A stretch of DNA of 64,000 bases from a virus (IMGVR_UViG_3300031772_004865:1-64000), one strand, 5' to 3'. Positions 1-64,000 are shown, numbered from the stretch's first letter. Numbers and translations are program-made. Notes: generated from the sequence alone by a model not told the origin.

Positions 1-186
1 AATAATGGCAACCCTATCCTTATAACAGATTATTGGCTTCATTCCTTTATACTTAGAAATAAGGGCATCCGTAGAAACCCCTACAATAAGGTAATTTCCT
101 AGTGCTTTAGCCTTTAGAAGCACATTTACATGCCCGTAATGCAATAAATCGTATGAACCTGCAGTATAAATTACTTTATTAATCAT
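1..186 (-). CDS. TagD-like (glycerol/ribitol-phosphate) cytidylyltransferase, N-terminal part (runs off window)
   Basis: Own translation: MINKVIYTAGSYDLLHYGHVNVLLKAKALGNYLIVGVSTD; HxGH motif and G-x-[FY]-D-L-x-H of the CTP_transf_like family. Confidence 0.85.
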   Translation of the reverse strand, partial: MINKVIYTAGSYDLLHYGHVNVLLKAKALGNYLIVGVSTDALISKYKGMKPIICYKDRVAII

Positions 187-667
187 AAAGAATTACTCCA
201 CATCTATAAAAAAATTTCTTCACAGGGAAATGAATGAACATCCCTAACTTATTTAATGTCTCTACCACATCTATTCCAGTCCCTTCAATAGGAATTATCC
301 TAAACTGAGGAAATTTACAAGGAACAGAACACTCTTTACATTGTTTACAACTGCCACCTCCGAGGGCGATTGAAAAATAGTGCCCTTTATTAAATAGATT
401 ATCTTTTTCTTTTAATAATACTTTATGTAATTCTAAGGAAGATGTTCTACCTATTTCTTTCCAGTTCTTAGGGTCGTCTACTACAAATTTCTCAATAAAT
501 ATCTTACCATAGGTATACTTCTTTAAAAGTTTTTTATAATATTCAAAGGTACCGATATTGGGTGGGCAGCAGCCGACTAATCCGTATCTTTTACAAGACC
601 GACAGGCTTCTACAACTTTTAAATTAAAAACTAAGTCTTTCTTTGGGTCGAAGTCTTTAGTTTGCAT
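179..667 (-). CDS. DUF2284-like Cys-rich metal-binding protein
   Basis: CxxCxxYG...CCPP and GSCxxCxxC...CxxP...EGxGIDV pattern. Confidence 0.7.
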   Translation of the reverse strand: MQTKDFDPKKDLVFNLKVVEACRSCKRYGLVGCCPPNIGTFEYYKKLLKKYTYGKIFIEKFVVDDPKNWKEIGRTSSLELHKVLLKEKDNLFNKGHYFSIALGGGSCKQCKECSVPCKFPQFRIIPIEGTGIDVVETLNKLGMFIHFPVKKFFYRCGVILYD

Positions 668-668
668 T

Positions 669-1292
669 TTAAAGTTGCCCTCCTATAACAATTTCTGGAA
701 TAAACCGAATATTATTATACACCAAATAATAGATAGTTTCAACTACCTCTTCTTTTATAGTATCTAGTTGTCCTGGGCAAATAATAGTACTCCTAATATT
801 CTTATCCTTATATTCTGCATTAATGCACTGTGTTAAAGACCTCAAAGCAAATTTACTCATAGAGTATAAGGATTTGTTTGGTGCCCCTGTAATGGCTCTG
901 GTTGACCCTATATTGATAATATGTCCACCATTTTCTTGTTGTAGCATTTGTTTTATAACTAATTGGGTAAGTCCAAAAGCTCCACCTACATTAATATCAA
1001 AGATGGTATGGTAATCAAATTCAGTGTACTCTAAGAAAGGTTTAAGATTAACTATTCCTGCATTATTTATAAGAATATCTATTTGCCCGAATTTTTGAAT
1101 TGTTTTATCTATAAAATGTTTCCTATCCCAATAGTTAGTGATATCTCCACAGAATTGTAAATTGTTTCCGTTTTCCCAATCTCCGTTAGTACGACTAATG
1201 GTAGCGAAATTATAAAGTTCTTGAGATAGTTTATTATAAATGGCTAATCCTAATCCTTTTGTAGTACCACTAATTATTATCGTTTTAGGCAT
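669..1292 (-). CDS. Short-chain dehydrogenase/reductase (SDR)
   Basis: SGTTKGLG Rossmann motif, NNAG, YSMSK catalytic motif. Confidence 0.9.
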   Translation of the reverse strand: MPKTIIISGTTKGLGLAIYNKLSQELYNFATISRTNGDWENGNNLQFCGDITNYWDRKHFIDKTIQKFGQIDILINNAGIVNLKPFLEYTEFDYHTIFDINVGGAFGLTQLVIKQMLQQENGGHIINIGSTRAITGAPNKSLYSMSKFALRSLTQCINAEYKDKNIRSTIICPGQLDTIKEEVVETIYYLVYNNIRFIPEIVIGGQL

Positions 1293-1418
1293 TTCTTATC
1301 TCCAGTAAATAGAACATACAATAATTTTTTAATCTTATTCTTAGAAAATTTACCAAATAATTCTTGTATCAATAAAATGAACATTAATACTATTCCAATG
1401 AACAATCCAATAAAAAAA

Positions 1419-2009
1419 TTAATCATTCTTTTTACCTGATTTTAGCCAGTTAGAAAATGCACTAAAAATCTCATTATAATCTACAGGGAAATAAGACCAG
1501 GTCTCTACACTAAGGTCAACTATATATGATTTTTTCCCCAATTTTCTGAATTTTCCATACTTGCCATGAGTATGTCCAGTAAAATTAAAGAAAAAACTTT
1601 CTCTAGCATACTTTGGGTCATGAACTAAAAAGATATTCTTTCCTCCATAATAGATTTCTATATTTTTTATAGGAGTTTTACATCCATTGTTTTTATCATG
1701 AGAACCATCAATAAATATAATATTACCATGTAATAGAGGTCGAATAGTATCAAACTTTTTTCCTTCGGGAGCTTCGGTAGATTTTGTAAATCCCCAGTCT
1801 CCTAAGAAAAAGACAGTATCTTCTTCTTTAACTTTTGAGTTCCAATTATTAATTATAAATGAATTCATTTCTTCAGTTCGTTCTTTTTCAATAAATTTAG
1901 AAATCCAATTACCTTTTTTGTCCAAATCTCCTTCTTTTAAAAAAGGTCTGTTACAGTAACGAATTATATTAGAATGGGAAAAATGAGTATCTGAAATAAA
2001 ATAAATCAT
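1419..2009 (-). CDS. Calcineurin-like metallophosphoesterase
   Basis: SDTHF, LGD, GSHD, GHTH motifs. Confidence 0.85.
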   Translation of the reverse strand: MIYFISDTHFSHSNIIRYCNRPFLKEGDLDKKGNWISKFIEKERTEEMNSFIINNWNSKVKEEDTVFFLGDWGFTKSTEAPEGKKFDTIRPLLHGNIIFIDGSHDKNNGCKTPIKNIEIYYGGKNIFLVHDPKYARESFFFNFTGHTHGKYGKFRKLGKKSYIVDLSVETWSYFPVDYNEIFSAFSNWLKSGKKND

Positions 2010-2635
2010 ATTATTTTTAGTAATTTTAATTTTTTCTGATTATATAATTTTATTTTAATTTTTGAATATAATTTTTTAAATAATTCGAATTTTGATTTAG
2101 CATCATCTCTCCACCAACCCTTAATCTCAATATAAATATTGCTTTCAGGTAAATAAAAATCGGGGGTATAAGTAGTCTTTCCTAAATCAAATGCTTTTGG
2201 CTCATATTGCCACTTAATTCTTCGTTTATCTAACCACTTGGCATACTTTACTTCCCAACCACTTCTCATCCAGATATTTTTATATTTTATTTGTTTTCCA
2301 CAAGGAAGTCCGATAGTTTTAAATTGATATTTTGTTGCACAAGACCTACATCTAATTGCTTCGGAATTAATTTTTCTTTTACAGTCAATACAATAATGCT
2401 GATAGAGATTTTCTCCATGTTTAAAATTAGAAGCATTTTCTCCTTTATTATATTTTCTAAAATGTTTTAAACAACTGAATTGGGCATTTCTTGAAAGTTT
2501 TTTTCCACAATAGATGCAGTATTTTCTTGGATGTTTTGTCTTAAAAATATAATTACATTTAGGACATCTAATACTTCTGAAATCTTTTAGTATTTTTTTA
2601 CAGTCAAGACACTTAGGAAGATTCTTTTTATTCAT
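2006..2635 (-). CDS. Free-standing PD-(D/E)XK homing endonuclease with CxxC repeats
   Basis: MRSGWE...YTPDFYLP...IEIKGW; N-terminal CxxC arrays; paralog of 34145..34825. Confidence 0.75.
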   Translation of the reverse strand: MNKKNLPKCLDCKKILKDFRSIRCPKCNYIFKTKHPRKYCIYCGKKLSRNAQFSCLKHFRKYNKGENASNFKHGENLYQHYCIDCKRKINSEAIRCRSCATKYQFKTIGLPCGKQIKYKNIWMRSGWEVKYAKWLDKRRIKWQYEPKAFDLGKTTYTPDFYLPESNIYIEIKGWWRDDAKSKFELFKKLYSKIKIKLYNQKKLKLLKII

Positions 2636-2643
2636 TATTCCTC

Positions 2644-3252
2644 TTATTTTTTAGGATAGAGTATTTTATCAACGATTCCGTACTTTAAAGCATCTTCCGC
2701 AAAGAGCCACAATTGCCCGTTACGAATCTGAGTTAATTGCCTTTGATTTAGTTTGGTATATTTTTTCAATATTTCATTCATGTGTTTTTCTAATTTTATA
2801 ACAAAACCTGCTTGGTCTTTTATATTATTAACATTACCAGAAAGTAAATCCTGGGTAGAGTGCTGCATCCAAAATCCATTAGGAGTAATAAATCTCTTCT
2901 TTCCTACAATACTTATCATAGCAGCCATAGAACAGGCTTCTCCAGAGATAATGGTATGAACAGGAGCCTCTATAGATAGGATAGTATCTATTATAGAAAA
3001 TCCATAAGTTACCCAACCTCCAGGACTGTTTATTTCAAGAGAAATTGGTTCTGTTTTGCTTAAATAATTCATAGCTTTTAATTTGGAACATATCACATCG
3101 GCAGAAATATTACTAATTTCATCATAGAGTAAAATATAACGTTGATGATTTAAAATCCGATAATAAAATTCTTCAGACCATTTTCCTTCTTTATTATTGT
3201 ATTCTTTTTCTTGTTCTATAATTTCTTCGTCTTCGCCTTTATATCTTTTCAT
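2644..3252 (-). CDS. clpP: ClpP-family protease subunit (paralog 1)
   Basis: INSPGG, ACSMAA (Ser), MQH (His), KYGIVD; start moved to ATG 3252 behind AGGAGG. Confidence 0.88.
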   Translation of the reverse strand: MKRYKGEDEEIIEQEKEYNNKEGKWSEEFYYRILNHQRYILLYDEISNISADVICSKLKAMNYLSKTEPISLEINSPGGWVTYGFSIIDTILSIEAPVHTIISGEACSMAAMISIVGKKRFITPNGFWMQHSTQDLLSGNVNNIKDQAGFVIKLEKHMNEILKKYTKLNQRQLTQIRNGQLWLFAEDALKYGIVDKILYPKK

Positions 3253-3262
3253 GTTACCTCCT

Positions 3263-5431
3263 TTATTTTTCTTCATACAATTTAAATACCCATTTTGCTT
3301 TTGCAAAATTATCTTTTAAAGGTGTTTTCCATGTATGATATAGAACTTCAAAAATGCTCTCAGGCTGTTGAGGAATTAACAATTCTTGATTTTTGAAGGT
3401 TATAGATTTTAAAGGAAGCACCTGGTCTTCCTTAATTTCTCCATCAATAGTATAGGTTAAATAATATTTACCATCTTCGGTCCAAGAGGTCCAAATATCT
3501 ATTTTTTGCTTTTTAGATGGAGACATAACATGTAATTGACCATTAAAGCCGAATCTTTTTGTTAATAATCCAAAAGAAGTTAATTTCTCACATATTTGGT
3601 CTAATTCTTGTAGGATTTTTTTCTTAGTATGATACTTACTTATATAAGCCAAATCGAGGTCATCATCATGAGAAATGAAATCATTATCTCTTACAATACC
3701 TAATAAAGTTCCATAGATAGGATAAAGTTGTAAATTAAATTGTTGTTTGAACAGTAGTTCCAATTCTTTTATTTCTATTACTTGTTTTATTTTATCTGAT
3801 TCCGATAATTTAGCAAAATCTAATGTACTTTTTATATTTTCTGGGTCAGTCAAATAATCCCATTCTTTTTTAGGAATTCTCCAATCTACTCCATATTGTT
3901 GTCTTAAAAACTCTTCAGGATTATTGGGTACTTTTATTTTTATATTTTTGAAATTAAATTCTTTTAATTCAAATTTTTCATATTTTAATTCATAAAGTTT
4001 CCCATAAGTATCATAACAATAAGTACAAGTATAATTTTCTTTATCATAAAATATAAAGAAATCAATTTGTATGTTTCTTTTTCTAAATCTAAATTCATAA
4101 CCCAATTCTATTTTCCCATAAGAATTTTCAAATTCAAATCCATTATCTATTAATTTTTCTATTAGTTGAGGAGAATAATCATTCACTTTTAATGCCATAT
4201 CAATATCTTCATCATGAATAATAAACTTATTTTCTCGGATAATACCTAATAAAGTTCCTGCGAAGGGAAAAACAGGGATATTTAATTCATTACAAACACT
4301 ATAAATATCTTTTAAATTTTCTAATGCATCTTCTTGATTGATAATATTGGTTATTATTTTACCGAATATTTTTTGTTCACTAAATTGAATATTGATTCTA
4401 CTTTGAAATCTAAGGTGTTCAGGAATATTTGGCTGGGTCAATAATTTTTTACACTCATTATAGGATTCTTGATACTCTCCTACATAATAAGAGCAAATAC
4501 TTTTTTCAAAAAGTAAATCATAGTCGTAAATATCCTTATTAATAAATAGTTTATCTTTGGGATAGGGAATTTCTAATCCTCTTTTTGCGAACATATATCC
4601 TTGTTGGTATTCTCCTCTACATCTACATAATCTAGCTATTCTATAAAGAGTCTCACTCCTGATTGGTCTAAATTCCCAAGCAGCAAGATACCCACTTTTA
4701 GCTAATTCTATATTCCCCAATTCTTCTTGGCAATAAGCCGAAGCATACATACTATAATATACTTCTTCCTCCCAACCCCCCATTTTTATTCTTTTTAAAT
4801 AATACTCTATTGCTTCTTCATACTTACCTGTATCTTTATAAGTTTGAGCAAGATAAAAATGATAGCGAGTACTATTGGGTTCTTCTTTTATTCCTTGTTG
4901 TAATAATTCTATATCTCTCTGAGATTTATTTTCCCTATTTTTTCCATCATCAAAACTATGCATAGTAATAGTATTTAAAGTACCTTCAGTTATTTTAGAT
5001 TTGGTATCTATATATTCATGAGTTACTCCAACATAATACCAATCTATCCTATTATTAATTAAAAGAATTTGGGCATAATCTAAACTACCATCATAATGTA
5101 AATAATAAGCATCTGTGGTAAGAATTTCTTTATTAAATTCTTTAGAAATAATAGGAAGCTCATCCGCATCAAGTAATAGTAGGTAATCTGTTTTGTTTTT
5201 AGCTATTTTCAATAATTCTGTCCGATTCCAACCAAAATTCTTCCATTCTTTAGAATAAATCTCACAATCTATTTTATTAATATTTGCAAAATTTTTAATT
5301 ATTTCAATAGTATTATCAGTACTTCCTGTATCGCAAATAATAATTTTATCTACTATACCTTTTACTGAAGAAAGACAACGTTCAATTATTTTTTCTTCAT
5401 TTTTAACAATCAGGGCTACACCTAAAGTCAT
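3263..5431 (-). CDS. GT2 glycosyltransferase + TPR + two LicD/fukutin-family nucleotidyltransferase domains
   Basis: IVKNEE, DTGSTD, LDADE, THE; TPR helices; two GTLLGxxR...I.HDxDxD motifs. Confidence 0.85.
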   Translation of the reverse strand: MTLGVALIVKNEEKIIERCLSSVKGIVDKIIICDTGSTDNTIEIIKNFANINKIDCEIYSKEWKNFGWNRTELLKIAKNKTDYLLLLDADELPIISKEFNKEILTTDAYYLHYDGSLDYAQILLINNRIDWYYVGVTHEYIDTKSKITEGTLNTITMHSFDDGKNRENKSQRDIELLQQGIKEEPNSTRYHFYLAQTYKDTGKYEEAIEYYLKRIKMGGWEEEVYYSMYASAYCQEELGNIELAKSGYLAAWEFRPIRSETLYRIARLCRCRGEYQQGYMFAKRGLEIPYPKDKLFINKDIYDYDLLFEKSICSYYVGEYQESYNECKKLLTQPNIPEHLRFQSRINIQFSEQKIFGKIITNIINQEDALENLKDIYSVCNELNIPVFPFAGTLLGIIRENKFIIHDEDIDMALKVNDYSPQLIEKLIDNGFEFENSYGKIELGYEFRFRKRNIQIDFFIFYDKENYTCTYCYDTYGKLYELKYEKFELKEFNFKNIKIKVPNNPEEFLRQQYGVDWRIPKKEWDYLTDPENIKSTLDFAKLSESDKIKQVIEIKELELLFKQQFNLQLYPIYGTLLGIVRDNDFISHDDDLDLAYISKYHTKKKILQELDQICEKLTSFGLLTKRFGFNGQLHVMSPSKKQKIDIWTSWTEDGKYYLTYTIDGEIKEDQVLPLKSITFKNQELLIPQQPESIFEVLYHTWKTPLKDNFAKAKWVFKLYEEK

Positions 5432-6609
5432 TTTATCTCCAATTTTTTAATTAAAGGTAAACAAATAAAAGATGTTCCTGCAGCAATAATTATTAATGGT
5501 TTTAATCCTATTAAAGGATAAAGCCAAGCTCCAGATAAGGTAGAAGCGGTTCCTGCTAAATTATTAATGGCACAAAGTAAGGCAAAAGAAGTAGCTTCTT
5601 TACCTGTAATAGTACTGGAAGCCATCAGAGTCATAATATTAAGAAAGACAAACATTCCTATAAAACTAAAGACGATACCATAAATTATACAAGAAACAGG
5701 AGTAAAATAAAGATAACATAAAGTAGTTACTGCTCCAACAAATACTGAATAGATTAAACATTTTCTTACATCTAGTTTCTTTCCAAATTTAAAATAAAGA
5801 ATTGACCCACCAATGCTTACAATAGAAGTGATTGCTCCTAATATCCCCATAAATGTGCCCGACCAATGAAAAGAATCTCTTTCAATAAACATTAATGGCG
5901 TACCGAATCCTGGAGCAAAATTATAAAGAAAAATAAATAAACACGCAAATAGAAATGATTTATTAGTAAATAATTTTCTATAAGACAAGATGGATGGTAT
6001 AAGAGTAGGAGGCTTTTGGGTTGATTGGGTTTCCCTTTTAGCACTACTCCTATATTTTACTATTATTCCCATGATAATCAGATAAATGGGTATTAATGCT
6101 AAATAACCTACTTTATAAGAATAATGGTCTGCTATATATCCTCCTACTAAACCTGTGATAATACCTGCGAAAGTAATAGAAGTCCATTGTATTGCTTGAA
6201 TACTACCACATTCATTGGCTTCCTTGCCTTCTACACACATAATACCATCATTGGCTACATCTCGAATAGTTGCATTAAAACTTCCTAAAGCCATTAAAAC
6301 AACAAGGATTGTTAAAGGTAAGAAACTAATTAATCCTAAATAGAAAGAAATGAGAACACTACCCAAAAGAGATAAGATTATCCAAGTTTTCTTACTTAAA
6401 TAATTATCGCAAAGAAATCCTTGAATTGGTTTTATCAACCAGGCTATTCCTGCAATGGTACTTAAATACATTATAGTAGACGGAGACAGGTGAAGTTTCT
6501 CTTTGAGATAAAAGAACAGACTTAATCCAGGAAGAGATTCAATCCCCTGTGTGAAATATACAGAAGCCGATAGTATATAAATCCAAAGAAGTTTATTATT
6601 TATCTTCAT
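5428..6609 (-). CDS. MFS transporter, BT1 (folate/biopterin) family-like
   Basis: About 12 hydrophobic segments, YFTQG, WLIKP, DVANDG motifs. Confidence 0.75.
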   Translation of the reverse strand: MKINNKLLWIYILSASVYFTQGIESLPGLSLFFYLKEKLHLSPSTIMYLSTIAGIAWLIKPIQGFLCDNYLSKKTWIILSLLGSVLISFYLGLISFLPLTILVVLMALGSFNATIRDVANDGIMCVEGKEANECGSIQAIQWTSITFAGIITGLVGGYIADHYSYKVGYLALIPIYLIIMGIIVKYRSSAKRETQSTQKPPTLIPSILSYRKLFTNKSFLFACLFIFLYNFAPGFGTPLMFIERDSFHWSGTFMGILGAITSIVSIGGSILYFKFGKKLDVRKCLIYSVFVGAVTTLCYLYFTPVSCIIYGIVFSFIGMFVFLNIMTLMASSTITGKEATSFALLCAINNLAGTASTLSGAWLYPLIGLKPLIIIAAGTSFICLPLIKKLEIK

Positions 6610-6784
6610 TTTTCTTTTTATTATAATCATCTATTAATTTTTTAAGATTTTCAACTAATACCTTATTAACTGTATCGTAAATTTCTGTATAAGAATAACC
6701 CGAATTCAATAATTCTTCCCAAATAAGTTCTAAATTAGGTTGAGGTTTAATTAATGCTTTTCTTAAATAATCTTTGAGGTTCAT
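6596..6784 (-). CDS. Hypothetical protein
   Basis: ORF coupled to neighbours. Confidence 0.6.
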   Translation of the reverse strand: MNLKDYLRKALIKPQPNLELIWEELLNSGYSYTEIYDTVNKVLVENLKKLIDDYNKKKNEDK

Positions 6785-7339
6785 TTAAATTATCTTATCT
6801 ATTATTCCTTTTTCTAAACATTCTTCTGGATTTAACCATAGTTCCCCATTACGCAAGGTTTCTAAATCCCTATCTGTTAATTTAGTATATTTTTTTAAAT
6901 GGTCTTCTATCATTTTCCAACATTTCTTAATGAACTCTGCTCTATATTCTACTTTACCAGAATAATCCCCCCAAATTCCTCCAGCCATATCGTGCCCCAT
7001 CCAAAAAGAATTTTTACTCATTAATCTAGTTTTTCCTACAATAGAAATTAATCCTGCCATAGAACATACATCCCCTATTACTACGGTTATTACTGGACTT
7101 TTTAAAAGTTTAATTACATTAATTAAAGAAAATCCGTCTTCAACACTTCCTCCAGGACTAGTAAGATACAAATAAATAGGTTTGTGATTTAGTAAGTCCA
7201 AAGCAAACAATCCCTTAACCAGTTTTTCTATATTTTCTGGTTCTACTTCATCATATAGAAATAATTTTCTGTTTTTTAATAATAAATCTCCTACTTTTAT
7301 TTCAGCAGGTGTTTTTCTTTTTTTAGTTTTCTTTTTCAT
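6785..7339 (-). CDS. clpP: ClpP-family protease subunit (paralog 2)
   Basis: TSPGGSV, VCSMAG, MGH, GIIDKII; start ATG 7339 after AGGAGG. Confidence 0.88.
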   Translation of the reverse strand: MKKKTKKRKTPAEIKVGDLLLKNRKLFLYDEVEPENIEKLVKGLFALDLLNHKPIYLYLTSPGGSVEDGFSLINVIKLLKSPVITVVIGDVCSMAGLISIVGKTRLMSKNSFWMGHDMAGGIWGDYSGKVEYRAEFIKKCWKMIEDHLKKYTKLTDRDLETLRNGELWLNPEECLEKGIIDKII

Positions 7340-7917
7340 TATCCCCTCCTTAAAATTAAATGAATTAATAATGGTATACATAATATGTTTAGTACCATAA
7401 GAATTTTAAAACTTATTGCACATGCTTTAGAAAAAATCTCCAATCCTTTCTTATCTCCCCAAATTTTAATAAAAAGAGGTAAATAAACCACATATCCCCC
7501 ATCAAGACAGGGGGCAAGAGGAAGTGCATTTCCAATTCCTAAAATTAAAGAAAGATAACCAAAATACCACAAATAATAGTTAAACAATAATTTTCCTAAT
7601 AACATCACAATAGTTCCTATAAGTACATTAGTAGTTACTCCTGCCATAGCAATAAGAAATTTTTTACCATAAGGTAAATTAATAAAGTCATCTTTTTCAT
7701 TTGATGTATCGGTTTCTCCTTTTAATTTACAGTATCCTCCTAATAATAATGGACTGATATTATATCGAGTTTCTTTCCATTCAAAACTATAAATGGGTTT
7801 TCCGAAACCAATACTAAATACTAAAACAGGGCATCCTACTGATTTAGCGACAATTAAATGGGCTAATTCGTGGACTAATATGCAAAAGAAAAGACTTACT
7901 AAAAATAATATTATCAT
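7339..7917 (-). CDS. Site-2 (M50, RseP-like) intramembrane metalloprotease, no PDZ
   Basis: HELAH, FSIGFG, AGV..N, N.LP...LDGG. Confidence 0.9.
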   Translation of the reverse strand: MIILFLVSLFFCILVHELAHLIVAKSVGCPVLVFSIGFGKPIYSFEWKETRYNISPLLLGGYCKLKGETDTSNEKDDFINLPYGKKFLIAMAGVTTNVLIGTIVMLLGKLLFNYYLWYFGYLSLILGIGNALPLAPCLDGGYVVYLPLFIKIWGDKKGLEIFSKACAISFKILMVLNILCIPLLIHLILRRG

Positions 7918-8537
7918 TTAGTCCTCCATTTACGGTCAAATATGGTTTTTCCGATAGTATGGTCATATTCGTGCAAAATCACAAAAGATTCTAGGTCTTG
8001 CATTAATCCTGTATTTTCCTTTAAATTTTCATCTAAATAATAAACAGTACAATAAATATATCTTAAAGTATCCACATAAATTCCAGGGAAACTAATACAT
8101 CCCTCATCTTTTACTTTTATAGGATTTGATTTTTCTATTATTTTTGCATTGATAATAATCATTTCATTATATTCTAATTTATCTTTATTCATTTTAGGGA
8201 TTTTAATGTAACTTATTTTTTTCTGAATTCCAATTTGGTTTCCACTAATTCCCAATCCACCATGAGATTCTAAGGTATCTTTTAATTTTTGTATGATTTC
8301 GATTATATTATCTTCTTTAGTTACTTCCAAACAAGGTTTTCTTAGTTGATTAATGTCGGTAATAATAGGTAATTTTTGCGACACTTCTTTTATAAAAATT
8401 GGTTTATAATTTTTTTCTTGCATCTTTTTTAAGGATTCTCTTTCTGATTTTGTTAAGTAACCATTTTCTTGTCTAACTTTTTGTTCAGCAAGATAAATAT
8501 CAAATTCTGATTGGTCTTTAAAAGTTTGTTTCATCAT
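7914..8537 (-). CDS. def: Peptide deformylase
   Basis: GLGISGNQIG, EGCIS, HEYDH motifs. Confidence 0.9.
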   Translation of the reverse strand: MMKQTFKDQSEFDIYLAEQKVRQENGYLTKSERESLKKMQEKNYKPIFIKEVSQKLPIITDINQLRKPCLEVTKEDNIIEIIQKLKDTLESHGGLGISGNQIGIQKKISYIKIPKMNKDKLEYNEMIIINAKIIEKSNPIKVKDEGCISFPGIYVDTLRYIYCTVYYLDENLKENTGLMQDLESFVILHEYDHTIGKTIFDRKWRTK

Positions 8538-8788
8538 AATAAATCTCCTTTATTAATTTTTTATGATTCAATTGCATCTCTTTCTGCTTGTAATCCTTTT
8601 TCTAATTGTTTGATTTTTTCTTTGGCTTCACAAAGAGGACAGTTTTTTTCTTCATAGGTAATATCACAATCGTTACAATAATACATTTTATTTACCTCCT
8701 AAAAAATTTTATTTCTAATATTCTTATTTCGATAATATATCTTATTGATAATATTATAATAATTAAACCTAAACCTATATATGTCATT

Positions 8789-9214
8789 TTATTTTCCCCC
8801 TCTTTGATTCAAGATATGTAATTCTTTTTTCAATTTAATTAATTTTTTATATTTCCATATTGGTCTTCTATTTCCTTTTCCACATCCTTTTCCATTTAAT
8901 AATTTAAGAAGTTTAAGTAAAATTTTTTGTTGTTGTTTTTTAACTATAAAAGGAAGGGGCAATATTAATCTTAATTGTTTTGCATATATCGTTAATAAAT
9001 AACAAAGTTTTCTGTTTTTTTGGAGTTTTAGTTTACGAAGAGTTCCTTTTACAATTTTTTGAGCAAATTTCAATAATTTTTCATTAGTATTAGAAATAGT
9101 AATAATACAACTTATTCCAGGATTGGGGCGTTTTTTTTCATGTTTAAAGATTATGCTTAAGCAACCTTCGCCATCTATAAGAGCAGAAATCCAACCTTTT
9201 TGAAATTTTGTCAT
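8789..9214 (-). CDS. Single-motif LAGLIDADG homing endonuclease
   Basis: WISALIDGEGC near N-terminus, ISNTN. Confidence 0.85.
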   Translation of the reverse strand: MTKFQKGWISALIDGEGCLSIIFKHEKKRPNPGISCIITISNTNEKLLKFAQKIVKGTLRKLKLQKNRKLCYLLTIYAKQLRLILPLPFIVKKQQQKILLKLLKLLNGKGCGKGNRRPIWKYKKLIKLKKELHILNQRGGK

Positions 9215-9651
9215 TATATTATTTTTCCCAAAATTAATAGACTAACTCCAATTATTATACTTTCCCAATAAGATACAGGCAAAAATAACCAAAACCGTTT
9301 GTGCCAATAAATTCTCCCTTTTTTAAAATTCCTCAATCCATAATGTTTTGATTCCACAAACCATAAAAAATCTTCTATTATCCAATACCAAAAGAATAAT
9401 CCCATTAAAGTAAGTTCTTTTTTTAAAGTAAAACTTATAAATAAAAATGGACTGTGGAATAACATTAAAAACATAAGAAGCATGTAAAAATGATACCCAG
9501 TTAATGGTTTATTAATAAGTAGGTTAATTAGACGATTATTTATTGTCCAACAAGGAAATCTTAAACCCCACCCCATTTTTCCTTCTGACATTAATTCCAT
9601 TTTAGCATGTAAGGTTGCTAATAAAATTAAATAAAGAATAATTATAATCAT
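9214..9651 (-). CDS. Membrane protein
   Basis: Several TM segments, EDFLWF motif. Confidence 0.6.
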   Translation of the reverse strand: MIIIILYLILLATLHAKMELMSEGKMGWGLRFPCWTINNRLINLLINKPLTGYHFYMLLMFLMLFHSPFLFISFTLKKELTLMGLFFWYWIIEDFLWFVESKHYGLRNFKKGRIYWHKRFWLFLPVSYWESIIIGVSLLILGKII

Positions 9652-10277
9652 TTTTTTATTTTTGGATAAGGTAATGAAGTTAAAAAAGAAAGTAGTTCTT
9701 TTTTTCTTTTTTTAGATTTACAAATTAATAAAATATATTTGTGTTTTCCTTGCATTAATACTTTTTCAGCTCCTTGAGATAGCAATTGTTTTACATGCTG
9801 TTTTTCATTACAATTTTTTCGTCTACCAAGACCTCTACGAGTAATTAGTTGCCCATTATATAAATATCTTGTTTCTGAATTAGTTTTTCCTAAATAAATA
9901 AAATTCAATGCCTGATAAATATAACCTGCATGAGAAAAATTAGCATCAGCATAACTTAATATTACTTCATAATTAGAATTTAATTTTAACCATTTGAAAG
10001 ATTGTGATAAACAATAAGATAAAATGTTTCTTTCTAATTTTTTAATCATAACAACTCTACTTAATTCGATTCCAATGTGTTGAGTTTCATTATGCCAAAT
10101 TGAAGTAAATGAAAATTGATTTGCTGGAATAGAATAAATAGCACATCCTATTAATTCATTATCATAATAAAAACCGAATCTATATTTTATTGCTTGGGGA
10201 ATTTTATGAGAATAATGATAAGTTTCTATTAAATTTTTTGCTATATTTTTATCAAAATTAATGATAATTTTAATCAT
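9648..10277 (-). CDS. Mom-like (GNAT-fold) DNA base modification enzyme, paralog without nested tRNA
   Basis: HYSH, ELSR, LSYAD...HAGYIYQALNFIYLG, KHKY, LPYPK. Confidence 0.8.
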   Translation of the reverse strand: MIKIIINFDKNIAKNLIETYHYSHKIPQAIKYRFGFYYDNELIGCAIYSIPANQFSFTSIWHNETQHIGIELSRVVMIKKLERNILSYCLSQSFKWLKLNSNYEVILSYADANFSHAGYIYQALNFIYLGKTNSETRYLYNGQLITRRGLGRRKNCNEKQHVKQLLSQGAEKVLMQGKHKYILLICKSKKRKKELLSFLTSLPYPKIKK

Positions 10278-10278
10278 T

Positions 10279-10476
10279 TTAAAATAACCAAGATTTGTGA
10301 ATTAAATTATAAAGATTAGTTACTAATTGATGAATTTCTTTCATTTCAATACTAAATTTTAGTGATAAATCATAAATTTTATAAGCTGCGCCTATCATAC
10401 AAAAGGTTAAAATAACCATACTTATTCTTTGAATAATACCTATTATATAATATGTTTTTTGTAATTTTTCATTCAT
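10279..10476 (-). CDS. Small membrane protein
   Basis: One TM segment. Confidence 0.5.
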   Translation of the reverse strand: MNEKLQKTYYIIGIIQRISMVILTFCMIGAAYKIYDLSLKFSIEMKEIHQLVTNLYNLIHKSWLF

Positions 10477-10477
10477 C

Positions 10478-10714
10478 TTAGGGAACCTCTAAATTTTCTA
10501 AAAAGTATAAAGTTCCTTCTTTACTTATTATTAAAATATCCAAATCCCCATCTCCGTCATAATCAATCACTACAGGATAATTAAAAGAATAATTAAATCC
10601 AGGAACTAAATCTTTTAGTATATGTAATCTAAACTTTGGTGTTTTAGCACTTACAGATACTGGAAGTACTAACAAAATACTAATAAATATTAAAAATAAT
10701 ATTAATTTTTTCAT
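10478..10714 (-). CDS. Small secreted protein with FG-GAP/DxDxDGDxD Ca-binding motif
   Basis: Signal peptide; DYDGDGDLDILI...YFLEN. Confidence 0.6.
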   Translation of the reverse strand: MKKLILFLIFISILLVLPVSVSAKTPKFRLHILKDLVPGFNYSFNYPVVIDYDGDGDLDILIISKEGTLYFLENLEVP

Positions 10715-10857
10715 TTTATTATCCTAGATATCCACAATCTAAGCAAATATTATAAGTACATGCTTTTGGTGGGGCTCCATAATAACGAGTAACTTCTCGC
10801 CATCTGTGATTTAGTAAGAAACAATGAATTATTATTTTCCATTTTGCTAGTAAAAAT

Positions 10858-12321
10858 TTATCTAACATTACTCTCTCCATTTTTGCGTTCTACATTAATA
10901 TAATTTATTTCTTCCAAATCTTGTGGTACATTTTGATAAATTAGGCAAACTTGATAAGGCAATCCTTTTAAAATTTCTATAAGTTTAATTAAATTTATTT
11001 TATCTATAGAATTGATTCCTTCATCTATAAGAATAAGTCCTTCATTTATTCCTTCTTGTAATAGAATACCTAATTTAAAAATCACCCCAAGAAAAGTTTT
11101 CTGTCCATTACTTAATTGAGAATAATTAAGTTCCTGTCCATTATTATTGATTTTAATGAAATCTTTTTCTATACTAAATTCAATTGTCAAATTAAGTTCT
11201 TTTAATAAATCATTTATTATAATTGATAAATTTTGAAGCCATTCCTGTATGTAATAAGCAGAAAAGGAATCCAATACTTTAACTGAATCGGTGTAAAGTT
11301 GTACATCTTTAAGTGTATACTTATAGGCACTAAATTTTTGTGCTTCTTTTAATTTCATTAAATTTTCTTTTATTTTTTGTACATGTTTTTGTGTAGATTC
11401 ATACATAGCATTGTAGTTCTGCATACAATCTTCTTCATTAGTAATTAGGTTATTTATTTCTTTTATTTCAGATTCTATAATTTCTATTTCTTTTGCTTTA
11501 GCAGTTTCTACAGAAGTTAAATTATCTTTTAATTCATGACAAGTTCTTCCTAAAATAGGGCACAATCCTTTATTCAACTTTTTAATATCTTGATTTTTAA
11601 AATAAATTATTTTCTCTCTGGAAGAAATTTCACTTTTATAGTTACCGATTATTTTAGATTGTTCTTCACAATCCGCCTTTGCGGTATTTAAAGCTTCTTG
11701 CGCTTTTCTTAATCCCATTTCCAAAATCATTAGTCTTTTTTCTGATAAATTAAAAGAATAAAGACGTTTATTTACATTGTAAGTTTCTCGTTCTAGTTTT
11801 TTAGCTAAAAGAGACTGTCTTATTTTATTAAACTGGTCTGCAAAGAATTCCATTAATGCCTTACGAAGTGAAATAGTACCTAAATCCAAAAGATTAATAC
11901 CTTTCTTTTGGTCGATTAAATTATAAGTTCTAAAATGTTGAAAATCACAACCAAATAATTCATTAAGATGCTTTTGAGCAATTGTAGGATTATTAAATTG
12001 AACTTCAACTTCATTTTTATAAATTTTTAAAACATTGGGTATTGCTCTATAAATTCTATAATGTTCATTATTTAGTGAACATTCTATAATGACTGAACAT
12101 TCTTTTGTTCCTATTTTAATAAGGTCTTTTAAATTAATATCTCCGACTTCTCCAAATAATCCAAATAACAATGCTGATAAAATTGTAGTTTTCCCTGAAC
12201 CGTTGCCTGAAGAAGCAATATCATCATAATTAATTCCTGTAATTAAATTTATCTTATCAAAAATAATGGTTTGGTCTAAAAATAATTGGAAATTTTTAAG
12301 AATCAGTTTATTTATTTGCAT
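10858..12321 (-). CDS. sbcC: SbcC/Rad50 (gp46-like) SMC ATPase
   Basis: NGSGKT, coiled coil with CPILGRTC hook, LSNGQ, LIDEG. Confidence 0.88.
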   Translation of the reverse strand: MQINKLILKNFQLFLDQTIIFDKINLITGINYDDIASSGNGSGKTTILSALLFGLFGEVGDINLKDLIKIGTKECSVIIECSLNNEHYRIYRAIPNVLKIYKNEVEVQFNNPTIAQKHLNELFGCDFQHFRTYNLIDQKKGINLLDLGTISLRKALMEFFADQFNKIRQSLLAKKLERETYNVNKRLYSFNLSEKRLMILEMGLRKAQEALNTAKADCEEQSKIIGNYKSEISSREKIIYFKNQDIKKLNKGLCPILGRTCHELKDNLTSVETAKAKEIEIIESEIKEINNLITNEEDCMQNYNAMYESTQKHVQKIKENLMKLKEAQKFSAYKYTLKDVQLYTDSVKVLDSFSAYYIQEWLQNLSIIINDLLKELNLTIEFSIEKDFIKINNNGQELNYSQLSNGQKTFLGVIFKLGILLQEGINEGLILIDEGINSIDKINLIKLIEILKGLPYQVCLIYQNVPQDLEEINYINVERKNGESNVR

Positions 12322-12590
12322 TTTTTTAATTCCTTACTCAAAAATTTTAAATAAGTAGTACTTAAATTGGTTATTAAAGCCATTAGTTCTTCCAACATGA
12401 TGTCAGTAGTATTTTTATTTTCTTTTTCAATTATACAATACCTATACTTATCGCATTTAGGAGAAGTCTTTTTAATTAATCCTGCACAAAAAATAACTCC
12501 ATTCTTAAATACTGCTTTAGAAGTACAAACACAATTCTTACAGGAGAAGTGTTTTTTCTTATTTAATTTCATCTTTTCCTTTTTCATCAT
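12312..12590 (-). CDS. Cys-rich hypothetical protein
   Basis: ORF between RNA ligase and sbcC. Confidence 0.5.
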   Translation of the reverse strand: MMKKEKMKLNKKKHFSCKNCVCTSKAVFKNGVIFCAGLIKKTSPKCDKYRYCIIEKENKNTTDIMLEELMALITNLSTTYLKFLSKELKKCK

Positions 12591-13230
12591 TTAAAATGGT
12601 CTTTTTAAAATAACAATTTCCTGCTTTATGATAAATTACTATTCCTTCTGGATTCATAAATCCAGGAGATGCTTTGCTTCCTGTAATTCTTAATTCATCT
12701 AATATACTACTTATAATAGAAGTATTAAACATTCCTTCATAAAGAATAGGTACAACAGAACAACAGTCAGGACAAAATTCTTCTTTTTCTTTTAAACAAT
12801 CAAAAGAAATGGGATTAACTTCATCTTGTTTTATCCATCTTTTAGTATTAAATAAAGAAAATCTTTTTTCTAATAATCCATAACCTCGTTGTATTCCTTT
12901 ACCCCAAAACTCTCCATAATGATAACCTTTACCTAATTTTAATAATTCTTCCTTATTTTCCATAACCCAATGCCAAAATCCATGATTATCAGTATGTTCA
13001 TCTAACCATCTATTTCGAGAACCAGCATAAATATTATTGTTTTCATTAATGTAAACTAATCCATTAGTTCCATCAATTTTTTCTGTAATAATAATATCTC
13101 TCGAAAGTCTTGCAATTTTAGAAAAAGTTTTAAATTCTGGAGAACATGTAGGGCATAACTCTTCATCAGTTGGTACTCCTTCTGCTTCCCATTCAGTTTT
13201 ACATTGATAACATACGTGATTTAATTTCAT
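12559..13230 (-). CDS. RNA ligase, Rnl2-like adenylyltransferase domain
   Basis: TEKIDGTN motif I, GEFWG, FSLFN, EGIV, terminal KK. Confidence 0.8.
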   Translation of the reverse strand: MKLNHVCYQCKTEWEAEGVPTDEELCPTCSPEFKTFSKIARLSRDIIITEKIDGTNGLVYINENNNIYAGSRNRWLDEHTDNHGFWHWVMENKEELLKLGKGYHYGEFWGKGIQRGYGLLEKRFSLFNTKRWIKQDEVNPISFDCLKEKEEFCPDCCSVVPILYEGMFNTSIISSILDELRITGSKASPGFMNPEGIVIYHKAGNCYFKKTILNDEKGKDEIK

Positions 13231-13475
13231 TTTAATCCTCCAATATACCTTTTACCACATTGATTACATTTTAAAATGGCAAGATTTATTCCATAATAAG
13301 TATCTTTTATTTTTCCTCCACAAAAACAATTCTTTCGGTCTACATTTTTATAATAACTTTCTTTTAATATATCTGCTTTTGTTATACCTAAATCATAAAC
13401 AATTCCATTTGAAAATTTCATACGAATTGGAAACAGTCCTAAAATTGTCAATAATAATTTTCTAATTGAGTTCAT
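13227..13475 (-). CDS. Zn-ribbon hypothetical protein
   Basis: CFCGG...CNQCG. Confidence 0.5.
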   Translation of the reverse strand: MNSIRKLLLTILGLFPIRMKFSNGIVYDLGITKADILKESYYKNVDRKNCFCGGKIKDTYYGINLAILKCNQCGKRYIGGLK

Positions 13476-14472
13476 TTAATAATACCTCCTTAATTTTCTC
13501 ATCTACTTTATTTTTTCCTAACCAATTAATTAACGATTCTTTTAATGTTATGTTTTCGGATTTAACCACAACTAAATTATTTAAAATTATAAATTCTTTT
13601 TTCTCCCTAAATAAAACAAATTTATCCTGATACTTCTGATAATAAGGAAGGAAATTACGATAATTTTCATAATCTTTAAATACTATACGAACCTTAGTTT
13701 TAGCAGGTAATTGGTCTAATTTAGTTAAAAGGTCGGATAAGACTAAATTTGAAGGGGAATTTGCCTTGTTTTGGCTTGTTTTAGGCATGTTCTCGGCAGA
13801 AAGGTCATTTGCTATGACCTGATTTTGACTATTTTGAGGTAAAAGAAGAATTTCTTTATCTAAGTTGAATGAAATCATAGGGATAGGACTATTTAAGTCT
13901 ATAAATCTCCATTCAGGGCGGTCAGTTTCATAACCTAAGCAAACTCCTACTTTTTTAGGAATATCTAAGTCATCTTTAAAATCAACATATCTTATACTTC
14001 CTAATTGGCAAACAGAGGAATTATTAATTATTTCATGATTATGTCCATGACCTAAAATTACATATCTATATTGTTTTAAAGTTTGGGAATCTATAGTTCC
14101 TCCATAATTTTTAGAAGATTGATTAACAATGAAGTGTCCTACAAATAATTTATTTCCATCGTGGTATTCCTTTACCACATTTATGGTATCTTTGAGAATC
14201 CCAAAGTGATTTATAATACTTTCTGAATTTGTCGTACTCTCATGGCTATTGGCTGCAAGTAAGACAGTAGGTAGGTTTATTTTTTTGAGGAAAGTAGAAA
14301 GACAATCTAATTCTTTTGAGGTAGGAATAATTTTATCAAAGGAATCTCCAGCAATAACTAATTTATTGATACAATATTTATCTTTAATTATTAGTAATTC
14401 ATCAAAAATAGAATTAATTTCTTCAAGGTCGGACTCAATTATATGGAAATCAGAACAAAACATTAAATTCAT
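13462..14472 (-). CDS. sbcD: SbcD/Mre11 (gp47-like) nuclease
   Basis: SDFH, AGD.FD, NSHE, GH, LGHGH, GS; near sbcC. Confidence 0.82.
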   Translation of the reverse strand: MNLMFCSDFHIIESDLEEINSIFDELLIIKDKYCINKLVIAGDSFDKIIPTSKELDCLSTFLKKINLPTVLLAANSHESTTNSESIINHFGILKDTINVVKEYHDGNKLFVGHFIVNQSSKNYGGTIDSQTLKQYRYVILGHGHNHEIINNSSVCQLGSIRYVDFKDDLDIPKKVGVCLGYETDRPEWRFIDLNSPIPMISFNLDKEILLLPQNSQNQVIANDLSAENMPKTSQNKANSPSNLVLSDLLTKLDQLPAKTKVRIVFKDYENYRNFLPYYQKYQDKFVLFREKKEFIILNNLVVVKSENITLKESLINWLGKNKVDEKIKEVLLNELN

Positions 14473-14837
14473 TAAAGTCTTCTCCTTATTCGATTAGGTA
14501 ATACAGAATTTATAAAATATAACATTATGTTAGGTCTTTTGAAATTAAAACATCCTCTCATTTTATAAGGATAAAACCAATAGATTTCCCAAAATAAATG
14601 AAACATACAAATCAATGCTAAAATTGCTGAACTTATAATAAATAAATCATAAATAATAATTCCATAACTTAATCTCACAAAATCATTTAATAAAGCCAGA
14701 TTAATAAATTTACGAGACATTGATTTAGCAGTTTTTGCTTTTTTAATTTTAGCTGCTTGGATACTATATTTTAAAGCATCTCCAATAGAAGTTAATACTA
14801 ACAATCCACCTATTATATCTTTAATTAGTAGATTCAT
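14472..14837 (-). CDS. PQ-loop/SemiSWEET-like small membrane protein
   Basis: Three TM helices, Q..KI.K.K.AKSMS pattern. Confidence 0.55.
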   Translation of the reverse strand: MNLLIKDIIGGLLVLTSIGDALKYSIQAAKIKKAKTAKSMSRKFINLALLNDFVRLSYGIIIYDLFIISSAILALICMFHLFWEIYWFYPYKMRGCFNFKRPNIMLYFINSVLPNRIRRRL

Positions 14838-15048
14838 CTTTTCCTCTTTTTAGTCCAGGAATCCAATTATTAAAATCACATACCAAATAAAAATGCCCAT
14901 CCTCATCTTCTTTTTGCCTATAGAAGATACAAGATGGACAATTATCATTCCATTCTGGATTTACATTTATTTTAAATTTTTCACACCAAATCATCATTAT
15001 TTTTACCTCTTTGGGATGGGGAGATTTTTTTCTACCCCATCATTATAA

Positions 15049-15249
15049 CTATTTAGTTTCAGGTTTGCGTTCTGCTTTTGCTTTTCTAATAGCAACTTTA
15101 TCTGTTTCGCAAAGTAATTGATTGCTACGCATCGTGGAAAGGAATTTCACTACTACTTTTAATGCTTTAACAACCGATTTTGCACCTGCATCTGTAGCTT
15201 CAGCCTCAATTACTTCTAAATCTTTTAAGGCACCTTCAACTGTTATCAC
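15049..15249 (-). CDS. Hypothetical protein
   Basis: GTG start with AGGAGG RBS. Confidence 0.65.
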   Translation of the reverse strand: MITVEGALKDLEVIEAEATDAGAKSVVKALKVVVKFLSTMRSNQLLCETDKVAIRKAKAERKPETK

Positions 15250-15391
15250 GTTTGTATCCTCCTTTTTCCAGAATTCTTTATTTCTTAGTTACATTTAAAT
15301 AAACATAAGCTGCCAATCCTCCTATTACGATACCAACTATTACTCCAACTACTACTCCTAAATTAAACATTTGCATTACCTCCTTTCTTAA

Positions 15392-15589
15392 TTATTTTTT
15401 TCTCCTACTTTCTTTTTGTGCTAATCGTTTTTTTGTACTTGGTTTAACATAATATCTTCTCTCTTTTACTTCTCGTATTATTTCTTCTGATTCTCTTTTG
15501 AATTTTTTAAGCATATTTTCAAAGTTAGAATTGATTGGAATATTTTCTGGTAATTGAATCGGTTTTTTAAATTCTTTATTCTCTTCCAT
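15392..15589 (-). CDS. rpsU: Ribosomal protein bS21 homolog
   Basis: FENMLKKFKRE...IIREVKERRYYVKPSTKKR signature. Confidence 0.85.
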   Translation of the reverse strand: MEENKEFKKPIQLPENIPINSNFENMLKKFKRESEEIIREVKERRYYVKPSTKKRLAQKESRRKK

Positions 15590-15591
15590 TG

Positions 15592-16170
15592 TTACTCCTT
15601 TTTGAGTCCAGCAAAAGCTAATAATAAAGCATCTGCAATATTGTCATCAATAATTTTCTCTTCTACTACATTACTTATCCATCTCATTATTTCTTTTTTC
15701 TTATCTTTAGGTTTTGTACCCTTTCCTAAATGAGATTGAAATCCTACTAATTTACGTGCTGTAATAGGAAAGATTATTTTTCTTTCATTAAATCTATCAT
15801 ACAATTCGGCATAAGCAATTCCCTGTAATGCTCTCAAAAATCCAAAAGTAACTACATTCATCTTTAAAAATGAATTCTCTAATACTAATAACATCGTTAC
15901 TCCTTCGGGATTTGATAATTGTGTTTTTACCTCTTTTCTGATTAACTTTAAAAATGATTCTAAATGAGCATCGTATTTTTCATTTTTATCTTCTAAATCT
16001 TTTGGTAATGTAGGTAATTGTATTATAAATGTTTTTATCCATAATTTCTTTTTAAAAATAGAAATCATTGCGATTCCAGATTTAGTAGCAGTATCAATAG
16101 CAAGACAAAATATATTATCCTGAAGTTTAAATCCAAGATTCTTTTCAAGTTTCTTTAATGATTTAATCAT
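15592..16170 (-). CDS. RuvC-like Holliday junction resolvase
   Basis: LAIDTATKSG, VLEN, DNIADA acidic triad. Confidence 0.75.
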   Translation of the reverse strand: MIKSLKKLEKNLGFKLQDNIFCLAIDTATKSGIAMISIFKKKLWIKTFIIQLPTLPKDLEDKNEKYDAHLESFLKLIRKEVKTQLSNPEGVTMLLVLENSFLKMNVVTFGFLRALQGIAYAELYDRFNERKIIFPITARKLVGFQSHLGKGTKPKDKKKEIMRWISNVVEEKIIDDNIADALLLAFAGLKKE

Positions 16171-16360
16171 TTTCTATTTGATTTAAAAATCTTTCTATTA
16201 ATTGTAATTTATTTCCTATTTCTATTAAAATATAACATAAATATCCATTAATTGTATATGTATCTTTTTCCCAAGAATCCCAAATTTTTACTTCTATTGT
16301 ATAATTATTTTGTGCCATCTATCTTCCTTCTCTCTTTTGGATTTAATATTCATTTTTTTA

Positions 16361-17200
16361 TTATTGTGCTTTTCCTTTTTTGTTTATATTTAATCCTTTA
16401 ATTTCGTAAGAAGCATCATAATTAATATTATCTCCTTTTGGATAGGGCAATATTTTCCATTTAAGTGCTGCTCTCATTTCTTTCTTTTGTTTATAATTGC
16501 CAAGAAACATCAAATATCGGTGTTTTGGTGTAACTTTTATCGGTTCATAACCATTTTTTATAGCATTTTCTATACTTCCAGTACCTAATCTATTAAATAT
16601 TACTTTCCTATGATACATTTTTCCATCTTTTCTAAATTCAATATCCCCACAACCCATTCCAGTATATAACCAATTAAGTGCCTGATAAATATAACCATGA
16701 TGTCCTTGTCCACTATCAGAATAAGAAATAACTGTTATTGGTTGGGGCAATAACTTTAAACAAGAACTAACAAAAAAAGACAAAGTGTTTTTTGGTAATA
16801 ATTCGTTTACAATTAATCGGTTAAGTTCTATACACCGATAATTTCCTAGTAAATTATTTAAAGAATTATTTGCACTCATTCCAAAGGTACAAACTCCTTG
16901 CAAAATATTATTTTTATTATAAAGACCATAAGAATAAATGATAATAGCAGGAATTCTATGTGCATAGTGTTTATTTAAAAACCACTCATAAGTTAATTTC
17001 TTATCAATATTTTTAACAGAAAAATCTAATTTATTAAAATCATATACTTCTTCTTTACGTTCTTTTTTAATTGGAGCGGAGTTAGCGACTTGCACGCTAC
17101 TCTCGGAACTGGAAGTTCCGCATGTCTTTTTCGACACTTCCCCTGCGAATTTAGTTTTAAGTTTTAATAATTCTTCATCACTTAATTTAGATAAATCCAT
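16361..17200 (-). CDS. Mom-like (GNAT-fold) DNA modification enzyme whose N-terminal extension overlaps a tRNA-like element
   Basis: KHYAHR, GVCTFG, ELNRL, ISYSDSGQGHHGYIYQALNWLYTG, PKHRY, LPYPKGDN; ATG overlaps polB stop. Confidence 0.85.
   Translation of the reverse strand: MDLSKLSDEELLKLKTKFAGEVSKKTCGTSSSESSVQVANSAPIKKERKEEVYDFNKLDFSVKNIDKKLTYEWFLNKHYAHRIPAIIIYSYGLYNKNNILQGVCTFGMSANNSLNNLLGNYRCIELNRLIVNELLPKNTLSFFVSSCLKLLPQPITVISYSDSGQGHHGYIYQALNWLYTGMGCGDIEFRKDGKMYHRKVIFNRLGTGSIENAIKNGYEPIKVTPKHRYLMFLGNYKQKKEMRAALKWKILPYPKGDNINYDASYEIKGLNINKKGKAQ
17072..17146 (-). tRNA. Non-canonical tRNA-Gly(UCC)-like cloverleaf nested in the Mom-like CDS
   Basis: GCAGGGG AA GTGT-CGAAAAAG-ACAT G CGGAA-CT TCC AG-TTCCG AGAG TAGCG-TGCAAGT-CGCTA ACTCCGC T CCA; 75 nt, perfect anticodon and T stems, U73, CCA. 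Confidence 0.85.
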
Positions 17201-20200
17201 TAAATTAATCCTCTTCTTTTAAGTTCTTCATTAATTTCTTTTTCGGTAAGATTATCCTGTTTCTTTGTTTTCTTTACTTTAATTTCTTTAATCAATCCCA
17301 AATCCCAGCCTAATGCTTCAAAAATATTCTCACACTTTCCTATAATAGTCTTATCTATCATTTTCTTCCAATTTATATTTTTTACATGGTCAAATTGTTC
17401 TTCGTTATACGCAAGTACATTTTTATCTATTTCTTTTTCACTTGACTTTTCTTCTTTTTCTCCAGTATCTTTATTCTTCATACTTCTTGTTGCTCTACGA
17501 ATTGCTTTTCCAAAAGGTTCTACATACAAATAATAAAATGTATCTCCTGCAACTTTATTAAATCCACATAATTCTTTTGAATATTCTAATGCTCTGGTAA
17601 AAATAGGAGGAGATTTATAAACTGTAGTATTACTTATTTTACAAGGGAATCCAATTTCTGTAATAGATACGGTCTTAATCGCTTCTTTTTGTGAAACGAT
17701 AAATTCTACAATCGCCTCTTGTGATTCATTATCGAGTATTTTATCTATTAATTTAGTTTGAAATTCTTGCATAAATTTACTGCTATCTTTTCTTTTTGCC
17801 TCAATTCCTTTTACTTCTATCTTTAATTTATTATCTTTGGTTCTTAATCTTCCTTTATAATGACAAAGTGCTACAATCAAAATCTGTTCATATTTCCCTT
17901 CATAATCGAATTCAATTCCTGTTTTTTCTTTATTATATTTTTCTTTTGCCCATTGTTGAACTAATTGATTACATAATTCTAAAGGATTTTCTTTTGCTAT
18001 TACCATAACTGAATCGGTATCCAAATAAATTACTTTTACACTACGCTTTCCTAATTCAATTTCAATGTAGTGTAACAAATCTCTAACTATTGAAGTAATC
18101 GCACTTGCTATATTTACATTATAAAGTCTAAAAACTTTTAATGCAGTTACTCCAAATAATGAATTCACTAATGCTTTTACTGCATCGTATTTCATTTGGA
18201 GGTCTTTTGCTTCAGGAGTTTCGGGGTCTAATGATTTAAGTTGTTTCTTTAAATAATCTTTTTTGATTATTAACTTCCTGGCTAATGTAGGTAATAAAGC
18301 ATTTGAATTTTGTTTAAAATAAACAGGATACTTTACTTCATTAGTTTCTCGGTCAGTAATATCGATTTTCAATTCATTTTTATTAATGGTTAAATTAGCA
18401 ATATCTAAACAAAAATCTATAATCGCCATTGGATAGGCAGAATTTCCAGAAATAAATACTTTCCCTTTTCTTCTCATAATTACAAAACCATTTTTAACGG
18501 TTGGACACCATACTATACCAGAATATAATACTTTCTTTTTTTGCGGAGAATATAAATTAGTATAATGTTCATTATTAAAATAAACATTTTTTCTTCCATC
18601 TTCTTGGGTAGAATATCCTAATAATACTAATAAATATTGAAATCTATCTCTTGCTAATTTATCTTTAGCATTGTAATTATTTTTGTTCTTATCTCCATCA
18701 CCTTTCATTAATTCTTTAAATAAAATATTTAATTGTCTAGTAGATAGTTCTTTTAACATCCATAAGGGAATAACTTTATAATTATCTTCTAACTGGATGT
18801 AAGTTGAATAAAGCCATTTTAAATTCCAATCTAACTCTCCTTTTCTAATTCCTTTTCTATCATATTTAGAAACATTCCATTTCAATTGTTTAAATAATAA
18901 ATCTATTTCCTTACAAAATACTGGATTGGCTTTAGAACTTTGACTAATATGATAAATATTACTTTTTACTCTACTATTGCCAAGTTCATTGTGTCCTTCT
19001 GTAATTATCCAAGCATGGATTTTTAATAATTCATCGGAAATAGGATAGTCTTTATTTCTTTTAAAGTTTGCAGAAAGAGGTAAAATAGTATGATATGTAT
19101 GAAAATCTTTAGCAAATGCGATTTGCCAAGAATCTTTTTTAGCTTTTTTATGATTATTATTAACAGTATATTTGTATAGAACTTTATGATTCCAAGTTAA
19201 TAATTGTTTAGTTTTACTATTTTCTAAACTATACATTTCCAAAATTTTAACTTTTTTAATATTTAAATATAGCATTTGTTGAAATTCAATTAAATTTCTT
19301 TCTACACTAAAGGTTGCTAATTCTTCTTTTTCTTGTAACTCATTATATTTTTTCCATCCATCTATAGAAAGAATTTCTGTATCTTCAGAATAGCATCCTA
19401 AATCAAGTTTATATAAATTTTCAAATCTTCCAGTATCACATTTTCTATAGGCTCCTTCGAACTCAATTTCTTCAATAAAATCTTCTCCATAATGTTTGGA
19501 AGGAAGTACTATTCCTTTTGATTTAGCTTCTGATAATAACATCATATCTAATACTTTCGAATTCCAAACAATATCTTCCCAAAGACATTTTCCCATTCTA
19601 CGAATTTCATCATAATAAGGGATAATCTTTTTTTCTTTCTCAATTCCAACCATTTTCTTGATGTCTTCTATGTTCTTCTCTTTTATTTCTTCAGTAATTT
19701 GACTAAAATCTGCTTTTTTATTTAAAGGAGTATTTAAGTATTTATGAGCAATAGAATCCAAAGCATAAGATACTTCTCCTTTATAAATTTTCTTAAATAA
19801 ATCCAAATAATCTAATATACTTATTCCTGTAGGATAAGGAATCTCGTCTTCTTTCCTACCGTATCTCATCTTACTTATTGGAGAAATTAATTCTGCTAAT
19901 TCTAAATTCCATAATCTTTTTATCCGAGCAGCCAAATAAGGATAATCAAATTGGACAAAATTCCAACCTAAAATAAGGTCGGGTTGAGTATCTTTAATAT
20001 AACGAATTGCATTTTTTAATAAATCATCTTCAGCCATTTCTAATTTATCTTGTTTGTAATCCAATTTTTCAAATATTAAATCTTCAAGATAATCTTTAAT
20101 AAACCAATTTCGGATGGTTTTTTCTAATGAATTATAAATAGAAATTGAAGTAATTGTTTTATCGGGATTAAGATAAGAAGGCAATTCTTTTGTTTGAATT

Positions 20201-20520
20201 TCAATATCAATAAATAAATATTTAGTTGGAGAAGGAAGAATTTCACTTACCTTATCAATCATGTAACGTTTTGGATAAATAACATCTGCCTCATAAGAAG
20301 TATCTGTTTTCCGTCTTTTTATTTCTCCAGGTTCTCTGCAAGTAATTTTCGATACTTTTTTTCCGTCGATTGTTTGATAAATTCCTTTCGGGTCCTCTTC
20401 ATAAAAATAAGGTTTAAAAATAGTATCCTGCATAATAGTAAGAGAACCATCCTTCTGTCTATTAAAAAGATATATCTTATTTCCTATATTGGCTATATTT
20501 TTTAAAGGATAATTAAGCAT
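17200..20520 (-). CDS. polB: Family B DNA polymerase (intein-containing)
   Basis: Exo DIE, GWN...FD; motif A DLG/SAYP split by intein; KALVNSLFG; YLDTDS. Confidence 0.95.
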   Translation of the reverse strand: MLNYPLKNIANIGNKIYLFNRQKDGSLTIMQDTIFKPYFYEEDPKGIYQTIDGKKVSKITCREPGEIKRRKTDTSYEADVIYPKRYMIDKVSEILPSPTKYLFIDIEIQTKELPSYLNPDKTITSISIYNSLEKTIRNWFIKDYLEDLIFEKLDYKQDKLEMAEDDLLKNAIRYIKDTQPDLILGWNFVQFDYPYLAARIKRLWNLELAELISPISKMRYGRKEDEIPYPTGISILDYLDLFKKIYKGEVSYALDSIAHKYLNTPLNKKADFSQITEEIKEKNIEDIKKMVGIEKEKKIIPYYDEIRRMGKCLWEDIVWNSKVLDMMLLSEAKSKGIVLPSKHYGEDFIEEIEFEGAYRKCDTGRFENLYKLDLGCYSEDTEILSIDGWKKYNELQEKEELATFSVERNLIEFQQMLYLNIKKVKILEMYSLENSKTKQLLTWNHKVLYKYTVNNNHKKAKKDSWQIAFAKDFHTYHTILPLSANFKRNKDYPISDELLKIHAWIITEGHNELGNSRVKSNIYHISQSSKANPVFCKEIDLLFKQLKWNVSKYDRKGIRKGELDWNLKWLYSTYIQLEDNYKVIPLWMLKELSTRQLNILFKELMKGDGDKNKNNYNAKDKLARDRFQYLLVLLGYSTQEDGRKNVYFNNEHYTNLYSPQKKKVLYSGIVWCPTVKNGFVIMRRKGKVFISGNSAYPMAIIDFCLDIANLTINKNELKIDITDRETNEVKYPVYFKQNSNALLPTLARKLIIKKDYLKKQLKSLDPETPEAKDLQMKYDAVKALVNSLFGVTALKVFRLYNVNIASAITSIVRDLLHYIEIELGKRSVKVIYLDTDSVMVIAKENPLELCNQLVQQWAKEKYNKEKTGIEFDYEGKYEQILIVALCHYKGRLRTKDNKLKIEVKGIEAKRKDSSKFMQEFQTKLIDKILDNESQEAIVEFIVSQKEAIKTVSITEIGFPCKISNTTVYKSPPIFTRALEYSKELCGFNKVAGDTFYYLYVEPFGKAIRRATRSMKNKDTGEKEEKSSEKEIDKNVLAYNEEQFDHVKNINWKKMIDKTIIGKCENIFEALGWDLGLIKEIKVKKTKKQDNLTEKEINEELKRRGLI
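18442..19395 (-). mobile_element. Intein (318 aa) in PolB motif A with LAGLIDADG-type core
   Basis: Starts CYSEDTEIL, block B LTWNH, ends VWCPTV...ISGN followed by extein Ser; AWIITEG and LMKGDG blocks. Confidence 0.9.
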
Positions 20521-20744
20521 TATTTCCCTTTATTGTATTCTTCAAACGCTTTATATAATCTTCCTTCTTTAGGTAATTTAGTCCAATCATTATTTATACT
20601 TAATAATAATTGTTTGCATTTATTATCACAATGTAAAGTTTCTTTAATCCCTTTCATTGAAAAACAATTAACCAATTCATTTGGGTCTATCGGTAAAATA
20701 TACTTCCCACAAACATCACAAATTGCTCCTGAACTTGTTATCAT
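20520..20744 (-). CDS. Zn-finger hypothetical protein
   Basis: CDVC...HCDNKC, coupled to polB start. Confidence 0.55.
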   Translation of the reverse strand: MITSSGAICDVCGKYILPIDPNELVNCFSMKGIKETLHCDNKCKQLLLSINNDWTKLPKEGRLYKAFEEYNKGK

Positions 20745-20753
20745 TCTATCTCC

Positions 20754-21116
20754 TTATTTATAATCAATAATTAAATGAGCAGGAATCCAAATTGCATCCC
20801 TCCCATTATCTATTAATAAATTCATCATTTTATTTGCTCCAACGGGGTTCATGCTATGAATATAACAAAGTGTATCTACTTGTAAATTATTTTCAATAAG
20901 TTTTTTTATAAATTGATAACCTGTATTTTCTTCTGAAGAATCAACCCAATGACGACTATCCAAATCATAGTCAAGCATCATTACTTTAAATTCATTAAGC
21001 AAACATGATTCATACGCATCCTTAACATTATCAAAAATAAATAATTCTTGATTTTTAAATAATTGTTTAAATTTTTCTATTCTTTCAAAATTATCTTCGA
21101 GTATTAAAATTTTCAT
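20754..21116 (-). CDS. Cyclic-phosphate-processing receiver-like domain protein
   Basis: ILILED, LDYDL, TGY, IHSMNPVGA. Confidence 0.7.
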   Translation of the reverse strand: MKILILEDNFERIEKFKQLFKNQELFIFDNVKDAYESCLLNEFKVMMLDYDLDSRHWVDSSEENTGYQFIKKLIENNLQVDTLCYIHSMNPVGANKMMNLLIDNGRDAIWIPAHLIIDYK

Positions 21117-21745
21117 TTTAATTCTAATCCACAATTACCACATTGAGTTGATAAATTATTTTTTAGTGGACCATCACATTGACATGGAATCCCATCAGTA
21201 TTATCTACAGGAGTTATTAAATCTTTAGTAGTTGCAATATAATCTGCGGTATAAACACAAAGTTCTAATAAGGTATAATCTTTTATCTCTTTTTTTATTA
21301 TTTGAGGAGTCCACAATCCCATGTGAAAACAAATACAATTATTTATTTTTTGTAGTATTTCATCATTAAATTCGTCGCTAATTATAAAATAATTATGAGC
21401 ATATACAGGATGATTTTCATAATCGGCATAAGTTATTTTAGGGTCTTCTTTTGGAGAAGGAACTTTAGCAATATCATGTAAAATAGTTGCAGATAAAACA
21501 ATATCTCTATCTATTCCTTTTATTCCCCATCCATCGCACAATCTATTGGCAATATAAATAGTTCTTTTTACATGAATTAATAATCCACTTTTTATGCAAG
21601 TACATGTTGGATGATATTTTCCTGTAGAAGAAGCCATTCCAATAAAAAAATAATTTGGAGTATTATTTAAAGTTGATTTGGTAAAATTTTTAATTTCTTG
21701 ATTTTGAATTAAATTAATTTCTTGTTCTAATACATTCTTATTCAT
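21113..21745 (-). CDS. HD-domain phosphohydrolase
   Basis: ASSTGKYH, GLLIH, LHDIAK, HMG, ADY. Confidence 0.85.
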   Translation of the reverse strand: MNKNVLEQEINLIQNQEIKNFTKSTLNNTPNYFFIGMASSTGKYHPTCTCIKSGLLIHVKRTIYIANRLCDGWGIKGIDRDIVLSATILHDIAKVPSPKEDPKITYADYENHPVYAHNYFIISDEFNDEILQKINNCICFHMGLWTPQIIKKEIKDYTLLELCVYTADYIATTKDLITPVDNTDGIPCQCDGPLKNNLSTQCGNCGLELK

Positions 21746-21987
21746 TTTATTTCTTTATCCTCTTTAAAATAATAATCATATAAACTATACTTAATATTAG
21801 AATATACACTATCAAAAGTTTGTTTATTTAATTGACAGAACTTATGTAAATTTTCAAAAGGAATAGTCATAGTTTCCTTCCCATAAGTAATTTGTAATGG
21901 TTTTTTCTCATCAATACATTTTTGAATAATATAACTACGAACAGAGGCAAATCCTTTATAAAGTTTTTTGATTTTAACTTTTTTCAT
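21742..21987 (-). CDS. Hypothetical protein
   Basis: Coupled ORF. Confidence 0.55.
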   Translation of the reverse strand: MKKVKIKKLYKGFASVRSYIIQKCIDEKKPLQITYGKETMTIPFENLHKFCQLNKQTFDSVYSNIKYSLYDYYFKEDKEIK

Positions 21988-22129
21988 TTTATTTTAATTA
22001 TATATTTTTTAATTAAACATTCTATTATTAAACAAAATATGCCGAAATTAGAAATTCTAAAATCTATCCATAATTTTCCATTTTTAAAATAACTCTTAAC
22101 ATCTTTAAAATAAAAAGGTAATTTAGCCA

Positions 22130-22396
22130 TTATAATCCTATCTGTAAACGTTCTTGAATAATTTTATAATCTTTATCTTCATGTAATCTATAGGTTAAAT
22201 AAGCAATAACATTTCTGTTATCTTGATTATTTTCTTGGAAATCTACTCTTAACAATTCTACTATATAACCTATATAATAGTTTGGCTCGTTAATTTGTTT
22301 ATTAAATAAATCAAATACATAATTTTTTACTGATTCTTTATAATTTTGGGCTTTTACCATTTGTTCTTGAGAAACTTCTATTCTATGAATAAACAT
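22130..22396 (-). CDS. Hypothetical protein
   Basis: ORF with GAGG RBS. Confidence 0.55.
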   Translation of the reverse strand: MFIHRIEVSQEQMVKAQNYKESVKNYVFDLFNKQINEPNYYIGYIVELLRVDFQENNQDNRNVIAYLTYRLHEDKDYKIIQERLQIGL

Positions 22397-22697
22397 TATT
22401 TCCTCTTTTTTAATTTAGGACAAAATTTTTGTTCACATAACTGTGCTTTATTTTTTGGATGTATACAAAAAATAGAATTATCATATTGACATTGTTTAAA
22501 ATTACATTTTTTCATTTTTAATTTACTCCTATTTTAATCTTTAAATGCTAATACAATTTTAGCACAATCAGATTTATTATATAAAGTATTGTACTTATCC
22601 ACTTCTAATGCTTTCTGTTTTGCTTCTATTTCATTTTCAGCAAATACATCTAACTCTGTTTTACCTACAACTTTATAAATATGTATATGATATTTCA

Positions 22698-23858
22698 TTA
22701 TTCCTCCTGTTCGAATTCAATCCAATCTTTATACAAAGTTTCAATCTCAGAATTACTAGGTTTCCTAAATCCAAATTCATTATAAAAATTAGTTCTTACT
22801 TCCGTTTCTTCTGGTGCAGTTCCACTAATCTTTTTCTTTTCTAATCTGTAGCAAATTTCAAATCCTATCGGAAATGATTTATTTTTATCTCCTATTTTAA
22901 ATTTATAAGTAGGCGCATCTGCCTTTGTGGCACGATATGTCTTAATAATAAGTGTCGCCCAATGAGCAAGTGCTTTACCACCACTTAATTTTTCTAATTT
23001 TATGTATCCTCCTAAATCCATTCTTGATTGTCCTATTAAAATAAAAGTTACATTACCTTTATAATTTCCTGAAGCATCCATTCTAAAAAATTGACTTAAA
23101 CGTCTTGCCAATAATGCCATTGTATCATCGCCTGTGCTTTTTTCTTCGCCTTTCTTGGTTTCCTGTTCACCTTCAGGAGAAAGAGATTGTACTGAATCTA
23201 AAATTATTACATCGACTACCTTTTCTTTACTCATCTTAATTGCGGTATCTAATCCTTCTTCGGCATGGTCAAAATGACCAATTAATAATTTACTTCTATC
23301 TATTCCGCATTTATCTGCCCAAGAATTATCAAATGAAGTTTCCAAATCTAAATAAAGACAAGTCTTTCCTAATTTTTGAGCTTGAGCAATCAAATAAAGT
23401 GCTGTAGTACTCTTTGTTGAACCTTTGTTTCCCCAAATAACAGAAAATGCTCCTGCAGGGAATCCAGTAATCATTTTATCTAATTCAGGTATACCTGTAG
23501 GAATTCTTTCTCTTTCGGGTTCTTCAGAAGCAAAATGTATGATTTCATGTCCAAATTGTTTAGTTAATTCATTTATTGTTTTCTTTAGTTCAGGATTGAT
23601 AGAAATTTCTTTTTCAGGCAAATTTGCATCACTTTGTTCCATTATTGGGTCTATTTCTTCTTTTTGGCTATCTTCTTTGCGACTTTTTAATAATTTATGG
23701 CACAATGGAGGAGTTTTAATTAATTCTTTTTCCAAATTAATTCTTTCTAATTTACCTTCTTTGGCTTCTTGCAATCCTTTTTCTACTAATTTTTTGGATT
23801 CCTTAGATAAAGGAATTATTTTATTCTTCTTTCCTTTTGCACCTTTAGTTCTACTCAT
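22698..23858 (-). CDS. recA: RecA/UvsX-like recombinase with long N-terminal extension
   Basis: IPTGIPELD, GNKGSTKS, LDLE, ILDSV, ARRLSQ, SGGKAL. Confidence 0.88.
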   Translation of the reverse strand: MSRTKGAKGKKNKIIPLSKESKKLVEKGLQEAKEGKLERINLEKELIKTPPLCHKLLKSRKEDSQKEEIDPIMEQSDANLPEKEISINPELKKTINELTKQFGHEIIHFASEEPERERIPTGIPELDKMITGFPAGAFSVIWGNKGSTKSTTALYLIAQAQKLGKTCLYLDLETSFDNSWADKCGIDRSKLLIGHFDHAEEGLDTAIKMSKEKVVDVIILDSVQSLSPEGEQETKKGEEKSTGDDTMALLARRLSQFFRMDASGNYKGNVTFILIGQSRMDLGGYIKLEKLSGGKALAHWATLIIKTYRATKADAPTYKFKIGDKNKSFPIGFEICYRLEKKKISGTAPEETEVRTNFYNEFGFRKPSNSEIETLYKDWIEFEQEE

Positions 23859-24102
23859 TATTGCCTCCAAGAATTCTTCTGCATAAAATATGATAGTTTC
23901 TTCCTTTTACATACTTATGACATCTTTTACAGGCAAGTTCATTTTCATCGGTATTATAAGTATTATGTCCTATTATTATGCAAACTAATTGCATAAAAGT
24001 ATCTTCTAAAACATATCTTCTGCACCATTTATTAAATCTATATCTTAATGCATTTTCCCAACCTGCTTTAGTAAATAAATCATAACCTTCTCTACTTGGC
24101 AT
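23851..24102 (-). CDS. Hypothetical protein
   Basis: C...GH...CKRC. Confidence 0.5.
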   Translation of the reverse strand: MPSREGYDLFTKAGWENALRYRFNKWCRRYVLEDTFMQLVCIIIGHNTYNTDENELACKRCHKYVKGRNYHILCRRILGGNNE

Positions 24103-24277
24103 TTTCTAACTCCTTTTATTTAACATCTCTTCTATTACCTACTATTTTATTTCCTAAATATTTAATAACATCTGTAAGTTTTAATAATTTATAATTACTA
24201 AACTTATTTAAATAGTATCCACTATACCAAATCAAATCTCCTATAAATATCCTTAATTTTAGCATTTTATTCCTCTC

Positions 24278-24613
24278 CTAATCCCAAAGGTTTCCCATGT
24301 ATTTTATAAATAATTCCAATCCTTCTTGATATTCCTTTTTTTCTATTTCAGTTAAAATTCTCCCCTCATTTACCCAAATAAGATGTAATTTAAAAGCACG
24401 AATCATTTTATCTAATCTTTCATCTCGTTTTATTAGAGCAGTTTCATCATCGTATTTTTCGGCTAAATCAATAGGTATTCCATGTTGATATTTTTTAAGA
24501 TAAGTAATTCCTTCAGAAATTATTTCTGCTAAACAAATATCAAAATCCCAGGTATCTTCGTTAGCCCAACCTCTAATACCTCTTTGTATAAAATTACGTA
24601 TTTTTCTAATCAT
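24278..24613 (-). CDS. Conserved phage hypothetical protein
   Basis: RGW...DTW..D...LWD pattern common in phages. Confidence 0.6.
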   Translation of the reverse strand: MIRKIRNFIQRGIRGWANEDTWDFDICLAEIISEGITYLKKYQHGIPIDLAEKYDDETALIKRDERLDKMIRAFKLHLIWVNEGRILTEIEKKEYQEGLELFIKYMGNLWD

Positions 24614-24945
24614 TTCTTCTCCTTTAATAATCTACAAAAATCAGCAAATGTTAGCATAATTAATTTGCCCTCTATCTCATTCTCTATAACATACAATGGT
24701 ATTTTGGTACTATTCAAAGGAACTTGATTTAATAAATCCTGCCAAACTTTCTTACTAAAGAATTTTCCTTTATGATTCTTACATTCACTATACACGTTTT
24801 TGGAAAGACAATCTCCTATTTCAGTATTCCTTTGTCCACCAGAAGAAGCCTTAGTAGGTCTTATAGGAGGATTTTCTTGAAAAATCTCCTGTAATTTTTC
24901 ACAAACAAATTCTTCTAATTGTTTACCTTTTTCTTTATTAGTCAT
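24610..24945 (-). CDS. Hjc-like PD-(D/E)XK resolvase/nuclease
   Basis: KEKGKQLE, SSGG, GD, ECKN. Confidence 0.7.
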   Translation of the reverse strand: MTNKEKGKQLEEFVCEKLQEIFQENPPIRPTKASSGGQRNTEIGDCLSKNVYSECKNHKGKFFSKKVWQDLLNQVPLNSTKIPLYVIENEIEGKLIMLTFADFCRLLKEKK

Positions 24946-24946
24946 T

Positions 24947-25279
24947 TTAAATTATCTTTTTTTTAGTTAGTTCTCTTCTTTCATCCATTCTTCTTAATAT
25001 TTCAATCGGTAAATATTCGTTTAATAATGTGAATAAGTTTTCCAAATCTCCATGTCTGAATTGATTGGTATATCCACCTGGAAACTCTCTAACAACAGTA
25101 ATATATCCATTTTTCCATTTTGTTAATCTAATATTTTTATTTCTATATATTTCAATTCTTTGTTCTCTATCTGAATATTTATAACATTCTTTAGAACAAT
25201 ATTTTCTATCTGGATTATCAGTAAAAAAGGTTTTTCCACATTTGATTCTTTTACATTTAATTGGAATTTTAATTTTCAT
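24947..25279 (-). CDS. Zn-finger hypothetical protein
   Basis: C....CGKTF...KYCSKEC. Confidence 0.55.
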   Translation of the reverse strand: MKIKIPIKCKRIKCGKTFFTDNPDRKYCSKECYKYSDREQRIEIYRNKNIRLTKWKNGYITVVREFPGGYTNQFRHGDLENLFTLLNEYLPIEILRRMDERRELTKKKII

Positions 25280-27165
25280 TATATTGGATTATTAGTTTCA
25301 TTTAATTCTTTATTAAAAAAATTAAATTTACAATTTATTCGTTCCGTTTGATTATGTCCAAGAGGGTCTCGCATTTTATCTATAATCCAATGACCTTCTA
25401 TTCCATCACTAGGATTATTATATTGATACCTTGCAGCAAATGAAGCAAATGATTTAATTAAATTCACAGCAAAATAATCATCGTTTTCTTTTAATTGAGT
25501 AAAAACAATGAGGATTCCACCTTTACGCCTCATTTCATCAGCAAGATGTTTAAATACTGATTGTGTCATTGCAAAGTCTTCCCCTGTGTACAACCAATCA
25601 ATTATGGAAAAAGAATTAGGCACAATTTCTATTTGGGTAGGATTATCAATTGATTCTTTTGAAATATAATAATCTTTTTGAGTTAATCCTAATTTTTGAG
25701 CTATTTTTTCGTGTCTACTGCCTGATTCCAAAGAAATGTAATAAGGCATTATCTCATCATTTAATTTTTTGGCGTTTTCTTTAATTTTTTTGATAATATT
25801 CATAGCAATATGTGTTTTTCCTTTACCTGTTGCAGTTCCTAATAAAACAATATCTCCACTATGAAAATTAGCCACATTACTAAAATAAGGTATTTCGTAT
25901 TTATATTCTGCAGAAAATTCTTGTGCCTCAGTAACCCATTCTATTTGTTGTTTTAGGTCATAACGACCTCTTCCTCTTCTAACTAATTTACCTTCTTTAT
26001 GTAATTTAGCTAAGTATTTATCTACAATTGCTCTTTTTAAATTAGTATGTTCCATTACATCTTTTGCAGAAATATCGCATTGCAATAATTTACAACATTC
26101 GTAAATCGCTTTTTCTTGAGTGGATTCTTCTGTTTCTTTATAACCTTCCAAACTTCCTATCATGCCTCTAATAGCATTTTGTGGCATGGGATTTTCTAAT
26201 AATTGAGTATTAAAAACACTTAAAGTAAATTCTACTTGCTCGGGAGTTAATTTATTAATAAGTATCCCCCCTAATTTAATAAAAGTATCATTACAACATC
26301 CTATTAAATTATTATTTTTGAGTTTAGGTAATTCTCCTTTTTGTTGTGTCAAATCTTCTGACATTTTTTCTGTTTCTACCCTATCTACCTTATTGAGAAA
26401 TAATAACTTAGATTTGACATTTTCAGGTACATTTTTTATGTCAGAACCAAGATTTACCCAAGTATAATTAAGATTATTAATCTTTGAAGGAGAACATAAA
26501 ATTTGACCTCCATCATTCCTAATATCAATAGTAACTCCAGCAATTTTTGAGGTTTGTTTTATTTCTTTATCATACTTAAAAATAAAATGCTTTCCATGTG
26601 GGGTATTTTGAATTAATGTTTTTGATGCAGTTAATTCTTTATAAATTTCTTCGTATTCTCCCGAAGGAGCAACTTTTAAATCAGCATCTATTACAGTAAT
26701 TCCACTAACTTCTCCTGTTCTAATACCTAAATTAAGACCACCTTCTATCCACTTTAAAATCTCCGATTTATCTTTATGAGTTTTATTGGTCCAATCTTTT
26801 TCTAAAGGAATTTTTCCATTTTTAGCAATTGGAAGGAAAGACCAACCATATTTTTGATATAATTCTAACTCTGGATAATTATCTAATTTTAAAGAATTAA
26901 TTAAAAAATCCATAACTTCTCCATCAGTCATTGGTTTATTTTCTAATAATCTAACAATATCGTATACATTTCCTTTCCAATTACATTGAAGACAATAAAT
27001 CTTATTATCAGTTCCTGGAATAGTTGTGGCAGTTGGTGATTTTCCTTTATATTTATGTTGACCAATATTAGGACAAGTAAATAGGATTTGTCCTTTCTTT
27101 TGGGTCTTCTCAAATTCAGGAAGTTTAATTTTTAAATATTCTAAAAATTTAGTAAAATCAATCAT
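25279..27165 (-). CDS. Primase-polymerase (bifunctional Prim-Pol) fused to RecA-type helicase
   Basis: N-terminal Zn finger, KIPL, NLGIRTG, VIDAD, TPHGKH, DIRNDGG; C-terminal GTATGKGKT, IIDW. Confidence 0.85.
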   Translation of the reverse strand: MIDFTKFLEYLKIKLPEFEKTQKKGQILFTCPNIGQHKYKGKSPTATTIPGTDNKIYCLQCNWKGNVYDIVRLLENKPMTDGEVMDFLINSLKLDNYPELELYQKYGWSFLPIAKNGKIPLEKDWTNKTHKDKSEILKWIEGGLNLGIRTGEVSGITVIDADLKVAPSGEYEEIYKELTASKTLIQNTPHGKHFIFKYDKEIKQTSKIAGVTIDIRNDGGQILCSPSKINNLNYTWVNLGSDIKNVPENVKSKLLFLNKVDRVETEKMSEDLTQQKGELPKLKNNNLIGCCNDTFIKLGGILINKLTPEQVEFTLSVFNTQLLENPMPQNAIRGMIGSLEGYKETEESTQEKAIYECCKLLQCDISAKDVMEHTNLKRAIVDKYLAKLHKEGKLVRRGRGRYDLKQQIEWVTEAQEFSAEYKYEIPYFSNVANFHSGDIVLLGTATGKGKTHIAMNIIKKIKENAKKLNDEIMPYYISLESGSRHEKIAQKLGLTQKDYYISKESIDNPTQIEIVPNSFSIIDWLYTGEDFAMTQSVFKHLADEMRRKGGILIVFTQLKENDDYFAVNLIKSFASFAARYQYNNPSDGIEGHWIIDKMRDPLGHNQTERINCKFNFFNKELNETNNPI

Positions 27166-27827
27166 TATTTTGCTCCTTTACTCATATTTTCTTCAGCCCA
27201 TAAGGGTTGGAGATTTTTCCAATTAAAACATTTATGCTGTTCGCTTAATTTAAATAAATCAAATAAAGCACATGGTTTAATATGGTCTATGTGCCATTTA
27301 CCCATGTTCTCCCACGTCATTCCTGTCTTAAATAGTTTCTGTAAATGTTGTTTTAAATGGTCAATAGAACAACCAATTAATTTCATAGTAACTTCAGATT
27401 TAATATTTCTTTTTAATGCATACCAAATTCTACTTCTTAAAACACGTCTTAATTTAAAATTAATATCGGTTTTCATTCTATTTTTTATATAACGATTAAA
27501 TTCTTTTTTATGTTTATTTTGATAAATTTTTTGTTGTTCTAAAAGTTTTTTTCTATGAATTTTATAATATAATTTACTTCGTTTTTTATTATATTCTTTT
27601 CTGTATTCATTAAAACATTCCTCAGAACAAAATTTTTGATTACCATTGTAAAGAATGAATTCTTTTTTGCAAATTAAACAAAATTTAAATTGTTTGGGTC
27701 TTGGTAAATATTGTTGTTTTATACATTCTCTACATCGACAAGTTAATCTATCTTTCTGATTTTTATCGCAATAGAATTCTTCTATAGATTTTATAATTTT
27801 ACATTTACTACAAATTTTATTTTTCAT
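27165..27827 (-). CDS. HNH homing endonuclease
   Basis: CSKC...CREC; WHIDHIKP...NLQPLWAEEN. Confidence 0.85.
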   Translation of the reverse strand: MKNKICSKCKIIKSIEEFYCDKNQKDRLTCRCRECIKQQYLPRPKQFKFCLICKKEFILYNGNQKFCSEECFNEYRKEYNKKRSKLYYKIHRKKLLEQQKIYQNKHKKEFNRYIKNRMKTDINFKLRRVLRSRIWYALKRNIKSEVTMKLIGCSIDHLKQHLQKLFKTGMTWENMGKWHIDHIKPCALFDLFKLSEQHKCFNWKNLQPLWAEENMSKGAK

Positions 27828-27833
27828 GTTACC

Positions 27834-28400
27834 TTATTCTGCTCTTAACCAGTCTAAAAATAAATCTGCAATTAATTTAGTAACTTCTGCCAATGCCTCT
27901 GGAGATTTATCTTCTAATTGAATAGTTGAATTGCTTACTACCGCAGCAGCAGCATTTAAAGCATTACCACGTTGAATTTGTGCAGTTTTCTCAGGATTAT
28001 TATAATTTCCAGGAGTCCAAGTTGTTCTTTCTTTGCCTGTATCTTTTTCATCAATTACTTGTGTTTGTGCAGGATTCTTTTTATTACACATAAAACATTT
28101 TTTATACTTCCCATCTTTTAATTCTGCACCGCAATCTGTACAATTAAATCCAGTTGCAGTTTTAGTTTCTTCTTTTTTCTGTTCGAATTTAACTTTTTCT
28201 ATTTTAGAAACATTACGAAATACTCCATTCTTCACAAAAGTAATTTCAACTGTATCTCCTTTTTCTACCTTAGCCAAATCATCAAGAATTTCCTTATTAG
28301 TAGTATACCATTGGTCTTTGTCTCCTGCAATTTTGAATCCTTTTTTATTTGTTGCTTTGTAATCTATTACTACTGTAAGTGTTTCTGTTTTTTTCTCCAT
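27834..28400 (-). CDS. Putative ssDNA-binding/OB-fold protein with Zn ribbon
   Basis: KGD.VEITF beta pattern, CTDC...CFMC; lies in replication block. Confidence 0.4.
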   Translation of the reverse strand: MEKKTETLTVVIDYKATNKKGFKIAGDKDQWYTTNKEILDDLAKVEKGDTVEITFVKNGVFRNVSKIEKVKFEQKKEETKTATGFNCTDCGAELKDGKYKKCFMCNKKNPAQTQVIDEKDTGKERTTWTPGNYNNPEKTAQIQRGNALNAAAAVVSNSTIQLEDKSPEALAEVTKLIADLFLDWLRAE

Positions 28401-28755
28401 TTATTCCTCCCTTAAATTAATATCAAATTCTTTTGACAATTTAACTATCTTACCTACTACCTCTGTAGTAAATTCATCTATATGGAAATAAATTTCTCCA
28501 TCTAAAGGTTTACCAGAAATAACCAGATAAACTTCATTATCATTATCTTTTACTATCTTTGCTTTGTTCATAAATTCCTCCTATTTAATTGTATCACATC
28601 CAAAAGCCATTCCTTTATAAATATGATAATAATAATTTTCTTTATAAATTCCAGTTCCTCCACAAATCTTACATTCACTTTGAGGAATAGGTTTACCTCC
28701 AATCTTAGAACAACAATAACAAGAATATTTTAACACTTTTTTAATTACTTTTAAT

Positions 28756-29496
28756 TTATTCATTTAATTTATAAAGTTTTCTAATTTCCTCTCTTATTGA
28801 ATTAAAAGGTATCTTACTAATATAGAGATTCTTTGGCATCAATTTATCCAATTCTTCTTTAATTGGTTGTTCGATTTCTTGAGGTAATTGTGTTAGGTCA
28901 ACAATTCTCTTTCTAATTTCAAATTCTGCTTCAGACGAAGGTTTGGTAAGTAAATTATCTGAAATATCTCCTTGAATCTTCTCAAGTAAAATTTTCATAG
29001 GAGTTTTTATATCTTTAAATTTTTTAGAAATTGGAGACCAAATTTTTGTATTAGGAAAAATTGCTAATTGTTCTAAATCTCTATCGCTTGAGCAAATAAC
29101 AATTTCTTTATCCTTATAATATCTACAAGCAACTGAAATAATATCATCCGCTTCAGAACCCCAAATCCTTACCCAATGAAACGATAAAGATTGTTCTAAT
29201 TTAGGAATGTAATTATTAAAATTTTCATATCGTTGATGCCACCATTCTGCACTTTCCTTTTCTTCACGTAAATCTTTTCTTTGTGCTTTATAGGAATGGT
29301 CAAGAGATTTGCGCCAACTTTTTCCGAAATCACATGCCATTATTATTATATCTTCCAAATCAATTTGTAATTTTTTGAGGTCTCCAATAAGCATACGAGT
29401 AAATGTATAAACTTCTGGTACTTGTTGAGTTTTTCGATAAGAAAAAATAGCTCGATGCATATAAAACCCTATATCCATTAAAATTACTTTATTCAT
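28756..29496 (-). CDS. 5'-3' exonuclease (FEN/T4 RNase H-like)
   Basis: LMD, SWRK...YKAQR, EADD, SSDRD, GDISDN. Confidence 0.88.
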   Translation of the reverse strand: MNKVILMDIGFYMHRAIFSYRKTQQVPEVYTFTRMLIGDLKKLQIDLEDIIIMACDFGKSWRKSLDHSYKAQRKDLREEKESAEWWHQRYENFNNYIPKLEQSLSFHWVRIWGSEADDIISVACRYYKDKEIVICSSDRDLEQLAIFPNTKIWSPISKKFKDIKTPMKILLEKIQGDISDNLLTKPSSEAEFEIRKRIVDLTQLPQEIEQPIKEELDKLMPKNLYISKIPFNSIREEIRKLYKLNE

Positions 29497-30190
29497 TTTT
29501 GGTATCTCTTTCTTTTATATTACATGGTTTGCAAGTTGTAAATAAATTATTCTTTCTACAATCTTTTCTATTCCTATTTTTATGATGTACTTCTAAATTT
29601 CTTCCATATTTTTTAAAATGTTCTTTTTTAGTCATACCACAAATAACACATTTATTGTGGTCTCTTTGACGAATTTCTTCTCTTAATTTAATAGTAAATT
29701 TTGAAGAATAAGGTTCAGTTCCTTTTCCATCTTTATATTGAGGATGATTTTTACCAGAATTGTTCATTATTCCAGTTTTGTATCTTCGTTTATTCTCACA
29801 AGAATGACATCGTTTAACATTATAATTAGTTAATTGTTTACCACAATCTATACACTTCGGTTTTCCACCTTTAAAATTTCCGTTATTTTTACCTATTAAT
29901 TTTATTCCAAACATACCATTCTTTTTACCTACATTTATTTCTTTTTCAATTAGAGTTCTACTTATCTTATCTTTAGTTATTTTAGTATGATGTTTTCCTT
30001 TATTCCAAGGAATCCATCCTATTTTACCTTTCATTGGATTGCTATTTGGATTTATTTTATATTGATAAATTCTTGCATGATGGCGACATCTTTTTGAAGT
30101 ATAGTCTTTTAATTCTATTCCACAGTCAATACAATGAGGCAAATGTTTTTCTTTTCCTATTACTTTTTTCTTTTTCATTTTATCCTTCAA
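29489..30190 (-). CDS. HNH homing endonuclease with NUMOD3 and CIDC repeats
   Basis: PWNKGKHHT, CIDC x2, RDHNKC...VHH...N...CKPCN. Confidence 0.85.
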   Translation of the reverse strand: MKDKMKKKKVIGKEKHLPHCIDCGIELKDYTSKRCRHHARIYQYKINPNSNPMKGKIGWIPWNKGKHHTKITKDKISRTLIEKEINVGKKNGMFGIKLIGKNNGNFKGGKPKCIDCGKQLTNYNVKRCHSCENKRRYKTGIMNNSGKNHPQYKDGKGTEPYSSKFTIKLREEIRQRDHNKCVICGMTKKEHFKKYGRNLEVHHKNRNRKDCRKNNLFTTCKPCNIKERDTKNE

Positions 30191-30353
30191 TTTCTATAGA
30201 ATTAACAATACACATTTTCTTCTCTATTTCCCATTTAATTATATGTACTAATTCTGCTAATTCATTTTCAGATAACAAACCTTGTCTATAATTAACTCTA
30301 ATTTTTAGAGTTTTAATAAATTTTTCTTTTCCTTCAAATTTTATAATCATTTT

Positions 30354-30812
30354 TTATCCTTGTGGCGGTATCGGTTTCTTCAAATAATTTAATTGTGATT
30401 GAACTGTCATGATTTTTTGTCCACAAACTTTACTATAAGCAGCAAATAAATTCGCAGTCCTTAAATAATCTAAATTATTTACTTTGGACATAGCTTTTGC
30501 TACTTCATCTGTCGGAGATTTCTTTCCACCTTTACCGTCATCTACTAAATTATTTTTGGCATTTAATAATTCCCTTGCTTCATTTACTTCTGAATAAGCA
30601 TCTGCAATCAATGAAATGATAGTTACTTCACTATGTAGCCCCGTTAATACATTTAGGGCGACTTTTAAATCTGCTTCTTCGGTTAATTGATTTCCTTTAA
30701 ATTGTGATTGATAATCTTCGATAGTATCGATGGTATCTTTAATTGTAATCATCAATTTATTAATTCCTTCAATTCCTTCTTCAAAATAATTTTTTAGGTC
30801 TTCATAACGCAT
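30354..30812 (-). CDS. Helical protein, possibly a recombination mediator (UvsY-like)
   Basis: All-helical 152 aa in recombination block; function is a guess. Confidence 0.3.
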   Translation of the reverse strand: MRYEDLKNYFEEGIEGINKLMITIKDTIDTIEDYQSQFKGNQLTEEADLKVALNVLTGLHSEVTIISLIADAYSEVNEARELLNAKNNLVDDGKGGKKSPTDEVAKAMSKVNNLDYLRTANLFAAYSKVCGQKIMTVQSQLNYLKKPIPPQG

Positions 30813-31216
30813 TATTTACCTCCTGTAATTATAAAATCTCTTTCTTCTTTTTTTAAATAATTAGGTAAATCATTTAATTCTTTAGGAAGTAATCCTCGTT
30901 CAATTAATTCTTCTGTATGTATCATTGCTCCTACATTCCAAATCGCAGCAGCCAAATGGTCTTCATCTCTCTGTCCTTCTAAATGCTTATAAAGATGTCT
31001 TACTGCACTATCAAAATAACGAGATAATGGTTGACCTTTTTCCCAATTTCTATCTCCATACTTAACTGCTCCATTCTCAAAATGTTTAGCTAATCTTTGA
31101 AGCATAAGAGGACTAATTAAATCATATCTACCTTTTCCAATATTGGTATCCCTCACGCTACCAGTCTTGAATTCTTGCCTTTTTCCTGAATCTTTTACTT
31201 TATCAAATTTAGGCAT
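30812..31216 (-). CDS. dATP/dGTP diphosphohydrolase (DUF5664-like)
   Basis: KGRYDLI, GAVKYGDRNWEKG, DSAVRH, EDHLAAAIWN. Confidence 0.85.
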   Translation of the reverse strand: MPKFDKVKDSGKRQEFKTGSVRDTNIGKGRYDLISPLMLQRLAKHFENGAVKYGDRNWEKGQPLSRYFDSAVRHLYKHLEGQRDEDHLAAAIWNVGAMIHTEELIERGLLPKELNDLPNYLKKEERDFIITGGK

Positions 31217-31381
31217 GTGTCTCCTTATATTTTTCACAATTTTTGCATAATATTATAATATTTCTATCAAATTTATCTTTTCTTATTCTTAATAATTTTT
31301 TAAATTTCATACACTTCCGATTTAAAGAATTAAAAAATCTACAAAATGAACTTGGGTCTCCTTCAATAGCACAAAATAACA

Positions 31382-32026
31382 TTATTTTTTCTCCTCTATT
31401 TTTTCTTCTTTAATTTCTTTTAATTTATACTTATCTCGAATGAACGTACATGCCTCATTAATACTGTAGAAAATTTCGCCCCCAGATTTCATAACTTCAT
31501 CAATTAATGTAGAATTTTCTTCTGTTTTAGGATGGTCTGGAAGAATTAAATAAATTGGTATATTAAATAGATAACATGTATGCACTTCATTTAATGTTCC
31601 TACGGTTTTTACATCTTTCGGATAATAAACAATAATAAAATCTGACCTAACTGTTGCCTCATAATCTCCCCAATACTGAAAATCAGTTAAATAATTTCCT
31701 TCTAATCTTGCTTTTTCATAAAGATAAATAAGTAATCTAATTTTATCTAATTTAAGAGTATCTATTTTTCCCCACCAAATCTTACTCATTTCTGTTGCAA
31801 AAATATCCCAATGTCCACCCTGTTTTAATCCAGTAATGTATTCAACTTGTTTACCTGATTCTTTACCTACTTTATTGGATTCCTGGTCAACAGGGTCATA
31901 GATTCCTAAATCAAAGGAAGTCAATTTTTCTGCAACTTCTTTTCTCCAAGATTTCATTTCTTTATTAGAAACAGATTCAATTGCTCCAGCCAAGTACGAA
32001 GTATATTTTAATCTTTTATTTTCCAT
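31382..32026 (-). CDS. Nucleoside 2-deoxyribosyltransferase-like protein
   Basis: YLAGAI...WR...DP, D...V..SD.IIV, GT..E. Confidence 0.75.
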   Translation of the reverse strand: MENKRLKYTSYLAGAIESVSNKEMKSWRKEVAEKLTSFDLGIYDPVDQESNKVGKESGKQVEYITGLKQGGHWDIFATEMSKIWWGKIDTLKLDKIRLLIYLYEKARLEGNYLTDFQYWGDYEATVRSDFIIVYYPKDVKTVGTLNEVHTCYLFNIPIYLILPDHPKTEENSTLIDEVMKSGGEIFYSINEACTFIRDKYKLKEIKEEKIEEKK

Positions 32027-32229
32027 TTTTTATCCTATTTTTGTTTTAATTTTGATAGTATCTCTAAATTTTTTATAATGTAATTGTTTTCTTCTAATCC
32101 AAAGACCACATATATCATTAGGAGAGGTATAAATATCTGTATTTCCTCTACTGTGTATTTGACATAAACAATTATCTTCTAATTTCTTATATTTTTTCCA
32201 GTATTTGCAGGTATTGCAAGTTTTTCTCA

Positions 32230-33105
32230 TTAATAATTAACTCCTTCTAAAAAATTTCTAATAGTAAGTAAATCTATTGCTAATCCTAATGAACTTTCGG
32301 GAACAAATTTTGGTTCGGGAATAGGTTCTGGTTTTTTCTTTGCTACACTATAACCCATTACATTACTTGGTACTCCAATTAATTCTCCTTTTGAATTATA
32401 AAGTCCACCCCCTGAATTTCCGTAGGTAGTCGTGTTATCACTAATATAATATCCATCTTGTTTATTGCAAATTATTCCTTTTGAAATCGTTCTCCAAATT
32501 CCTAATGGACTTCCTATGGAATAAACTGTATCTCCTTTTTGTGGTTCTATTTCTGCTAAATTAACTACGGTTAAATTCTCATCTACTATAAAAATTTCTA
32601 ATAATGCTAAATCATGTTCTTCATCTGTTTTTATGATTTGAGCACCATAAGCGGTCATTCCTGCAATAGAATTTCTTTCGTCTTTTTTAGAATAAGCAAC
32701 TGTAACCCCCAATGATATTCCAATTTTATTTAATTTATCTATTTCAGCAATTACATGATAACACGTTAGAATATACATTCTATTTTCTGTTTTCTTTATT
32801 ACTGTTCCTGCGCCTTCTCCACGAAAAGTACTTACAGATACATCGCTATTTAATAATTTAATTAGGTCGGGTTGTTCGATTTTATTGGTTTGAATTTGAC
32901 CTAATAATTCAGTCTCATTATTAATAAGTTGATTATAACTATAATTTAAAAAAGTAATTTCACTTTCCAAAGAACTAACAGTATTAATCATATCCAATCT
33001 TAAACTTACCAATCCAATAACTAACCCAATTAAAGTACCAACTAAAACTACTCCTAATGTTATTCTTATTACTATTCTTGCTATTTTCAATAATAATTTA
33101 ATCAT
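32230..33105 (-). CDS. Membrane-anchored trypsin-like serine protease
   Basis: TM helix; LTCYHV, DLALL, GNSGGG triad. Confidence 0.88.
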   Translation of the reverse strand: MIKLLLKIARIVIRITLGVVLVGTLIGLVIGLVSLRLDMINTVSSLESEITFLNYSYNQLINNETELLGQIQTNKIEQPDLIKLLNSDVSVSTFRGEGAGTVIKKTENRMYILTCYHVIAEIDKLNKIGISLGVTVAYSKKDERNSIAGMTAYGAQIIKTDEEHDLALLEIFIVDENLTVVNLAEIEPQKGDTVYSIGSPLGIWRTISKGIICNKQDGYYISDNTTTYGNSGGGLYNSKGELIGVPSNVMGYSVAKKKPEPIPEPKFVPESSLGLAIDLLTIRNFLEGVNY

Positions 33106-33410
33106 TACTTTCCTCCTGTAATTATATCATTTCTTGGATTTTCTTTTGCATATTCTGAAACTACAAATCTTAATAAACATTTTAATTCACAAAAATGATA
33201 GACTTCATTATCAAGTTCACTACCAAATCCAAAAGAAATAGTAATGGGAATTCCTAGATGTTTAGTGATAAGATTATCACCACAGGTATCACATTTAAAT
33301 ATTTTCATTTCTTCTCCTCTACTTTACAACTATCAGTTTCCTTATCATAACCTTTACATAATACACAAACTCATTTTGTTCCACATAACAATCTCTTATC
33401 CAGCAGTATA

Positions 33411-34148
33411 TCATTTTATTTCCTTGAAATTTTTTAAAATACTATTTATAATTGCAATTCCCCCCTGTACCATCTTCTGCCCTTCCATTTTCTTAGGTAA
33501 TTCCAAAGCTAAAGAATATTTTATTCCTAATTTTTCTAAAAATCCTTCTACTCCAATATCATACTTGGGAGGAATAATAACTCCATTTTTTAATGGTGTT
33601 TTATAAATTGTTTTTGATTTAAGATAAGGAATAATATTATCATTTTCTATTAATGCTTTTTCTGCTATCAAAGGAAGATTTTCAGATTTATGTTCATAAC
33701 AATAAACTTCACTCTTTCCTGTATCTCCATGTATATCTAAAATTAAATCCGCAGTTCGTGGAAATTCTTCAAATAAAATAGCGAGTTCAGGTACTTTTGA
33801 ATTTTTCATAAAATGAGTATCATTGTTTGTTTCTTGTCTATTACCATTATTTCTATAATTTTTTTCATAACCATAAGGATTGCAAATTGGAAATACATAA
33901 TAATTAAAATCAGGAAACATTACAGGTTGTTTTAACCAATGTAATAAAACATTAATTGCATAATATTCTTCTCCATGATGCCCACCTGTTAAGATTACAG
34001 TTTTCTGTGCCATCTTAGAAACTAATTTCAATACTAACATTGGATAAATTTTATCATAAGAAACATATCCCATAATCTCAATTTTATATGGAAGATTAAG
34101 GTTGATTATTTCAGTTACGAGTTTGTTATATGACCTTACTGTTTTCAT
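33411..34148 (-). CDS. M14-family Zn carboxypeptidase/deacylase
   Basis: GGHHGEE, NPYG...RNN, LDIH, ELP. Confidence 0.8.
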   Translation of the reverse strand: MKTVRSYNKLVTEIINLNLPYKIEIMGYVSYDKIYPMLVLKLVSKMAQKTVILTGGHHGEEYYAINVLLHWLKQPVMFPDFNYYVFPICNPYGYEKNYRNNGNRQETNNDTHFMKNSKVPELAILFEEFPRTADLILDIHGDTGKSEVYCYEHKSENLPLIAEKALIENDNIIPYLKSKTIYKTPLKNGVIIPPKYDIGVEGFLEKLGIKYSLALELPKKMEGQKMVQGGIAIINSILKNFKEIK

Positions 34149-34825
34149 AATATCTTTAACGATTGTAATTTTATTTTATTTAATATATCTATTTTTATTT
34201 TTGGATATAATTTTCTAAATAAATTGAATTTATTTTGTGCGTCATCTCTCCAATAACCTTTTATCTCAATATAAGTATTTATTTTCGGAAGATAAAAATC
34301 TGGAGTATAAGTACAGTTACCTAAATCAAAGGTTTTAGATTCGTATTGCCATTTAATTTTGTTTTTATCTAACCACTTGGCATAAGCAACTTCCCATGTA
34401 CTGCGCATTAAAATATTCTTATATTTAATTCTTTTTCCATGAGTGGCAACTCTGCCAAACATTGTAGCATTTTTTCCTACTGCAAATTTATACCAACATT
34501 CCTGACATCTCGTATATTGGGTTGCAATTATTTTTTTACAATCTATACAATGATTAATAAGATGTTTTCTTCTTTTTTGATTCCGTAATGTTAAATCGGG
34601 TCTTTTTTTACCTTTCATAGGATTTTCATCTATTTCATAAGCACATTGTCGGCATCTTTGTTTTCCATATAAAAATGTACCCAAACTTATTTCATTTTTA
34701 TGACAAATAATACAATAATGTTTTGTTTTTCCTCTTTTATGAGCAAATTTATTAGAACAAATTTTACAATATCCTAATATAGACCATTTAGTTATTTCTT
34801 TTTTACAAATTTTACATTTTTTCAT
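34145..34825 (-). CDS. PD-(D/E)XK homing endonuclease with CxxC repeats
   Basis: MRSTWE...YTPDFYLP...IEIKGYW. Confidence 0.75.
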   Translation of the reverse strand: MKKCKICKKEITKWSILGYCKICSNKFAHKRGKTKHYCIICHKNEISLGTFLYGKQRCRQCAYEIDENPMKGKKRPDLTLRNQKRRKHLINHCIDCKKIIATQYTRCQECWYKFAVGKNATMFGRVATHGKRIKYKNILMRSTWEVAYAKWLDKNKIKWQYESKTFDLGNCTYTPDFYLPKINTYIEIKGYWRDDAQNKFNLFRKLYPKIKIDILNKIKLQSLKIL

Positions 34826-35520
34826 TCTCGTTCCAATGATTCTTTTACAAAATTAAGAGTAAAATAAATTCTATCTTTTAGTTCTTTATAATTAAGTGTT
34901 GCTGTATATAGTCGAAATTCAAGAGTTCCATAATCAGACTTTTTTAAATGTGAAGCATTTAAACTCATATATTTTTCGTCAAGATAAGAATATCCACTAA
35001 AAGACCAATCTTCAGTATTAGTACGGAAATCATGTATTTGTTTTTCTGTTAATTTGGTAAGATTTTCTCTTGGTAGTAATTTACATGTCGATTCCATTCT
35101 ATTTTTATCTATTTTAAATCTTTTAATAAAAAATCTTTGCTTATGTACAAATTCTTTTATAATTTCTAATATTTGTTTATCGGTTAAATTTTTAACATTC
35201 ACATGAATATGTAAACCACATGTTTTTCCAATTTTAGCTCGATGTACTCGCAAAAGAGCCAATATTTCTTTAAGTTGAAGTAAAGTTTCTTCATTATAAT
35301 AAAGTTTGTTACTATCTTTTGGTTTTATTTCCAAACCATTTTCTAAACTTCCATCAAAATCTGTCCACCAACCCCGAAGGGTTCTGTTTCTTTCAATAAG
35401 TTTTTGACTATCTTTACTTATAGGTAATTCCACTTCGATTTCTGGAGCAAATCTAATAGATTCAATTTTAATTAATTTAATTTTATCTTTTTTATTTATT
35501 TTATTCTGTTTTCTTTTCAT
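34822..35520 (-). CDS. Putative amidoligase (COOH-NH2 ligase, glutamate-cysteine ligase fold)
   Basis: EIEVE, DGSL...LE, CGLHIHV, KY.SLN, TLEFR. Confidence 0.8.
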   Translation of the reverse strand: MKRKQNKINKKDKIKLIKIESIRFAPEIEVELPISKDSQKLIERNRTLRGWWTDFDGSLENGLEIKPKDSNKLYYNEETLLQLKEILALLRVHRAKIGKTCGLHIHVNVKNLTDKQILEIIKEFVHKQRFFIKRFKIDKNRMESTCKLLPRENLTKLTEKQIHDFRTNTEDWSFSGYSYLDEKYMSLNASHLKKSDYGTLEFRLYTATLNYKELKDRIYFTLNFVKESLERE

Positions 35521-37139
35521 TATTTTTCCTGTCTTACTCTAAGAAAATTTCCCAAAGCACACGCTAAAGCGTAATCCATAATCATTATATTTGAATTTTT
35601 ATCCTTAAATGCCACATCCAAAATTAATAAATAAATAGTCATGTAAATAAACATAAGAAGGGAAGATAAATATTTTTGTTTTTTATTGGCAGAAAGATTC
35701 CATCCAGTATAAAGATAAGTTTCTATAGTGCCAAAAATAAATATTCCTAATATTTTAATCATTTTCTTTCTTTATTTTCTGTGCCAAGTTAATCAAGTCG
35801 TGGTCTATTCTGTGTAATTCTTGTAAATCTTCTTCTATTTGATTTTTAGTAAAACTTTGTACTTTATGTCTTATAAGAATACAATCCAATTCATCAATTA
35901 ATCCTTCTACTTCCATTACAATTTCTCCTATTCTTTTAGCATCATTATAAAATTCAACATAATTAGGATTGCAAGATTGATAAGGTATTCCTAATTTTTT
36001 ACAAATTTCGACAATAGTAGCACTAATATTTTTATCCATCTATTCCACATCCCCATTTTGGTCGCATTTGAGGTCTTCATACTTCGCAATTTCATCATTA
36101 TAACTTGCACAAATATCTAACAAATCGTCGACTTCAATATTTAATCTTCTTTTAATTTCTACATAACATCTTATTAGTGCACCTGTCATGTCATTGTATT
36201 TTTGATAGTTTATTTTCTCTCCAGCAAAAAATTGACCTATAAAACATTCAATTACACTTTTATCAACTCCACAATGTTTAACATAAAAAAATATCTGATA
36301 ATTAAGTTCCCCTGCTGTTAATGCAGGTTCTCCATTTCTTAATTTCTCACGTCTATCTGATTTAGATTCAATGTAAGGCAATTTACTTTCCTCCTAATTC
36401 TTTTAATAAATCATCAAAAGTTTCTTTTCTTATTTGACCATCTTTATAAAAATTTTGCCAAAAATGTCTCCTCATTTGTCGAGAAATTCCTTGCTTCTGC
36501 ATTTTGGTATCTAAATATTGTAACATTTTTAGGCATCGTTGGAGGTCTTTTTTAATTTGATTATAATTATCGTATTGTTTTTTTTGTTTTTGAAATTCAG
36601 GGTCAAATTGTCTAAATAATTCTTTATAGAGTTTTAATAATTCCAAAAAATATGATTTCCCTAATGCTTGAAAAAATCTTACTAATTCATTTAACTTTCT
36701 TTTTTTCTTTAATTCAACCCTAAGATACCTTAATAATCCTAAATGTAATTGAACTATTCTAAACATTTCTCTCCTTTGCTTCTTTTTCTTTAATCTCTCG
36801 GCACCTATCACATATTCCTACAGTAATTATCTTCCCTTCATGTTTGACTTGAATTGGTCTCATAACTGAAATGGGAAGTGATAATCCGCAAACTATACAT
36901 TGTTTAAATTGCATTATTTATCCTTTTGTATAATTTTTATATCTTTTTTCAGGTTCAACGCATTTTAGGAGATAAATTGCAATTTCAATATGTTCTGGAA
37001 TTTGATATCTTAAATTCGTTAAAGTATCAGCATAATCTCGAAAATTCTTTAATGCTTCTTGAACTTGTTCATAAGTATATCCTGAAGTTTCAATACTAAT
37101 TACAATACCATTATAAATTAATTTTTTATTATCGTTCAT
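35520..37139 (-). other. Cluster of five hypothetical ORFs (35520-35762 membrane, 35755-36039, 36040-36381, 36383-36811, 36918-37139)
   Basis: Tightly coupled ORFs; 36040 has MPYI...GELNY...YEDLK..NGDV, a conserved phage pattern. Confidence 0.6.
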
Positions 37140-37277
37140 TCTTTCTCCTTACAATTATCGCACTTATTTTTTTCTCTATACATACAAGGATTTAAAATAT
37201 TTTGTGGTTTATAAAATAAGCAATCCTCGCACAATTGTTCACTTACTTCTCTTTTCTTTTCTGGACAGTATCTCATT

Positions 37278-37937
37278 TTAAAATTTCCATTTTCCAAATA
37301 ATCCTATTCTATTATCTCCACAATATCCTTTTCCATATCCTATCATTATATCAAAATTATCTGTAATATTATATCCGACTCCTAAATATGCTCCTAAATT
37401 AGTCAAAAATGCATTAGCATTAGCCTTGAAAAATTTAAAAAAATCTATACCTGCTCCTGCTTCAAATCCTGTTTTTTTCTCTCCTAAGCTTCCTCCTGCG
37501 GTTACAAAAGGTTTTAAATGAAATCCATAGGGTCTCAAATTTTTCTTTAGATTCTCAAAATCTTTTACTGTCAATTTCTTTAATATTGTTTTCTTATCAC
37601 TATCTAAAATTTCCATCGTTCCATCTTTTAAAATATGTAAATAATGGTCATTTAAACTTACTATTTCTTCTTTTCCATGCCAATCTAAGACAGGTTGAAC
37701 TCCTTGATGTCCTTGCCAATATCCATAACCAAAAATACCTAATGCAATTATTGCTATAACAATTGCTGTCTTAATAAAATGAGTTAATAATTTCATAGGT
37801 TGTAGGTCATAACTTAATTTATTTTTTATAGGTCTCGAATCGTAAGAAGATTGGGGAATTAAAGTTTTTTTCAATGCTAATAATTCTTTAACCTTATTAT
37901 CAATTTCTTCAGGTGTAGGTTTGATTTCTTCGGGCAT
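37278..37937 (-). CDS. Membrane-anchored protein with C-terminal amphipathic beta-strands ending in Phe
   Basis: TM AIVIAIIALGIFGYGYW; C-terminal IGLFGKWKF. Confidence 0.55.
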   Translation of the reverse strand: MPEEIKPTPEEIDNKVKELLALKKTLIPQSSYDSRPIKNKLSYDLQPMKLLTHFIKTAIVIAIIALGIFGYGYWQGHQGVQPVLDWHGKEEIVSLNDHYLHILKDGTMEILDSDKKTILKKLTVKDFENLKKNLRPYGFHLKPFVTAGGSLGEKKTGFEAGAGIDFFKFFKANANAFLTNLGAYLGVGYNITDNFDIMIGYGKGYCGDNRIGLFGKWKF

Positions 37938-38223
37938 TTTAATCTCCTCTTTTTCTAATATAAATCAAATATCCAATACAAATTATTACTATTACTACTT
38001 CATACCATTTAATCATTTTACTCCTTTTAATAATCCAATATAGTAATCTAATGGTTTTAGTTCTTTTCTTTTTACTTCTTGTTTGGTATTTGGATTGATT
38101 TTATTTGGATGATTTTCTCTTTCTAATAAAAGTTTTTCATACCATTCAGTTAATTTATTTATTTTATTTTGATAACAAGATAAACTTCTTTCTTTACCTA
38201 TTCCTCGTTCAGCCATTTTGCTC

Positions 38224-39018
38224 CTAATTTAAAAGTGAGGCGTAAAGGTTCTTTTTTGAATTACCTTTATTATTAACATTATTTTGGTAAAGAACGACAT
38301 CTACGCCTCGATTAATTTTATTCCTTATTAGATTAGTATAAAATTCTTGCCAATAAGTTCTGTTATAGTTGGCTTTTACATTACAACTTAAACATAAAGT
38401 AATTAAATTATTTTCTTTACAATTTTGTTTATTGTAATCTATATGATGAACATGTAATATTTGACCATTAACTATCAAATGTTCCTCTTCAGTCATACCG
38501 CAGTTTTGACAAATGTGATTATCTCTTTGTCTAATAGATTCTTTCAATTCATCTGTAAATTCAATAGTATATGGTAAATAACTTCTCCCATCAATCCAAT
38601 TATGATTTAACTTTCCTGTTAAATGGATATCATACATAGGATTATTATTACCTTCCATTTGAATACTATGATATTTATCTGCACATTCTCTACATCTTAT
38701 TGCTTTATAATCTTGAATTTCTTTACCACATTCGCAAAAATGCTTCTTTAATGTTTCTCCTATTTTAAAATTGGCATTATTTTCTGGTATTTGAGACCAT
38801 TTAACATAGCATTTCCAACATCTCTTTGCATTATAATTATTTAATTCTTTATTGCAATCAATGCATTTAGGCTTACCTGTTTTAAAATTAGGATGAAATT
38901 TGCCTTTTACAATAATTTTTGCAATATTTTTTAAATAACATTGTTTACAATATTTACCTTCTTGATATTGAGCATGTCTACCTAACTCTTTTTTACAAAT
39001 TGAGCAATACTTTTTCAT
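38224..39018 (-). CDS. HNH homing endonuclease with CxxC repeats
   Basis: RDNHICQNC...VHHIDY...NLITLC..CN; close paralog of 61333..62013. Confidence 0.85.
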   Translation of the reverse strand: MKKYCSICKKELGRHAQYQEGKYCKQCYLKNIAKIIVKGKFHPNFKTGKPKCIDCNKELNNYNAKRCWKCYVKWSQIPENNANFKIGETLKKHFCECGKEIQDYKAIRCRECADKYHSIQMEGNNNPMYDIHLTGKLNHNWIDGRSYLPYTIEFTDELKESIRQRDNHICQNCGMTEEEHLIVNGQILHVHHIDYNKQNCKENNLITLCLSCNVKANYNRTYWQEFYTNLIRNKINRGVDVVLYQNNVNNKGNSKKNLYASLLN

Positions 39019-40043
39019 TTAATTTTTTCTCCTAAATCTACAAAATATATGAATGTAGTTACTCTTTGTTCATTAACCCCAAAAACTATTTGAATTGGTT
39101 CACTATGTTTTGCCATAGAATCAGATAAACTATCTCCTCCAACTGTCGACCCTCCTCTTATAACTCGCACATTATCACAATCACTAATTGCAGCGTGATG
39201 ATAATGACCATAGATAATTCCTTCAACATTGTATTGCCTTGCCCATTCATTTATTTTTACTCTACCAGCAGCAGAATCTACTTGTTCTGGGCATATATGT
39301 CTCATCAGAAATTTATGCCCCCTAATATCAAATACAATATGTTCTGTTTCCGCAAATTTAATTTGTAATTTCGGATTTTTTAGAACTAATTTACTCCAAA
39401 AATCTAATATTTCGTAAACCATTAAATCCCAATTACTCGCAACATCTGTATCTTTTGCTGTTCTTCCATGATTTCCTCTAATTCCTATTACTCGAACTGG
39501 TAAATTTCTTTTTAATAAAGATACTATTAATTTTGTAAGAACATCAATGACTAACATGACTTGGGCTGGAGGAGCTACTTCTTGTTCAAATGCTTGGGTT
39601 AGATAAATATTTTCTCCATTGCATAAATCTCCATTCAATAACAGAATTACTTCTTTAATAGGAACACCTTTACTAATATTATTATCCAGTAATTTTAAAA
39701 TTTGTTCACATAAACGATTGATTCTATTCCTAAAAATTTCTTCATTATAAATTATTTCTCCCTCTTGATTTTTTACGATTTTTCCAGCATGAAAATCTGT
39801 AAGTTGAATTACAAGTGTATCTCCTTTAATATCAATCTTACTTTGTGTTGCAGGTTTATAAGGAGTTACTTCTGCTAATTCTTCTTTTAAAGATTGAATA
39901 ATTAATTTAGATAAATCCACTTTTTCTTTTTTATTAGGTTTAATTTCTTTACTTTCTGTAAATTTAGAATAACAAGGTCTACATCTCATTGCTTGAGGAT
40001 GAATTTTAACTCCACAATCAATACATTTATTCATCTTAATCAT
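39015..40043 (-). CDS. Metallophosphoesterase with N-terminal CIDC Zn module
   Basis: TDFH, NGD, GNHGR, RH, GHYH. Confidence 0.8.
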   Translation of the reverse strand: MIKMNKCIDCGVKIHPQAMRCRPCYSKFTESKEIKPNKKEKVDLSKLIIQSLKEELAEVTPYKPATQSKIDIKGDTLVIQLTDFHAGKIVKNQEGEIIYNEEIFRNRINRLCEQILKLLDNNISKGVPIKEVILLLNGDLCNGENIYLTQAFEQEVAPPAQVMLVIDVLTKLIVSLLKRNLPVRVIGIRGNHGRTAKDTDVASNWDLMVYEILDFWSKLVLKNPKLQIKFAETEHIVFDIRGHKFLMRHICPEQVDSAAGRVKINEWARQYNVEGIIYGHYHHAAISDCDNVRVIRGGSTVGGDSLSDSMAKHSEPIQIVFGVNEQRVTTFIYFVDLGEKIK

Positions 40044-40235
40044 CTCCTCTAATTTTATTTGAAAATCTTTGCTCCATAAAAAATAAATGTATTTACTAAT
40101 GCTAATCCTAAATTAATAATTGTTAGGCTCCACATACTTGGATTTTTTAAAGATAATATCAAACAACAAATCCCTGCAATTAAAAATCCTAAAACTGTTA
40201 TAGGTTGAACAAAAGTTAAAATAGTTTGTATCATT

Positions 40236-40436
40236 TTATTCTTCTCCAAAAAGTGAAGGATACAATTTCTTTATTCCAATTCCATAGATTTCACTTAATT
40301 TAACTAATTCTTCGTTAGTAGGCATAATCTTTCCAGTCTCCCATTTAGAAATTAAAGTATCAGATACTTTCATCATAGAAGCAACATCCCATTGAGTTAA
40401 TTTTTTTGATTTTCTATAAACTGATAAAAAATTCAT
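40236..40436 (-). CDS. XRE-family HTH regulator
   Basis: LTQWDVA...ISKWETGKIMP. Confidence 0.85.
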   Translation of the reverse strand: MNFLSVYRKSKKLTQWDVASMMKVSDTLISKWETGKIMPTNEELVKLSEIYGIGIKKLYPSLFGEE

Positions 40437-40563
40437 GTTACTCCTCAAAAAATCTTATTTGAATAAATTTGAACATAAAAAAACTTACAATCTTTAACAT
40501 TTATCATTATCTCATTTTGTTACTTCAAGCCTTTTTTGGCTCATCTTCATTCTCTTTGTCCTT

Positions 40564-40614
40564 CTATATACTATTAACGGAATTTTTGGCATTTTGTAAC
40601 ATTTATTTTTGTAT
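40564..40614 (-). promoter_or_regulatory. Putative phage-sigma promoter, copy A (replication operon)
   Basis: ATACAAAAATAAATGTTACAAAA-N9-TTCCGTTAATAGTATATAG, arms identical to 59152..59202. Confidence 0.7.
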
Positions 40615-41199
40615 CTTTTCTCTAATCCTTGCAACTATTCGAGATATAGTCATTTTTGTAACACCTAATTCTTCACCTATTTCCTCGTAACTAAGATTTA
40701 AGTTGCCTTGCTTTAAATTCCAAACTTCTTGTTCAATTTCTGTTAATTCAGGATAAAATTCTATTTTTACTTCTTCAGGAGTAGATATATTGTCTGCAAT
40801 ATTTACTTCTTCTTCTCCTTCATCATTTTCTACTGTCTTATAAATTGATTGTGTTTTAAAATGTTTATAAAATTCCATATCCATAAATTTTGGTTGCCAA
40901 TGTTGTTGTTCAAATCGACTATTTAGATAATGAGAAAATGGTGCTTTTGGTTTGAAATCATTTATCCATTCAATTATTTCTAAACTTAATTGTTGAATTA
41001 CATCATCTAATTCAACTTGTTTGGTATCTACTAATCTAAATTCAATACCTTGATATTTAAAACTTTGTTCAAAAAATACATACTTTGCTTTTTCCACAAT
41101 AGTTGGATAAAGTATTTTAAAAATCTGGTCTAAAATCTTTTTATCCTTTTTCTTTTTATATTGTTTTACTAATTGGTCTAATTCATTCAGTTTTTCCAT
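40603..41199 (-). CDS. Phage-encoded sigma70-family sigma factor
   Basis: Region 2 (ELDDVIQQ...INDF...FSHYL) and region 4 HTH (LSYEEIGEELGVTKMTISR). Confidence 0.8.
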   Translation of the reverse strand: MEKLNELDQLVKQYKKKKDKKILDQIFKILYPTIVEKAKYVFFEQSFKYQGIEFRLVDTKQVELDDVIQQLSLEIIEWINDFKPKAPFSHYLNSRFEQQHWQPKFMDMEFYKHFKTQSIYKTVENDEGEEEVNIADNISTPEEVKIEFYPELTEIEQEVWNLKQGNLNLSYEEIGEELGVTKMTISRIVARIREKIQK

Positions 41200-41910
41200 T
41201 TTGTTCCTCCTTTAGTTTTTTTTGCCTTTCTATTTCATCTAAATTTAGGATTTTAAGTCCATTTTCTCTTAAATCTCCAACTATCAAATCTTTATCTTTT
41301 TCAGTTTCACCAAGATAGGTAACTTCTTCTTTATGTTTTTGTATGATTGTAATTAATTCTTTTTCAATACTATCTCCTGCTTTCTTTCCATTCTTCTGTG
41401 CGAGTTCTATCGCTTCTAAATATATTGAGATGTTCATTGCAAATAATTTATTCATTTAGTTTTCCTTTTTTTCTTAATTCTTCTTCAAATTGTTGATGTT
41501 TTTGACAAGTTATCGGAATAAATAAATTTCCTTTTTCTATTTCAAAACTTTTTCTACAATTATTCTGGCATCTTTTATTCTTTTCATTTATATAAAAACA
41601 TTGATTTAATTTTTCCCACCAATAATCTCTCATTTCTCCTCCAAATCTTGTTCATAACTTTTTTTCGCTAATGGATTTTCGCAGTCTTCTTCCTTCCCAA
41701 AACAATTACATTTATCCTGCAAGCATCTACAAATTCCTTCATTATGGTATTCATAATAATAAGGACAAGGAAATAAATCCCATTCATATCCACAAAAATG
41801 CAATTCAAAACAAAATACCTTTTTCTCAATAATTAAATAATCACAGGAGTCTATATTTATCCATTTCTTACAATTATTACAATAAAATTGGTTTTTAGAT
41901 TGATTTAAAA

Positions 41911-42186
41911 TCATTTATTCCCCTTTTTCCGATTACATAAACGATGAGTAAACTGTAAGTTATTTAAATTATAGTTTCCACCTTTACTTTTAGGTATTAT
42001 ATGGTCAATATTTCTTCTTTTACCTAAAAAAGAATTACATAGAGGACAGAAATTTAACTTTTTATTATTTATTTCATACCAAAGTATAAGGCACTTTTTC
42101 AAAGTAATTATTCCTTTACTATAACCAAATTCAAGTGCTTTTCTTATAATTCTTTTATTATATTTTTCTATTAATTTATTTAACAT
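41911..42186 (-). CDS. Small HNH endonuclease
   Basis: CPLC...IDHIIPKSKGG...NLQ..H..CN..K. Confidence 0.85.
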   Translation of the reverse strand: MLNKLIEKYNKRIIRKALEFGYSKGIITLKKCLILWYEINNKKLNFCPLCNSFLGKRRNIDHIIPKSKGGNYNLNNLQFTHRLCNRKKGNK

Positions 42187-42525
42187 TTTATTCCTTTTCT
42201 GCAAATAATTTTACTTGTTTCCAAATAATATTTGCTATCTCTTTTTTCTTAAAAGTATTACCTAAATCAATATGTAATAAATTAGCATAATCTTTTAATT
42301 GCGAAGTAGTCATTTCAAAATAAATGAGTTCTTTTGTTAATTTTTTCATTTTATTCCTCCCGATAACTTTGTATGCACTTATTACAAGTAAATGCTTTAT
42401 AATCAATTTCGGGGTCATCTCGCCATCTCAATGCTCTTCCTAAAAAGAATAATTTATACTTTCCACACATTATACAATATCTTAATCCGATTAGGGTAAG
42501 TAATTTATTTTTCATCTTTTATCTC

Positions 42526-43350
42526 CTATCCTACCAGTTTTTTGTAATTTTCTTTAATAGTTTTTTCATCTGGATTAATATAAATCATTGTGGTGGTTAA
42601 ACTTGCGTGCCCAAGCAATTTACTTACCGTATTAATATCTACTCCTTTATTATAAATTAAATTACGGGCGAAGGAATGTCTTATTAAATGACTGTAAATA
42701 TTTTTTCCTAAATATTTCTTTAATAATTTCATAATATAATGCACTTTTCCCAAGGTCAAATTAAAAGCATTTATTCCTTCTTCATTCTCACTAATAAAAT
42801 AATCTTGTATTTCTTTTTTGACTTTTTCTGGATAACAAATTATTCGTTCTTTATCCCCTTTCCCATAAAGTTTAGCTGAATTTTCCTCTAAATTAAAACT
42901 ACTTCTTTTAATAGTAAGTAATTCATTCTTCCTACAACCAGAATAATACATAAAATCTATTACTGCCCTTATCTTTGTCGGTGTCATTTTATTACTAAAA
43001 TAAGTAATTAAATATTTTTTTGCTTCTTCAATATCTTTTTCGGTTAAATACTCTGGTATCTTTTGTTCAGTTTTTATTAATTTAATTTTATACCACTCGT
43101 TTTGTTCTTTTGGAATTTGTAAAAAACCAGAATAATAACTTCTTCCTGCCAAAATAAATTGATTTCGGGATTTCAAAGAATACTTACTATTAGTTATAAA
43201 AAAATTAGTAATAACATCCTGCGATACTATTTCAATTTTCTGTTCTTCCATATAAGATAACCAAATTCTTATAATATTAAAATAATTTTTGCTCTGACCT
43301 CTTGCAGTAAGATAATCTAAATATTTATTTAATTGCTCTTGATTAGTCAT
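42526..43350 (-). CDS. XerC/D-like tyrosine recombinase
   Basis: Complete catalytic set: SGCRKNE, GKGDKER, HLIRHSFA, LLGH, TTMIY. Confidence 0.92.
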   Translation of the reverse strand: MTNQEQLNKYLDYLTARGQSKNYFNIIRIWLSYMEEQKIEIVSQDVITNFFITNSKYSLKSRNQFILAGRSYYSGFLQIPKEQNEWYKIKLIKTEQKIPEYLTEKDIEEAKKYLITYFSNKMTPTKIRAVIDFMYYSGCRKNELLTIKRSSFNLEENSAKLYGKGDKERIICYPEKVKKEIQDYFISENEEGINAFNLTLGKVHYIMKLLKKYLGKNIYSHLIRHSFARNLIYNKGVDINTVSKLLGHASLTTTMIYINPDEKTIKENYKKLVG

Positions 43351-43744
43351 TTATACCTCTTTTTTCTATCATTTTTAAAGCGAATTTATCTGCTCTATTT
43401 TGAAAGTAATCATATTTATTTACAAAATTATTGGAGGTCATATATCCTTTAGTATAATCAATAGCGTGTCTTAATTCGTGCAATAATACAAAACTATAAA
43501 TTTGCCCCTTATTTTTAAAACTAAACTTTTCATTTCCCCAAGCAAGATGAATTAGTAATTCTTTAATTTTTTTAGTATTTATAAGATGATTTGAAATTTT
43601 GCTTTTTTTAAATAATGTTATTTTATTATTATCCAAATTAAATTTCCCATCGTCGTCTCCCAATTCCTGAATAACTAATTTAGTTTTTAATTTATATCTT
43701 TTCTTATAATACTTAAATAATTTCATTAAATTTTCTTTATTCAT
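43343..43744 (-). CDS. Putative metallopeptidase (HExxH)
   Basis: LLHELRHAID...RADKFA. Confidence 0.5.
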   Translation of the reverse strand: MNKENLMKLFKYYKKRYKLKTKLVIQELGDDDGKFNLDNNKITLFKKSKISNHLINTKKIKELLIHLAWGNEKFSFKNKGQIYSFVLLHELRHAIDYTKGYMTSNNFVNKYDYFQNRADKFALKMIEKRGIND

Positions 43745-44244
43745 TTTAGTCTCCTGACGGTATATCTTTTTCCGAAAGTCCTAAAATAATCATTAGTTCC
43801 CCAACATAAATTGCCATTGACAATACAAAGGTTCTCAAATATTGTGCATTGGTATCAGTATAATGTAAAATAAGAGTATTTAATAAGTGGTCTATTGATT
43901 CTACTACTTTATTAAAATCATCTAAATCTGAAATATGAATTGAAAGTGATTTTTTCCCTATCATTTTATTCTCCTAACAATTAACAAACCCATCTTCGTC
44001 CTTTTCCCCTTCAATCATATCCCTCAAATCATTTAATAACATCCTAACACTATCCAATTCCCCATAAGCCCCTAAAGTGCTTTTTTCATCACTTATTTGG
44101 TCGCAATCATCTCCACAATCTACGCATTTATGTTCAGGGTCTTTTTTAAATCCTAAAAATCCATAAACAAAAATTACTTCATTCTTATTAGAAGCACAAT
44201 AACGACGAATATTTTCGATAATATCTTTTAGTTCAGGACTTAAA

Positions 44245-44844
44245 TTATTTTCTTCCATTATTTACCTCCTGTAATAAAATTTTAAATATTTTAGTTTTAA
44301 ATTTATCTTTTGTTTTACCCACGTTATGAATATAAGAATGACAATTTCTACATAATGTTATTAAATTCTTAATTTCAAAAATTAATTGCCAATATCTGTT
44401 CTTATCTTTAATATGATGAACAATTAATCCTTTATTTTTACCGCATAATTGACATTCATAATTGTCTCTTTCTAATACTTTTTCTCTTACTTTTTGATAT
44501 TTGCCACTACAAAGAATAGAGGAATAATTATGTAAAACTAAATATCTTTCTGTAAATTTACTTTTACGAGGATTTTTCAAAACCGATTTTCTAATCTTAT
44601 CTTTTAAATTATTGGACATTTTAATTCCACTACGAGGATTTCCTTTTCCTTTATATTTTTTACTTCGTTCTTTAAGATTACAGTTATAACATCTTTTGTT
44701 TCCTAAATGAATTTCTTTACCACAGTTGATACAATATTTGTGTTTTTTATTTTGATGTATTAAATCCATATAACAATTCCAACACATTTTATATTTAGAT
44801 TTTGTTAATAATTTTTTACAGTATTTACAATATGATTTATTCAT
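44245..44844 (-). CDS. HNH homing endonuclease
   Basis: RDNYECQLCG...VHHI...NLITLCRNCH. Confidence 0.85.
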   Translation of the reverse strand: MNKSYCKYCKKLLTKSKYKMCWNCYMDLIHQNKKHKYCINCGKEIHLGNKRCYNCNLKERSKKYKGKGNPRSGIKMSNNLKDKIRKSVLKNPRKSKFTERYLVLHNYSSILCSGKYQKVREKVLERDNYECQLCGKNKGLIVHHIKDKNRYWQLIFEIKNLITLCRNCHSYIHNVGKTKDKFKTKIFKILLQEVNNGRK

Positions 44845-45856
44845 TAATCTCCCTTAACAATAATTTCCCTTTTTCTGTAATTAATCTTCCTCTTGCTAAC
44901 CTACTTAAATATCCTTCAGAAATTAAAAAACTTTCCTGTAATGTTTGAAAATCTTGTTTAGTTTGTTGAGTTATTATAGCCAAAACTTCGACCCCCACAG
45001 GTTTATTTATTTCTGCCAAATGTTTCAATACAATTATATCATCTGTCGTAAGGGAATTTTTTACAATTCTATGGGCTTGTAAAACCTGATTGATATTTTT
45101 ACATACCATATAATCGTCGAATAAAGAAATAGAATTTCTTGGATTAAATCTGGTATTAACAGAAAGAATATCATAAATTTCTTCGGGAACATCTGCCTTA
45201 TAAGTTTGAGAATTATATTGTTTTAAAATTAATTTTATATCTTCTTTTTGATAATGCTCTAAATTTATTTGGCAACCACATCTATCTACCAAAGGACTGA
45301 ATTTCTTTTGAAGTGTATTTTTTTCTGTCGTTGCGCCTACAAAAATAAACGCCCTAACTTTAATATCTCCTAAAGGTAAAAGATAATCTTCCAATAAAGG
45401 ATACATAAATTCTGCCATTTCTTTTGGTAAAGAATGAATTTCATCAATAAATAAAATATGGTTTCCCCCTTCCTCATTTTCAATAAGAAAATCTTTTAAA
45501 TTTTCCATAGTAAAACTTCCACCAATATAAGTATGAATTTTAAAATCCAAATGATTAGCAAGTATATAAGCAAGGGTTGACTTACCTGTGCCTTGAGTTC
45601 CAGAAATAATAAAATGGACAAATTTTGTGGTCATTATCTTTTGAAGATTTAATCTTACCAATTCCTTTGCCCTATCTTGACCTATGTATTGTTCTAAATT
45701 TTGCGGTCTAAATTGATAGGTCATAGGTTTCACTTGATTAGAATGATAAATTTCCTTATCTTTTTCTTCTGATATAAGGTCTTTGTCGGTATCTTTTTTC
45801 TTCCCCCAAATCAAATCACCCATTCCAAAAATAAATGCTAATGCTTCGTCAAACAT
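44837..45856 (-). CDS. ruvB: RuvB-like AAA+ branch-migration ATPase
   Basis: RPQNLEQYIGQ, GTGKST, FIDEIH, GATT, PLVDR, C-terminal winged helix RGRLIT. Confidence 0.88.
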   Translation of the reverse strand: MFDEALAFIFGMGDLIWGKKKDTDKDLISEEKDKEIYHSNQVKPMTYQFRPQNLEQYIGQDRAKELVRLNLQKIMTTKFVHFIISGTQGTGKSTLAYILANHLDFKIHTYIGGSFTMENLKDFLIENEEGGNHILFIDEIHSLPKEMAEFMYPLLEDYLLPLGDIKVRAFIFVGATTEKNTLQKKFSPLVDRCGCQINLEHYQKEDIKLILKQYNSQTYKADVPEEIYDILSVNTRFNPRNSISLFDDYMVCKNINQVLQAHRIVKNSLTTDDIIVLKHLAEINKPVGVEVLAIITQQTKQDFQTLQESFLISEGYLSRLARGRLITEKGKLLLREINE

Positions 45857-46126
45857 ATTATTTACTCCTTTTTTTATTTGATTATTTTTTGAAGCAAATC
45901 AATAATTATAGATAATTTAGAAGAAATTTCTATCAATCCTAATATAATCATTAACCAACCAATAAATTTTATCATTTCATCTCCTTTATTAAATTCTATA
46001 TTTTTTTATAACTTCTTGAATTTCTTTTTCTAATTTAGATTTATCTTCATAACTTATTATAAATTTTTCATTTAATTCTATTTCTGCTTCAAAATAGTCT
46101 AATCTTTTTATTTTCATTTTATCTCC

Positions 46127-49100
46127 TTATGGCATTTGTGGTTGTTTTTCATAATCATAAATTAAACATTTTTGTTCGTCATTAACTTTATAACCTACAT
46201 CATAATCACTCATTCTTACCCAAATATCCCTGTTCTTATATCTTATTGATATTACTTTTATATCTTTAATAAATGTAACATTAAAATCCCCAAATTTTTT
46301 TCTTATTATCATTCTATCTTTTTTCATAATCTTCTCCTTTTAGCTCTATAAATATATCTTTTTTAATTTCTATGGGTATTCCACGATAATTATTTTTTGT
46401 ATTATACCACGAATTATCCATAATCGGCTCAAGTTCCAATTCAGTAAATAATTTATCTTTTGTTTCTTTATTCATCAGGATTAGGTTAGGGTAATTATTA
46501 TTTTTTTGATAATAACCATTTATTTGACTATCCAAACAATCTAACATAGTTCCCATACCTTTGTTTCCTGCCTTAATTTTGGTCATTGTAGCCTTTTCCT
46601 TGCCTTTATCTTATAAAGGGGGTAATAATCTCTTATTTTACTTAATTTAGCCCAAATTACCCTACTTATTACCCTACTTTGCTTTTCTTAATTGACTTGC
46701 TTGATAACATTCCTTTTCGTTTCCATATTCATCTATCAACAAATAATAAGTCATTTTTGGTAAAACTTCTACTTTTTTAACAAAATAAACTTTATCACTT
46801 CCTAAAAAATTAACTTTCTCTCCTTTAATATATCTACTCATTTCATCTCCAATAATTTTACTCTATCATCTATTAATTGTAAAAATTTCTTTTTATTTTT
46901 AGTAAATCTTTCTATTTTTAAAATTAAATATTCTAATTTTCTTTGAAAACCTTTAAAAAAATCTTCTCGTTCTTGTGTCCAATCAATTACAGTATATTTA
47001 TCATTAATATAAAAATTATTTTCATTTTCGTATGTGTAGTTTTTTTCACCATTAATATCTGTTTCATATCCAATAGTCCATTCTAATCCTAAAGCAGTTC
47101 CCTCTGTAAAACTAATGTCCTCTTTTCTAAATATACATTTATTTCCCATTTTATCAAATATATAACAAGTAGATTGAAAATTATATACAATTACTTTTCT
47201 TATTTTGCTAATTCTTTCCTTATAATCTTCTAATTTCTTTTTAAATGCCCTTTCTACTTCATCTAAAGTTTTTGCAAATACTTGTTCTTCTCTATAAAAT
47301 TTTGCTATTCTTTCAGGTAAATCTATGGTAAATACCCCATTTTTTGCAGATACTTTAATTATTTTAGTAAAATAACCAAATTTATCTCCACTTTCCTTTA
47401 ATTCCTTTCCCAAATAAATGTTCTCTTTTTTAACTATCATTGTATCTCCTTTTATTCAAATAAAAAACCCGACTACCTATCATTGAGCCGATAGATAATC
47501 GGGTAAATGAATTTCTTAAATCTGCGCCCTAATGAGTTCTCTTTTTTAGTTCAGAGAAGTAATTAAGGACTTTATTTAATTATTTTATTCTTTTAATGTA
47601 ACTTCTTCTAATTGAAATTTTTGTTTTAGTAAAACTTTATGCCAAACTACTTTTACTTCTGCAACTTGTTTAGTATTTGAATGATAAGGATAATATCCTT
47701 TTTCATCAAAAGCAACATAACCATAACCTAAACAAGAAGGACAATTCAAATCTGCGGTATCTGTTTTTACTATTCCGCTTCCTTCACAGTCAGGACAAAC
47801 ATCAAAATCAATTAACTTTTTAATATTCATTTTTTCATCTCCTTTTCTTAATCAATAATATACGCCTTATAATCAATATGTTCTTTAGCGTATTCTAATT
47901 CTTTTTGAGTTAATTCACAATCGTTAAGCATATCAAACCACGAATAAATCTCAAATTGGCAATCCAATGCTTTTGCTACTTTGTTTAATACATAATCTTT
48001 ATCTACCATTTTACTCTCCTTTATTATTCTACTTCTATTCGTTTTCCACTTTTATCATCAATCATATAAAGTTTATCACTTGACATTAAATTACTTTGTG
48101 TTTTATAATCAATTCTTCTTACATAACAGGTATTACATTCTGAACAATGATAAGAAATATTATACCACTCTCCTCTATCATCTACATCATCTTCTATGAG
48201 AGTTACACAACCATTTTTCTCGTAACATTTTTCATTATGACAATTAAACATCTTACTCTCCTTTTTCTAATTTCTCAACTGCTTTTTCTATTCCTTTTAG
48301 GTGTCTTTTTAATTCAATTAGTATATCTTTTCTTATATCAAAATCTTCTCTAATAATACTTAAATCTAATTTATGTATTCTCCAAGTGCTACCATTATTA
48401 TCTTTTTCTTTTAGTTCTACATCAAATTCATTATCTTCTGCTGTATAAGGCACAAATAAATATAATTCTGTTTTATCCTCTGATAAAAAATAATCTGTCG
48501 TTCCTATTTGCCAAAAGGTTCTATCGCCCTCATAAGTTTCTCTTTTAAATAATTTCATTTTAAGTTCCTTTCTTATTTACCTAATACAAAATTTCTATAT
48601 TCTTCTCTTGTTTTAAATTGAGGAATTTTTGCCCAATTACTCCCATTATTACACATTAAACAAACATAGGTAATAACTTTAGTATTGTAGTTTTTACAAG
48701 TAATACAACCTTTTTTTAATTCTAATACTTTTTTCATTTATAATTCCTTTCTTGTTATACTAATTCCCATAATTTTTGCGTCTTGTAATGCGTCTTTTAT
48801 TGTTCTATATCCTTGCTGTGATAATAATATAAAACTATTATGATATATCATTTTTTTATAATCAAATATCCTATAATCTTTATCACATTTACAACAACCA
48901 TTTTCAAGAATTATGCCTGTTTTTTTCATTTTAATTTCTTTCAAATTCTGTAAAATTACAATCGTCATATTTATCTTTTAAAAAACTTAACACATCATCT
49001 CTATCTGGTATATTCATAAACATAGCAATAACACTACCATTACAAACAATACCATAAATTAAATCATCTTCATTAAAATTTATTTTTTTCATTTTACTTT

Positions 49101-49817
49101 AAATCCTCTTTTTTCTAAAATCTCACGATAAATTCTATAACACGCTTGGTTCTTATGTCTTTCTATTAATTCTATACAACCCTCTAAACCCAATTTCTGT
49201 ATCCATTCATTTAAGTAATTTTCTGCTTTTTTATAAATATCAAATTTAACTACTTCATCTAAATTCCTCACTTCCATTTTATAACTACATAAAAAGCAAT
49301 TCCTATACATTTCAGGTTCTTGTATAAGATTTATTTCTTCCACTTCAATTACTTCTCCACAATGTCGGCACTCTAATTTTATAAGCATTTTAATTTCTTT
49401 TTAATACTGCTATTATATCCCCTTTATAATTTCCTGTATTTTTCGCATTATGCTTTACATAAATATCTCTATAACCTTGTCCAAATTGATTTACCATAGA
49501 TAATACTTTAACATTTTCTTGTCCATAAAATAATAGATAACATCTAATCGCTTTATATTCATCATAAGCATTATCGCTATTTCTATATCTTTCTTTAAAA
49601 TCATATCCTTTAATTTTTCTTGCCATTTTTATTCCTCTCTTAAAGTTAATTCTCTTTCTATTTCTAATAATTCCAATAAAGCCCGATGTTTTTCTTTTGG
49701 TAAATAATCTAAAATTATTTTTCCTATCTTTTCGTGCATTTTCATTAAATAATTTGTATTTACTTTATTATAAATTCTTCTCATTTTTTCTCCTTTATTA
49801 AAAATTACCACTAACAT
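46127..49817 (-). other. Array of small early/middle hypothetical ORFs
   Basis: About 12 short ORFs, most with AGGAG RBS; no recognisable families. Confidence 0.6.
47461..47504 (-). terminator. Rho-independent terminator
   Basis: ACCCGATTATCTATC-loop-GATAGGTAGTCGGGT followed by a T run on the minus strand. Confidence 0.75.
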
Positions 49818-50859
49818 TTAATCCATTAGCACTTATACTAATACTTTTTGTATTTCCTTTAGTATCTACCACTTTAGTAATAACAGGAGAATTACCAATG
49901 CTCTTTTCTAAATTAAATAATCTTGTATTTGTTTTTTCAATTAATTTTTCTTCGTATGATTTACCTATCTTTACAATTATCCTTACTCCTGCCTCATCTA
50001 CGCAACCTCTGGTAAAATTTTGGCTTACATAAGGCAATACTGTTAATCTTTTAGTATCTAAAATCCTAACCTCTACCTGCGCCTTAATCTGTGTGCGTTC
50101 AAGTTTTCCTACTCTATCATTCAGGTTATTTATTCTACTTTCGTGGTCATTCAAAATTTGTGAATGATTATTCACTATAACATTGGTATTATTTACTCTA
50201 TTATTTAAATAATTGTCGCCTACTATCCTATTATCTGTTTCTGTATTAATATTATTTTGCAAAGTATTATCTGCATTTTTTCTTTCAGAAGTTTCGGTAT
50301 TAATATTTCCTTGCAATAAATTATCTCCTGCGGTTCTATTATCTGTTTCTATGCCTAATAAATTAAATAAATTATTATCACCTAAAATCCTATTACTAAC
50401 CTCATCTATTAAAGAATTATTTAATTGAGTATCTGCATTTTGTAAATTAATAACAGTAGTCGGGTCAACATCTAATCCTCTATCGCCCTTATCTCCTTTA
50501 TCCCCTTTGTCGCCCTTTTCTCCTTGTATGCCTTGTTCTCCATTAAGACCATCTTTTCCGTCTAAACCATTCATTCCGTCAATACCGTTTAATCCGTCAA
50601 CTCCATTTAAACCATTTTCTCCATTAAATCCGTTAAGACCGTCTATTCCTGCTATCCCCTGTTCTCCTTTTAATTCAGGAACAGTAGTAATATTAACCCA
50701 ACTACCTACATCATTACCACCGTTTTTTATGCCTGTATTAATCAAGATGTAACCTTTATTTCCGTCATTATTATCTTTTACATTTTCGTAATTTCCCTCA
50801 CCAAACGCCAAAGATGTAAATAAAAATAATCCGATTACTACAAAAATTAACTTTTTCAT
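49798..50859 (-). CDS. Secreted collagen-like/coiled-coil protein, trimeric-autotransporter-like architecture
   Basis: Signal peptide, about 22 G-X-Y triplets, E..NR..GDN.L repeats, terminal beta-strands ending in F. Confidence 0.6.
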   Translation of the reverse strand: MKKLIFVVIGLFLFTSLAFGEGNYENVKDNNDGNKGYILINTGIKNGGNDVGSWVNITTVPELKGEQGIAGIDGLNGFNGENGLNGVDGLNGIDGMNGLDGKDGLNGEQGIQGEKGDKGDKGDKGDRGLDVDPTTVINLQNADTQLNNSLIDEVSNRILGDNNLFNLLGIETDNRTAGDNLLQGNINTETSERKNADNTLQNNINTETDNRIVGDNYLNNRVNNTNVIVNNHSQILNDHESRINNLNDRVGKLERTQIKAQVEVRILDTKRLTVLPYVSQNFTRGCVDEAGVRIIVKIGKSYEEKLIEKTNTRLFNLEKSIGNSPVITKVVDTKGNTKSISISANGLNVSGNF

Positions 50860-51463
50860 TATTCCTCCTTATTTTATAAATCTGCAAATGCCTGTAAAAT
50901 TTCTTCGGTTATTTTTTCGTCTGCTTCTTTATTTCCCTCAATATCATAAATAGTATTATCAAAATAATCAGGGTTCGTATTATGCGTATGCTGTAAAGTA
51001 TATTCTTTTCCTTTGTATTCTACTGCATAAAATTCTTCTCTACTCATTAATTCAAAAATAGGTTTTTCCATTATCCTCTCCTTTTTATAATATCAGTTAT
51101 TAAATCTTCCAAATCATACCAAACTGTATTACCATTTTTACAGTCAAACATTTTTTCGTTACCCATATACTCGGCAATACTCTCTAAAATATCTATTGCT
51201 TTTTCTCTTGCGATTTCTAATCCTTTTGGTTTCATTTTATCTCTCCTTTACTTATAGTATAACATATTTTAGGTCATTAAACCAAATTTATTTTTTTCTT
51301 GCCTTTGCTATTGCCTTTCCCCTGTCTTTCAAATCCAAATAATGCCTAATCTTAATTGCCCTATCCAAAGTGGCTAACATAGAATTTTTAAATGTTTTAC
51401 CTGCTCTTTTTTCTTTTAAAACCTGTATATATGCTAATTCAAATAAGTTCATATTTAATTTAA

Positions 51464-52060
51464 TCATTTTATTTTTAAGTATTTTATTGCTTTTAATAAT
51501 AAATCTTTATTATCATTAAAATTACCAAGTCCACGATTACATTTACCGCATAATAATCCTCTTATTTTTTTAGTTATATGATTATGGTCTATTCCTAATC
51601 CTTTATTTAAAGGTAGATTTCCACAAATTGCACAAACTCCTTTTTGATTTCTTAATATTTGATTATATTGTTTTATAGTAATTCCATAACGATACTGTAA
51701 TATATAATTTAACCTTTCTTCTTTATGTTTTTGACTATATTTTTTCATATATTCTTTAATTTCTTTTTTATTATTTTTTTGATATAATTGTTTTTCTTCT
51801 TTGTGTTCTTCTCTATATTTTTTATGATATTTATTTCTTTCTACCTTATGTTCTTGATAATATTTTTCGTTTTGTTCTTTATGAGTTTTCTGCCATTTTT
51901 TTCTTTGTTCTAAAATTTCTTTTTTATGAGTTAAACGATATATTTTCATATATTTTTTTATAAACTGATTATAACATTCTTTTGAACAATATTTGTTATT
52001 GTTATTCCCTTTTTTAATAAAAATTTTACTACAAATTTGACATTTAACTTGTTTTTCCAT
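51464..52060 (-). CDS. Endonuclease VII-family homing endonuclease
   Basis: YGIT...Q.G.CAIC...IDHNH...IRGLLC..CN.GLG. Confidence 0.88.
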   Translation of the reverse strand: MEKQVKCQICSKIFIKKGNNNNKYCSKECYNQFIKKYMKIYRLTHKKEILEQRKKWQKTHKEQNEKYYQEHKVERNKYHKKYREEHKEEKQLYQKNNKKEIKEYMKKYSQKHKEERLNYILQYRYGITIKQYNQILRNQKGVCAICGNLPLNKGLGIDHNHITKKIRGLLCGKCNRGLGNFNDNKDLLLKAIKYLKIK

Positions 52061-54412
52061 TAAAAATTTATCCTTTCTTCTAATCCTGTCGCTAAATTTC
52101 GTATTCTTCCTTGCTTTATGCCCTCTTTTTCTGCCATTTCTAATATATATAATTCTGCTTCTTCTTTATCCTCAAACGCTTTACCTTTAATTTCTCCTGT
52201 CTTGGTAATTACTCCTGCGTGATATTTCATTTTATTCACTCCAATTTGATAATTCAAATCGCCATAAGAATTTATTTTTAAATCCTATTCTTTCTAACTT
52301 AAACCATAACCATTTAATACATAACCCTTTGTATTGCTTATACTTACCTATATTGAATTTTGTAATTTTTATTTTAAGCATCTCATTTTTTAAATTAAAA
52401 AAGTTAATAAGCACTTCTAACACTATTTATTCTACCTATACCCTCACCTATCGGGTCATCAGGGATTTCTTCATTGTCTATATTCTCATAAACTCTAATA
52501 CACGCCTTGCCTAATTCTTCTAATAATCTTACTTTTCTTCCTGTAACTTCTTTAGAAAAATCACTTGCAAATATACTACCTCTTAATCCACCGCCTAAAT
52601 AATTACAACCTGCGCCAAAATTAGTGGGTAATTGATATTCGCTTATATCCAATGCCATAGCAACATCTTTACCAGAAAAACCTAAATTACCACCCCTATA
52701 ACTTATATCACAAATAATACGCCCTATACCTAAATCTTCTAAATCATCATAGGTCTTTACTTTTTTTAAATCTTTTAATGTTATCATTTTTATCTTCTCC
52801 TTTTTTTATTCTGTTACAGTTTCAAACATTTTACCACATTTACTACACTCTAAATGATAATTTCTTGTAATTAAATCTATTATATCATATCCATTATTGA
52901 TAATTTCAGCATTACAACATTCACTTTTTAATTCCTCAACTCTCCATTCACCATACTGCAATAAATACTCTAATTGTTTCTTGGTAGTATCTATTTTCCA
53001 AAATTTAAAATAATCCCATATACTCAATTCATTATCTTTATCGTCTGTGCCTGTAAAATCAATATCGTGATAATCTGCTAATTCCTCTACTATATCTTCT
53101 AAAGTTTCAAATATTCTATTTTCTTTCGTGCCTACGCCCTGCAAATCAATTATTTTATACATATTTTACTCCTTTTTATTTCCATTATAAAAGTTTAATA
53201 ACTCTGCATTATTAAAAATATGGTCAGCATAATCCGTTCCAGAAGAAATATTAAAATCTTCTAATAATTCTTGATGTTTTTTTGAAGAAAACTCTCTATA
53301 TAAATTTACTAATTCTTGATATAATAAATTTAATTTAAACCATAATTCTTTCATTTTATCCTCTCCTTTTATATTTCTGTTTCTAATGCTTTCTTGGCTT
53401 CTAAATATCCAAAATATCCACCTGTTTCTTGTTCTATCTGCTCTTTATCTTTATTATAAATTTCTTTTACAATACAATAACAATCTCCCTCTAAATATTG
53501 ACTGTAAATTTCTACTTCTTGCATTAAATATTTTTCTGCTTGAGATTTCTTAATTCCCCATTTTTTTAAATTCTCTTTTGTCAAATAAATAAACCCTACT
53601 TGTCCGCAATCCCAATCTTTATGCTGTCCAAATCTAAATGTTTTCATACTAATTCCGCTATGGTCATATAAATATAAAGGTAATATACATACTAATCCCA
53701 TTTCAATTTCTTCAAATAATTCTTGTATTGTATAGTTTCCGTCATTATCTTTACTTGATATTATATTTAATTCTTCTGCAAGAGATAAAACAAAATCTTC
53801 ATAACTACTATAATTATGCTTATCTCCTAAAGAATATCTGCTATGAAAACATATCATAGTAGAATAATTCTCATCTTCTCTTGGGTCTATCGGGTCATTA
53901 TCAAGAGTTAAATATCGTGCTTCAAATCCTGTTTTAGTCTTAACAATTTTTAAACTACTTTCAATAGGTTCAAAAGTAAATTCAAATCCTTGCTCATCTG
54001 TATATTGTGTAGTTACTGTTTTTTTAATCATTTTATACCTCGCTTTTTATTTAAGTGGTATTCTAATTCTTTTACACTAAATTTATTAAGGTTAATTTCT
54101 AACTTCTCAAAAAGAGGGTCTAATTTCTTAATCTCGGCAATTAATTTATCTTTTTCTGGTTCAGGCGCAGTTAAATCTGTTCTTTGTTTTTTAAGTGCCT
54201 TAATCCTATGCTCTAATTCAATTCTCTCTGGTGTTCCTGCTCTACATTGTAATTTAAGTTTTCTTAATGCTCTGATTTCTTTTTTTAATTCTTTAGGATT
54301 AGTAATTAAAGTATTCCCCTTTTTTATTTCTAATGCCTCATCACTTAATTTAGATTTATTTTTACTGCCTATCGGTCTACCTCTTGCCATTATATACACT
54401 CCTTTTAGTATA

Positions 54413-64000: not shown

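Follow-up and report, generated by a model that had tools for sequence, protein, structure and literature searches.

An AT-rich sediment phage carries a tRNA-Gly(UCC)-like element of 75 nt nested within the 5' coding part of a gene of the Mom DNA-modification family. The cloverleaf of this element is a real, conserved RNA structure, far beyond what chance would give. Comparison of the available sequences indicates that the element is nested in frame and read through by ribosomes, and is thus dual coding. The favoured interpretation, held with slightly better than even confidence, is that the element is a private, non-decoding glycyl carrier for its own Mom enzyme. The window analysed comprises the first 64,000 nt of an IMG/VR virus record that is 77 kb long.

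The G+C content of the window is 27.5% and its genes lie almost all on the minus strand. The ORF at 16361..17200 (minus strand) encodes 279 aa and belongs to the Mom family. Pfam Mom (PF25680) covers residues 59-255 (E 1e-35; 123.7 bits vs a cut-off of 27.1), phrog_1384 ('Mom-like DNA modification protein') matches residues 45-275, and the family profile matches PDB 8bv8 (Mu Mom) with an E of 3e-23. In the profile alignment with 8bv8, the P-R-N of Mu stands opposite (L)P-K-N in the family, with Lys for Arg (of the catalytic Mu residues R111 and S124), and the placement of S124 is uncertain from the chain numbering. By these profiles, Mu Mom falls in the same enzyme family (PF25680) as the window Mom. 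The locus contains the following features:

9648..10277, minus strand: second, divergent Mom paralogue without the tRNA-like element (PF25680, E 3e-40)

16436..17026, minus strand: predicted catalytic domain of Mom, GNAT fold (residues 59-255; PF25680 and a confident AlphaFold model)

17072..17146, minus strand: tRNA-Gly(UCC)-like cloverleaf of 75 nt, Mom codons 19-43 (AGEVSKKTCGTSSSESSVQVANSAP), defined by its fold and by covariation across nine copies

17147..17200, minus strand: Mom ORF codons 1-18, MDLSKLSDEELLKLKTKF, beginning with the ATG that overlaps the polB stop

17200..20520, minus strand: family-B DNA polymerase gene (polB), translationally coupled to mom (PF00136 and PF03104)

The Mom ATG and the polB stop share one A (TAATG), and the polB product is ~25% identical to T4-type polymerases of cyanophages. 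The first 18 Mom codons are conserved at the protein level, with synonymous changes in loci L004-L007 (TTA/TTG/CTA; Ser AGT/TCT/TCG). Mom homologues are mostly ~220 aa long and lack the first ~58 residues of this ORF, which a few proteins share. AlphaFold2 models a helix at residues 8-24, gives a pLDDT of <50 for residues 20-45 and is confident of the GNAT domain after residue 59. The 25-residue peptide encoded by the element is predicted from this model to be disordered and to link a short N-terminal helix to the Mom GNAT domain. The second Mom paralogue has at most 36% identity to any other Mom domain compared.

The element occupies nt 55-129 of the Mom ORF and is built as follows, given from the 5' end of the RNA:

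17140..17146, minus strand: 5' strand of the acceptor stem, G1 C2 A3 G4 G5 G6 G7, of which pairs 3, 4 and 5 covary

17122..17137, minus strand: D arm with a 4-5 bp stem and the loop CGAAAAAG, without G18G19, assigned from alignment and covariation

17104..17120, minus strand: anticodon arm with a perfect 5-bp stem and the loop C-U-UCC-A-G, with a Watson-Crick 32-38 pair, supported by covariation (anticodon UCC at 17111..17113)

17083..17099, minus strand: T arm with a perfect 5-bp stem and the loop UGCAAGU (G at position 55), supported by covariation

17072..17082, minus strand: 3' strand of the acceptor stem (17076..17082), discriminator U (17075) and encoded CCA (17072..17074), assigned from their invariance

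The acceptor stem of the window copy consists of G1-C, C2-G, A3.C, G4-C, G5-U, G6-C and G7.A. The element also has A8, A9 and a 4-nt variable loop. It departs from a canonical tRNA in A8, in a D loop without GG, in G55 of the T loop and in A3.C and G7.A of the acceptor. Its G+C count of 41/75 (0.55-0.56) compares with a window mean of 0.275 (sd 0.066), and it forms the top 75-nt G+C peak within the first 55 kb. RNAfold of the sense strand produces three hairpins closed by an acceptor-like stem, i.e. a cloverleaf, at -26.4 kcal/mol (z -2.6), whereas the cloverleaf is not formed on the opposite strand (z -1.1). Covariance model R1 scores the window copy at 86.8 bits and finds it to be the sole copy in the 77-kb record.

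Much of this had been described in an earlier reading made from the window alone (the sequence-only reading), and each of its claims about the sequence proved correct. Its cloverleaf coinciding with codons 19-43, with a UCC anticodon, U discriminator and CCA, was reproduced by RNAfold at 17146..17072, as was its contrast in G+C with an AT-rich background. All the departures from translational tRNAs that it listed are present (A8, no D-loop GG, the G55 T loop and the acceptor mismatches). It was also right that the mom start overlaps the polB stop and that no in-frame ATG follows closely, the next Met being residue 108. The check by standard finders that it proposed came out negative, with neither ARAGORN nor the Rfam tRNA model calling 17072..17146.

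ARAGORN reports no tRNA genes in the window, none in the remaining 13 kb of the record, and none in L004-L007, L009 or L016. Rfam yields no tRNA match at E<=10 in the 600 nt that surround the element, and no hit reaches gathering score anywhere in the window. RF00005 has no match at E<=1 on seven loci with nested copies, while a canonical tRNA-Gly in locus L054 scores 54 bits with this model. No other tRNA-like gene was found in the 77-kb record with ARAGORN and R1, and blastn of the 75-nt element against GenBank phages returned no match.

Other origins of the signal were considered and rejected. A terminator-like call at 17104..17120 (plus strand) is merely the complement of the anticodon hairpin. 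A hairpin or cruciform at the DNA level is ruled out by the G-U pairs and by good folding on the sense strand only. An attP copy of a host tRNA gene is ruled out because the non-canonical features are common to all copies, which are in frame and always stand before Mom-type genes.

Homologous copies were gathered from a scan with the N-terminal peptide and from pattern scans of viral and metagenome contigs. The resulting alignment (A3) holds nine distinct copies from related sediment phages, with 51 to 74 of 75 nt identical pairwise. One pattern scan left the anticodon and the CCA unfixed, and all true matches carried both. Two metagenome pattern matches, L019 and L026, are chance hits in which no cloverleaf is found. 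Across the nine copies, 94.7% of the cloverleaf cells are paired vs 38-55% after a shift of the 3' partners by 1-3 columns. Both sides change in 12 of the 21 pairs, and these are distributed across all four stems (5/5 in the anticodon stem, 3/5 in the T stem, three in the acceptor and one in the D stem). The covariation score was reached by none of 500 shuffles. Such covariation in homologues with a conserved NCC anticodon and CCA had been envisaged in the sequence-only reading as a way of checking the fold.

The individual changes show how the structure is maintained. At least six different versions of the anticodon stem occur, every one of them fully paired, and the D-stem pair 12-23 changes from G-C to A-U in L006. 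RNAalifold recovers the same cloverleaf when no structure is supplied and adds a covarying Watson-Crick 32-38 pair, which is C-G in six copies, A-U in two and U-A in one. Only the sense strand shows G-U pairs in the stems. All nine copies leave G7.A unpaired, whereas A3.C is unpaired in the window copy alone, the third acceptor pair being G-C in five copies and A-U in three. Contigs from four other sediment metagenomes carry variants of the window locus. Their anticodon-stem variants are compensatory triples, one at 17105/17119, 17106/17118 and 17107/17117 and another at 17106/17118, 17107/17117 and 17108/17116. A frequent G>A change at 17078 in these metagenomes converts the window A3.C to A3-U.

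The same nucleotides are part of a protein-coding frame. In all 11 genomic instances the element lies in frame within an ORF that continues into the downstream domain, and no conserved start codon is found 3' of the element across these instances. In the window there is no in-frame ATG, GTG or TTG between the element and the Mom domain. In L016, polB, the element and Mom form a single frame of 1074 codons with no separate mom start. A protein start downstream of the element was rejected given the lack of such codons before the Mom domain and the conservation of the N-terminal peptide with synonymous changes. The dual coding put forward in the sequence-only reading, with the element nested in frame and translated through, is thus upheld.

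The 33 variable columns of the alignment fall almost evenly on codon positions 1, 2 and 3 (12, 11 and 10, respectively), and 25 of them are inside stems. GC3 is 0.52 in the element vs 0.14 elsewhere in the gene. Codons that are rare among their synonyms are kept in the element, namely TCG (4%), GTG (7%), GTC (6%), TCC (5.5%) and AGC (4.5%). The peptide varies freely while pairing is kept, as seen in the versions TCGTSSSES, ILLASSEEG, TRPVSNGES and TCPDSIGKS. Selection acts on the RNA and not on the peptide. It could be argued that there is no RNA element at all and that a G+C-rich, Ser-rich linker folds by chance, given that the 75 nt have two open frames out of three in any case and that the single-sequence z-score is only -2.6. 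Within the reach of computation this account was rejected, and its probability is regarded as negligible, as it is contradicted by the 12 covarying pairs, by pairing that is kept while the peptide varies, by the even substitutions over codon positions and by the retained rare codons.

The nested element is not confined to one type of Mom protein. The domains behind it are PF25680 domains from at least four subfamilies, which are 25-36% identical mutually, and identity between copies of the element is 68-99%. Other nested settings are the PolB-Mom fusion of L016 and a single DruA-like domain in L028. In L028 a copy of the element is followed by an in-frame DruA-like domain (PF14236, E 1.5e-15) in place of Mom; an hhalign comparison of this domain with a Mom alignment gave no significant match. 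The window and L004 resemble each other exactly as far as the CCA, and metagenome contigs diverge there too (below 17072). An 86-kb contig (L009) contains two tandem Mom paralogues of different subfamilies, each preceded by an identical N-terminal peptide and element. With one identical copy for each Mom paralogue, this arrangement is as compatible with a role in cis as with a carrier acting in trans.

Glycine tRNAs also occur beside Mom genes as free-standing genes. L010 is a G+C-rich, unrelated phage in which ARAGORN identifies a tRNA-Gly(UCC) with the T loop GUGCAAGUC, as in the element, and with its 3' end 8 nt before the Mom ATG. A survey of 2 x 80 Mom loci on viral contigs (~540 kb) was carried out with covariance model R1 and ARAGORN, and it picked up the 86-kb contig and three further loci. 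In L054 the canonical tRNA-Gly(UCC) ends 3 nt before the Mom ATG, and in L187 a tRNA-Gly-like gene with an 8-nt anticodon loop begins in the last Mom codons, overlapping the 3' end of Mom. L190 has a G55-type tRNA-Gly(UCC) 1.3 kb downstream of Mom. The remaining tRNAs of the survey (two Gln, one Met and one Arg) do not touch Mom. Any such RNA is present at ~3% of the 160 loci sampled, so the link with Mom is specific in kind, the neighbours being Gly(UCC), but rare. Some tRNA arrays of phages and MAGs, in which no Mom was found, contain tRNA-Gly(UCC) genes with a G55 T loop, hence the odd T loop alone is no proof of a non-ribosomal role.

A glycine tRNA beside Mom makes sense because the published chemistry of Mom uses Gly-tRNAGly. 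In double-stranded DNA, Mu Mom moves glycine from Gly-tRNAGly to the N6 of dA (Silva et al., Nat Commun 2026, preprint 2023; PMC13219725), so the donor that the sequence-only reading had named is indeed published for this enzyme. Mu Mom accepts all three E. coli isoacceptors, but not mischarged tRNAAla, and recognition of the tRNAGly acceptor end by Mom has been proposed (PMC13219725). Mu itself lacks a tRNA and can draw on any of the host isoacceptors, whereas the window carries its own tRNA-like element.

The GlyRS identity set consists of G1-C72, C2-G71, U73, C35 and C36 (Rietmeyer et al., PMC7826273). This set and the 3' CCA are present in 9/9 copies of the element, in keeping with the earlier claim that most of the glycyl-tRNA synthetase identity elements are kept. 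Invariant in the nine copies are G1-C, C2-G, the discriminator U, CCA, U33, C35, C36, A37 and A8A9, and G70, C71, U72 and the CCA are unchanged in 9/9 even at synonymous third positions. The D loop CGAAAMAG is invariant but for one A/C position and the T loop YGCAAGU but for U/C at its first base. The anticodon is UCC in all of the nine copies but L025, which has ACC. The canonical tertiary set (U8, G18-G19, U54-U55-C56 and a non-Watson-Crick 32-38) is not found intact in the element, although U33 is retained. Read from the alignment, the lost features are those for the tRNA elbow and decoding, namely U8, G18/G19-U55/C56 and the open 7-nt anticodon loop. Such a pattern fits an RNA that would need glycylation but would not need, or would have to avoid, entry into the ribosome.

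The staphylococcal non-proteogenic tRNAGly(UCC) lacks G18, G19 and U55 and binds EF-Tu weakly (PMC4574755; PMC7826273), which substantiates the parallel drawn in the sequence-only reading. These tRNAs, NP1-NP3, share with the phage element the UCC anticodon, the retention of GlyRS identity elements and the absence of G18/G19/U55. NP1-NP3 donate glycine to FmhB/FemA/FemB, and in both cases a dedicated pool would serve a non-ribosomal transferase. NP1-NP3 differ in being free-standing genes on the chromosome, in belonging to a lineage found only in staphylococci and in acting in cell-wall synthesis, not in DNA modification; the weak EF-Tu binding was measured there. The phage element may be likened to them functionally, but it is not a member of the group as its lineage differs.

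An ordinary phage tRNA-Gly that aids GGA/GGN translation and is overlapped by the mom ORF is considered very improbable. Similar G55-type tRNA-Gly(UCC) genes in phage tRNA arrays would be consistent with this idea, as would the codon usage of this AT-rich phage, whose main Gly codon is GGA (58% of Gly codons). However, the element goes unrecognised by ARAGORN and Rfam. Its A8 and G7.A, the lack of elbow pairs and the closing of the anticodon loop by a covarying Watson-Crick 32-38 pair also speak against this idea. In addition, the 77-kb record contains no other tRNA-like gene, and the element is associated with Mom and DruA-like genes and not with arrays.

A private glycyl carrier is favoured because the features read by GlyRS and the CCA are kept, the elbow and decoding features are lost, and an enzyme that consumes Gly-tRNAGly is the constant companion. 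It is the best reading as Mu Mom is published to take its glycine from Gly-tRNAGly. As mRNA the 75 nt would be translated into the 25-residue linker, whereas as RNA they would fold into a tRNA-Gly(UCC)-like molecule. RNase P would free this molecule from the polB-mom transcript by a cut at G1, and 3' trimming would proceed to the encoded CCA. Its source would probably be decaying, already translated messages or, alternatively, a fraction of transcripts that are processed. Salvage from translated messages is probable because excision removes the mom start codon and, in L016, the polB stop too. The host glycyl-tRNA synthetase would charge the RNA because G1-C72, C2-G71, U73, C35, C36 and CCA are kept. 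It would be a poor substrate for the ribosome owing to the missing G18/G19-U55 elbow, A8 and the Watson-Crick 32-38 pair. The glycine would then be handed to Mom and placed on N6 of adenine in the phage DNA.

Excision, glycylation, avoidance of the ribosome and EF-Tu, and use by Mom are the steps that we infer. The overall interpretation given in the sequence-only reading stands as regards the conserved RNA, the in-frame nesting and the GlyRS set with CCA, whereas the carrier role and the feedback on a toxic enzyme through excision are conjectural. A more far-reaching version is rather unlikely. In this version the mom message would be translated and then salvaged into the glycyl-carrier tRNA, giving a fixed ratio of enzyme to co-substrate RNA, and the module would also mark GNAT-like users of Gly-tRNA, notably the DruA-like domain of L028, which stands behind an identical copy.

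Several observations sit uneasily with a carrier. Excision would cut the only message for this Mom, with no start codon 3' of the element, and in L016 it would strip polB of its stop. A private tRNA is not required, given that Mu Mom can use each of the three host isoacceptors. Most Mom genes are without the element, including the second Mom paralogue of the window. The A3.C and G7.A of the window copy might also weaken recognition by RNase P or GlyRS.

The main rival is a cis-acting tRNA mimic in the mRNA, which would be bound by Mom, GlyRS or RNase P and would throttle translation or trigger decay of the message for a toxic enzyme. The tRNA-like operators of threonyl-tRNA synthetase mRNA provide a likeness. 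This explanation is a credible minority view, since every copy of the element lies within the message and is followed by no start codon, and since both Mom paralogues of L009 carry their own identical copy. Mu mom is under elaborate translational control (Hattman review, as cited in PMC13219725), and the proposed recognition of the tRNAGly acceptor end by Mom (PMC13219725) would also suit a mimic. Yet C35/C36 and the discriminator, all of them invariant, would not be needed by a mimic bound by Mom. Glycine cannot be loaded onto a CCA that stays internal, and conservation of the CCA nevertheless extends to synonymous sites. The free-standing tRNA-Gly(UCC) genes beside Mom in L010 and L054 resemble real tRNAs and not operators.

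Next comes a signal that is independent of glycine, which is thought improbable. The element could be a processing or stability signal in the manner of tRNA punctuation, such as an RNase P or 3'-end site that parts or stabilises the polB and mom sections of the transcript, or only a conserved joint for swapping Mom cassettes. Its position exactly at the polB-mom junction, the divergence of related contigs directly after the CCA and the exchange of Mom domains between subfamilies behind it are all compatible with such a role. Punctuation, however, needs no NCC anticodon, U73 or CCA, all of which are conserved, and a cut here takes away the mom start codon. The tRNAs against Mom in unrelated phages are always Gly(UCC), and a pure recombination site would not give RNA-type compensatory changes with G-U pairs. 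Both the cis-acting mimic and the processing or recombination joint account for the nesting, but not for C35/C36, U73 or the free-standing tRNA-Gly genes beside Mom.

The architecture itself was first seen in 2011. McMurdie et al. described a conserved 76-bp tRNA-Gly-like 'pseudo-tRNA' with the anticodon DCC in Dehalococcoides ssrA islands, which lies inside a mom homologue, within its first 150 bp, and was assigned no function (PMC3146451). Compared by published description, both elements are strongly conserved tRNA-Gly-like cloverleaves in the 5' coding part of a Mom homologue. The Dehalococcoides element belongs to bacterial integrative islands and was flagged as a pseudo-tRNA by annotation pipelines, whereas the window element belongs to an AT-rich sediment phage, is coupled to polB and is invisible to ARAGORN and Rfam. 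Unlike the element described from Dehalococcoides, that of the phage is a module common to several Mom subfamilies and a DruA-like gene. On the basis of the published description, the window element is an unusually degenerate, polB-coupled and modular version of the 2011 architecture. The 2011 element (PMC3146451), the portability of the module and the lack of the element in most Mom genes were all absent from the sequence-only reading.

The link to Mom chemistry appears to be unpublished. The Mu Mom study makes no mention of tRNA-like sequences in mom genes (PMC13219725), and no paper joining a mom-embedded tRNA-Gly-like element to the Gly-tRNA chemistry of Mom was found in the literature.

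tRNA-like structures on, or cut from, longer RNAs include the 3' TLS of plant viruses, mascRNA from MALAT1 and mitochondrial tRNA punctuation. Such tRNA-shaped modules in longer transcripts are recognised by tRNA enzymes and are located outside reading frames. The phage element differs from the TLS, mascRNA and mitochondrial punctuation in that it is itself read in frame by ribosomes and would serve, as its presumed client, the protein of the same gene.

The element was missed entirely by annotation pipelines. If it is matured and glycylated, a protein gene would carry in frame the tRNA that its own enzyme consumes, an extreme case of dual coding. The private carrier would then join the staphylococcal Fem system as the second tRNA pool in nature to be secluded from the ribosome, and it would explain the pseudo-tRNA left unexplained since 2011. 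The module may serve as a sequence tag for other tRNA-dependent nucleic-acid modifiers, e.g. the DruA-like domain. Were it to mark users of Gly-tRNA, it would point to tRNA-dependent chemistry for the DruA family of the Druantia defence systems. For Mom itself, a private carrier would add an extra layer to tRNA-dependent DNA hypermodification.

The in-frame tRNA-Gly(UCC)-like element is joined to different coding partners in other contigs. On the 86-kb IMGVR_UViG_3300032069_000005 (L009), both of two tandem Mom paralogues carry it:

L009, 7000–9000, plus strand: two tandem Mom paralogues

These belong to different subfamilies, yet each begins with an identical N-terminal peptide and element, and both share the C-terminal tail QEKREEDRQTEKQEEER. 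From these sequences, the Mom cores appear to have been exchanged as cassettes, with conserved flanks on either side.

The window itself holds a second Mom gene, listed here with the polymerase gene:

9648–10277, minus strand: second Mom paralogue (PF25680, E 3e-40)
17200–20520, minus strand: PolB, with Pfam matches at residues 60–257 and 694–1013

The second paralogue is divergent (≤36% identity to the other Mom domains compared) and has neither an N-terminal extension nor a tRNA-like element. Approximately 430 PolB residues between the two Pfam matches lie outside either match, and the intein suggested in the sequence-only reading would fit. Nowhere in the window is G+C higher than at 60904–61316 (0.67 over 75 nt), a region with ORFs overlapping on both strands and no Rfam match in a run on the whole window.

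In IMGVR_UViG_3300033148_004210 (L016), the polymerase and Mom are continuous:

L016, 4184–7400, minus strand: polB, element and Mom in one frame

This single open frame spans 1074 codons and has neither a stop nor a start between its parts, which implies a PolB-Mom fusion protein. A tether between Mom and the replisome is suggested by the fusion frame; in the window, Mom has a conserved N-terminal helix that may do the tethering.

The T loop of the element (G53-U-G-C-A-A-G-U-C61, with G at position 55) and a D loop without GG also occur in tRNA-Gly(UCC) genes of tRNA arrays:

L008, 4615–4690; L012, 2268–2343; L018, 11404–11478; L015, 8348–8421: tRNA-Gly(UCC) with unusual T loop, large phage or MAG tRNA arrays
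L110–L115: tRNA-Gly(UCC) with unusual T loop, MAG contigs

L111 carries two tRNA-Gly(UCC) genes, one canonical and the other G55-type, the latter missed by ARAGORN. Mom was not found in these records, all of which are fragmentary.

In one subclade, a hairpin within the reading frame, like the element, lies directly 5' of it:

L024, 316–360, plus strand: 6-bp hairpin, 5-nt loop
L025, 1781–1825, minus strand: 6-bp hairpin, 5-nt loop
L028, 2884–2928, minus strand: 6-bp hairpin, 5-nt loop
L028 (metagenome contig Ga0315284_10153703), 1921–2883, minus strand: element and DruA-like domain

The hairpin stem covaries (GACAGG, ACAGGG and GCAGAG), and the hairpin is followed by UACCA. The L028 element is identical to that of L024; a DruA-like domain (PF14236, E 1.5e-15) follows it in frame in place of Mom. 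This domain has no significant match to Mom by hhalign. The best PDB matches to its AlphaFold model (pLDDT 90.6) are GNAT acetyltransferases only (Foldseek, E 3e-3 to 5e-2). Judging from L028, Gly-tRNA may be used by DruA-like enzymes too.
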